Part shown: piece after piece, positions 1 to 18,239 of the stretch
How positions within the stretch are numbered: the first letter of the stretch is position 1
How the letters are laid out: the number at the start of each line of letters is the position of its first letter
Source of the DNA: an uncultured Myxococcales bacterium
GTDB lineage: Bacteria; Myxococcota; Myxococcia; Myxococcales; Vulgatibacteraceae
DNA: 18,239 nt
NCBI GenBank assembly: GCA_964504805.1
Contig: CAZDGH010000067.1
Span: 1 to 18,239, forward strand
Reading direction: 5' to 3'
Made by a program: the position numbers and the translations under genes
The notes under the pieces: model-generated
Database searches by the model: none
Told to the model about the DNA's origin: nothing
The model's input: only the letters and a program-made list of their open reading frames with translations

Positions 1-5
1 CGCCG

Positions 6-287
6 GTGCCCTCGGCGACGCCGCCGCCCGGCGTGCCCGAGCGCAACACCCGCGCCGCGCTCCTCGCGCAGCTCGCCGCGCTGCAGGAGCGCATCGGCCG
101 CCTCGAGGACGATCGCGACGACGGCCCGCCCGGCCTCGCCGACCTCGTCGCCCGCGTCGACCGCCTCGAGGCCCTCGCCTCCACCGAGCTCACGGTGCTG
201 CGCACCGTCGTCGATCTGCTCGTGGAGAAAGGCGTGCTCTCGCGCGAGGAGTACTTCGCGCGGATGCGGAAGGCGCAGGGCGGGTGA
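6..287 (+). CDS. Hypothetical small coiled-coil protein. It may extend 5' beyond the window edge.
   Basis: The ORF has a GTG at 6 and a TGA at 285-287. The predicted helix-rich, Leu/Arg/Asp-rich segment looks coiled-coil-like (LAALQERIGRLEDD...VDRLEALAS). I recognise no family. It lies 5 nt from the window edge, so the true start is uncertain. Confidence 0.4.
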   Translation: MPSATPPPGVPERNTRAALLAQLAALQERIGRLEDDRDDGPPGLADLVARVDRLEALASTELTVLRTVVDLLVEKGVLSREEYFARMRKAQGG

Positions 288-290
288 GGT

Positions 291-446
291 CAGGCTCCGG
301 GCTCCAGGCGAGGACCGGCTCCAGGCTCCAGGCTCCTGACTCCAGCCGGCAGGCGGCTCGGCGCTCCGCGCCTCGCGCTCGACCGTCGCAGCAGGCTCCG
401 CCGCGAAGCGGCGGGGGTTGCTGGAGCGTGGAGCCTGGAGCCTGCC
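291..446. repeat. Copy A of a ~155-bp intergenic element with terminal inverted repeats (GGCTCCAGGCTCCAGG ... CCTGGAGCCTGGAGCC) and a conserved core, GCTCGGCGCTCCGCGCCTCGCGCTC.
   Basis: Seen directly in the sequence. Left arm ggctccaggctccaggctcc at 315-336. Right arm ggagcctggagcctg at 430-444, the reverse complement of the left arm. A near-identical core and arms recur at 13219..13378. It sits immediately 3' of the stop codon of the 6..287 ORF. Confidence 0.6.
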
Positions 447-461
447 TCTAGCCTCTCCGCC

Positions 462-1229
462 TTACTTCGGCGCCATCCGCAACGACGCGTCCAGCCGGAT
501 CGTCTCGCCGTTGAGATACGCGTTGCGGGCGATCGCCTCGACGAGCTGGCCGTACTCGGCGGGATCGCCGAGGCGCTTCGGGAAGGGGATCCCGGCGGCG
601 AGGGAGACGCGGGCGGCCTCGGGCAGCGAGGCGAGGAGCGGCGTGTCGAAGAGGCCCGGGGCGATGGTGACCACGCGGATGCCGACGGCGGAGAGGTCGC
701 GGGCGGCCGGGAGGGTGAGGCCGACGACGCCGCCCTTCGAGGCGGCGTAGGCGACCTGGCCGATCTGGCCGTCGAACGCGGCGACCGAGGCGGTGTTGAC
801 GACGACGCCGCGCTCGCCGGTCGGCAGCGGCGTCGCCTTGGCCATGGCGGCGGCGGAGAGCCGGAGCACGTTGAAGGTGCCGACCAGGTTCACGCCGATC
901 ACCTTCTGGAACAGCTCGAGGTCGTGCGGCTCGCCCTCCTTGGTGAGCGTGCGCGCGGCCCAGCCGACGCCGGCGCAGCTCACGGCGATGCGCAGCGTGC
1001 CGAGCTCGCCCGCCCTGGCGACGGCGGCCTTCACGTCGGCCTCGCTCTGCACGTCCGCCTGCGCGAACGCGGCGCCGTCGCCGAGCTCCTTGGCGAAGGC
1101 CGCGCCCTTCTCCGCGTCCCGATCGACGATGACGACCTTCGCGCCCGCGCGGTGCAGCGTGCGGGCGGTGGCGGCGCCGAGCCCCGAGGCCCCGCCGGTG
1201 ACGAGTGCGACCGCTCCCTGGATCTCCAT
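462..1229 (-). CDS. Short-chain dehydrogenase/reductase of the 3-hydroxyacyl-CoA dehydrogenase type-2 / HSD17B10 family.
   Basis: 255 aa, starting [22 protein letters not shown] (Rossmann TGGASGLG). It is near-collinear with HSD17B10 ([35 protein letters not shown], Yxxx[18 protein letters not shown]). ATG at 1229-1227 with an AAGGAGGAG RBS 6 nt upstream; TAA stop at 464-462. The 639-aa track ORF is a 5' shadow extension. Confidence 0.9.
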
Positions 1230-1280
1230 GGCTCCTCCTTGGGTGGCGGCGCTTGTAGCACGGATGTATGAGGACCGGCC

Positions 1281-2429
1281 GTGGCGGTGACGCTCGCGAA
1301 GGAGGAGGCGGCGGCCTTCCTCGTCGGCCAGCTCGGCCTGCGCCGGACGCTCCCGGCGAAGGGGGCCGCCGGCGTGCGCCGGCTGCTCCGCGAGCTCCGC
1401 TGCATCCAGCTCGACCCGCTCGACCCGCTCGGCACCAACGCGGACCTCGTCGCCCTCGCCCGCGTCGACGGCATCGGCAAGGGCGACGTCTACCGCCACC
1501 TCCTCCCGGGCCACGCCTTCGAGCACTTCGCCAAGGAGCGCTGCCTGCTCCCGGCGTCGGCGTTCCCGGCGTACCGCGAGCGCGCCGCCGAGGCGCCGTG
1601 GTGGCGGCTCGCGACGCGGCTCGAGCGGCTGCCCTCGGGCGTGGTCGAGGCGGTGCTCGCCGAGCTCGAGGCGCGCGGTCCGCTCGCCGCCGGCGAGCTC
1701 GCCGATCGCGGCGCGGTGGAGCCGCTCGACTGGCAGGGCTGGAAGGGCACCGGCCGCGCGGCGTCGATGGCGCTCGAGGTGCTGTGGACGCGCTGCCAGA
1801 TCGTCGTCTGCGGCCGCGGTCCGGGCGGCAAGCGCTACGACGTGCCGCGGCGCGCGCTGCCCTCCCACGCCGAGGCGCCGGCGCCGGCGTCGTTCGAGCG
1901 CTGGGCGCTCGAGGAGCGCGTCGAGGCCGCGGGGCTCCTCGGCCGCAACGCCGGACCGCACTGGTCGATGCTCGCGGACGTGCGCACCTCGGAGCTCCCG
2001 GACCGCCTCGTCGCGGAGGGCGCGCTCGAGGAGGTCGTCGTCGAGGGCGCGCCGCGGCGGTACCTCGCGCCGAAAGGCTTCGCGCGCCGCCGCTTCCCCG
2101 CCGACGACGGGCGGCTCCGGATCCTCGGGCCGCTCGATCCGCTGCTCTGGGATCGCAAGCTGGTGAAGGACGCCTTCGGCTTCGACTACGCCTGGGAGGT
2201 CTACAAGCCGGCGAAGGCGCGGCGCTGGGGCTGGTACGTCTGCCCGCTGCTCCACCGCGGCGCCCTCGTCGGCCGGCTCGAGGGCCGCGCCAGGGACGGC
2301 GTGCTCGCGATCGACCGGATCTGGAAGGAGCGCGGGCGCGCGCTCGACGTCTCCGCGCTCGACGACGCGCTCGAGCGGCACGCGGCGGCGCTCGGGTGCG
2401 CGCGCGTGCGACGGCCGCGGCTCCGCTGA
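1281..2429 (+). CDS. ycaQ: Winged-helix DNA glycosylase of the YcaQ/AlkZ family (interstrand-crosslink repair; DUF1006).
   Basis: 382 aa with a GTG start at 1281 directly after an in-frame TGA. It shows family motifs collinear with E. coli YcaQ: RCIQLDPL (the Q-phi-D catalytic motif), [12 protein letters not shown], and [53 protein letters not shown]. It is divergent from the SDR gene across a 51-bp spacer. Confidence 0.85.
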
Positions 2430-2440
2430 CCCGGGCGAGA

Positions 2441-2472
2441 TTGCTTCACTCCCGGGGCGGGTCTGCTAGATT
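2441..2472 (+). promoter_or_regulatory. Candidate sigma-70-like promoter for the small Cys-rich gene: TTGCTT, a spacer, then a TAGATT-like -10.
   Basis: TTGCTT at 2441-2446 and TAGATT at 2467-2472, about 38 nt before the ATG at 2510. The spacer is longer than the 17-nt optimum, so this is weak. The region 2430-2460 also holds a CCCGGG...CCCGGG palindrome. Confidence 0.2.
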
Positions 2473-2509
2473 CGCCGCACTTTCCCCACACCCTTCCGAG
2501 GAAGACCCG

Positions 2510-2815
2510 ATGCGCTCGACGCTCCTCCGCTTCGCCCCGCTGTTCGCCCTCGTCGCCGTGCTCGCCGGCGCCGCGTGTGCCGAGACCCCCGAGAAGAAGA
2601 GCAAGCCCGCGGGCGACTGCCCGACGCTCGGCGAGACCAAGGGCTGCGAGAACGGGAAGATCTGCGCGATGCTCGAGGAGAAGCACCAGTGCCTGAAGCG
2701 GTGCACCGGCGAGGCCGACTGCACCGAGCTCCAGGAGTGCAAGAAGATCCACGGCTCCGACGCGAAGGCCTGCTACACCAAGGGCGCCACCGGCACCGAG
2801 CCGAAGACGAAGTAG
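2510..2815 (+). CDS. Small secreted (possibly lipidated) Lys/Glu-rich protein with 8 cysteines. Function unknown.
   Basis: 101 aa. N-terminal signal peptide MRSTLLRFAPLFALVAVLAGAACA. Mature part has 8 Cys spaced C-x8-C-x5-C-x8-C-x3-C-x5-C-x5-C-x10-C and 13 Lys. GAGGAAG RBS-like sequence 6 nt before the ATG. Third-codon positions are GC-rich like the host, so the gene looks native. The 515-aa track ORF 1268..2815 is a shadow extension. Confidence 0.6.
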   Translation: MRSTLLRFAPLFALVAVLAGAACAETPEKKSKPAGDCPTLGETKGCENGKICAMLEEKHQCLKRCTGEADCTELQECKKIHGSDAKACYTKGATGTEPKTK

Positions 2816-2824
2816 CCGCAGCGC

Positions 2825-2858
2825 CGGCCGGGAGCTCCTCGCCGAGGAGCCCCGGCCG
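2825..2858. terminator. GC-rich hairpin between convergent genes, a candidate bidirectional intrinsic terminator.
   Basis: cggccggg(a)gctcctc-gcc-gaggagccccggccg gives a 15-bp stem with one bulged A and a 3-nt loop. It lies 10 nt after the stop of the 2510..2815 gene and 4 nt before the stop of msrB on the other strand. No U-tract, as is common in high-GC genomes. Confidence 0.45.
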
Positions 2859-2861
2859 CCG

Positions 2862-3431
2862 CTACTTCCCGGGCTTGCGCGCGCCGTCGCCCGGCGTGAC
2901 GGCGCCGCCCGGACCCTCGAACGCGAGGGAGGCGGAGTTCACGCAGTAGCGCAGGCCGTTCGGCCCCGGCCCGTCCGGGAAGACGTGGCCGAGGTGCCCG
3001 CCGCAGCGCGCGCAGGTGATCTCCACCCGCTCCATCCCGTGGCTCGCGTCGCGGTGCTCCTCGACCGCGCCGGGGATGGCGACCTCGGTGAAGCTCGGCC
3101 AGCCCGAGCCGCTGTCGTACTTCTCGGTGGAGCGGAACAGCACCGCGCCGCAGGCGCCGCACCGGTAGGTGCCCGGCTCGTGGTTGTCCCAGAACGCGCC
3201 GGAGAAGGCCCACTCGGTGCCCTTCTTGCGCAGCACCTCGTACTGCTTCGGGCTCAGCTCGGCCTTCCACTCCTCGTCCGTCTTCACGACCTTCGCCTCG
3301 GGCTTCGACACGGCCTTCGCTCCCTCCGCCGGCTTCGCCTTCGTCGCGTCCGCCGGGCGCGGCGCCTCGGCGGCGGCGCCGCCCGCGGCCAGCATGAGCG
3401 CGACCAGGATCATCCGACCCACGTTTCGCAT
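2862..3431 (-). CDS. msrB: Peptide-methionine (R)-S-oxide reductase MsrB (SelR domain) with an N-terminal signal peptide. Likely periplasmic.
   Basis: 189 aa. SelR motifs: [29 protein letters not shown] (first CxxC), [34 protein letters not shown] (second CxxC plus the catalytic Cys). ATG at 3431-3429 with a GGGGGAGG RBS 5 nt upstream. Confidence 0.9.
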
Positions 3432-3464
3432 CCGGGCCTCCCCCGTGAAGCGTCTCCGGAGGAT

Positions 3465-4310
3465 CTACGCCGGATCCCGCCCCGGGGTTACGAGCTGCGG
3501 GTGCCGGCGGATCGCCGCCTCGAGCTCGCCCGAGAGCGCCGTGCCGTGGGGCGCCCGCGCGCTCGAGCGCTCCCAGCGCGCGAGCCAGCGCGCGCCGAGC
3601 GGGCGCTCGAGCAGGTCGAGCCTCGTGGCGGCGAGCGTGGTCTCGCCCTTCCGGCCGGTCGCCGGGCCGGCGCCGACGAAGAAGCCGGCGACGAGCAGCG
3701 AGGCCCGCGTCGGCGTCGCCGCGCTGTAGGTCGCGAGCGCCGCGCCCGGCCCGTCGTGCCGGCACGCGCCGCGGATCGCCGCGAGCGCCTCCGGCGTCCA
3801 CAGGCCGCCGTCCTGCTTCGGCGAGAACGGATCGAAGAGCACCAGCTCGAAGCCGCCGCCGGCCTCGCCGAGCCTGGCGAGCGCCTCGCCCTCGAGGAGC
3901 CGCCAGGAGAGGCCGGGCGCGGCGGCGGCGCCGCCGGCGAGCAGCGCGTCGAGCTCCCGGGCGAGCGGCACGAGGAACGGGAAGCCCGCCTCGTCGGTCC
4001 GCGCCAGGCGGAGCGCGTCGAGGTCGCGCTCGAGGCTGACCAGCTCCACGTGCCGCCCGCCGGCCTCGCGCGCCGCGAGGATCACCGCCGCCGCGTTCGC
4101 CGCGGCGCCGAGGCCGACGTCGAGGATCCGGAGCGGGGAAGGGTCGGGCGCCGCGAGCCGCGCCCGCAGCCCCAGGCCGTCGACGTAGAGGCCGTTCGCC
4201 TCGCCCCACGGGCCGTCGCCCGGGTGCATCACCTCGCCGTGGCCCACGTGCCGCACGGCCTTCTCGCCGGAGCGCAGCGTGACCAGCTCGAACGCGCCGC
4301 GGCGGGTCAC
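3465..4310 (-). CDS. MnmC2/MnmD-like SAM-dependent tRNA methyltransferase (DUF752 family, mnm5s2U34 pathway).
   Basis: 281 aa. Its GTG start (4310-4308) overlaps the tgt TGA stop (4309-4307) in a GTGA arrangement. N-terminal LVTLRSGEKAVRHVGHGEVMHPGDGPWGEANGLYV resembles the MnmC2 N-terminus. LVLFDPFSPKQDGGLWTPEALAAIRGACRHDGPGAALATYSAA matches the DGFSPAKNPEMWT signature region of E. coli MnmC. The 588-aa track ORF fuses this gene with tgt. Confidence 0.7.
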   Translation of the reverse strand: MTRRGAFELVTLRSGEKAVRHVGHGEVMHPGDGPWGEANGLYVDGLGLRARLAAPDPSPLRILDVGLGAAANAAAVILAAREAGGRHVELVSLERDLDALRLARTDEAGFPFLVPLARELDALLAGGAAAAPGLSWRLLEGEALARLGEAGGGFELVLFDPFSPKQDGGLWTPEALAAIRGACRHDGPGAALATYSAATPTRASLLVAGFFVGAGPATGRKGETTLAATRLDLLERPLGARWLARWERSSARAPHGTALSGELEAAIRRHPQLVTPGRDPA

Positions 4311-5422
4311 GCTGCGAGCTTCAGCGCCCGCTGCTCCTCGAGCAGCGACGCGAAGGTGCCGGAGAGGATCGCCTCGCGCATCCGGGCGACGTGGCGCTGG
4401 TAGAAGGTGAGGTTGTGGATGGCGAGGAGCCGCCGCCCGGTGACGCGCTTGCCGGAGAGGAGGTGCTGCAGGTACGCGCGCGTGTGGCTCGTGCACGTCG
4501 CGCAGGGGCAGCCCTCCTCGATCGGCCGGTAGTCGCTCTTGAACGCCTGCCGCTTCAGCCGCATCACGCCGCCGGGCACGTAGGCGAAGCCCTGCTGCGC
4601 CATCTTGGTGGGGATGATGCAGTCGAAAATGTCGACGCCCGCCGCGACCGCCTCGAGGATGTCGCCCGGCTTGCCGACGCCCATCAGGTAGCGCGCCCTG
4701 TCCTGCGGCAGGAGCTTCGCCGTGAACGCGGCGGTGGACCAGAGCGCGTCCTTGGTGTCGCCGACGGCGAGGCCGCCGATCGCGTAGCCGTCGAACGGCT
4801 GCGCGGTGATGAAGGCGGCGCTCTCCTCCCGGAGCGCGCGGTCGAGGCCGCCCTGGACGATCCCGAAGAGCGCCTGGTCGCTGCCGACCTTGGCCCGGGC
4901 CTCGAGGCTGCGGACCGCCCAGCGGTGGGTGCGCCCCATGGCGGCGAGGAGCTGCTCGCGCGGCACCGTGGACGGCGGGCAGACGTCGAGCGCCATCATC
5001 ACGTCGCTGCCGATGGCGATCTGGGTGCGGATGCTCTCCTCGGGCGTCAGCCGCCGCTTCTTCGGCACCGGCCAGCCGCGGAAGAACGCGCCCTCCTCGT
5101 CGACCTCGCAGTCGGCGGCGAGCGAGAAGATCTGGAAGCCGCCCGAGTCGGTGAGGACCGCGCCGTCCCAGCCCATGAAGCGGTGGATGCCGCCGGCCTC
5201 GAGGAAGCGGTCGGGGCCGGGCGCGAGCCACAGGTGGTAGGTGTTGGCGAGGATCGTCCGCGCGCCGCCGGTGGCGATCTCCTGCGGCGAGAGGCTCTCG
5301 ATGTTGGCGTGGGTCGCCACCGGCATGAACGCCGGGGTCGGCATCGACCCGTGGGGCGTGTAGAGGATCCCGGCGCGGGCGCCGGTGGGATCGACGGCGA
5401 CGAGCTCGAAGCGGACGGCCAT
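4307..5422 (-). CDS. tgt: Queuine tRNA-ribosyltransferase (tRNA-guanine transglycosylase).
   Basis: 371 aa. MAVRFELVAVDPTGARAGILYTPHG...TPAFMPV. Carries the zinc site CPCATCTSHTRAYLQHL and IHNLTFYQRHVARMREAI, collinear with bacterial Tgt. ATG at 5422-5420, TGA at 4309-4307. Confidence 0.9.
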   Translation of the reverse strand: MAVRFELVAVDPTGARAGILYTPHGSMPTPAFMPVATHANIESLSPQEIATGGARTILANTYHLWLAPGPDRFLEAGGIHRFMGWDGAVLTDSGGFQIFSLAADCEVDEEGAFFRGWPVPKKRRLTPEESIRTQIAIGSDVMMALDVCPPSTVPREQLLAAMGRTHRWAVRSLEARAKVGSDQALFGIVQGGLDRALREESAAFITAQPFDGYAIGGLAVGDTKDALWSTAAFTAKLLPQDRARYLMGVGKPGDILEAVAAGVDIFDCIIPTKMAQQGFAYVPGGVMRLKRQAFKSDYRPIEEGCPCATCTSHTRAYLQHLLSGKRVTGRRLLAIHNLTFYQRHVARMREAILSGTFASLLEEQRALKLAA

Positions 5423-5500
5423 GAGGGCGCGGACTCTACCGCGGCCGCGCCGGTTGCGAAGCCCGCCTGCCTCGGGTGGGATCGGCCGAGGAGGTGGCCC

Positions 5501-6049
5501 ATGGGCCTGCTCGCCGCGCGGCTGACCGTCGCTCTCGCGCTCGCAGTCCTCGTCGCCCTCGCCGCGGGCGACGCCTCGGCCTGCTCGTGCTACGGGCGGG
5601 CCTCGTTCCGCGTGGCCGCGCCGCGCGCTGCGCTGGTGATCCGCGCCGAGATCCTGGTCCACGGCGGCGGGACCGACGCCGACCCGAACACCTTCATGGA
5701 CGTCCGCGTCGACGAGGTGCTCCGCGGCTCGACGGCGGCGAAGACGGTCCGGGTGTTCGGCTCCAACGGGTTCAACTGCGGGGCGTGGCTGGCCAACTAC
5801 GAGGACGGCACGAGCTGGCTGCTCGCGCTCCGTCCGCTGGAACGAGAGCCGGGAGACGTGGGCGCGGTGGAGCCCTGGCTGATGTCGGGCTGCGCCCATC
5901 TCGGGGCGCTGGTCGAGGGCGAGCTGGTCAGGACCGACGCCGAGGTGATGTCGCTCTTCGAGGTGCGCGAGCTCGTCTCGCCGAGACCTCCGTCCCGGAC
6001 GCCGTCGCCTCGCGTGGCGGCCCCCGCGCCCGCTCCGCCGGACCTCTAG
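5501..6049 (+). CDS. Secreted protein with a TIMP-like (N-TIMP / NTR, OB-fold) domain. The mature N-terminus is predicted to be Cys-Ser-Cys.
   Basis: 182 aa. GAGGAGGTG RBS 5 nt before the ATG at 5501. Signal peptide MGLLAARLTVALALAVLVALAAGDASA, with predicted cleavage after ASA, exposes CSC. Mature CSCYGRASFRVAAPRAALVIRAEIL parallels TIMP-2 [22 protein letters not shown]. Four Cys in the N-domain fall at mature positions 1, 3, 66 and 104, against TIMP 1, 3, 72 and 101; VRVFGSNGFNCGAWL...SWLLAL parallels IRFVYT...VCG...EYLIAGK. The C-terminal tail is Pro-rich. The call is an inference from motif and spacing only. Confidence 0.6.
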   Translation: MGLLAARLTVALALAVLVALAAGDASACSCYGRASFRVAAPRAALVIRAEILVHGGGTDADPNTFMDVRVDEVLRGSTAAKTVRVFGSNGFNCGAWLANYEDGTSWLLALRPLEREPGDVGAVEPWLMSGCAHLGALVEGELVRTDAEVMSLFEVRELVSPRPPSRTPSPRVAAPAPAPPDL

Positions 6050-6636
6050 GCGCCCCGCGCGCCGAGCTGTCCGAGGAGCCCGCGCAGGATCCGGTGGGTC
6101 ATTCCCCAGATCGTCTCACCGTCGAAGCGCCAGGCGGCGAACCGTACCGGCAGCGGCCCGAGCCTGTGCTCGTGCTCGGCGTCGTGGGCGCCCGACGCGA
6201 GCGCGCCGAGGGGCACCCAGAAGGCGCGCACCACCTCGTCGGACAGCTCGATCCCCGGCCGCGGCGCGTCGAGGGCGAAGACCACCGGCGTCACCGCCAT
6301 CGGCCGCAGGCCGCCGTGCTCCTTCGCGGGCAGGTCGTCGAGCCGCCCGAGCACGCGCGCGCCCTCGAGCCCGACCGCGACCTCCTCTCGCGTCTCGCGC
6401 CGGGCCGTCGCCTCGAGGTCGGGATCGTCCGGTGACGCCCGGCCGCCGGGCAGCGCCACGTGCCCCGACCACGGATCGCCGCGCCGCTCCGCGCGCCGGA
6501 CGAGCAGCACCTCGAGCGCGTCGCCCTCGGGCCGCAGGATCACCGCGACCGCGGCGCGCACCGGCACGAGCGGGATCGAGAGGCGGCCGCGGCGGCGGAG
6601 CTTCTCCTCGAGGTGCGCGAGCGCGGCGCGGGGCAT
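6046..6636 (-). CDS. NUDIX hydrolase, CoA pyrophosphatase (NudL-like).
   Basis: 196 aa from MPRAALAHLEEKLRRRG. NUDIX box GGRASPDDPDLEATARRETREEVAV. The NuCoA-like motif LLVRRAERRGDPWSGHVALPGG sits upstream of the box. ATG at 6636-6634. The TAG stop overlaps the stop of the convergent 5501..6049 gene. The 253-aa track ORF is a 5' shadow extension. Confidence 0.75.
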   Translation of the reverse strand: MPRAALAHLEEKLRRRGRLSIPLVPVRAAVAVILRPEGDALEVLLVRRAERRGDPWSGHVALPGGRASPDDPDLEATARRETREEVAVGLEGARVLGRLDDLPAKEHGGLRPMAVTPVVFALDAPRPGIELSDEVVRAFWVPLGALASGAHDAEHEHRLGPLPVRFAAWRFDGETIWGMTHRILRGLLGQLGARGA

Positions 6637-6710
6637 GGGTCGATCCTGCCCGTGAGCGGCGCACGCGCAAGTGGCGCCGCCGCGGCGCCCGTGAAAGCAT
6701 CCGGCCTCCG

Positions 6711-8525
6711 ATGGCGCTCCCCGACCGACGCGCGCGAACCGCGCCGGCCCCACGCCCGGTCCCCGAGGCGGCGAGGCCGAAGGTGCTCGCCGGCGCGCCT
6801 CGCCCACCGCGACGGCCGCTGCCCCGCTGGCTCCCCCGGCTCTGGATCGCGACCGGCGCCGTCGCCGCCGCGATCGCCGGGCTCGAGTGGGGCTTCGACG
6901 TCGCCTCGCGCCCCGCGGTGCTCCTGGCGGTGACGGTCCTCGACGGCGTGCTCGTCGGGCTGCTCGCCGCGGAGCTCGGCCTGCGCCTCCAGGCTGCCAC
7001 CGAGCGCCTCGGCCTCGTCCGCGACCGCTGGGGCGACGTGCTGGCGCTCGCGCTCTGCCTGCTCCTGGTCGTGCTGGGGCTGCCGCGCGCCGCCGGCGCC
7101 GTCGCCGTCCTGCGCGCGCTCGGCCGCGGCCTGCTCGCCGCGCGACACGTCCCGCTCTTCGGCTCGGCGTTCGCGCTGCTCCAGGCGCGGCCGCTGGTGT
7201 CGCTGATCGCGTCGTTCGCGGTGGTGATCGCCTTCGGCACGCTGGCGCTCACGTTCCCCGCGGCGACGGCCGACCACGCCGGCGCGCCGCTCCTGACCGC
7301 GTTCTTCACCGCCACCTCCGCCACCTGCGTCACCGGGCTCGCCGTGGTGGACACCGCCACCTACTGGTCCCGCTTCGGCCAGCTGGTGATCCTCGGGCTC
7401 GTCCAGATCGGCGGCCTCGGGATCATGACCATCACCACCGCGCTCTCGATGGCGTTCCGCTCCACGATGACGCTGAAGGAGCGCGGCGCGATCCAGGAGA
7501 TGTACGAGGAGGAGACGATCCTCGGCTTCCGGAGGCTCATCGTCCGCGCGGTCGGGATCACCCTCGGCCTCGAGGCGCTCGGCGCCGCCGCGCTCTACCT
7601 GCGCTTCGACGCCTACGCCGACGTCCTCGGCCTCCGCGGCGAGGGGACGGTGCTCTTCCACGCGGTGTTCCACGCGGTCACCGCCTTCTGCAACGCCGGC
7701 TTCGCGCTCCACTCCGACAGCCTGGTGCGGTTCGTCGGCGACGTGCCGGTGAACCTCACCGTCGCGGTGCTGGCGATCGCCGGCGGCCTCGGGTTCCCGG
7801 TGATCGCGAACCTCCTGCACCTCGACCTGCTCCGCGCGCCGCGGCTCTTCTTCCGGCGGCTGCCGGTGCACGACCGGATCGTCTGGGTGGCGACGGCGGC
7901 CCTGCTCGCCGGCGGCACGCTGGCCTACCTGGTGGTGGAGTGGAACGGCGTGCTCCACGGCCTGTCGTTCCGCGAGCGCCTGGTGGCGGCCTCGTTCGCC
8001 TCGGTGACGACGCGCTCGGCCGGGTTCAACACCGTGGACTACGGCCTGCTCACCCAGCCCGGGGTGATCCTCACCTGCGCCCTGATGTTCATCGGCGGCT
8101 CGCCGGGCGGCACCGCCGGCGGCGTCAAGGTCACCACCGCCGCGGTGATGCTGCTCGCGGTGCGCGCGATCCTCCACGGCCGGCCCGACGTGGAGGTGAT
8201 GGGCCGCGAGCTGCCCCGGGCGACGATCTACCGGGCGGTCGCGGTGATCTTCATCAGCGGGGCGGGGCTCACCGCGCTGCTCGTCGTCCTCTTCGCCGTC
8301 GAGCGCCATCCGTTCGACCAGCTGCTCTTCGAGGCGGTGTCCGCGTTCGCCACCACCGGCCTGTCGATGAACCTCACCCCGAAGCTCTCGGCGGCCGGGC
8401 AGCTCGTGGTCGCCTTCCTCATGTTCGTCGGGCGCCTCGGGCCGTTCACCCTGGCGCTGGCCATCGGCTTCTCGCGGCACGCCGCGGCGTACCGCTTCCC
8501 GTCCGGCAAGGTCGTCGTCGGCTGA
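6711..8525 (+). CDS. trkH: Trk/Ktr-type K+ uptake transporter, membrane subunit (TrkH/KtrB family).
   Basis: About 605 aa. Selectivity-filter-like glycine motifs are repeated across the pseudo-repeats (GLVQIGGLGIMT, TTRSAGFNTV, FIGGSPGGTAGGVKVTT, FATTGLS). It has many TM helices, with two extra N-terminal helices as in the TrkH D0 domain. The ATG at 6711 has a weak RBS and is preceded by a Pro/Arg-rich low-complexity stretch, so the start is uncertain. TGA at 8523-8525. Confidence 0.8.
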   Translation: MALPDRRARTAPAPRPVPEAARPKVLAGAPRPPRRPLPRWLPRLWIATGAVAAAIAGLEWGFDVASRPAVLLAVTVLDGVLVGLLAAELGLRLQAATERLGLVRDRWGDVLALALCLLLVVLGLPRAAGAVAVLRALGRGLLAARHVPLFGSAFALLQARPLVSLIASFAVVIAFGTLALTFPAATADHAGAPLLTAFFTATSATCVTGLAVVDTATYWSRFGQLVILGLVQIGGLGIMTITTALSMAFRSTMTLKERGAIQEMYEEETILGFRRLIVRAVGITLGLEALGAAALYLRFDAYADVLGLRGEGTVLFHAVFHAVTAFCNAGFALHSDSLVRFVGDVPVNLTVAVLAIAGGLGFPVIANLLHLDLLRAPRLFFRRLPVHDRIVWVATAALLAGGTLAYLVVEWNGVLHGLSFRERLVAASFASVTTRSAGFNTVDYGLLTQPGVILTCALMFIGGSPGGTAGGVKVTTAAVMLLAVRAILHGRPDVEVMGRELPRATIYRAVAVIFISGAGLTALLVVLFAVERHPFDQLLFEAVSAFATTGLSMNLTPKLSAAGQLVVAFLMFVGRLGPFTLALAIGFSRHAAAYRFPSGKVVVG

Positions 8526-8541
8526 TCCCGGAGGATCGTCC

Positions 8542-9225
8542 GTGTCCAACGAGCTCGTGGTCGTCATCGGCATGGGGCAGTTCGGCGAGGTGGTGGCGAG
8601 GACGCTCGGCGGCCGCGGCCGCGAGGTGCTCGTCCTCGACCGCTCCGAGGAGCGGATCGAGGACCTCAAGGACGCGGTGCCCCGCGCCGTCCGCGCCGAC
8701 TCCACCGACGAGGGCGCGATGCGCGCGCTGGCGGTGGCCGAGGCGAAGACCGCGGTGGTGGCGCTGGGCGAGGAGGACTTCGAGGCGGCGGTGCTCACGG
8801 TCGCGCTGCTCAAGCAGCTCGGCGTGCCGCAGATCATCGTCCGCGCCTCGTCCCGCACCCACGGCCGGATCTTCGAGCTCGTCGGGGCGACGCGGGTGGT
8901 GTTCCCGGAGCTGCAGATGGGCGAGGTGCTGGCGCGGTCGCTCCTCGGCCGCGGCGTCCACGCCTACTTCGCGCTCGAGACGGGCCACACCCTCGCCGAG
9001 GTCGAGGTCCGCCCGGAGTGGGCGCACAGGAGCCTCGCCGAGCTCGAGCTGCGCAAGCGCTACGGCGTGCACGTGCTGGCGATCCGGCGGCCGGTCTCCG
9101 CCGGCGACGGTACCCTCCGCGACCACACCGTGGAGCTGCCCGCGCCGACCGAGGCGCTGCGCACCGGCGACCACCTCGTGCTCGTCGGCACGCAGGACGC
9201 GGTCTCGGGGCTCACCGGTGCGTGA
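8542..9225 (+). CDS. trkA: K+ transporter peripheral RCK subunit (TrkA/KtrA; RCK_N NAD-binding domain plus RCK_C).
   Basis: 227 aa. LVVVIGMGQFGEVVARTL...GREVLVLD is a Rossmann GxGxxG motif, followed by an RCK_C-like C-terminus (LAELELRKRYGVHVLAIRR...GDHLVLVG). GTG at 8542 with a GGAGGAT RBS 5 nt upstream. It lies 16 bp after the trkH stop, so the two are probably an operon. Confidence 0.85.
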   Translation: MSNELVVVIGMGQFGEVVARTLGGRGREVLVLDRSEERIEDLKDAVPRAVRADSTDEGAMRALAVAEAKTAVVALGEEDFEAAVLTVALLKQLGVPQIIVRASSRTHGRIFELVGATRVVFPELQMGEVLARSLLGRGVHAYFALETGHTLAEVEVRPEWAHRSLAELELRKRYGVHVLAIRRPVSAGDGTLRDHTVELPAPTEALRTGDHLVLVGTQDAVSGLTGA

Positions 9226-10957
9226 GGCCTGGGTCACCGCCGCGCTGCTCCTGGCCGCGGGCTGCGTCGACCCGGTGTGCCGGGAGGACGCGGACTGCGC
9301 GGACGGTCTCGGCTGCGTGGAGGGCGCGTGCGTCGAGGCGAGCGCCCAGGAGGCCTGCGGCGACGGCGTCGTCGAGGCGGGTGAGGACTGCGACGAAGGC
9401 GCCGCCAACGGCGCGCCGGAGAGCGCGTGCGGCCCCGGCTGCCTCCAGGCCCGGTGCGGCGACGGCGTGGTGCAGCCGTCGCTCGGCGAGAGCTGCGACG
9501 AGGGCGAGGACGCGAACTCGGCCGGCGGCGGCTGCGGCCCGCGCTGCGTGCCGGTCGCGTGCGGCGACGGCGTCGCCGAAGCCGCCGAGGCGTGCGACGA
9601 AGGCCCCGAGGCGAACCTGCGCGGCCGACACTGCCGCGCCGACTGCACCGCGCCGAGCTGCGGCGACGGCGTCGTCGACGCGCCGTACGAGGACTGCGAC
9701 GACGCGGCGGCCTCGACCGACTTCTCGGAGACCTGCACCGGCGCCTGCCGCGTGCCGTCGTGCGGCGACGGCGTGATCACGCGGGCGACGGAGGCGTGCG
9801 ACGGCGGCCCGGGCTGCACGGCCGCGTGCGCCTTCGAGGGCTGCGGCGCCGTCGAGCTCGTGGCGGGCGCCGGGTTCACGCTGGTACGCCGCGCCGACGG
9901 CGTGCTGCGGGCCGCCGGCAGCGACGCGCAGGGCGAGCTCGGCCGCGTCGACCGCGGCGCGGACGTCCTCTCGCCCGAGGACCTCGACGGCGCCGGCCTG
10001 GTGCAGCTCGCCGCGGGCGAGGCGTTCGTGATCGCGCGGACCGCCGCGGGCACGGTGGTGACCTGGGGCTCGAACGTCGCCGGCCAGCGCGGGCTCTCCG
10101 TGCTCGAGGAGCGCCCGGGCCGCTCGGAGGTGCCGGGGCTGCCGCCGATCGTCGACGTCGCCGCCGGCGCGGTGTCCGCGTTCGCGCTCGACGAGGACGG
10201 CGCGATCTGGAGCTGGGGCGGCGCCTACTACCGCGAGCTCGGCGGCGACGACGGCGTCGTCGAGGCCTGCCCGATCGGCCACCGCTGCCGGCCCGAGCCA
10301 CGGCGGCTCGAGGTCGCCGGCGTGCGCTTCGTCGACGTCGCCGCCGGCCCGTACACCGCGCTCGCGATCGACGAGCGGGGCGAGCTCTGGGGCTTCGGCC
10401 AGGCGGCGTTCGGCCAGCTCGGCCACGCCGTGGCCGAGGCGTGCCCGGACGGCGTGAACGTGTGCGTGCGCGCGCCGGACCGGGTGGGCGTCGGCGGCGT
10501 GGTGCGCGCCGCCGCCGGCCAGGAGTTCACGCTCTTCCTCGACCGCCGCGGCGCGCTCCGTGGCCTCGGCCGCATCGCCTACGCCGGCGCGCCGGCCGAC
10601 GCGCCCGAGCTCGTGGTGTCCACGCCCACCCCGATCCCGCTCGCGAGCGGCGCGCGGATCCACGACGTCGCCGCGGGGCCGTACCACGCCCTCGTCCTCG
10701 ACGAGGCCGGCGTCGTCCACGCCGGCGGCGGCGACGACGACGGCCGCCTGGGACGCGGGCCGTTCGTCGGCGTGACGCCGCTCGCGGAGGTGCCGGGTCT
10801 CGGCCGCGCCACGCAGGTGGCGGCGGCGCTCGCGCACTCGGGGGTGCTCCTCGACGACGGCTCGGTCGTCGCGTTCGGCACGGGCGCGAACGGCCAGCTC
10901 GGGCAAGGCGACGGCGCGCCGTCGGGCACGCCGGTGGCGTTCCCCGTCTGCCCCTAG
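9218..10957 (+). CDS. Lipoprotein with 5 N-terminal Myxococcus cysteine-rich repeats (CGDGVV..E.CD.G type), followed by RCC1-like beta-propeller repeats.
   Basis: 579 aa. Its GTG at 9218 overlaps the trkA stop by 8 nt. A short lipoprotein-type signal M/VREAWVTAALLLAAGC has a lipobox-like LAAGC. There are five ~34-aa repeats, each starting CGDGVV/A/I....E.CD.G. Six to seven RCC1-type blades follow (WGSNVAGQRG, WSWGGAYYRELG, WGFGQAAFGQLG, GRIAYAG, GGGDDDGRLG, FGTGANGQLGQG). TAG at 10955-10957. The 1356-aa track ORF is a shadow fusion. Confidence 0.7.
   Translation: MREAWVTAALLLAAGCVDPVCREDADCADGLGCVEGACVEASAQEACGDGVVEAGEDCDEGAANGAPESACGPGCLQARCGDGVVQPSLGESCDEGEDANSAGGGCGPRCVPVACGDGVAEAAEACDEGPEANLRGRHCRADCTAPSCGDGVVDAPYEDCDDAAASTDFSETCTGACRVPSCGDGVITRATEACDGGPGCTAACAFEGCGAVELVAGAGFTLVRRADGVLRAAGSDAQGELGRVDRGADVLSPEDLDGAGLVQLAAGEAFVIARTAAGTVVTWGSNVAGQRGLSVLEERPGRSEVPGLPPIVDVAAGAVSAFALDEDGAIWSWGGAYYRELGGDDGVVEACPIGHRCRPEPRRLEVAGVRFVDVAAGPYTALAIDERGELWGFGQAAFGQLGHAVAEACPDGVNVCVRAPDRVGVGGVVRAAAGQEFTLFLDRRGALRGLGRIAYAGAPADAPELVVSTPTPIPLASGARIHDVAAGPYHALVLDEAGVVHAGGGDDDGRLGRGPFVGVTPLAEVPGLGRATQVAAALAHSGVLLDDGSVVAFGTGANGQLGQGDGAPSGTPVAFPVCP
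9353..9840 (+). repeat. Tandem in-frame ~102-nt coding repeats (5 units) encoding the Myxococcus Cys-rich repeat module.
   Basis: tgcggcgacggcgt recurs at about 9356, 9458, 9560, 9659 and 9761. These are imperfect coding repeats, not CRISPR, because the spacers are themselves homologous. Confidence 0.6.
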
Positions 10958-10966
10958 GAACACGAA

Positions 10967-11005
10967 GGGCCCGCCCCGGAGCGCCGTCGCGTCCGTGGCG
11001 GGCCC
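10967..11005. terminator. Hairpin (9-bp GC stem gggcccgcc / ggcgggccc with a 21-nt loop) just 3' of the lipoprotein gene.
   Basis: The inverted repeat 10967-10975 / 10997-11005 is seen directly. It lies 10 nt after the TAG at 10957. No U-tract. Confidence 0.35.
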
Positions 11006-11047
11006 GTCGCACCGGGGGCGCCTCGTCGGCGGCCCCGTGGCACCGCG

Positions 11048-11066
11048 CGGGAGCGTGCCGCTCCCG
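11048..11066. terminator. Hairpin cgggagcg-tgc-cgctcccg (perfect 8-bp stem, 3-nt loop), 4 nt 3' of the SPFH gene stop on the minus strand.
   Basis: Seen directly. It sits between convergent genes and is a candidate intrinsic terminator for the minus-strand SPFH transcript. Confidence 0.4.
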
Positions 11067-11069
11067 GGG

Positions 11070-12203
11070 TCAGCCCGGCGCCTTCAGCTGCAGCATCGGC
11101 ATGGCGCCCTCGCCGAGGACGAGGTGCACCTGGCCGACCTTGGCCGCGAGCTCCTTGTACGCCTCGAGCTCCTTGAGGCGGACGAGGAGCGGGTTCTCGG
11201 CGAGGACCTTCGCGGTCTGCGCCAGCGACCGCGTGGCCGCGGTCTCCTCGCGGCGCAGGATCACGTTGGCCTCCGCCTCCTTGCCGGCCTCGATCACGCG
11301 GTTGAGCAGGGCCTTCATCTCGCCCGGCAGGACCACGTCCTTGACGCCGAACGACACCAGCCCGAGGCCGACCACCTCGGCGCGCGTCTTCACCTCGGCC
11401 GCGATCGCGCCGGCGAGCGCCTCGCGGGTCGCGAGGAGCTCGTCGAGCGTCGCCTCCGCCACGGCCTCGCGCGCCGCGAGCTGCATCGCGAGGTACAGGA
11501 CGTCGTCCGGCTGCCGCGCGACCGTCGCCAGCCGCACCGGGTCGGCGACGAGGTACGCCGCCGAGAGGTTGAGGCGAAGGGTGACCTTGTCCTTCGTCAT
11601 CACCTCCTGGCCGGTGACGTGGAGGAGCCGCTCGCGGAGGTCGAGCACCGAGAGCAGCACCTTGCGGACCACCGTCCAGGCCGCGTGGCGGCCGGGGCCG
11701 AGCACCTCGTCGAGCGTGCCGTCGACGTAGCGGAGCGCGACCGAGCCCTGGGGCACGGTGACCTCCACGTGGTCGGACGCCGGGACGAGCGCCTTCACCT
11801 CGTCGCGGAGCGGCGCCGTGGCGACGCCGGAGACGTCGAGCGTCTCCACCGTCACGGCGGGCACGAGCACGCGGGCGCCCTCGGCGGTCCGCTTCTCGGT
11901 GCGCTCCCACGTGGCGACGGCGTGCTCGCCGGCGCCGAGCCACCTCGCCGGGCGGCCGCGCCGGGTGACCAGCGCGCGCTCGTCCGGGCGCACGGTGACG
12001 AGGGCGATCTCGCCCTCCGGCGCCAGCGCGAGCTGCTCCGCCCGGAGCGGCAGGACGAGCGCCTCGCCGTCGAGGCGGAAGACCTCGAGCTTCCGGAACG
12101 GGCGCCACAGCCGGTGGCGGCCCGGCCCGAGCCACCTCGCCGGCACGCCGTTCACGTGCACCACGGCGCGCTGGCCGAGCGGGACGTCGAGCTTCAGGTA
12201 CAT
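11070..12203 (-). CDS. SPFH/band-7 (stomatin/prohibitin-like) domain protein with a ~170-aa N-terminal domain containing three LGPG.H..W repeats.
   Basis: 377 aa. ATG at 12203-12201 with a GGAGAGGAGGTG RBS 6 nt upstream. The C-terminal two-thirds is SPFH-like (VMTKDKVTLRLNLSAAYLVADPVRLA...REAVAEATLDELLATREALAGAIAAEVKTRAEVVGLGLVSFGVKDVVLPGEMKALLNRVIEAGKEAEANVI). The N-terminal repeats are PARWLGPGRHRLW, PARWLGAGEHAVATW and LGPGRHAAWTV. The 537-aa and 502-aa track ORFs are shadow extensions. Confidence 0.75.
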   Translation of the reverse strand: MYLKLDVPLGQRAVVHVNGVPARWLGPGRHRLWRPFRKLEVFRLDGEALVLPLRAEQLALAPEGEIALVTVRPDERALVTRRGRPARWLGAGEHAVATWERTEKRTAEGARVLVPAVTVETLDVSGVATAPLRDEVKALVPASDHVEVTVPQGSVALRYVDGTLDEVLGPGRHAAWTVVRKVLLSVLDLRERLLHVTGQEVMTKDKVTLRLNLSAAYLVADPVRLATVARQPDDVLYLAMQLAAREAVAEATLDELLATREALAGAIAAEVKTRAEVVGLGLVSFGVKDVVLPGEMKALLNRVIEAGKEAEANVILRREETAATRSLAQTAKVLAENPLLVRLKELEAYKELAAKVGQVHLVLGEGAMPMLQLKAPG

Positions 12204-12431
12204 GCTGCACCTCCTCTCCCCTTCCTTGCTGCGGTCGAAAAAGTGGGAGCGCCGCCTCCGCGAGGCCCGCGTCGCCGTCCCCGACGCCCCGGGTCGCGGC
12301 ATGCGGCGCGCCTGCGGCGCGGGGGCGGGGCGGGCCGTCGCTGCGCTGGCCCCGTCCCGGCGTCCGCCGCGGGCCGCACGGCCACGCCGGGCCGGCTCCG
12401 CGGGCGTCGCTCGGGCGGCTCTCCCGTTGCG

Positions 12432-12503
12432 TGCTCCGAGGGGGATTCGAACCCCCGACCACCGGCGTAAAGCCGGTGCCCTACCAGGCTGGGCGATCGG
12501 AGC
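12432..12503 (-). tRNA. tRNA gene. Acceptor stem, D-arm and T-arm are canonical. The anticodon arm is atypical. The anticodon is ambiguous: TAC (Val) if the loop is 5 nt, or UUA if a 7-nt loop forms.
   Basis: Reverse complement: GCTCCGA-TC-GCCC-AGCCTGGTA-GGGC-A-CCGGC-TTTAC-GCCGG-TGGTC-GGGGG-TTCGAAT-CCCCC-TCGGAGC-A. The 7-bp acceptor stem GCTCCGA/TCGGAGC is perfect. The D-arm GCCC/GGGC has an AGCCTGGTA loop. The T-arm GGGGG-TTCGAAT-CCCCC is present. Total length is 72 nt, two short of a standard tRNA, and the deficit falls in the anticodon loop: a perfect 7-bp stem CACCGGC/GCCGGTG encloses only TTTAC. No CCA is encoded. Confidence 0.65.
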
Positions 12504-12681
12504 CATCTGCGTTTCAGGCAGACGGCAGGTGGACCGTGACGTGGTCCGGCCGGGTGGGACCCGAGGTGCGGAAGCCGGACGTGGCGACGCGGACCGGGGA
12601 CGCGGGCGGGAGCGGCGCGGAGCCCCTCCTTCCCGTGCCCGGCCGCGGCCCACCGGGCCCGCGGGGCACTCCCACCGAGAC

Positions 12682-13215
12682 ATGAAAGCTCGGCTTCTCT
12701 ACGATGCGCGCACCATGCGCGCCCTCCTCCTCGCCCTTCCTCTCCTCGTCCTCGGCGCCTGCGCCGGCGACGAGCCGGTGCGTGAGAACCCGCTCGGCAC
12801 CTGCGCCACCAACGACGAGTGCCACACCGAGGAGTACTGCGGCGGCTTCCTCGGCGGCGACTGCGGCACCTCGGGGCAGCGCGGCGGCTGCACCCTGCGG
12901 CTCACCGAGTGCGATCCCGTCGACGAGCCGGTCTGCGGCTGCGACGGCAGCGTCTACCCGAGCACCTGCGAGGCCGCGCGCAACGGCGTCGCCCTCTCCG
13001 CCCTCGGCGGCTGCGAGGTGCCCGCCGGCCGCTTCGCCTGCGGCCCCCGCCTCTGCGACGCCGCCACCGAGTACTGCCGCGACGCCGGCTCGTCCGTCGG
13101 CTGCCAGCCCCTCCCCGACGGCTGCGACGGCACCGACTGCGCCTGCTTCGCCGGCGACCTGCCGGGCTCCTGCACGTCGTGCGCGGTCGCTGGAGGCCTG
13201 GTGCTGGACTGCTGA
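12682..13215 (+). CDS. Cysteine-rich lipoprotein with a Kazal-like (serine protease inhibitor-type) domain.
   Basis: 177 aa. The start is ATG at 12682, or alternatively the in-frame ATG at 12715. Lipoprotein signal MRALLLALPLLVLGAC. The mature part has about 24 Cys. The segment GGCTLRLTECDPVDEPVCGCDGSVYPSTCEAARNGVALSALGGC fits Kazal spacing C-x6-C-x7-(PVCG.DG..Y)-C-...-C. TGA at 13213-13215. The 485-aa track ORF is a shadow extension. Confidence 0.65.
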   Translation: MKARLLYDARTMRALLLALPLLVLGACAGDEPVRENPLGTCATNDECHTEEYCGGFLGGDCGTSGQRGGCTLRLTECDPVDEPVCGCDGSVYPSTCEAARNGVALSALGGCEVPAGRFACGPRLCDAATEYCRDAGSSVGCQPLPDGCDGTDCACFAGDLPGSCTSCAVAGGLVLDC

Positions 13216-13218
13216 AAG

Positions 13219-13378
13219 CAGGCTCCAGGCTCCAGGCTTCAGGCTCCAGCCAGCAGGTAGCTCGGCGCTCCGCGCCTCGCGCTCCCCAGCTGGCGAGCTT
13301 GCCGGGGCCCCCAGCCTGGTGCCGCCGATACGAAGCGGTGGGTGCTGGAGCCCGGAGCCTGGAGCCTGGAGCCTCAGG
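13219..13378. repeat. Copy B of the ~155-bp terminal-inverted-repeat intergenic element (same family as 291..446).
   Basis: Left arm ggctccaggctccaggct at 13221-13238. Right arm ggagcctggagcctggagcc at 13356-13375. Core gcaggtagctcggcgctccgcgcctcgcgctc is identical to copy A apart from one or two substitutions. The gaagcggtgggtgctggagc block is shared. It starts 4 nt after the stop of the Kazal-like gene. Confidence 0.6.
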
Positions 13379-13823
13379 CCCGGAAGGCCTGCTACACCGC
13401 GGGAGCCCGGCGCGGGCGCCGCCGCACCGGGGGGACGGGCTGGGGCGGGCCGCGAGGGTGGGTTGCCGAACGGCGGCCACGACGCCCCGTGGACGGGGCG
13501 GCGCCCGCGCGCGGGCTCCGGGACGGGGGGGCGCCCGGCCGGAGCCGGCAGCGCCGCATCCCTCACGACGAGCGGCCTCGGGCTTCGGCCGTCGCGTGTC
13601 TCTGTATTCGGATTCTGTGTACACGTCTCCCGTCGCGCCGCGGCTCTCGCCGTGCGCCGATCGCAGCCCGTGCGATCCGGGTCTCTCTCTGCCGCGCCGG
13701 AGCCGGTGCCCGTGGGCCCTTGGCTCCCCCGCCTCACCGCCGCCGCCCGCCGCGTGCGCGCCCGGGCCGAGCCCAGGAACGTCGAAGGCCGGGTCCCCTT
13801 CGTGGGAGCCCGGCCTCCGAGGA

Positions 13824-13840
13824 CCAGCGAGAATCGCTGG
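13824..13840. terminator. Small perfect hairpin ccagcga-gaa-tcgctgg, 6 nt 3' of the candidate 42-aa ORF on the minus strand.
   Basis: 7-bp stem with a 3-nt loop, seen directly. A candidate terminator for the FHA/small-ORF transcript. Confidence 0.3.
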
Positions 13841-13845
13841 GAAAC

Positions 13846-13974
13846 CTAGGGGACCGGCCCTCCCGAGGGGAAGAAGCCCAGGTCGCGGATCGTGCCGCTG
13901 GCCGCGTCGTACGGGCACGGGCCGGCGGGCGTCGCCGCGTTCCTGCCGTCGCGCTGTCCGTGGTTCCACGCCAT
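13846..13974 (-). CDS. Candidate small protein of 42 aa (MAWNHGQRDGRNAATPAGPCPYDAASGTIRDLGFFPSGGPVP), downstream of the FHA gene on the same strand.
   Basis: ATG at 13974-13972 with a GAGGTGG RBS about 4 nt upstream. 40 of 42 codons end in G or C, close to the bias of real genes in this genome. TAG at 13848-13846, followed by the hairpin. There are no homology clues, so the call is weak. Confidence 0.25.
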   Translation of the reverse strand: MAWNHGQRDGRNAATPAGPCPYDAASGTIRDLGFFPSGGPVP

Positions 13975-14079
13975 GGCCACCTCGTCTCGATCCGACTGCG
14001 GCGCCGGCGGGGACCGCCGACGAACGAACGGGAAGCTAGCAGCGACGACCCGAAAAGTCAACCAACCGCTGTCTCGGAT

Positions 14080-14922
14080 TTACGCGCCCTCGCGGTAGGT
14101 GAACACCGCACCGCCCACCTCGAGCAGGTCGCCGTCGCCCAGGGGCGCCTTCTGGACCCGGGCGCCGTTCACCTTCACCCGGCCGAGGAGGCCGAGCTTC
14201 CGCACCGCGTAGCCGCCGTCGCCCCGGCGCTCCAGGGTCGCCGCCTCGTCGGCGCCGACCTCGGGCACGCGGAGCTGGCAGCGGTCCGAGGCGCCCAGCA
14301 CGTTCGCGGCGTGGCGGAGCGCGTGGACCCGCACCGGCGTCACCTGGTGCTGCACCAGGTGCGGCTCGAGCAGCGCGGCCTTCTCCCGCCGCAGCCGCGC
14401 GAGCTCGGCAGGGGCGATGTGGCGGGTGGTGCTCCCGCTCGCGTCCTCCCGCCCGGCGGCCTCGAGCGGCTCGAAGCTCCTCGACAGCGCCTCGTAGTCG
14501 AAGCGCCGCGCCTCGAGCGTGATCAGCTCCGCCTCTCGCTCCTCGCCGCCGGAGGGGCCGTCGTCGAGGACCAGCTCGCCGGTGACCAGCGGCAGCTCCT
14601 CCTCGACGAGCGCGGTGTCCGGGATCGACTCCATGACGCCCTGCCGGTAGCGGACGACGTGGGCGCCGAGCTCGATCCGGTCGCCGTCGGCGAGCGGCCG
14701 CTTGTACTCGCGGCGGCCGTTCACGAAGGTGCCGTTGGTGGTGCCGAGGTCCTCGAGCCACATCGCGCCGTCCTTGCCGTACACGCGGGCGTGCCGGCGC
14801 GAGACGATCGGATCGTCGAGGCGGATGGCGGCGCCCGCCTCGCGGCCGAGCACCATGCACGAGCCGTCCCAGACGACGTCGCGCAGCTTCTTCCCGTCCT
14901 TCACGATCTCGAACGTCGCCAT
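14080..14922 (-). CDS. Protein with two FHA (forkhead-associated, phospho-Thr binding) domains.
   Basis: 280 aa from MATFEIVKDGKKL. ATG at 14922-14920 with a GGGAGGTGG RBS 5 nt upstream. N-terminal FHA: VLGREAGAAIRLDDPIVSRRHARVY...LEDLGTTNGTFVNGRR...GDRIELG. C-terminal FHA: LGASDRCQLRVPEVGADEAATLERRGDGGYAVRKLGLLGRVKVNGARV...GDLLEVGGAVF. It is divergent from the Ser/Thr kinase gene. Confidence 0.8.
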   Translation of the reverse strand: MATFEIVKDGKKLRDVVWDGSCMVLGREAGAAIRLDDPIVSRRHARVYGKDGAMWLEDLGTTNGTFVNGRREYKRPLADGDRIELGAHVVRYRQGVMESIPDTALVEEELPLVTGELVLDDGPSGGEEREAELITLEARRFDYEALSRSFEPLEAAGREDASGSTTRHIAPAELARLRREKAALLEPHLVQHQVTPVRVHALRHAANVLGASDRCQLRVPEVGADEAATLERRGDGGYAVRKLGLLGRVKVNGARVQKAPLGDGDLLEVGGAVFTYREGA

Positions 14923-15035
14923 GGAGCCACCTCCCGGTGCGTGTGCGGGGCGCGGACACCCGTAGCAGAAGCTCGCGGCTCGACGACATCCCATGCCCCG
15001 GATCGGGCCGCCGCGACCGGGCTAACATCGCGGCC

Positions 15036-18000
15036 GTGCCGACGACCGCCCGCGCCGCGCCGCCGCCGCTCCTCGGGCGGTACCGCGTCCTCGCGCCGCT
15101 CTCCGCGGGGCCGGACGGCGCCGCCTACCAGGCGCGCGACGAGCGGGACCGGAGCCCGGTCGAGGTGCGGAGGCTGTCCGCGGCCGCGGCGGCGTCGCTC
15201 CGCGCGCGACTCCCGCTGCTCGCGCGCGCGGGGCACCCGGGCGTGCTGCGCGTGCTCGAGGCCCGGCTCGACGGCGCGGAGCGGATCGTCGTGGTCGAGG
15301 CCGTCGGACGCACGCTCGCGGAGCTCGAAGGGCGCGGCCCGCTCCTCCCGCCGGAGCTGCGGCTCCGCCTGGCACCGCTCGCCGAGGCGCTCGCGGGGGC
15401 GCACCGCCTCGGCCTCGTCCACGGGCGCCTCGACGCGGGGGCGGTGCGGCTGCGCGACGACGGGTCGCCGTGCCTCGACCTCACCGGCCTGGACGTGGGC
15501 CGCCCGGGGCGATCCGGCGCACGGGCGCCCGCGCACGCCGACGAGGGCCCCGCCGGGGACGTGCGCGCGCTCGGCCTGCTGGCGCGGGAGCTCGCCGGGG
15601 AGGGCCTCGCGCAGGACGGCGCGCTGTCCGCCCTCGTCGGCGAGCTGCTGGCGCCGGCGCCCGAGGATCGGCCGCCGGCCGCCGAGGTGGCGCGGCGGCT
15701 CGCCTCGGCCCCCGAGCCGCGGACCCTGGTGGAGCCGCCGGCCGCAGAGGCCGAGTCGGAGGACCCGAGGACGCTCGGCCGCTTCGAGCTGCTCGAGAAG
15801 CTCGGAGAGGGCGCCATGGGCCGCGTCTACCGCGCCCGCGACGTCGCCGACGGCTCCGTGGTCGCGGTGAAGGTGCTCCTGCCCGAGCTCGCGCGCAGCG
15901 CGCAGCACCTGAGGCGCTTCGAGCGCGAGGCGCGGCTGCTCGCGCGGCTCCGCGGCCCGAACGTCGCCGCGCTGCTCGAGGTGAACCGCGATCGCGGCCG
16001 GCACTTCCTAGCCATGGAGTACGTGGAGGGCCCGACGCTCTCGCAGCTCCTCCGGGAGCGGGGCCGCCTCGGCGTCGAGGAGGCGCTGTCTCTCGCCACC
16101 GATCTCGCCCTCGCCGACGTGCACGCGCTCGGGATCGTCCACCGCGACGTGAAGCCGGGGAACGTGCTCGTCTCCGCCCGCGAGGGCTCGGCGAAGCTCG
16201 TGGACTTCGGGGTGGCAAGGCTCGCCGAGCCGGACGGCCCCGAGGCCGACCTCACCCGGGCCGGCGCGCTGGTCGGCTCGCCGCACTTCATGTCGCCGGA
16301 GCAGTGCGCCGGCCTGCCCGCCGACGCGCGCGCCGACGTCTACGCCCTCGGGGTGACGCTCTTCCGGGCGCTCGCCGGCCGGCTGCCGTTCGAGGCCGCA
16401 GACGCGCGCGGCGTCATCGCCCAGCACCTGTCGGCGCCGCCGCCGTCGCTCCGCGCGCTGGCGCCGGAGGTCGGGGACGGCGTCGTCCACCTCGTGGCGC
16501 GCATGCTGGCGAAGGAGCCCGCCGAGCGTCCGGCCGACGGCGCCGCGGTGCTCGACGAGCTGCTCCGGCTCCGCGGCCGCGCGCCCGCCGGCGCCGGGGC
16601 CCACCCCGCCGCGCCCGCCGGCGCGGGTCCGGCGCTCCGCTACGAGTTCGAGTGGGCGCTCGCGGTCCCGCCGGCGCGGCTCTGGCCCTTCGTCGCCGAC
16701 ACCAACCGCGTCAACAAGGCGATCGGCCTCGAGGCGTTCGCGCTGACCTACGACGGACCGCCGGACGCCCGCGTGCAGCGGGCGCGCACGCGGCTCTCCG
16801 GCCTGGACCTCTCCTGGGTCGAGCACCCGTTCGAGTGGGTCGAGGGGCGCCGCTTCGGCGTCGTCCGCGAGTTCTCGGAGGGGCCGTTCACCTGGTTCCG
16901 CAGCGTCGTCGACCTTCGCCCGGATCCAGAGGGCGGCACGAGGCTCGTGCAGGTGATCGAGGCCGAGCCCCGCGGGCTCGTCGGCCGCGCGGCGGCGGCG
17001 CTCGAGATCGGCGTCAAGGCGAAGCGCAACCTGGGGAGGCTCTACGAGCGCGTCGCCGAGCTGGCCGCCGCGGAGCCGGGCCCGGAGACGCGGGTGCTCG
17101 CGTCGCCGTTCGAGGAGCCGCACCGGCTCTCCGCGCCGGCGCGGGCGCGGCTCGACCGCCACGTGGCGGCGCTGCTGGCGCAGGGCGTCGACGCCGACGT
17201 GGTGGAGCGGCTCTCGATCTACGTCGCCTCGGCGCCGGCCGCCGAGGTGGCGCGGCTCCGTCCCCGCGAGCTGGCGCGGCGCTTCCGCGTCGAGGAGGCG
17301 CCCGTGGTCGAGGCCTGCCTCCGCGCCGCGGCCGAGGGGATGCTCGCGCTCCGCTGGGATCTGCTCTGCCCGGTGTGCCGCGTCTCCTCCGGGTTCGTGG
17401 AGACGCTTCGCGCCGTGCGCGAGCACGCCCGGTGCGAGGCTTGCGGCGTCGACTTCCCGCTCGACCTCGGGCGGTCGGTGGAGCTCGCGTTCCGGGTCTC
17501 CCACGAGCTGCGCGAGGCGGACCACGCGACGTACTGCTCCGGCGGCCCTGCGCGGCTCCCGCACGTGGCGCTGCAGGTGCGGCTCGCGGCGGACGAGCGC
17601 CTCGAGGTCGAGCTCGGGCTCGGCCGCGGCACGTACCGGCTCGCGAGCCCGGCGCTGCCGACGGCGGCGCTGGTGCGGGTGGCGGGGCAGGAGGCGCAGC
17701 CGCGGCTCGAGCTCCCGCTCGGTCCGCCCGCCTCGCCGGCGCCGCTCGGGCTCCGGGAGGGCCGGCAGCTCCTCGTCCTCGAGAACCGCGCCGGCCGCGA
17801 GCTCCTGGTGCGGCTCGAGCGCACCGCGGGCCGCGACGACGCGCTCACCGCGGCGGAGGCCGCGAGCTCGCCGCTGTTCCGCGCGCTCTTCCCCGCGGAG
17901 CTGCTCGAGCGCGGGCGGCTCGTGCAGCTCGAGGGCGTGACGCTCCTCGCCGTCGACGCCGCCGACGCGCCGGCGCTCTACCGCGCCCTGGGCGAGCCGG

Positions 18001-18239
18001 CGGCGTTCGCGCGGCTCCACGAGCTGCGGGAGAGGGTCGCGGCCCACGGGGCGTCGCACGGCGGCGCCGCGGTGAAGGCGCTCGGCGACGGCCTCCTCCT
18101 CGCGTTCGGCGACGCGGCCGCGGCGGGCGCCGCCGCGGTGGGGCTCCGCGGGCTCCTCTCGGGCGGCGCCTCCCTCGAGGGCGCCGGCGTCCGCGCCGCG
18201 GCGGTCCGCGGCCCGGCGCTCGTCGCCCCCGGCGACGGC
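15036..18239 (+). CDS. Large multidomain Ser/Thr protein kinase, 3'-partial. Order: N-terminal degenerate pseudokinase-like domain, canonical Hanks kinase domain, SRPBCC-like and CxxC..CxxC zinc-ribbon-like region, class III adenylyl/guanylyl-cyclase-like domain.
   Basis: The frame is open from the GTG at 15036 to the window end, at least 1067 aa. The start is uncertain because the RBS is weak. Pseudokinase region, about 15036-15700: LGRYRVLAPLSAGPDGAAYQA replaces GxGxxG; VEVRRL replaces VAIK; LVHGRLDAGAVRL replaces HRDxKxxN; no DFG. Active kinase, about 15780-16560: LGEGAMGRVYRA, VAVKVL, IVHRDVKPGNVLV, DFGVAR, GSPHFMSPEQ. Then RLWPFVADTNRVNKAIGL (SRPBCC-like), CPVCR (about 17365) and CEACG (about 17440). 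Finally VTLLAVDAADAPALY...HGGAAVKALGDGLLLAFGDAAAA (about 17920-18130), collinear with the cyclase homology-domain core including both metal-binding Asp positions. Confidence 0.85.
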   Translation, partial: MPTTARAAPPPLLGRYRVLAPLSAGPDGAAYQARDERDRSPVEVRRLSAAAAASLRARLPLLARAGHPGVLRVLEARLDGAERIVVVEAVGRTLAELEGRGPLLPPELRLRLAPLAEALAGAHRLGLVHGRLDAGAVRLRDDGSPCLDLTGLDVGRPGRSGARAPAHADEGPAGDVRALGLLARELAGEGLAQDGALSALVGELLAPAPEDRPPAAEVARRLASAPEPRTLVEPPAAEAESEDPRTLGRFELLEKLGEGAMGRVYRARDVADGSVVAVKVLLPELARSAQHLRRFEREARLLARLRGPNVAALLEVNRDRGRHFLAMEYVEGPTLSQLLRERGRLGVEEALSLATDLALADVHALGIVHRDVKPGNVLVSAREGSAKLVDFGVARLAEPDGPEADLTRAGALVGSPHFMSPEQCAGLPADARADVYALGVTLFRALAGRLPFEAADARGVIAQHLSAPPPSLRALAPEVGDGVVHLVARMLAKEPAERPADGAAVLDELLRLRGRAPAGAGAHPAAPAGAGPALRYEFEWALAVPPARLWPFVADTNRVNKAIGLEAFALTYDGPPDARVQRARTRLSGLDLSWVEHPFEWVEGRRFGVVREFSEGPFTWFRSVVDLRPDPEGGTRLVQVIEAEPRGLVGRAAAALEIGVKAKRNLGRLYERVAELAAAEPGPETRVLASPFEEPHRLSAPARARLDRHVAALLAQGVDADVVERLSIYVASAPAAEVARLRPRELARRFRVEEAPVVEACLRAAAEGMLALRWDLLCPVCRVSSGFVETLRAVREHARCEACGVDFPLDLGRSVELAFRVSHELREADHATYCSGGPARLPHVALQVRLAADERLEVELGLGRGTYRLASPALPTAALVRVAGQEAQPRLELPLGPPASPAPLGLREGRQLLVLENRAGRELLVRLERTAGRDDALTAAEAASSPLFRALFPAELLERGRLVQLEGVTLLAVDAADAPALYRALGEPAAFARLHELRERVAAHGASHGGAAVKALGDGLLLAFGDAAAAGAAAVGLRGLLSGGASLEGAGVRAAAVRGPALVAPGDG

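Follow-up and report, generated by a model that had tools for sequence, protein, structure and literature searches.

Heptamer-armed hairpins beyond stop codons: two intergenic elements of an uncultured Myxococcales bacterium and the dispersed repeat family to which they probably belong

The window considered here is the whole stretch of 18,239 nucleotides of contig CAZDGH010000067.1, from an uncultured Myxococcales bacterium. It contains two intergenic elements, copy A (~288-461) and copy B (~13216-13380). An earlier note, drawn from the letters alone, had described them as two elements of ~155 bases with terminal inverted repeats, and both TRF and pattern matches confirm this description at these positions. 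Copy A wholly occupies the 174-nt gap between two convergent stop codons. Copy B follows the gene of a Cys-rich putative lipoprotein, for which the homologue search returned no close homologue except itself, and the nearest gene end beyond its right arm, ~700 nt away, is that of an FHA-domain gene (14080-14994, minus strand). The features are as follows.

285-287, plus strand: TGA stop of the upstream gene (partial ORF 3-287; GC3 of 0.90-0.98 in frame)
291-346, plus strand: left arm of copy A, ~7 GGCTCCA-type units
347-419, plus strand: core (spacer) of copy A, with an exact 25-mer common with copy B at 356-380
420-446, plus strand: right arm of copy A, GC TGGAGCG TGGAGCC TGGAGCC TG, which complements the left arm (alignment and fold)
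462-464, minus strand: TAA stop of a convergent short-chain dehydrogenase gene (462-1229, minus strand; Pfam adh_short on the called gene)
13213-13215, plus strand: TGA stop of the Cys-rich putative lipoprotein gene (12682-13215, plus strand)
13219-13250, plus strand: left arm of copy B, GGCTCCA GGCTCCA GGCTTCA GGCTCCA GC
13251-13343, plus strand: core of copy B, ~20 nt longer than that of A; the 25-mer common to both copies is at 13260-13284
13344-13378, plus strand: right arm of copy B, GC TGGAGCC CGGAGCC TGGAGCC TGGAGCC T

The first full heptamer of copy A and the first unit of copy B both lie 5 nt past the TGA of the gene upstream, as had been claimed, and at the other end of copy A 19 nt separate the last right-arm unit from the TAA of the dehydrogenase gene. 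The codon-position periodicity of GC that marks coding DNA is absent inside both elements, which rules out the arms as protein-coding and agrees with the earlier view that neither copy is coding. The sequence of copy A is identical in an independent Logan assembly, and two of the four independent contigs that were recovered for the source organism terminate inside the two elements.

The arms are tandem arrays of heptamers, mostly of 4 units in the window, and TRF calls them with a period of 7 at 291-345, 421-444, 13219-13249 and 13345-13374. The 20-mer GGCTCCAGGCTCCAGGCTCC has 8 matches with at most 3 mismatches in the window (0.01 expected), all of them within the four arms. The left arm of copy A carries a 24-nt tandem duplication (TRF 286-333), which brings single GAGGTCA and GAGGACC units into the array. 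As for the core, the 25-mer GCTCGGCGCTCCGCGCCTCGCGCTC occurs exactly twice in the window (0.01 expected). In copy A it can be read as a degenerate heptamer run (GCTCGGC GCTCCGC GCCTCGC GCTC), and TRF makes a period-7 call on it in copy B only (13260-13285). The core of A also has a right-hand part in common with B, which ends in GAAGCGG..GGG..TGC. Overall, the two copies are alike over 64 nt at 317-380 and 13221-13284 (91%) and over 47 nt at 398-444 and 13322-13368 (81%), with an indel of ~20 nt in the mid-core and a column identity of 78%. The core had been said to recur almost base-for-base; this stands for the exact 25-mer and, more loosely, for the right part, but is too strong for the mid-core.

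Outside the arms, no alignment could be found between the flanks of A and those of B, and therefore the two copies do not stem from a segmental duplication, an origin that the earlier note had considered. More broadly, a local segmental duplication, or similarity by chance, would suit the sight of just two copies in the window, a number that is also awkward for the reading that we prefer below. The matches of both arms and core are far beyond chance, the flanks do not align and many genomes have arms of this architecture, and we regard these two origins as refuted.

The two arms of each copy are complementary, at 88% along 25 nt for A and 94% along 31 nt for B, and both copies are predicted to fold into a long stem (-108.9 kcal/mol with a z-score of -3.6 for A, -110.4 kcal/mol with a z-score of -5.1 for B), in line with the suggestion that the arms can pair. 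Taken by itself, the core shows no more structure than shuffled controls (z-scores of -0.45 for A and +0.3 for B). The other convergent junctions of the window carry strong plain hairpins (z-scores of -4.3 and -2.4), and a co-directional spacer carries no such hairpin (z-score of -0.4). The elements thus resemble intrinsic terminators in placing a G+C-rich hairpin directly past a gene, where plain hairpins sit at these other convergent junctions, but they differ from them by the lack of a U-tract, by loops of 77-97 nt or longer and by stems of 25-38 bp. A scan of both copies and of 1.6 kb around them found no terminator-like site, and the U-tract terminators across the whole window (3 sites against 2.3 expected) are not above chance.

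Searches in other genomes, which the earlier note had proposed as a check, gave opposite results for the core and for the arms. The exact core 25-mer had no match in 185,579 species genomes, and none in JGI metagenome contigs. A looser pattern, in which GGCGCTCCGCGCC is framed by two arms, returned 4 matches in metagenome contigs, all of them chance matches in coding DNA without arrays. The core of A and B is private to the source genome, and it is the arms, not the core, that define the family; since their spacer is also common to both, A and B form a private sub-family within it. Consequently, the core cannot be kept as the heart of the element, a role given to it at first. The same results bear on the proposal that the core is a small RNA or a cis-regulatory RNA, with the arms as just its frame. 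Such an RNA would fit the 25-nt block that is identical in both copies. We consider it very unlikely, given that Rfam 15 yields no match in either element even at E<=1 (only a tRNA passes the gathering threshold in the window), that no promoter-like site was found in a scan of the whole window or in a closer scan of the flank of copy B, that the core folds no better than its shuffles, that it was found in no other genome or metagenome searched and that family members elsewhere have unrelated cores.

The arm 20-mer, for its part, is multi-copy and dispersed. Among the matches listed in species genomes it has more than 106 loci, ~28 of which are in CALFEQ01, a Labilithrix-related Myxococcales MAG, and 6 in JAFAER01. 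The GGCTCCA heptamer is present in several phyla, and its carriers include MAGs of Myxococcota and Acidobacteriota. The two copies of the window probably belong, to judge by their arms, to a dispersed repeat family of some soil bacteria. Its distribution is patchy: 77 kb of unselected DNA from related Myxococcota contained no GGCTCCA-type arrays. In viral contigs, 8 loci carry the arm 20-mer, mostly as long arrays with matches every 21 nt.

The anatomy of the family is best seen in CALFEQ01, where 222 kb of loci contain 57 heptamer arrays. Arrays of four units are the most frequent (31, against 17 of 2 units, 22 of 3, 4 of 5 and 1 of 7). Across the family, after the removal of duplicates, 36 elements consist of a left and then a right array, with spacers of 10-418 nt between them. 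The order is strict: among adjacent pairs across all loci, a GGCTCCA array is followed by a TGGAGCC array in 26 cases, and the reverse order was never seen. The spacers are unrelated to each other, except for nested arrays of a second heptamer. The placement is just as constrained, as 23 of 48 CALFEQ01 arrays follow the stop codon of a real gene by no more than 16 nt in sense orientation (1.7% for random positions), and none does so in antisense; in JAFAER01, arrays are found immediately past the stops of tuf and rpmG. In 19 of the 36 pairs, copy B among such cases, only one arm abuts a gene end. Two further candidates for a common feature of the spacers were rejected: they are not palindromes themselves (mean z-score of only -0.8), and a small GC hairpin (GGCGC-TCC-GCGCC type) is no common core module, with 1.57 per kb in cores against a background of 1.54 per kb.

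Not every array has a matching partner. Single unpaired arrays lie between operon genes at two loci (L034 and L041), and some GGCTCCA arrays are partnered with a non-complementary (GAGGACT)n array, for which the duplex energy is -15.7 kcal/mol, compared with -68.1 kcal/mol for a perfect arm pair. Therefore, the hairpin is not always formed.

How the elements reach their sites can be approached at orthologous junctions. There is none to compare for copy A, since the closest homologues of the dehydrogenase (<=79% identical) are not syntenic, and the evidence comes from CALFEQ01. In this genome, the genes of a glutaryl-CoA dehydrogenase and of a convergent SpoU-type methylase are ~420 nt apart, and nearly all of this distance is a 403-nt element, whereas in a relative only 3 nt separate the two genes. 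The second junction is in the succinate dehydrogenase operon, where CALFEQ01 has TGA, a 138-nt element, TGATGTC and ATG, and another relative has TGA, 10 nt and ATG; the last arm unit of the element provides a GGAG 9 nt before the sdhA start. Since the relatives have 3 or 10 nt where CALFEQ01 has an element, whole elements look like insertions in this related carrier, and these junctions argue for insertion over growth in place.

No target-site duplication was found at the borders of either window copy or in ~20 family members, whose flanks merely extend the palindrome by NA...TN; the 3-nt TGA repeat at the sdh junction is within chance. MITEs such as the Correia/NEMIS elements of Neisseria, or ERIC, are 100-200 nt long, have terminal inverted repeats, are co-transcribed with their neighbours and form hairpins that are cut by RNase III. 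The elements described here are of similar size and have terminal inverted repeats, in the sense that their arms are 88-94% complementary, although these arms are variable-number arrays. In MITEs, however, the terminal repeats are fixed, the internal sequences are homologous and the target site is duplicated (TA for Correia); the elements described here have none of these traits, and, without a target-site duplication, the family is not one of classical MITEs. In this classical sense, the MITE label of the earlier note is not supported.

Its other label, that of a REP/BIME-like element, is partly justified. REP effects include the stabilisation of mRNA 3' ends, as well as effects on translation when the repeat is near a stop codon, and a REPIN consists of two inverted units around a spacer, with spacers conserved within a family. 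The GGCTCCA family shares with REPs, BIMEs and REPINs the nature of a short, extragenic, structured palindrome at gene 3' ends or between operon genes, with a multi-copy and patchy occurrence and no target duplication. It differs by its spacers, which are unrelated, and by its arm, which is a non-palindromic direct array, so that a palindrome only arises from both arms together. At least in the account of PMC3733652, a REP unit is an imperfect palindrome of 20-40 nt that is usually tagged with GTAG or CGTC; this tag is missing from our arms, which start with (N)A GGCTCCA, and GTAG occurs once, in the core of copy B only.

A rival view takes the family as a purely selfish, non-autonomous mobile element of the MITE or REPIN kind, in which a transposase encoded elsewhere would recognise the arms and move the element, the host would gain nothing and the placement after stop codons would merely reflect a harmless site or a short target motif. 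Much of what was found would follow from it, namely a core common to A and B within unrelated flanks, presence or absence at two orthologous junctions, with inserted spacers that do not come from ancestral DNA, a patchy distribution with many copies per carrier, the tolerance of insertions in operons and between convergent genes, contigs of independent assemblies that break within the element, and the lack of a target duplication, as in single-strand transposition of the IS200/IS605 and RAYT type. We nevertheless hold it to be unlikely in this pure form, because the family spacers are unrelated, unlike those of MITEs or REPINs, because the tandem arrays of the arms vary in unit number and are not fixed terminal repeats, and because harmlessness alone fails to explain a coding-strand placement at 0-16 nt together with a sharp mode at four units. 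An unsystematic inspection of ~0.9 Mb of array loci, moreover, noticed no transposase or RAYT gene beside the arrays, and no autonomous element with the same ends was noticed in the array loci inspected. As to the route itself, the missing target duplication, the fact that some arrays stand alone and the strict polarity make a single-strand (REPIN/RAYT-like) or template-switching route a better fit to the spread than cut-and-paste transposition. Simple copying from a master element would hardly account for spacers that are unrelated.

The sequence of the A/B element was found in no paper of the literature searched, and to this extent the claim of an undescribed element stands. Its architecture is not new, however, having been published for Xanthomonas, with four-unit heptamer arrays in convergent pairs beside stop codons (PMC4692102), and for Geobacter, with heptanucleotide arrays in pairs (PMC2700814). 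Heptamer repeats have been known since 2007 to be over-represented in the intergenic DNA of bacteria (PMC4692102). The GGGAATC arrays of Xanthomonas have mostly four units, lie mostly 0-50 bp past stop codons on the coding strand, form 70-75 convergent pairs and are transcribed (Rehm et al. 2015, PLoS One, PMC4692102). Together with those of Nostoc, they share with the GGCTCCA family the dispersion of tandem heptamers, the preference for four units, an intergenic location (89-93%) and the lack of a link to insertion sequences (PMC4692102). Dispersed intergenic tandem heptamers common to distant phyla are also known as cyanobacterial STRR and as the TAACTGA repeats of Beggiatoaceae, the latter lying just upstream of start codons and almost never inverted (PMC4679880).

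A G-quadruplex or i-motif is the explanation favoured for the heptamers of Xanthomonas (GGGAATC) and Nostoc (GGGGAYT) (PMC4692102). A repeat that forms such structures would account for the architecture and the four-unit preference that our family has in common with the Xanthomonas arrays, including the period of 7, the sense proximity to stop codons and the convergent pairs. The GGCTCCA unit, by contrast, has no run of three G, and therefore the quadruplex explanation offered for Xanthomonas cannot apply to it. With only GG runs and 5-nt loops, it could form at best a weak two-layer quadruplex, which would have to compete with an arm-arm stem of about -68 kcal/mol. This argument rests on the sequence and on general knowledge of quadruplex stability, and it leaves a quadruplex or i-motif highly improbable here. 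The two systems also differ in their hosts, which for GGCTCCA are in other phyla (MAGs of Myxococcota and Acidobacteriota), in the whole-element insertions at orthologous junctions and in the spacer that two copies share.

The Geobacter metallireducens "global regulator binding sites" of classes 1-3 are paired tandem-repeat sites (Aklujkar et al. 2009, PMC2700814). As in the GGCTCCA pairs, the two sites lie on opposite strands at a variable distance, each with 3-5 tandem hepta-, octa- or nonanucleotides, and they number tens of copies per genome, in intergenic DNA and also inside operons (proB-proA); their units are different (MTYCTGA, GTTGCTYN and TCTCCGTS[Y]), and some of them have insertion sequences at a fixed distance, which was not seen for GGCTCCA (PMC2700814). 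Since these sites were proposed to bind protein, they are a precedent, with paired sites and variable spacing, for reading the double-stranded GGCTCCA arrays as protein-binding sites at the DNA level (PMC2700814). Binding to the four heptamers would be cooperative, whether by gyrase, a nucleoid-associated protein, a global regulator or a polar transcription roadblock, and the hairpin potential would be a by-product of arrays at both ends of a convergent region. The unit number fixed at ~4, the strict polarity relative to the gene, the partnerless arrays, the pairs of two different and non-complementary heptamers and an RNA folding without strand asymmetry would all agree with such sites. The difficulty is that the precedent is a proposal only, that the second arm is left without a gene to serve in the 19 of 36 pairs that abut a gene end by one arm, copy B included, and that the same heptamer in several phyla would need a shared binding protein. 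We know of no candidate binding protein for GGCTCCA arrays, and we find this reading quite improbable.

The explanation that we favour, to which we give a probability of about one half, is that A and B are insertion-derived, dispersed, non-coding palindromic repeats, or heptamer-armed hairpins, which would form a long RNA hairpin at the 3' end of transcripts. In such an element, ~4 tandem GGCTCCA units on the coding strand, 0-16 nt past the stop, would be followed by an arbitrary spacer of 10-400 nt and then by (TGGAGCC)n. Transcripts of the upstream gene would carry the element as their 3' untranslated end, and so, on the opposite strand, would those of the convergent gene. The pairing of the arms would then give a G+C-rich stem of 25-38 bp, the base of which would draw both flanks together. 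This stem may act as a 3'-end structure and a barrier to 3'-to-5' exonucleases; it would also be a likely substrate of RNase III, and it may pause or stop RNA polymerase. Insertions within operons would be tolerated in that the base of the stem sets the stop codon beside the ribosome-binding site and the start of the next gene.

Several observations sit uneasily with this RNA hairpin. A stem that lacks a U-tract and encloses a spacer of 77-400 nt makes a poor intrinsic terminator, and the elements found within co-transcribed clusters (the sdh operon and tuf-rpmG-tRNA-Trp) cannot be strong terminators. When both strands of the 36 elements were folded, the strand of the abutting gene was not consistently favoured, either in energy or in G-U pairs. 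The unpaired arrays and the non-complementary (GAGGACT)n partners described above also speak against it.

What the family brings is a clean case, in new phyla, of the four-unit, stop-proximal, convergent-pair architecture without a quadruplex-capable unit. This removes the only mechanistic explanation offered for the best-studied example, that of Xanthomonas, and it adds two presence/absence junctions, one of them within a succinate dehydrogenase operon. On the practical side, such heptamer arrays break short-read assemblies and can mislead ORF callers in high-G+C genomes. More speculatively, and with little probability in our eyes, arrays of about four heptamers that follow stop codons, in many cases with a mirrored array further downstream, may amount to a general 3'-end punctuation, independent of the unit sequence, that operates across phyla through one conserved machine. 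GGCTCCA, the Xanthomonas GGGAATC, the Geobacter arrays and perhaps the cyanobacterial STRR would then all be read or made by this machine, for which the terminating ribosome, Rho, an RNase, a single-strand DNA transposase or a template-switching polymerase with a 7-nt step would be candidates. For such a punctuation, the GGCTCCA family would show that no G-quadruplex underlies all of these arrays, and that elements are inserted whole, exactly at the stop codon.

The window holds two non-coding elements, copies A and B, each built of a left arm of tandem GGCTCCA-type units, a core and a right arm of TGGAGCC-type units, the heptamers being delimited by TRF:

about 288-461, copy A: left arm GGCTCCG GGCTCCA ... 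GGCTCCA GGCTCCA GGCTCCT GACTCCA, right arm TGGAGCG TGGAGCC TGGAGCC
about 13216-13380, copy B: left arm GGCTCCA GGCTCCA GGCTTCA GGCTCCA, right arm TGGAGCC CGGAGCC TGGAGCC TGGAGCC

The two-copy, non-coding element with inverted-repeat arms that the earlier note had described is real. A 20-mer taken from the arms has eight matches in the window at up to 3 mismatches, all of them inside the four arms (0.01 expected), and the third-position G+C signal, strong in the flanking genes, is lost within both elements, in a window of 72-82% G+C whose proteins have their nearest relatives in Myxococcota (Kofleriaceae and Myxococcota MAG names). The core had been said to recur almost base for base, and this stands for its two sides: a 25-mer (GCTCGGCGCTCCGCGCCTCGCGCTC) occurs exactly twice in the window against 0.01 expected, and the copies align over 64 nt on the left (91%) and 47 nt on the right (81%), but an indel of about 20 nt separates the cores in the middle. 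The flanks of A and B do not align, so the two are related copies at unrelated sites, and the segmental duplication that had been named as the alternative is ruled out. Copy A is identical base for base in an independent Logan assembly. Two short contigs of this organism, from independent Logan assemblies, break off within the elements, L002 at about 357 (copy A, shared part of the core) and L125 at 13246 (copy B, left arm), which fits further copies of arrays or core in that genome, low coverage being the alternative.

In both copies, a TGA stop lies 5 nt before the first full heptamer, as had been noticed. Copy A makes up the entire gap between two convergent stops (TGA 285-287, plus strand; TAA 462-464, minus strand). 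Copy B comes after a gene for a Cys-rich lipoprotein, and about 700 nt separate it from the next gene end on the minus strand, which belongs to an FHA-domain gene (Pfam E 1e-22). The arms were thought able to pair, and both copies indeed fold into a long stem (-108.9 kcal/mol, z -3.6 for A; -110.4 kcal/mol, z -5.1 for B), with the opposite strands folding about equally well. The left arm of copy A carries a 24-nt tandem duplication (286-333; GAGG[T/A]C[A/C]GGCTCC[G/A]GGCTCCAGGC twice) whose start falls within the TGA stop codon, which points to slippage in place once the array existed. Just 3' of copy B, a 14-nt perfect inverted repeat unrelated to the arms (13410-13423 and 13497-13510, 73 nt apart) falls in a region, 13380-14080 (about 700 nt), without a convincing gene.

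The earlier note had suggested tracing relatives by core and arms alike; the arms found them and the core did not. The arm 20-mer has more than 106 loci among species genomes, against no exact match of the core 25-mer either in 185,579 species (one genome each) or among the 241 million metagenome records of JGI. A looser pattern, arm + GGCGCTCCGCGCC + arm, gave only four matches, all by chance in coding DNA of metagenome contigs. Even the 25-mer consists of degenerate heptamers in a row (TRF period 7 at 13260-13285, copy B), and the cores folded alone are no better than shuffles (z -0.45 for A, +0.3 for B); with no Rfam family matching the elements either, the proposal of an sRNA falls away. 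A mini-hairpin considered as common to the cores was rejected, its frequency being no higher than in background DNA. The core is thus private to this genome, and the arms define the family. From the matched loci we could extract 36 distinct (GGCTCCA)n-spacer-(TGGAGCC)n elements with spacers of 10-418 nt, which show no relatedness in all-against-all BLAST apart from arrays of a second heptamer nested in some of them, (AGTCCTC)n / (GAGGACT)n. On average, these spacers gain little over shuffled sequence in folding (mean z -0.8), so it is the arms that make the stem.

Among the matches listed, about 28 arm loci belong to CALFEQ01, a Labilithrix-related Myxococcales MAG (it shares 89% identity with Labilithrix luteola in glutaryl-CoA dehydrogenase), and 6 to a second carrier MAG, JAFAER01; the others are in Myxococcota, Vicinamibacteria and other Acidobacteriota, Gemmatimonadota, Planctomycetota and a few Proteobacteria. 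No GGCTCCA/TGGAGCC array was found in 77 kb of unselected DNA of related Myxococcota, so the distribution is patchy.

The family shows several regularities. Where arrays of at least 20 nt lie next to one another within 420 nt, the GGCTCCA array comes first in 26 cases and second in none, so that a transcript of either strand reaches GGCUCCA units before UGGAGCC units. Array size in CALFEQ01 has a sharp maximum at four units, with 31 such arrays against 4 of five units. Of 48 arrays in this MAG, 23 follow a stop codon at a distance of no more than 16 nt, in sense orientation (1.7% for random positions, 0 in antisense), as counted on long reading frames with high third-position G+C, and many abut it directly (TGA|GGCTCCA, TAA|GGCTCCA, TAGA|GGCTCCA). 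In JAFAER01, arrays immediately follow the tuf and rpmG stop codons, the rpmG element ending 7 nt upstream of tRNA-Trp. There are exceptions: unpaired single arrays occur between operon genes (L034, L041), and several GGCTCCA arrays have as their downstream partner (GAGGACT)n, which is a poor match for pairing, with a duplex of -15.7 kcal/mol versus -68.1 kcal/mol for a perfect arm pair.

The second heptamer accounts for 20 arrays versus 57 of GGCTCCA in CALFEQ01 (TRF, 222 kb), and is frequently nested within GGCTCCA hairpins. In four places it is accompanied by a conserved stretch of about 80 nt with GCGCGCGCGAAGCGCGCGC, and the left arm of copy A holds single GAGGTCA and GAGGACC units (288-294 and 310-316). 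Its sites include:

L071, 7104-7203 and 7333-7362
L027, 5769-5847
L063, 307-382 and 7245-7301
L080, 3672-3710 and 6614-6666
L103, 5077-5108

Sequence comparison supports the gain of whole elements at two orthologous junctions of CALFEQ01. At its locus L071, about 420 nt, nearly all of it a 403-nt element, lie between the gene for glutaryl-CoA dehydrogenase and that for a SpoU-type methylase convergent with it; in a relative that has both genes (L123, dehydrogenase 89% identical), the stops are 3 nt apart (TAG CGT TCA). In the succinate dehydrogenase (sdh) operon of L071, the TGA of the upstream gene is followed by an element at 4530-4667, made up of (GGCTCCA)5, a 75-nt spacer and (TGGAGCC)4, and then by TGATGTC and the sdhA ATG. 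The junction in a syntenic relative, L124 (8119-8130), reads TGA GGTCACCATC ATG, with a 10-nt spacer, so the spacer of the element is not ancestral intergenic DNA and arrived with or after the arms. For the window genome itself, the collections searched contain no close relative: the best homologues of the dehydrogenase next to copy A are at most 79% identical and lack synteny, and the lipoprotein next to copy B has no close homologue. No target-site duplication was found at the element ends, the flanks merely lengthening the palindrome by NA...TN. Of the likeness to a MITE or a REP/BIME, the second is what stands, as behaviour: the family differs from a classical MITE in lacking both target duplication and internal homology, and from REP/REPIN in that its unit is not palindromic and has no GTAG/CGTC tag. 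One element, L045 2602-3034 (Myxococcales MAG PNBO01000053), has GGCTCCA/TGGAGCC arms around a 377-nt spacer coding for a 23S rRNA intervening-sequence protein (PF05635, E 3.5e-22). The reading frame has an in-frame stop close to its beginning and extends into the right arm. The element is reminiscent of rRNA intervening sequences, which are long stems bearing the gene of this protein.

The reading that we favour, on a case that has several weak points, is that of an RNA stem at gene 3' ends. U-tract terminators are not in excess in the window (3 found versus 2.3 expected, none near the elements). The other two convergent junctions of the window, 2814-2864 (z -4.3) and 10956-11072 (z -2.4), consist of plain but strong G+C hairpins that lack a U-tract, and a co-directional stop-to-start spacer, 2428-2512, is unstructured (z -0.4). 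Copies A and B stand exactly where this genome has hairpins elsewhere. A stem of 25-38 bp at the 3' end would block exonucleases, would likely be an RNase III substrate, and would hinder transcription from running on into a convergent gene; 3'-end RNA structures of this sort are known from REP and Correia elements. The elements differ from intrinsic terminators, and their long spacers and absent U-tract argue against efficient intrinsic termination; inside co-transcribed clusters, a strong terminator role is impossible. Folding energy shows no bias towards the strand of the abutting gene, and the unpaired arrays and non-complementary pairs weaken the hairpin reading. Two main rivals would also be compatible with the strict polarity and the constant number of units (four): the arrays may be sites for a protein that binds DNA, or may serve a single-strand transposase for recognition. 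Under the 3'-end stem reading, the base of the sdh element would place the upstream stop beside the downstream start, which may be why an insertion inside this essential operon is tolerated. A GGAG supplied by the last arm unit lies 9 nt 5' of the sdhA ATG, buried in the stem, and suggests that sdhA translation may be coupled to unwinding by the terminating ribosome.

Two other features of the window deserve mention. A tRNA gene (12431-12503, minus strand, Rfam 60.1 bits) is labelled tRNA-Stop by ARAGORN, with an anticodon TTA that would read UAA. Its anticodon arm is CCGGC-UUUAC-GCCGG, with a 5-nt loop in the covariance model, 2 nt below consensus. ARAGORN opens a C-G pair to give the 7-nt loop CUUUACG, with an unusual C at position 37. 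It resembles the Glu/Gln type and is possibly a pseudo-tRNA or an ochre suppressor; the dehydrogenase gene of the window ends in TAA. On the plus strand, 9212-10957 encodes a large protein whose repeats are partly RCC1-like and partly Cys-rich, of the CGDGVV type, and the long direct DNA repeats at about 9330-10760 are these coding repeats, so that mobile DNA was rejected there.

The arm sequence was in no paper found by literature search, but comparable arrays have been published. Xanthomonas campestris and X. axonopodis have about 185 GGGAATC arrays per genome, 89-93% of them intergenic and mostly of four units; the majority are transcribed, and the authors incline towards G-quadruplexes, leaving the function unknown (PMC4692102). 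In Geobacter metallireducens, sites on opposite strands occur in pairs at varying distances, each consisting of tandem repeats of 7, 8 or 9 nt, and regulator binding was guessed for them (PMC2700814), and the TAACTGA heptamers of Beggiatoaceae are not inverted and lie upstream of start codons (PMC4679880). On rotation, a CAG/CTG motif appears in STRR1 CCCCAGT, TAACTGA, Geobacter MTYCTGA, GGACTGA (second family) and AGCCTGG (complement of GGCTCCA), and every GGCTCCA unit junction creates a CCAGG (CCWGG) site. It is unlikely, in our estimate, that there is one general, unit-independent system of 3'-end punctuation or insertion built on four heptamers. The elements are best filed among stop-proximal, four-heptamer, convergent-pair repeats, an architecture already published, to which they add the GGCTCCA unit and new phyla. 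Since this unit is predicted to be unable to form a stable quadruplex, the quadruplex would not be the common denominator of these repeats.

Follow-up and report, generated by a model that had tools for sequence, protein, structure and literature searches.

The gene and its surroundings

The window (the whole stretch of DNA that was analysed, 18,239 nt) carries a gene for a 182-aa protein, flanked on both sides by genes on the opposite strand. The features at this locus are as follows.

4307..5422, minus strand: tRNA-guanine transglycosylase (TGT) gene, divergent upstream neighbour (Pfam PF01702, E 3e-131), not functionally linked
5488..5494, plus strand: Shine-Dalgarno sequence GAGGAGG, read from the sequence, with the ATG 6 nt downstream
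5501..6049, plus strand: coding sequence of the 182-aa precursor, stop codon TAG at 6047-6049 (translation, GC3/GC2 frame plot)
5501..5581, plus strand: predicted Sec-type signal peptide, residues 1-27, MGLLAARLTVALALAVLVALAAGDASA (sequence and family-wide -3/-1 pattern)
5582..5590, plus strand: Cys1-Ser2-Cys3, predicted mature N-terminus, codons 28-30 (family conservation, hhalign against TIMP)
5582..5980, plus strand: predicted TIMP-like/NTR-type OB-fold domain, mature residues 1-133
5777..5779, plus strand: codon of Cys66 (precursor residue 93), probable partner of Cys1 (covariation)
5891..5893, plus strand: codon of Cys104 (precursor residue 131), probable partner of Cys3 (conservation and covariation)
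5981..6046, plus strand: Pro/Ala/Ser-rich C-terminal tail, PRPPSRTPSPRVAAPAPAPPDL, 22 residues of low complexity outside the fold (translation)
6046..6807, minus strand: NUDIX hydrolase gene, convergent downstream neighbour (Pfam PF00293, E 2e-16; frame plot), context only

The open reading frame at 5501-6049, its Shine-Dalgarno site, and its codon-position GC agree with each other, and we consider it a real gene. In the frame plot, the GC content is about 0.95 at third and about 0.55 at second codon positions, and GC3 stays high up to about position 6030. Independent gene callers (NCBI and Logan assemblies) yield the identical product, and our translation is the same as that in the first-pass annotation of this DNA. 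The stop codon overlaps that of the NUDIX hydrolase gene within the tetranucleotide CTAG. The Pro/Ala/Ser-rich tail is devoid of Cys and is missing from most relatives.

The TGT neighbour is also found on two other contigs. Further genes in the window code for TrkH/TrkA, MsrB, a methyltransferase, and others. As stated in the first-pass annotation, no protease gene is adjacent, and no peptidase or metalloprotease gene was found within the 18-kb window. The GC content of 76% and the presence of DUF4215/RCC1, FHA, and Ser/Thr-kinase genes would fit the myxobacterial setting suggested in the first-pass annotation.

A widespread bacterial family

Single-sequence searches of Pfam, NCBIfam, and the PDB with the 182-aa protein returned noise only; matches to MauE, DARPins, and flavodoxin were rejected as being caused by the Ala/Leu-rich signal peptide. 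A word-seeded homologue search recovered the query alone. Using a family profile, 11 proteins with uninformative names were retrieved. In an exhaustive HMMER search, 82 proteins passed E <= 1e-3, and in almost every one of them the match begins at mature residue 1, right behind the signal peptide. A genome scan with a 12-sequence sub-alignment identified 80 loci in about ten bacterial phyla.

A-x-A directly followed by C-x-C and the four cysteines are conserved among some 140-150 non-redundant relatives of these phyla, which places the pattern beyond chance. Conservation in the family is strongest in the block W-G-D-N-G-x-x-C66-R-P-Y, which adjoins the Cys that probably pairs with Cys1. At this motif the 182-aa protein is off consensus, with FGSNGFNCGAW instead of WGDNGxxCRPY: the residue after Cys66 is R in 89% of the relatives, and G at this position is peculiar to our protein. 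The bacterial family to which the 182-aa protein belongs, as a divergent member, is widespread and uncurated, and no model in Pfam or NCBIfam covers the domain. The C-terminal fusions found in relatives are varied (TonB_C, T9SS sorting domains, and a conserved unknown domain of ~160 aa).

Signal peptide and predicted mature N-terminus

The signal peptide consists of an n-region with R7, an h-region (L8-A22), and the c-region GDASA. It carries a single positive charge, its hydrophobic core spans 15 residues, and Ala is found at both -3 and -1. The first-pass annotation had proposed that it ends in ASA, directly followed by CSC. This sequence is present, and the -3/-1 rule is kept throughout the family: of 141 relatives, 110 have A at -1 (128 when S and G are counted as well), and 85 have A at -3. 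Because of this family-wide conservation, the predicted cleavage by signal peptidase I after A-S-A, directly before Cys1, is supported. As in TIMPs, S or T follows at +2 in 97/141 relatives. Relatives devoid of Cys1 start in the same register (A-x-A, then S/T-x-C); the zero-length N-terminus is therefore itself conserved.

Lipoproteins, too, are typified by a Cys at +1 behind a hydrophobic signal peptide. Cys28 might be a lipobox Cys, processed by signal peptidase II and carrying an acyl group, which would leave a membrane-tethered OB domain; two relatives are automatically named "Lipoprotein" in UniProt, and the published TIMP-like protein from Listeria is a lipoprotein (PMC8235301). Such acylation would block the alpha-amino group and the thiol of Cys1 and would therefore exclude a TIMP mechanism. 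We consider this very improbable. The 182-aa protein does not fit the lipobox [LVI][ASTVI][GAS]C at -3 to +1, having A-S-A-C with Asp at -4 rather than L-[AS]-[GA]-C; a strict lipobox is found in only 6/141 relatives; position -2 of the family frequently holds D, E, H, Q, R, Y, or W; and the covariation of C1 with C66 (see below) implies that the Cys1 thiol is engaged in a disulfide.

Probable cysteine pairing

The 182-aa protein has four cysteines only, at mature positions 1, 3, 66, and 104, and it is these four that are nearly invariant among its relatives. All four are present in 143/152 domains, and the Cys104 position is occupied by Cys in 170/170 aligned rows. C1 and C66 are jointly missing in 8 of the 152 domains, with C3 and C104 kept there, and neither of the two is lost singly. 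Cys66 is located in the loop after the most conserved block. The positions given in the first-pass annotation were confirmed, and its proposed pairing, C1-C66 and C3-C104, is supported by covariation; the predicted disulfides would represent the TIMP topology. A Cys4 metal site was rejected in view of the pairwise loss of cysteines, and an Ntn-hydrolase with an N-terminal Cys nucleophile in view of the wrong fold.

An extra Cys at position 10-13 occurs in 16 of 150 members. Among these, 15/16 have a further Cys ~35 residues past the fourth Cys, compared to 5/134 of the others. The putative additional pair of this sub-family, which covaries in 15-16 of 150 relatives, mimics C13-C124 of TIMP-1, the third TIMP/NTR pair. 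Its equivalent, the third N-domain disulfide, is missing in the 182-aa protein. With respect to the six-Cys pattern of NTR domains (1-4, 2-5, 3-6), our protein thus has four cysteines (the equivalents of 1-4 and 2-5) and the sub-family has all six, with the connectivity in both cases taken from covariation.

Predicted fold and similarity to TIMP/NTR domains

An AF2 model computed without templates from an 80-sequence alignment has a pLDDT of 88.3. The first ten residues have a pLDDT of 73, the lowest confidence within the N-terminal half. A single-sequence AF2 model (pLDDT 43) was unusable. The predicted structure is an OB-fold with NTR similarity, in accordance with the TIMP-like domain proposed in the first-pass annotation; it can be superimposed on N-TIMP, and its closest structural neighbours are within the NTR/TIMP superfamily. 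Foldseek ranks 1-33 belong to this superfamily throughout, with agrin NtA as top match, and the best structural matches are N-TIMP-3, agrin NtA, the PCOLCE NTR domain, complement C345C, and TIMP-1/-2. The structural alignments show a sequence identity of 11-18%, and in score the TIMP/NTR structures are set off by a clear gap from other OB-folds. A viral fold library gave no significant match to the model.

At the sequence level, the similarity to TIMPs is marginal. Neither the 182-aa protein nor the family matches Pfam TIMP or NTR at threshold, and PF00965 does not match the 182-aa protein even at E <= 10. Sub-threshold matches to Pfam TIMP and NtA were obtained for 3 members each of 80 (best TIMP E 0.028), and no TIMP was found when PDB sequences were searched with the family profile by hmmsearch. 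With hhalign, the family aligns with human N-TIMP-1 to -4 at P 1.2e-4 (probability 55%) over the N-terminal 55 columns, to which the sequence evidence is limited because global hhalign mis-pairs the third and fourth cysteines. C-x-C and LVVRGKV/VVIRAKAV are in register with the human N-TIMPs in this alignment. The segment AAPRAALVIRAEIL is likewise in the same register as AFCNxDxVIRAK of TIMPs, the parallel drawn in the first-pass annotation. A second proposed parallel, "CG...W/YLLA" after the third Cys, was not recovered by the profile alignment.

The missing HMM-level match at threshold to TIMP or NTR, the third and fourth cysteines left unpaired in the global profile alignment, and the structural-alignment identity of 11-18% speak for a TIMP resemblance that is convergent or a model artefact, with the family consisting of generic secreted OB-fold proteins of unrelated origin. 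This is the least probable of the explanations considered, and we regard it as highly improbable: independent features coincide (C-x-C at the predicted mature N-terminus, and order and pairing of two disulfides, three in the sub-family), the LVIRA strand is in register (P 1.2e-4), TIMP/NTR structures are separated from other OB-folds by a clear score gap, and the model was built without templates from 80 aligned sequences. Membership in the TIMP/NTR fold and superfamily is well supported, and we consider it very likely.

The OB barrel might instead be related to that of CusF/SilF-type metallochaperones. The protein would then be a periplasmic metal-handling or redox protein, in which the N-terminal amine, the C-x-C thiols, and a conserved Met39 would bind Cu, Zn, or Ag, or which would shuttle disulfides. 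We consider this quite improbable.

Gene neighbourhood of the family

The neighbourhoods of the 80 loci were analysed by blastp clustering and Pfam scans, covering 147 nearest and 129 second-nearest neighbours. There is no conserved neighbour of any kind across the 80 loci; the best neighbour cluster is found at 11/80 loci and represents lineage-specific synteny. Among the 276 nearest and second-nearest neighbours, no recurrent metzincin was detected. Peptidase_M48, an aspartyl-tRNA synthetase, and an iron permease were rejected as partners, being recurrent solely in related Flavobacteriales MAGs.

Proposed function

As a whole, the data are best explained by an exported TIMP-fold protein with a TIMP-like mode of action, to which we assign a probability of roughly 50%. 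Signal peptidase I would remove residues 1-27, so that the mature chain starts with Cys1-Ser2-Cys3. Residues 1-133 would fold as a TIMP/NTR-type OB barrel, in which Cys1-Cys66 and Cys3-Cys104, as counterparts of Cys1-Cys70 and Cys3-Cys99 of TIMP-1, would anchor the N-terminal segment to the loops that follow strands C and E. A rigid ridge at the N-terminus would insert into the active-site cleft of a zinc metalloprotease, with the free alpha-amino group and the carbonyl of residue 1 chelating the zinc and residue 2 (Ser) pointing at S1'. The protein would act as a stand-alone inhibitor in the periplasm or outside the cell, following an ecotin-like logic with no cognate gene next door. TIMP-like protease inhibition, taken by itself, is plausible and falls just short of even odds. 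The analysis shows the gene, its signal peptide with the C-x-C junction, the family, the predicted fold, and the covariation of the cysteines, while the exact site of cleavage, the disulfides, the chelation of zinc, and the kind of target are inferred. The family's most conserved block, near Cys66, lies where TIMPs have their second ridge segment. Against this explanation we count the window devoid of metalloprotease genes, the lack of a conserved neighbour at the 80 loci, the marginal sequence similarity to TIMPs, the off-consensus motif of the 182-aa protein, the low model confidence for its first ten residues, and the persistence of eight relatives without Cys1 and Cys66.

These eight members would be less surprising if the same fold had another job, namely that of an NTR-type binding module for a protein, glycan, or envelope component, periplasmic or extracellular and non-inhibitory, with C-x-C as a structural staple only. 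Most NTR modules, such as agrin NtA, C345C, and the netrin C-terminal domain, are binding modules and not inhibitors, and PCOLCE NTR likewise serves in recognition. Such a role would be in line with agrin NtA as the top Foldseek match and with non-inhibitory NTR modules among many of the top matches, with a protease linkage at 0/80 loci, and with the varied C-terminal fusions of the family. However, a purely structural role leaves unexplained why C-x-C is exactly at +1 of the signal-peptidase site in ~140 sequences from about ten phyla, and why the register is kept even where Cys1 is replaced. Among eukaryotic proteins, C-x-C at the mature N-terminus is known only from the inhibitory TIMPs, and the strongest conservation in the bacterial family adjoins Cys66, the Cys linked to the N-terminus. 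We consider a non-inhibitory binding module possible, at well below even odds.

Comparison with known systems

One of the closest known systems is the N-terminal inhibitory domain of animal TIMPs (Pfam PF00965, MEROPS I35), e.g., N-TIMP-3 in 3CKI and TIMP-1 in 1UEA. Like the 182-aa protein, animal TIMPs are secreted and have a mature chain starting with Cys-Ser/Thr-Cys that is generated by signal peptidase (predicted for our protein), and their disulfide connectivity (1-70, 3-99) corresponds to the probable pairs 1-66 and 3-104. The LVIRA-type first strand is in register with that of the bacterial family, and the third pair has its putative 13-124 equivalent in the bacterial sub-family. In contrast to animal TIMPs, the 182-aa protein is bacterial, probably has only two disulfides, and has a 22-residue Pro-rich tail instead of the C-terminal domain with three further disulfides; structural-alignment identity is as low as 11-18%, a Pfam match at threshold is absent, and the bacterial family has its own conserved motif, WGDNGxxCRPY.

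Also close are NTR (netrin-like) modules, namely agrin NtA (PF03146, 1JB3), PCOLCE NTR (1UAP), complement C345C, and meteorin and sFRP NTR (PF01759). In eukaryotes, NTR modules are mostly found within the chain or at its C-terminus, so that their first Cys has no free N-terminus, whereas in the bacterial family the domain invariably comes first, right after the signal peptide.

Bacterial inhibitors provide two functional analogies. Inh/AprI (serralysin inhibitors, MEROPS I38) are bacterial periplasmic proteins that insert their free N-terminus into the metzincin active site, touching the zinc; the resemblance to the proposed zinc-contacting N-terminus of the 182-aa protein is a functional analogy only. 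Ecotin works in the periplasm as a stand-alone inhibitor whose gene has no cognate protease gene close by, which is the arrangement proposed for the 182-aa protein.

Tim from Listeria monocytogenes (LMRG_00714; the metzincin is Mtz) is bacterial, as is our family, and has a TIMP-like region predicted by Phyre2 (PMC8235301). It is a lipoprotein with the lipobox LTAC, its TIMP-like part starts ~50 residues into the chain and is released by the adjacent metzincin, and it is part of a conserved mtz-tim pair of phage origin (PMC8235301). The published description of Tim sets it apart from the family, which has a predicted signal peptidase I junction at C-x-C and no partner gene.

Precedent and possible evolutionary implications

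We consider it possible, but on present evidence rather unlikely, that the TIMP principle (a disulfide-braced N-terminal Cys chelating the catalytic zinc) is not a metazoan invention but an ancient bacterial one that spans phyla, that the family consists of stand-alone periplasmic or secreted metalloprotease inhibitors, and that the eukaryotic NTR/TIMP module descended from this family or shares an ancestor with it. In about ten phyla, the family retains the TIMP-specific C-x-C at the predicted mature N-terminus, the probable disulfide wiring, and the predicted fold. If real, this would bear on the origin of the NTR/TIMP module and would represent a new class of bacterial metalloprotease inhibitors or, otherwise, a new N-terminus-dependent function; it would also provide small scaffolds, stabilised by disulfides, from which inhibitors could be engineered. 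With a protein of 133 residues, the question lends itself to direct testing.

TIMP/NTR domains have been treated as eukaryotic and mainly metazoan (PMC4860685; PMC8235301), and the authors of the Listeria Tim report (2021) state that they had come across no previous record of TIMP-like proteins in bacteria (PMC8235301). In the literature searched, Listeria Tim is the only bacterial TIMP-like precedent (PMC8235301). The statement in the first-pass annotation that such domains are described essentially in eukaryotes thus matches this literature (PMC4860685; PMC8235301) but needs to be qualified in two respects: a different TIMP-like lipoprotein, that of Listeria, was published in 2021, and one member of the family described here is automatically named "Tissue inhibitor of metalloproteinase" in UniProt.

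Gene and precursor

The window has a G+C content of 76% and is crowded with overlapping ORFs, and coding potential was therefore tested by codon position. In the target frame, from about 5490 to 6030, G+C is close to 0.95 at the third and 0.55 at the second codon position, which is the pattern of a genuine gene on the + strand. The pattern changes at about 5420, where the divergent tRNA-guanine transglycosylase gene (TGT) ends, and at about 6040, where the convergent NUDIX hydrolase gene ends. Public gene calls contain the identical 182-aa product on three contigs. Coordinates and residues assigned to this gene in the first-pass annotation are all correct.

5488-5494, + strand: Shine-Dalgarno sequence GAGGAGG, 6 nt 5' of the ATG
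5501-6049, + strand: target gene, 182 residues
Precursor residues 1-27: Sec signal peptide (R7, 15-residue hydrophobic core, then G-D-A-S-A)
5582-5590, + strand: C-S-C, codons 28-30, directly after the signal peptide

Translation also bears out the proposed junction, a signal peptide ending in ASA followed by CSC, and the mature protein has, as had been stated, exactly four cysteines, at positions 1, 3, 66, and 104 (Cys1 being precursor residue 28). The stop codon (TAG, 6047-6049) and that of the NUDIX gene (6046-6048, - strand) overlap inside the palindrome CTAG at 6046-6049.

Relatives and distribution

With the target protein (the query) as a single sequence, Pfam, NCBIfam, and PDB sequences yielded nothing but noise, and a word-seeded homologue search found no protein beyond the query itself. 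The mature domain was then searched exhaustively with HMMER against 1.84 billion cluster representatives, where 82 proteins matched it at E <= 1e-3 and 25-42% identity. Almost all of these matches begin at residue 1 of the mature domain, which corresponds to the relatives' own residue 20-35, immediately behind their signal peptide. When one genome per GTDB species was scanned for a family pattern, 80 loci were confirmed, in taxa including Acidobacteriota, Cyanobacteria, Bdellovibrionales, Eisenbacteria, Spirochaetia, Desulfobacterota-type lineages, Nitrospirae, Methylomirabilales, Alpha- and Gammaproteobacteria, and many Bacteroidota, among them cultured Chryseobacterium, Lacinutrix, Aquimarina, and Gaetbulibacter.

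In an alignment of 80 members, C1, C3, F9, M39, G49, G60, G63, C66, W79, and C104 are near-invariant. The consensus reads A-x-A↓C-S-C-x-W-x-G-P-F-L-x-V-A-P...L-V-V-R-G-K-V...M-D-V-E-V-x-E-V-L-K-G...I-R-V-W-G-D-N-G-x-x-C-R-P-Y-V...F-P-x-G-T-E-W-x-F-A-L...I-S-x-C-G-x-Y-W-L (arrow, predicted cleavage). The query is a divergent member in which FGSNGFNCGAW replaces WGDNGxxCRPY. It may not share the specificity, or even the function, of the family core.

In scans of 80 members, the domain was in no case covered by a Pfam or NCBIfam model. Weak matches to Pfam RNA_pol_Rpb2_4 in 21 of the 80 aligned members (best E 0.006) are probably a spurious motif resemblance. Two further arrangements were noted (P, relatives from the protein search; L, loci from the genome scan). 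In a two-domain sub-family, a conserved domain of ~160 aa with the motif ...GR.EDLARLTPPLHFVPNPREIEGWHF...FIFSPEVG..., which has no Pfam match, lies C-terminal to the TIMP-like domain (P0007, P0018, P0023, P0032, P0041, P0043, P0049, P0079, P0054; L018, L020, L023-L025, L028, L030). In several Flavobacteriales MAGs, the family gene is present as two adjacent tandem copies (L062, L063, L067, L068, L083).

No paper on a bacterial family of this kind came up in full-text literature searches. The first-pass annotation had called TIMP/NTR-like domains essentially described in eukaryotes, and papers on TIMP evolution do assign TIMPs to eukaryotes or metazoans (PMC4860685, PMC9409782), but there is one bacterial precedent, Listeria Tim, whose authors report having found no record of bacterial TIMP-like proteins (PMC8235301). 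Tim is a lipoprotein with a TIMP-like part starting ~50 residues in, and its gene adjoins that of a metzincin which cleaves it (PMC8235301). The present family is unlike Tim in every architectural respect. Widely distributed and uncurated, the family would be a bacterial version of a fold and a class of mechanism that are already known.

Predicted fold

AlphaFold2, run without templates on the 80-sequence alignment, gave a confident model of the domain with a mean pLDDT of 88.3 and a pTM of 0.83 (the single-sequence model, at pLDDT 43, was useless). It consists of an N-terminal helix (residues 9-15), a five-stranded barrel, and a C-terminal helix. The likeness to the TIMP/NTR OB-fold that had been proposed was recovered, with N-TIMP-3 as the best match.

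Structural matches to the predicted model, with scores
N-TIMP-3 (3CKI_B; 110 residues, 3.2 A): 10.9
Agrin NtA: 10.2
PCOLCE NTR: 9.3
Complement C3 C345C: 9.2
TIMP-1: 8.9
Meteorin NTR: 8.8
C4/C5 C345C: 8.1-8.6
Hookworm netrin-like ES-2: 7.6
Best ordinary OB-folds (DUF2500/YhhM, LEF-3, SilB, RecO, CTC1, and others): 7.5 or less

Foldseek against the PDB agrees, with agrin NtA, TIMP-1/-2, C345C, or PCOLCE filling ranks 1-33 (top values E 5e-4, TM ~0.6). A viral fold library gave no significant match to the model.

Probable cysteine pairing

All collected family domains were aligned to the profile, and 152 had both ends covered. All four cysteines are present in 143 of these. C1 and C66 are jointly absent, with C3 and C104 kept, in eight domains from at least four lineages (two cyanobacteria, a 'T-T-C' group, a two-domain protein, and Thiomargarita); loss of C1 only or C66 only occurs in none. 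An apparent loss of C3 in one locus (L080) is an alignment offset, the sequence reading C-S-C. This covariation argues for the disulfides C1-C66 and C3-C104 that had been suggested as counterparts of C1-C70 and C3-C99 of TIMP-1. A role in metal or redox handling is an alternative that we consider improbable.

The third disulfide of N-TIMP and NTR domains is C13-C124. Sixteen of 150 non-redundant members have an extra cysteine at mature position 10-13 (e.g., C-S-C-F-G-P-D-T-F-C); most of them belong to Flavobacteriales, and one further lineage is unrelated. Fifteen of them also have a cysteine ~35 residues past the fourth, as does the sixteenth on inspection, compared with 5 of the 134 other members (Fisher p 1.5e-15, uncorrected for phylogeny). 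The two extra cysteines match C13-C124 in position, and one branch thus carries the full six-Cys NTR signature.

The six-Cys pattern is C1, C3, C10-13, ~C65, ~C110, ~C146 (L048, L061-L083, family genes near locus position 8000; P0034). A Flavobacteriaceae variant starts C-x-C-x-C-x-x-x-C, with cysteines at 1, 3, 5, 9, 75, and 112, which suggests an additional local disulfide in the N-terminal segment (L041, L047, L049-L052, L056-L060, L069-L071, L074, L075, L081). The mature register A-x-A↓S/T-x-C is kept despite loss of C1 and C66 in P0009, P0040, P0042, P0033, L012, L013, and L053; P0033 has two tandem domains, each devoid of both residues.

Predicted mature N-terminus

Of 141 non-redundant members, 110 have Ala directly before C1, and 128 have one of Ala, Ser, and Gly there. 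Position -3 is Ala in 85 (the rest mostly V, S, L, or T), and position -2 is unconstrained (D, E, H, Q, R, Y, and W occur). Judged by these residues, the junctions obey the (-3, -1) rule of signal peptidase I, with the predicted cut immediately before C-x-C across the whole family. The register is unchanged where Cys1 is replaced (e.g., A-Y-A↓S-S-C, A-L-A↓T-T-C). Because of this family-wide conservation, cleavage before Cys1 is strongly indicated. At position +2, where TIMPs have Thr or Ser, 88 of the 141 have Ser and nine have Thr.

Database names of relatives are 'hypothetical protein' or 'Lipoprotein', and a lipoprotein with Cys1 lipidated is one alternative. A strict lipobox is found in only six of the 141 members, and the query junction A-S-A-C, with Asp at -4, is no lipobox; we regard a lipoprotein as quite improbable.

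Relation to TIMPs and possible function

Sequences of the human TIMP-1 to -4 N-domains, validated against PDB chains and database TIMPs, were compared with the family profile by hhalign (probability 55%, P 1.2e-4, 55 columns). C1-x-C3, the strand LVVRGKV/VVIRAKAV, and the strand MDVEV.EVLKG/YEIKQIKMFKG are in register; in a forced global alignment the later cysteines are not matched with each other. At relaxed thresholds, Pfam TIMP and agrin NtA are each matched by 3 of 80 members (best E 0.028 and 0.018). One relative, UniRef A0A085Z1W5 from Chryseobacterium formosense, is the sole one named 'Tissue inhibitor of metalloproteinase'; the label is automatic, and evidence that the signal had already been detected at the superfamily level. 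The alignments and Pfam matches are weak but consistent evidence of homology; the argument rests on fold, N-terminal position, and cysteine wiring. Convergence or artefact would account for faint sequence similarity, but given these three features we assign it the lowest probability of all alternatives. We consider it very likely (probability about 0.9) that the target is a secreted two-disulfide OB-fold protein of TIMP/NTR type with Cys1 as mature N-terminus.

To our knowledge, a free N-terminal cysteine braced by the 1-70 disulfide sets TIMPs apart from all other NTR modules. This feature, the cysteine at the junction and its partner, is what the family conserves. The second ridge segment of TIMPs sits beside the cysteine that pairs with Cys1, and WGDNGxxC66RPY, the block in which the family is most strongly conserved, adjoins the putative partner of Cys1. 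On these grounds we tentatively favour, at slightly under even odds, an N-terminus-dependent, TIMP-like inhibition of zinc metalloproteases. An NTR-type binding module without inhibition would fit the matches to agrin NtA and PCOLCE and leaves the conserved N-terminal feature aside; it is possible but less likely. The TIMP-like interpretation of the first-pass annotation is supported as far as computation allows.

Genomic context

Upstream of the target, the window encodes an SDR, an AlkZ-like glycosylase, MsrB, a methyltransferase, and TGT; downstream are NUDIX, TrkH, TrkA, an RCC1/DUF4215 repeat protein, Band-7, FHA, and a Ser/Thr kinase. No protease gene is among those encoded in the window, in agreement with the earlier remark that none is adjacent.

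9197-10954: RCC1-repeat protein with DUF4215 motif
14083-14994, - strand: FHA protein beside the Ser/Thr kinase
14901-18239: large Ser/Thr kinase with DUF5939, cut by the window end

Together with the G+C content of 76%, these three genes would fit a member of Myxococcota. Between 12634 and 14000 the codon-position signal is weak or ambiguous, and neither ORF 12634-13212 nor ORF 12704-13846 matches a Pfam family.

Neighbours were clustered by blastp on all ORFs within +/-6 kb of 80 loci. No neighbour family is shared by more than 11 loci, and these 11 are closely related Flavobacteriales with synteny of aspartyl-tRNA synthetase, M48 peptidase, and iron-permease. No Pfam family is enriched among 147 nearest and 129 second-nearest neighbours (commonest, 5 and 4, respectively; Peptidase_M48, 3). 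The family gene is stand-alone, and its surroundings speak neither for nor against a function as inhibitor.

In 7-8 Desulfobacterota-type loci, a secreted protein of ~230 aa without Pfam match is encoded directly upstream on the same strand and may be a lineage-specific partner (L018:686-1378, L020:76-780, L023:158-835, L028:2023-2685, L030:2278-2976, L033:7301-7963). In one lineage, a cation-diffusion-facilitator gene (Cation_efflux + ZT_dimer) lies immediately downstream (L003:5584-7140; L087:6001-7454; L088:269-1722), overlapping the family gene by 4 nt in L087 and L088.

Follow-up and report, generated by a model that had tools for sequence, protein, structure and literature searches.

What kind of sequence is the inverted repeat found at 13219-13378 of an 18,239-nt contig from an uncultured Myxococcales bacterium, and does the long non-coding spacer that follows it belong to the same unit? 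An initial annotation of this contig, which we analysed at its full length and refer to as the window, had described the repeat as the second of two copies (copy B, the other being copy A) of a MITE-like element with a variable interior, and had raised the possibility that it was inserted together with extra sequence. The answer depends on how the two copies are built, on what occupies the same site in a close relative, and on where else the repeated units of the arms occur.

Two hairpin cassettes in one window

Copy B (13219-13378) is a hairpin cassette of about 180 bases that lies directly after a stop codon in a window of 76% G+C. The full cassette, as delimited by the comparison described in the next section, extends on the plus strand from 13216 to 13394, that is, from the first base past a TGA stop to the base preceding CACCGCGGG. 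This TGA (13213-13215, plus strand) ends a gene for a Cys-rich lipoprotein (12682-13215), so that the cassette starts at the very next base and the inverted repeat itself at 13219, the fourth base past the stop. The distance of 4 nt in the initial annotation is correct, but the label 'Kazal-like' that it gave to the upstream gene has no Pfam support. The arms of the inverted repeat, at 13220-13250 and 13344-13374, are 31 nt each, 94% complementary to one another and separated by 93 nt. Both consist of the heptamer GGCTCCA repeated in tandem, with the units on the right in inverted orientation. The left arm has four heptamer units, GGCTCCA GGCTCCA GGCTTCA GGCTCCA (13221-13248), and the right arm of four inverted units, TGGAGCC CGGAGCC TGGAGCC TGGAGCC (13346-13373). 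The interior between these arrays is 97 nt long (13249-13345) and holds a 25-mer in common with copy A (13260-13284), as well as a small hairpin, CCGCCG...CGGTGG, at 13322-13341. Beyond the right arm but still within the cassette lies a trailer hairpin, GGCC-CGGAA-GGCC (13377-13389), which is missing in the relative. All of these features are given on the plus strand, and as RNA copy B is predicted to fold with a free energy of -110.4 kcal/mol (z -5.3).

Copy A (288-461, plus strand) takes up all of the 174 nt that separate two convergent stop codons, namely the TGA of a plus-strand gene at 285-287 and the TAA at 462-464 of a short-chain dehydrogenase (SDR) gene on the minus strand (462-1229). 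As in copy B, the element proper starts 4 nt past the TGA. It comprises degenerate outer units (292-312), a main left arm of 4 units (317-344), an interior of 77 nt (345-421) with the shared 25-mer at 356-380 and a hairpin at 398-414, and a right arm of 3 units (422-442), all on the plus strand. Its predicted RNA fold, -108.9 kcal/mol (z -3.6), is given here beside that of copy B. The four arms of the two copies, with 4, 3, 4 and 4 units, account for every tandem heptamer array in the 18 kb window, and each of them is a direct tandem array without internal dyad symmetry.

Aligned with each other, the two copies show 91% identity over 64 nt in their left halves and 81% over 47 nt at their right ends. 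This similarity extends from arm to arm and no further, the flanks being unrelated genes, and the two copies are homologous in the ends of their interiors as well as in their arms. The 25-mer, GCTCGGCGCTCCGCGCCTCGCGCTC, has exactly two occurrences, whereas two matches appeared in 0 of 200 shuffles. Our results therefore confirm that copy B is a discrete inverted-repeat element with a paralogous copy 12.9 kb away, that it shares its arms and a 25-nt core with copy A, and that its central region is different and longer than that of copy A (97 nt against 77 nt). The existence of the shared core is one thing and its special significance another. Given 6 mismatches among 64 aligned nucleotides, a mismatch-free terminal stretch of 25 nt has a p of about 0.04, before any correction for position, and against this background identity of about 91% the core does not clearly stand out from the remainder of the A/B alignment.

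The exact 25-mer gave no matches in GTDB species representatives and none in JGI metagenomes, and the known copies with the A/B interior are the two in the window only. A looser search, with the pattern of the junction between arm and core, returned one chance match inside coding DNA, and the concatenated six-frame translations of both copies scored nothing against 5.8 billion proteins. The same strain is present, 100% identical, in the Logan assemblies of SRR10580905 and SRR32005135/6. One independent Logan contig (L118) spans copy A, intact and identical, and another one with the upstream gene (L114) confirms the left junction of copy B before it ends 31 nt into the left arm; a further contig ends exactly where the shared 25-mer ends in copy A. 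Such contig ends in an arm or in the 25-mer are the behaviour expected of repeated sequence, since De Bruijn contigs break there.

The copy B site in a close relative

The same locus in a relative was found through a small ORF of 42 codons (MAWNHGQRDG..., 13846-13974, minus strand), which is called as a gene on two Logan contigs by a gene caller and whose product is recorded, as an exact match, in NCBI and Logan sources. A counterpart with 83% identity to this product is present in two ENA assemblies (L116 and L117), 1763-nt contigs that carry the orthologous locus of a close relative. The comparison concerns this one relative, assembled at about 3x coverage, twice independently and with the same result. 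An approach to synteny through the FHA protein gave as the nearest homologue a sequence of 42% identity, from the same samples and non-syntenic.

The identity of the window with the relative is 94.6% at the 3' end of the upstream Cys-rich gene, 96.4% in the spacer at 13396-13535, where the relative has an extra G-rich insertion of 69 nt after window position 13534, 99.0% in the spacer at 13536-13845, 92.2% in the small ORF, 94.3% in the intergenic stretch past it and 96.6% in the FHA gene. In the slot of copy B (13216-13394), by contrast, it drops to 54%, which means that the two sequences are unrelated there. This divergence begins at the first base past the TGA and stops one base before CACCGCGGG, so that the boundaries of the cassette lie in unique sequence and not in repeats. 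What the relative holds in the slot is a different cassette, 172 nt long, with the same architecture and a 22-nt leader. Its left arm consists of three GGCTACA units and one GGCTTCA, and its right arm of TGTAGCC TGTTACC TGTAGCC TGTAGCC. Relative to copy B both arms change together, a C-to-A change on the left being mirrored by a G-to-T change on the right. The interior of this cassette is unrelated to that of copy B and the 25-mer core is missing from it; the predicted fold has a free energy of -88 kcal/mol, and the cassette resembles other sequences in its arms only.

Because this slot is filled by another cassette in the relative, between flanks that are 95-99% identical, copy B is a discrete, replaceable unit with sharp boundaries and not a slowly drifting intergenic sequence. 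Turnover of the cassettes is therefore more rapid than the divergence of the DNA that flanks them. The movable or replaceable behaviour expected of the repeat from the initial annotation is thus borne out, as the orthologous site is occupied by an element of like design but other sequence. The 25-nt core is not needed at the copy B locus, and this finding, together with the uncorrected p of its conservation, leaves the core a shared sequence of no apparent special significance.

A clear answer is also obtained for the spacer. The region 13379-14079, 701 nt in length, gives no protein-family (Pfam) match in any frame, in agreement with the earlier description of about 700 bp without a credible long ORF, except that the 42-codon ORF is present within it. 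It had been proposed that the element was inserted together with the sequence at 13380-13845, and that this sequence should be sought at the orthologous locus. It is there, at 96-99% identity and beside a different cassette, which refutes joint insertion and shows that the sequence is not extra. The spacer did not arrive with the element, given that the relative has it beside another cassette. The stretch of about 450 nt at 13395-13845 lies outside the element and forms a non-coding region of its own, which is ancestral and strongly conserved and not element cargo. The reading of the long spacer as baggage of the element is corrected accordingly. The spacer has no Pfam or Rfam matches; in the Rfam 15 search of the window only a tRNA passes, and nothing meaningful was found in 13200-14100 at E values up to 10. 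Its folding is unremarkable (z -2.0 and -0.7), and the alignment fold of two such near-identical sequences carries no covariation. The spacer differs from the relative at 2 of 348 nt (13541-13888) and at 1 of 121 nt (13396-13516), while the FHA gene differs at 25 of 725, where 13 of the codon changes are synonymous and 9 nonsynonymous. The spacer at 13395-13888 is conserved above its neighbouring genes, and this conservation, between two sequences only, points to either selection on a non-coding function or a recent recombination tract.

The small ORF itself differs from that of the relative by 7 nonsynonymous and 2 synonymous codon changes, and nine of the ten differences fall within 13889-13928. 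It is doubtful, judging from these changes, that the ORF is a protein gene under purifying selection. Two hairpins directly downstream of it, at 13782-13820 and 13824-13840 (together 13782-13840, minus strand), probably mark the end of the transcript of the FHA-domain (phosphopeptide-binding) gene or of the small ORF.

Heptamer arrays in other genomes

A search of species-representative genomes with an 18-mer of the arm, GGCTCCAGGCTCCAGGCT, matched at least 108 loci. Among the matches listed, the hosts are metagenome-assembled genomes (MAGs) of Myxococcota, Acidobacteriota and Planctomycetota, and the loci cluster in few of them: about 22 are in the Myxococcales MAG CALFEQ01 and six in JAFAER01, and several each in MAGs of Acidobacteriota/Vicinamibacteria and Planctomycetota, which may be set beside the two elements (four arrays) in our 18-kb window. 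When arrays of at least three units are counted, the matches listed contain 147 arrays, with GGCTYCR as the consensus unit and a length that ranges from 3 to 16 units with a mode of 4. The arrays are found close behind genes and in one orientation. A coding region, assigned by a frame-periodicity test, ends at most 10 nt upstream of an array in 28 cases on the sense strand and in 4 on the antisense strand, again among the matches listed.

Inverted pairs are formed by twenty-odd of the arrays among these matches, with interiors of 10-377 nt. The interiors of the 24 paired elements compared are mutually unrelated with three exceptions, namely nested modules belonging to another family of heptamers in the interiors from CALFEQ01, repeats of the CAATCCG type common to the interiors of two loci (L015 and L107), and the 36 nt that copies A and B of the window have in common. 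Many arrays that appear to be solitary have a degenerate partner or a partner made of another heptamer, and it could therefore be the array rather than the hairpin that is the basic unit. Variants of the unit are mirrored between the arms of some pairs, for example GACTCCA/TGGAGTC in L069 and GGCTACA/CGTAGCC in L068. Across the pairs, however, Watson-Crick pairing between real arms (92.2%) is close to that between arms swapped among elements (91.6%), and in the test for arm covariation no pairing excess was seen, 16.5% of 1000 partner-shuffles having reached the observed value. Mismatches compatible with G-U pairing number 19 on one strand and 19 on the other. Arm pairing that does not exceed that of shuffled partners, together with G-U mismatches that are symmetric between strands, gives no signal of RNA-specific selection.

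Viral contigs searched with (GGCTCCA)4 gave a few unrelated heptamer microsatellites only, and an odd tRNA arm was unmatched in them. One element (L062) encloses a disrupted copy of a four-helix-bundle (23S rRNA intervening sequence) gene. A general tie of the arrays to genes of this kind was considered and rejected, as tblastn found one in 1 of 110 loci among the matches listed. Arrays of (GGCTCCA)4-5 are also present in two cultured bacteria, Stutzerimonas azotifigens DSM 17556 and Brevundimonas sp. CEF1. We found no mention of GGCTCCA arrays in the literature searched.

Possible explanations and known systems

The explanation that we favour, with a confidence that is evenly balanced, is that copy B is a member of a family of palindromic cassettes whose arms consist of about four inverted heptamer units, which sits in a slot beginning at the first base after the stop codon, is exchanged as a unit and serves as a 3'-end hairpin. 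Such a cassette would be non-autonomous, and would spread or be exchanged as a unit much as REP doublets (REPINs) or MITEs are; alternatively, exchange may proceed by recombination or template switching between arrays. Once transcribed at the start of the 3' UTR, the cassette would fold into a hairpin of about -110 kcal/mol, which might end or protect the transcript of the upstream gene in DNA of 76% GC that has no excess of canonical U-tract terminators. In fact, an intrinsic-terminator scan of 12300-14300 returned no terminator-like site, and in the window as a whole there are 3 canonical terminator-like sites against 2.3 expected by chance, none of them near the element. The bases past the right arms are TGCCTCTAGCC in copy A and TCAGGCCCGG in copy B, and no U-tract was seen after either hairpin on either strand. 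A role of the cassette at the 3' end, as terminator or as RNA stabiliser, would fit this lack of a canonical terminator excess as well as the finding of Rehm et al. 2015 (PMC4692102) that Xanthomonas transcripts start or stop more often in heptamer repeats capable of forming a G-quadruplex than in control repeats.

The main rival is that there is no element at all. Every array would belong separately to the gene that precedes it, as a 3'-end signal or an SSR, so that pairs would come from convergent genes and the hairpin would be incidental. The sense-strand placement of arrays after stop codons (28 against 4 among the matches listed), the existence of solitary arrays and of partners built from another heptamer, the unrelated interiors and an arm pairing no better than that of shuffled partners are all what this explanation predicts. 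We nevertheless regard it as rather improbable, for the right arm of copy B has no gene end adjacent to it, the nearest being the stop of the 42-codon ORF about 470 nt away, the homology of copies A and B reaches the interior ends as well as the arms, and in the relative one and the same variant unit is found in both arms, with the entire block replaced at once; the mirrored unit variants elsewhere (L069 and L068) are also hard to reconcile with it. Another possibility, which we think improbable, is an action at the DNA level, through iterated protein-binding sites, a cruciform or a recombination site analogous to attC of integrons, whose attC sites lie directly after ORFs and fold as hairpins. 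Replacement of a cassette exactly at a gene boundary agrees well with such a site, the strand-symmetric mismatches bear no RNA-specific signature, and the use of the same heptamer across distant phyla suggests a shared trans-acting factor. However, no core of the attC type, RYYYAAC/GTTRRRY, is visible by eye in either cassette, a protein-family search of the window ORFs revealed no integrase or recombinase, and the adjacent gene has not been exchanged with the hairpin, as the 3' end of this gene retains 94.6% identity to that of the relative.

Copy B might also be a classic MITE, a deletion derivative of an IS that is moved by the IS transposase through recognition of its terminal inverted repeats, but in our judgement this is quite improbable. 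Inverted termini, a length of 150-180 nt, an intergenic location, two copies in 18 kb and a different family member at the orthologous site would all be in keeping with this kind of mobility. The arms, however, are simple-sequence arrays of 3-16 units (among the matches listed) instead of unique terminal repeats, no target-site duplication is visible at copy A (GGTC / TGCC), at copy B (AAGC / TCAG...TGCTA) or at the cassette of the relative, and the interiors of the family are unrelated, which is not expected of copies of one master. The same search of the window ORFs found no transposase, and there is no RAYT gene in the window. The description of a MITE-like family with a variable interior is not supported, since the arms are tandem heptamer arrays and the interiors are not variants of a single master. 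A structured small RNA or cis-regulatory RNA, with the conserved 25-nt core as its functional part, has been largely refuted by the orthologous locus, where the cassette of the relative is without the core, and we consider it very improbable. The identity of the 25-mer in both copies and the small hairpin near the right arm, which is kept with a G-U change, would agree with such an RNA, but there is no Rfam family match, the core cannot be distinguished from its background identity of about 91% (p about 0.04, uncorrected), its predicted structure is unlike between copies A and B, and the 25-mer is missing from the GTDB representatives and JGI metagenomes. Finally, the breakage of short-read contigs in the arms might raise the concern of an assembly artefact, a chimeric join made through these repeats, to which we give hardly any credence. 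Copy A is spanned intact by L118, the left junction of copy B is confirmed by L114, and the cassette of the relative was assembled identically twice (L116 and L117) with boundaries in unique sequence; a chimeric assembly is unlikely because the two ENA assemblies agree and the left junction in the window has been independently confirmed.

As an exchangeable hairpin cassette, copy B shares features with several known systems and differs from each of them. It is like an intrinsic terminator in being a GC-rich stem-loop directly past a stop codon, and copy A lies between convergent genes as bidirectional terminators do, but the stem-loops here are 125-155 nt, compared with about 20-40 nt, and they have no U-tract and are repeated and exchangeable. 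It is like MITEs, such as Correia, ERIC and Nezha, in that it is small, non-coding, intergenic and multi-copy with inverted termini. Unlike MITEs, it shows no target-site duplication, its termini are simple-sequence arrays of variable length, and it is without a conserved interior derived from a parent IS, no parent IS being known. The REP sequences, including BIMEs and REPINs, are REP doublets that form hairpins and are mobilised by RAYT transposases; the features compared here are those reportedly described by Bertels and Rainey in 2011 and in the earlier REP literature. With these elements the cassettes have in common an extragenic location, frequently between genes that converge, inverted doublets able to fold into long hairpins, a high copy number per genome, as seen in other MAGs such as CALFEQ01, without target-site duplication, and proposed roles in mRNA 3'-end stability or termination. 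In contrast, the REP unit is an imperfect palindrome of about 20-35 nt while each arm here is a non-palindromic tandem array, and the REPIN spacer is short and family-specific while the interiors here are 10-377 nt long and unrelated.

The closest likeness is to the short tandem heptamers of other bacteria. Heptameric tandem repeats have been known to be overrepresented in the intergenic DNA of bacteria ever since the STRR sequences of cyanobacteria, and we know of no established function for the heptameric repeats of Xanthomonas, Nostoc, Geobacter and Beggiatoaceae. Published work describes repeats of GGGAATC in Xanthomonas and of GGGGAYT (STRR sequences) in Nostoc (Rehm et al. 2015, PMC4692102). 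In Geobacter metallireducens there are 49 elements in which GGACCGG is repeated four times (PMC2700814), and Beggiatoaceae have arrays of TAACTGA (PMC4679880). In Xanthomonas, four units are preferred and the mean distance from the 5' ORF is 28 nt, there are 70-75 convergent inverted pairs per genome, and little positional conservation is seen between Xcc and Xac; in both Xanthomonas and Nostoc the repeats are strongly biased to lie within a few nucleotides of the stop of the upstream ORF (PMC4692102). The arrays described here resemble those of Xanthomonas, Nostoc and Geobacter in their 7-nt unit and preference for four units (4, 3, 4 and 4 in the window, with 4 as the mode of the family). 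They resemble those of Xanthomonas and Nostoc in being intergenic, on the coding strand and a few nucleotides from a stop (4 nt in both window copies), and those of Xanthomonas in forming frequent convergent inverted pairs capable of a stem-loop and in having positions poorly conserved between related species. Copies A and B belong to this class of four-unit heptamer arrays after stop codons, in Myxococcota and with GGCTCCA as the unit. We speculate, and hold this to be unlikely, that post-stop four-unit arrays of any heptamer (GGCTCCA, GGCTACA, GGGAATC or GGACCGG) form one class of exchangeable cassettes, which a dedicated machinery would lay down, copy or swap with a precision of one base at the stop-codon boundary while keeping the arms matched. 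If so, the G-quadruplex explanation for the repeats of Xanthomonas and Nostoc would be incidental, and a puzzle of bacterial heptamer repeats that is three decades old would receive a common mechanistic answer, testable at the polymorphic slot described here.

Some differences from the known heptamer repeats are equally clear. Unlike the repeats of Xanthomonas and Nostoc, GGCTCCA/TGGAGCC has G runs of only 2, which makes the three-tetrad G-quadruplex proposed for those repeats impossible with this unit; yet the GGCTCCA arrays obey the same rules of four units, sense strand, post-stop placement and inverted pairs. The hosts also differ from those of the Xanthomonas, Nostoc and Geobacter repeats, being MAGs of Myxococcota, Acidobacteriota and Planctomycetota, so that one heptamer is in use across distant soil phyla. 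Moreover, the whole block of arm, interior and arm is here duplicated within a genome and swapped between relatives, which we did not find reported for known heptamer repeats in the excerpts available to us. Copy B and the cassette of the relative thus make a natural 'allelic' pair, in which the exchange has affected an entire hairpin cassette together with its arms, while the flanks of the two genomes remain 95-99% identical. This pair sets the boundaries of the cassette to the base and provides a concrete site at which to study turnover, empty alleles and effects on transcripts.

A conserved spacer and a variable reading frame beside copy B

Our comparison with the orthologous locus of a close relative shows unusually well conserved DNA next to copy B, the heptamer-armed hairpin cassette at window positions 13216-13394. 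The adjoining non-coding spacer (13395-13888) is conserved above the level of the flanking genes, with only 2 mismatches in the 348 nt between 13541 and 13888, while neighbouring coding and intergenic DNA is 3.4-5.7% divergent. Searches of Rfam and Pfam gave no match for the spacer. On sequence comparison, this region may be a previously unrecognised non-coding RNA or regulatory region, or it may be a recent recombination tract. The relative's spacer also carries, after the position equivalent to window 13534, a 69-nt extremely G-rich insertion with runs of 5-7 G (about 1275-1345 in assembly L116), and the relative's two ENA assemblies, L116 and L117, differ mainly within this insertion.

A 42-codon ORF (13846-13974, minus strand), found by gene calling on Logan contigs, is conserved between the window and the relative at both ends and contains a hypervariable patch, in which 9 of the 10 differences from the relative fall within 40 nt (13889-13928). 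The codon changes comprise seven nonsynonymous and two synonymous ones. Such a pattern suggests that the ORF is either unconstrained as a protein or under diversifying selection.

Other features of the window

ARAGORN calls a tRNA-like gene on the minus strand at 12431-12503 as tRNA-Stop, with anticodon TTA and a predicted reading of UAA; its Rfam tRNA score is 60.1 bits. The anticodon loop is CTTTACG, where C37 is unusual and C32 and G38 could pair. TAA serves as the stop codon of one or more of the window's genes, among them that of a short-chain dehydrogenase (462-464). A search of viral contigs with the anticodon arm gave no match. The large gene for an RCC1-repeat/DUF4215 protein contains direct repeats that fall into several families (9323-10760); they are 50-100 nt long, share 63-80% identity and resemble ordinary coding repeats.

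Heptamer arrays in other genomes

Intergenic (GGCTCCA)4-5 arrays are present in two cultured strains, Stutzerimonas azotifigens DSM 17556 (L060, 7400-7620), where REP-like palindromes lie on both sides, and Brevundimonas sp. CEF1 (L008, 7640-7690), and both are possible hosts for experiments on these arrays. An IMG/VR viral contig (L121, 2100-2420) carries a long mosaic of varied 7-8-nt tandem repeats that includes 14 GGCTCCA units, showing that the arrays are also able to expand as plain microsatellites.

Another heptamer family, (GAGGACT)n/(AGTCCTC)n, occurs in the Myxococcales MAG CALFEQ01 (L039, 5637-5915; L093, 264-400 and 7224-7330; L104, 6989-7391), where it goes with a GCGCGCGC-NNNN-GCGCGCGC hairpin and at times lies inside GGCTCCA-armed elements or is partnered with a GGCTCCA array. 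Further arm units are GAAGCCC/GAAGTCT (L010) and CAATCCG (L015 and L107). At L062 (2602-3034) of a Myxococcales MAG, the only such case among the 110 loci listed, a heptamer-armed element encloses a disrupted four-helix-bundle gene, which presumably resembles the 23S rRNA intervening-sequence protein family.

Follow-up and report, generated by a model that had tools for sequence, protein, structure and literature searches.

Gene content and start of the kinase gene

The window analysed here, an entire NCBI contig of 18,239 bp, ends inside a gene for a multidomain Ser/Thr kinase (15036..18239, forward strand), whose frame stays open to the last base and encodes at least 1068 aa. The product is collinear over aa 13-1064 with relatives of 1150-1300 aa, and the contig end falls roughly 70-85 codons ahead of the expected stop. 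Divergent from this gene lies one for an FHA-domain protein of 280 aa (14080..14922, reverse strand; Pfam FHA E 8e-23), a product that was also called on two Logan contigs. The two genes share a divergent intergenic region of 113 bp (14923..15035), and the frame-specific GC pattern is lost across 14851-15150.

Third-position GC in the kinase-gene frame is 0.95-1.00 from 15001 to the contig end, with the frame unchanged throughout. That 15036-15760 is translated is borne out by a third-position GC of 0.95-0.97 in one continuous frame. The start codon is most likely the GTG at 15036. A Logan gene call opens the gene at an in-frame GTG at 14937; we prefer 15036 because the stretch 14937-15035 has a lower third-position GC (about 82% by our own count) and contains rare codons, and because the N-termini of relatives lie 4-5 residues ahead of a conserved Tyr.

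Domain organization of the encoded protein

All features of the kinase gene given below lie on the forward strand. As the initial annotation had it, a degenerate kinase-like domain (aa 13-229; hereafter the N-domain) directly precedes a Hanks-type Ser/Thr kinase domain (aa 248-515; 15777..16580) in one polypeptide, and the two are joined by an acidic, Pro-rich linker of 18 residues (aa 230-247; 15723..15776). The linker varies in length and sequence among relatives, and its pLDDT falls below 50 at aa 229-240 in an AlphaFold model of the two domains. The downstream kinase is of the RD type, predicted to be active and fully canonical, in keeping with its first description: Pfam Pkinase matches aa 250-500 (E 7e-46), a PknB-type NCBIfam model matches with an E value of 9e-80, and the catalytic residue set is complete (K279, E298, H369-R370-D371, K373, N376, D390-F391-G392 and P421-E422), with all catalytic residues invariant across the family. 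Foldseek comparison of this domain with PknB gave target-normalised TM scores of 0.92-0.94. The two-domain model has a pTM of 0.61, against 0.84 for the N-domain alone, with both domains confidently predicted, and so lends no support to a fixed, docked interface of the JH2-JH1 kind. When it was searched with Foldseek only single kinase domains were matched, with query-normalised TM scores of at most 0.47, which says nothing either way about a JAK-like arrangement.

The only Pfam families recognized in the window protein are Pkinase and DUF5939, and the remaining C-terminal domains were assigned from relatives. A putative SRPBCC/START-like domain (about aa 533-690; 16632..17105) has no Pfam match in the window protein itself; at the equivalent position the relatives P0009, P0063 and P0033 match Polyketide_cyc2, and the region is conserved family-wide, as in the motif EHPFEW. 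It is followed by the DUF5939 match (PF19363, E 8e-14; aa 712-827; 17169..17516), in which C778, C781, C800 and C803 (nt 17367-17444) are invariant in the family alignment. Last comes a divergent domain of class III cyclase homology, of which the contig end leaves only the first part (aa 968-1068; 17937..18239). In relatives the Guanylate_cyc matches lie just under the Pfam cut-off (20.7 and 21.3 against 21.9 bits), and PF00211 appears among their precomputed Pfam matches.

The N-domain has a protein kinase fold

The N-domain (15072..15722) is predicted to fold as a bilobal kinase whose activation segment and C-lobe are shortened. When profiles built from the same family of proteins were compared with hhalign, the N-domain profile matched the kinase-domain profile over 214 columns with a probability of 99.9% and an E value of 4.9e-34. 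Against PDB sequences the N-domain profile matched 2186 distinct sequences, including PknA (E 2e-27), so that the kinase-like layout first noticed in the opening ~240 residues lies far above chance. Even as a single sequence the N-domain matches a kinase chain (9gmp_A, E 6e-6), and among PADLOC profiles it matches the bacterial Ser/Thr kinases PD-T4-6 (E 2e-9) and MkoA (E 2e-7). The AlphaFold model of aa 1-245 has a pLDDT of 90.3 and a pTM of 0.84, and its secondary-structure elements follow the order β1-β3, αC, β4-β5, αD, αE, β7-β8, αF. Foldseek returned at least 1998 PDB matches to this model, and all 50 of the matches listed were kinases, headed by Mycobacterium tuberculosis PknI (PDB 5m06; E 4e-12, TM 0.68, 22-26% identity). 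Profile and structure comparison therefore both place the N-domain in the Hanks-type (ePK) fold.

General domain libraries were far less sensitive to this relationship. A Pfam scan of aa 1-245 returned no family even at E ≤ 1, and NCBIfam gave only marginal matches to the N-lobe (E ~1e-3). The InterPro-style check that had been proposed would accordingly have missed the domain, which required family profiles for its detection. The N-domain keeps the structural hallmarks of the fold, namely the αE His, the DFG Asp (as DLTG or DFTG), the subdomain-XI Arg and the αF Asp of the C-lobe, D175 (15558..15560), which is Asp in 72/73 and 60/60 relatives. Its activation segment is short and poorly conserved, and its best-conserved residues line the former catalytic cleft.

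Remodelling of the catalytic motifs

We determined the column composition of the N-domain once in a sample of 73 related proteins and once in a sample of 60 related GTDB loci. The three replacement motifs named in the initial annotation are where it had placed them: APLSAGPDGAAY at aa 20-31 (nt 15093-15128), VEVRRL at aa 42-47 (nt 15159-15176) and HGRLDAGAVRL at aa 129-139 (inside nt 15399-15452). The Gly-rich loop is modified to S23-A-G25-P-D27-G28 (15102..15119), which aligns with GEGAMG of the active domain. Its family consensus is G-A-G-x-D-G (G25 in 65/73, D27 in 59/73 and G28 in 63/73 relatives), so three glycines and one Asp are conserved in the family. R45 (15168..15170) takes the place of the β3 (VAIK) Lys and aligns with K279; in both samples this column is mostly Arg, and Lys is not among its commonest residues. 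The αC Glu is replaced by R58 (15207..15209), which aligns with E298, and Arg occupies this column in 65/73 and 55/60 relatives (89-92%).

The catalytic loop is similarly degenerate, with H129-G130-R131-L-D133-A-G-A136 (15420..15443) aligned to HRDVKPGN in place of H-R-D-x-K-x-x-N. H129 and G130 are widely conserved (64/73 and 68/73, respectively). The column of the HRD Asp is variable, with R131 here and Asp in only 5/73 and 3/60 relatives (5-7%), and the columns of the catalytic-loop Lys and Asn vary as well. A DFG-like motif had been reported as missing, but D148-L149-T150-G151 (15477..15488) aligns with D390-F-G with an insertion of one residue; the family consensus at this point is D-F-T-G, and 69/73 and 50/60 relatives (83-95%) keep the metal-binding Asp. 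The claim that every catalytic signature is lacking thus stands for the β3 Lys, αC Glu, HRD Asp and catalytic-loop Lys and Asn, and fails for the DFG Asp and the three Gly-loop glycines, which are conserved. With these residues retained, the domain might still bind a ligand or metal or have an atypical activity.

In sequence terms a pseudokinase lacks one or more of three residues (β3 Lys, HRD Asp and DFG Asp), and here two of them are missing. On these grounds the alignments indicate that nt 15036-15760 encode a genuine pseudokinase domain, which diverged from a Hanks-type Ser/Thr kinase domain and is predicted to have lost its phosphotransfer machinery.

A family found mainly in Planctomycetota and under purifying selection

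The window protein belongs to a family of cytoplasmic signalling proteins, ~1150-1300 aa long, that has no name. Pfam architectures of eight members give the family order as pseudokinase, active RD kinase, SRPBCC-like domain, DUF5939 (Cys4) and divergent cyclase-homology domain, and the window protein shows the same domain order together with collinear full-length similarity. BLASTP alignments to at least 30 representatives pair aa 13-1064 of the window protein with residues 3 to ~1150 of the subject, at 36-46% identity. In source databases members appear as 'serine/threonine protein kinase/class 3 adenylate cyclase'. A search with the conserved SRPBCC/DUF5939 region located 290 confirmed loci among GTDB species representatives, mostly in Planctomycetota and some in Myxococcota.

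Recovery of the N-domain itself depended strongly on the method. A word-indexed homologue search with its sequence alone gave one weak match, and a word-indexed search with the N-domain alignment gave only ordinary single-domain kinases of 175-551 aa; these searches are insensitive because the Ala/Arg/Leu-rich sequence of the N-domain swamps the word index. Relatives were recovered by an exhaustive representative search, in which the N-domain alone detected 177 representatives at E ≤ 1e-10, and by the full-length family alignment. Among 70 determinable loci, 59 carry the N-domain in the same open reading frame and six more in an adjacent one in another frame (~93% in all). Eleven loci apparently had no N-domain; six of these have an overlapping upstream open reading frame in another frame, and only two truly lack it. 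In these two loci (L067 and L077) the N-domain is absent altogether, which indicates that the remainder of the protein can exist alone.

The initial annotation had looked to related Myxococcota for orthologues that retain the degenerate motifs. The motifs are indeed conserved, in the 73 proteins and 60 loci, although these relatives belong mainly to Planctomycetota and not to Myxococcota. In 24 non-independent pairs, most of them from a single planctomycete clade, dN/dS was 0.11-0.42 for the N-domain (typically 0.2-0.3) and 0.05-0.31 for the kinase domain (about 0.1). Identity in the same pairs was 56-94% and 84-96%, respectively, and the evolutionary rate of the N-domain is 2-3 times that of the active domain. 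Its motifs and fold are conserved in orthologues and its dN/dS lies well below 1; such sequence patterns point to a pseudokinase that is maintained by purifying selection and is not a relic.

Comparison with known systems

GCN2 (eIF2α kinase 4) has the order pseudokinase-kinase-HisRS-like, with the pseudokinase directly N-terminal to the kinase, and it appears to be the closest architectural analogy. In both proteins a degenerate domain directly precedes an active kinase, and C-terminal to the kinase come sensor domains, among them an enzyme-like module that is probably non-catalytic; in the window protein these are the putative SRPBCC domain, DUF5939 and the divergent cyclase-homology domain. 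Unlike GCN2, the window protein is bacterial, its active domain is PknB-like and Pfam finds no RWD, HisRS-like or ribosome-binding domain in it; there is no evidence for common descent of the tandem. The JH2-JH1 pair of JAKs is likewise a pseudokinase immediately N-terminal to a kinase in one chain, and in both cases the pseudokinase keeps its fold and the DFG Asp. The β3 Lys is present in JAK JH2, which binds ATP, whereas the N-domain has Arg at this position and Lys is not among the commonest residues of its relatives; in addition, Pfam finds no FERM or SH2 domain in the window protein, and its kinase is a PknB-like Ser/Thr kinase and not a Tyr kinase. PknI, a single-domain membrane kinase, shares with the N-domain a bacterial Hanks-type domain (5m06), but identity is only 22-26% and PknI is not in tandem. 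The TOMM kinase/cyclase fusion model (TIGR03903) was also considered and rejected, as it scored 126.3 bits against a cut-off of 705.75 and matched the kinase region only.

Plant tandem immune receptors (WTK1/Yr15, Sr62 and RPG1) form, by the title of the source, a kinase-pseudokinase family (PMC6170490), and judging from that source they resemble the window protein in having two kinase-like domains per polypeptide, one of them degenerate (PMC6170490). The window protein differs from them in that its pseudokinase comes first and is followed by the kinase and ~550 aa of sensor and cyclase-like domains. Nor was an immune context found here, the PADLOC matches being to generic kinase profiles only. 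We rejected an anti-phage assignment (PD-T4-6, MADS Mad6 or BREX PglW) because the matches reflect the generic kinase domain and the neighbouring genes are of housekeeping type.

Several families of bacterial Ser/Thr pseudokinases have been reviewed (ActPs1-3, GLW, CP1, DYD and DLHK; PMC12599244), and like the N-domain they have a Hanks-type fold in which VAIK, HRD and DFG-type motifs are degraded. None of these described families fits the architecture or taxonomy of the window family. CP1, which is linked to a COG3899 ATPase domain in cyanobacteria and proteobacteria (PMC12599244), was excluded because neither the window protein nor the eight relatives scanned carry an ATPase domain. The text of the review does not contain the terms 'tandem', 'cyclase', 'Planctomyc' or 'Myxococc' (PMC12599244), and the recent surveys of bacterial pseudokinases examined do not mention tandem pseudokinase-kinase proteins. 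The view that this arrangement is rarely discussed for bacterial Ser/Thr kinases is therefore upheld, as it is absent from the bacterial Ser/Thr kinase and pseudokinase literature examined. Well known from animal JAKs and from GCN2, the layout also occurs widely in Planctomycetota and in some Myxococcota; we found no description of it in bacteria.

Proposed role of the pseudokinase domain

The best explanation, and one we consider probable, is that the N-domain is a real pseudokinase that works in cis on its neighbouring kinase, either allosterically or as a scaffold. We infer this role by analogy with GCN2 and JAK: the N-domain would itself phosphorylate nothing and would set the activity of that kinase according to what the C-terminal sensor domains detect. 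Nucleotide binding would then probably be replaced by an internal network, formed in the cleft by its conserved Arg/Arg/Asp/Asp set. The product of the divergent gene is possibly a phosphothreonine-binding partner of the kinase, and it would be a plausible reader of phosphothreonines made by the active domain. FHA genes are common near bacterial kinases generally. Against this overall reading stand the low pTM of the tandem model, the retained DFG Asp and Gly-loop glycines, the absence of the N-domain from L067 and L077, and an FHA link that is confined to a minority of loci.

The N-domain could instead be a docking or phospho-acceptor platform that recruits the FHA protein or substrates, or is itself phosphorylated, and exerts no allosteric control. 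We regard this as unlikely. In its favour, an FHA gene is divergently placed here and 15 of 80 related loci have one directly downstream of the family gene, and loosely tethered domains could account for the low pTM of the two-domain model. The other 65 of these 80 loci have no adjacent FHA gene, the conserved residues of the N-domain lie in the former cleft and offer no obvious phospho-acceptor loop, and the short, poorly conserved activation segment also argues against such a platform. Docking of this kind is compatible with a cis-regulatory pseudokinase, and the two are not exclusive.

It is improbable that the N-domain is an atypical enzyme or a small-molecule sensor. On this reading, which has parallels in SelO, SidJ and WNK-type rewired kinases, the remodelled cleft with Asp27, Arg45, Arg58 and Asp148 would bind a nucleotide or some other ligand, or would carry out non-canonical catalysis. 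The retention of the DFG Asp in 83-95% of relatives, the three glycines and conserved Asp of the Gly loop, and the clustering of the strongest conservation at the cleft are what such a protein might show. Against this, the columns of the catalytic Asp, Lys and Asn are highly variable with no conserved substitute, the acidic Gly-loop residue and the loss of the β3 Lys would disfavour binding of ATP phosphates, and the domain evolves 2-3 times faster than its active neighbour. A more specific form of the idea is that Asp27, Arg45, Arg58, H129-G130 and Asp148 of the DFTG motif make up a repurposed cleft, a new ligand-binding or catalytic site comparable to those of SelO or SidJ, which would gate the adjacent kinase by sensing a small molecule or by a reaction other than phosphotransfer; we give this little credence, and if true it would define a class of bacterial sensor built on a rewired kinase fold.

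A functionless, decaying relic of a tandem duplication is already disfavoured and very improbable. Faster divergence of the N-domain (56-94% identity against 84-96% for the kinase domain), the two loci without it and the six with it in a different frame would fit decay, but dN/dS of ~0.2-0.3 is far under 1, the domain is retained in two phyla and in ~93% of determinable loci, the replacement residues are themselves conserved (R58 ~90%, G130 ~93%, D27 ~80%) and the fold is predicted confidently. Finally, the suggestion that the real start lies downstream and that 15036-15760 is an untranslated annotation artefact is, for practical purposes, already refuted: GTG 15036 has no clear Shine-Dalgarno sequence upstream and the start is ambiguous between 14937, 14943 and 15036, but every alternative start lies upstream and none downstream, codon-position GC is of coding type from 15001 onward, the proteins of relatives open with the same N-domain and this domain is conserved in them as protein with dN/dS below 1.

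Implications

Pfam-based annotation misses the N-domain, and tandem kinase-like architectures are consequently under-counted in Planctomycetota and Myxococcota. Bacterial pseudokinases have barely been studied, and this family provides a large and varied natural set that can be aligned, comprising the 290 species-representative loci together with metagenomic relatives in the thousands. Here a dead domain is fixed beside a live kinase and is coupled to putative ligand-sensing and cyclase-like domains. Work on how a pseudokinase controls a neighbouring kinase domain now centres on JAKs, GCN2 and plant tandem kinases, and the family could serve as a simple prokaryotic model of such control.

Kinase fold and catalytic motifs of the N-terminal domain

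The region at 15036–15760 (forward strand) was first annotated as a degenerate kinase-like domain preceding an active Ser/Thr kinase domain, and the kinase-like layout is borne out for this N-domain (aa 13–229, numbered from GTG 15036) by family profiles, AlphaFold2 and Foldseek. Pfam gave no match to the N-terminal region and NCBIfam only marginal N-lobe matches; more sensitive searches left no ambiguity. The single N-domain sequence matched the solved kinase 9gmp_A (E 6e-6), placing HGDLKPSNV opposite HGRLDAGAV of the N-domain; against bacterial Ser/Thr-kinase profiles it reached E 2e-9, and its residues 14–223 matched the MkoA kinase profile at E 2e-7. Exhaustive searching of 1.84 billion representatives yielded 15,094 matches at E ≤ 1e-3, 177 of them at E ≤ 1e-10. 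When the N-domains of 38 relatives were compared by hhalign with the active-domain profile of the same proteins, the two aligned over 214 columns covering the whole domain (probability 99.9%, E 4.9e-34), and an N-domain profile of 29 sequences matched 2186 distinct PDB sequences, with PknA on top (E 2e-27). The AlphaFold2 model of aa 1–245, built from a 40-sequence alignment (mean pLDDT 90.3, pTM 0.84), follows the canonical order of β1–β3, αC, β4–β5, αD, αE, β7–β8, αF and two more helices. Compared with an active domain, the N-domain has a shorter activation segment and a shorter αF–αH region. Foldseek matched this model to at least 1998 PDB entries at E ≤ 1e-3; the 50 matches listed are protein kinases throughout, headed by M. 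tuberculosis PknI (E 4e-12, TM 0.68).

We scored the motif columns in 73 proteins and in 60 independent GTDB loci. The Gly-rich loop, GEGAMG in the active domain, is replaced by S23-A-G-P-D27-G28 (family consensus GAGxDG), and VAVK of β3 by VEVR45; this Lys column is mainly Arg in relatives (37–41 sequences), with Lys absent from the residues listed. R58 takes the place of the αC Glu, and 89–92% of relatives have Arg there. Opposite the catalytic loop HRDVKPGN lies H129-G130-R131-L-D133-A-G-A136, where the His and Gly are kept across the family; the HRD Asp column has Asp in only 3/60 loci and 5/73 proteins, and the Lys and Asn columns are variable. The initial claim that every catalytic signature is missing thus holds for four of five signatures and fails for DFG, which aligns with D148-L-T-G151 (family consensus DFTG; Asp in 50/60 and 69/73). 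Also kept are the αF Asp (D175; Asp in 60/60 and 72/73), the APE proline and the subdomain-XI Arg (R212).

The downstream domain is fully canonical, as first described: Pfam Pkinase matches aa 250–500 at E 7e-46, all catalytic residues are present and invariant across the family, and its model superimposes on PknB with a TM of 0.92–0.94 (normalised by target). The linker between the two domains is short and flexible (pLDDT < 50 at aa 229–240), and the two-domain model, with a pTM of 0.61 compared with 0.84 for the N-domain alone, lends no support to a fixed interface.

Gene model and genomic neighbourhood

A single open frame runs on the forward strand from around 14937 to the end of the window, within sequence of 73–81% GC. 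GC3 in this frame is 0.95–1.00 over 15001–18000 without a change of frame, and second codon positions have the lowest GC, the pattern expected of a forward-strand gene. In-frame start candidates are GTG 14937 (the start of the Logan gene call), GTG 14943 and GTG 15036. We consider GTG 15036 the most likely start, because GC3 is only ~82% over 14937–15035 with several rare codons (counted from the sequence), because the two upstream candidates lie only 15–21 bp from the start of the divergent FHA gene (ATG 14922, preceded by GGAGGTG), and because relatives start merely 4–5 residues N-terminal to a conserved Tyr. As the alternatives are all upstream, 15036–15760 is translated whichever start is used. 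The window is a complete NCBI contig of 18,239 bp and collinear relatives extend ~70–85 residues beyond its end, so the gene is cut off by the assembly.

The direct divergent neighbour encodes an FHA-domain protein of 280 aa (14080–14922, reverse strand), also present on two short Logan contigs (SRR10580905 and SRR32005136). Of 80 related loci, 15, chiefly from Pirellulales and Planctomycetaceae, have an FHA gene on the family gene's strand, 50–150 bp downstream of it (FHA-associated loci: L008, L009, L011, L014, L018, L021, L031, L040, L065, L066, L067, L069, L075 and L077; at greater distance, L036 and L074). The pairing is therefore recurrent and occurs in two gene orders, yet in a minority of loci. 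The window's FHA and AlkZ-like proteins are each the sole member of their 90% cluster. The other genes are ordinary chromosomal ones (SDR, AlkZ-like glycosylase, tRNA-guanine transglycosylase, NUDIX, TrkH/TrkA, a Band 7 protein and an RCC1-repeat protein with DUF4215). The last of these (9200–10957, forward strand) carries RCC1-like repeats (WD40_RLD, E 2e-60) and one DUF4215 repeat, a cysteine-rich repeat typical of Myxococcota, which would be a faint pointer to where the contig comes from. The ~1.7 kb upstream of the FHA gene 3′ end (12300–14040) has no clear codon-position GC signal, and its long ORFs at 12550–13215 (forward), 12514–13737 (reverse) and 13342–14040 (forward) had no Pfam match.

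Distribution of the family and selection on the N-domain

Residues 13–1064 are collinear with dozens of proteins of 1116–1377 aa at 36–46% identity, named in databases 'serine/threonine protein kinase/class 3 adenylate cyclase' or plain protein kinase, from organisms including Tundrisphaera lichenicola and a Sandaracinaceae MAG. In eight relatives Pfam recovered the common order of an undetected N-domain, Pkinase and DUF5939, with Polyketide_cyc2/SRPBCC in some and Guanylate_cyc just below cut-off in some. Peptides specific to the family, taken from the SRPBCC/DUF5939 region, were used to scan GTDB (one genome per species) and gave 290 loci confirmed by tblastn, the best 80 of which are overwhelmingly from Planctomycetota (Gemmataceae, Isosphaeraceae, Pirellulales, Planctomycetaceae), with a few from Myxococcota. 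A full N-domain lies in the same ORF in 59 of the 70 loci with a judgeable 5′ end. In six of the remaining 11 (L008, L009, L011, L013, L026 and L034) a separate ORF encodes it upstream, in a different frame and overlapping the beginning of the kinase ORF (~8000–9000 in locus coordinates); these could be frameshifts, possibly assembly errors, or truly split genes with a separate pseudokinase protein, and we suspect frameshift error since several look like long-read MAG assemblies. Two loci, L067 (a Gimesia sp. MAG) and L077 (a Planctomycetales MAG), lack the N-domain altogether; each has an FHA gene directly downstream.

Across 24 moderately diverged locus pairs (Nei–Gojobori), which come mostly from one planctomycete clade and are non-independent, dN/dS was 0.11–0.42 for the N-domain, mostly 0.2–0.3, compared with 0.05–0.31 for the active domain and 0.06–0.27 for the C-terminal part. 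The direction is consistent: purifying selection on the N-domain is clear, and roughly two- to three-fold weaker than that on the catalytic domain.

The C-terminal cyclase-homology domain (17937–18239, aa 968–1068, and the C-termini of relatives) is divergent: relatives scored 20.7 and 21.3 bits for Pfam Guanylate_cyc against a cut-off of 21.9, and neither of the two metal-binding Asp columns is uniform among 73 sequences (D25/E18/other 30 and E40/D23/other 10). The window protein has Asp at both (D974 and D1018), the rest of the domain falling past the contig end. The family may contain a second pseudo-enzyme domain. DUF5939, of which no mention was found in the literature searched, has four invariant Cys (C778, C781, C800 and C803; 17367–17444) whose CxxC...CxxC arrangement looks like a zinc ribbon.

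Possible function and comparison with known systems

That the N-domain is a pseudokinase maintained by selection and joined to an active kinase is almost certain. This conserved, catalytically stripped kinase fold is linked by a short flexible tether to an intact RD-type kinase domain, followed by conserved sensor-like domains. It would act as a non-catalytic regulator or scaffold of the adjacent kinase domain in cis. In GCN2 and JAK, a pseudokinase sits immediately N-terminal to the kinase domain, and on this precedent we tentatively favour cis-allosteric regulation, at close to an even chance. The missing β3 Lys and the presence of an Asp within the Gly loop argue against ATP binding, and conserved Arg45, Arg58, Asp27 and Asp148 may form an internal cleft network.

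Alternatively, the N-domain could be a platform for docking or phospho-acceptance tied to the FHA protein, which is compatible with cis regulation and, given the minority of loci with an FHA gene, rather unlikely; a repurposed ligand-binding or catalytic cleft is more doubtful still. The initial annotation took retention of the degenerate motifs in orthologues as a sign of selection, and R58, G130 and D27 are indeed conserved, in mainly planctomycete loci; together with purifying selection this rules out a neutral relic, and a relic explanation is very improbable. An annotation artefact is barely conceivable.

GCN2 is the closest architecture, with a pseudokinase, a kinase and then an enzyme-like sensor; unlike GCN2, the window protein has no RWD or HisRS-like domains detected by Pfam. 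JAK JH2–JH1 comes next, from which it differs in being no tyrosine kinase and in having no FERM or SH2 domains detected by Pfam. It belongs to neither, nor to the plant tandem kinases, titled kinase-pseudokinase in one report (PMC6170490). Its score for the TOMM kinase/cyclase family is far under the cut-off, and it fits none of the reviewed families of bacterial pseudokinases, ActPs1-3, GLW, CP1, DYD and DLHK (PMC12599244). Tandem kinase-like domains and cyclase fusions go unmentioned in a planctomycete kinase survey (PMC11032199), a prokaryotic kinase classification (PMC2877116) and a bacterial kinase atlas preprint. Outside the family, 120 proteins (among P0038–P0390), a sample biased by the two-domain query, carry kinase-like domains in tandem, two or three per protein, in active–active and active–degenerate combinations, with triples such as P0125 and P0061; such proteins appear to be common among sequences of the Planctomycetota/Myxococcota type.

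The initial observation is thus real and statistically secure, its DFG statement excepted; its structural interpretation is supported, and its functional one is a reasonable but tentative analogy. The arrangement is a new bacterial example, apparently undescribed, of a type of module that is well known, and it occurs in hundreds of species. It is no surprise in principle; its interest lies chiefly in its use as a tractable model and in the annotation gap that it exposes.
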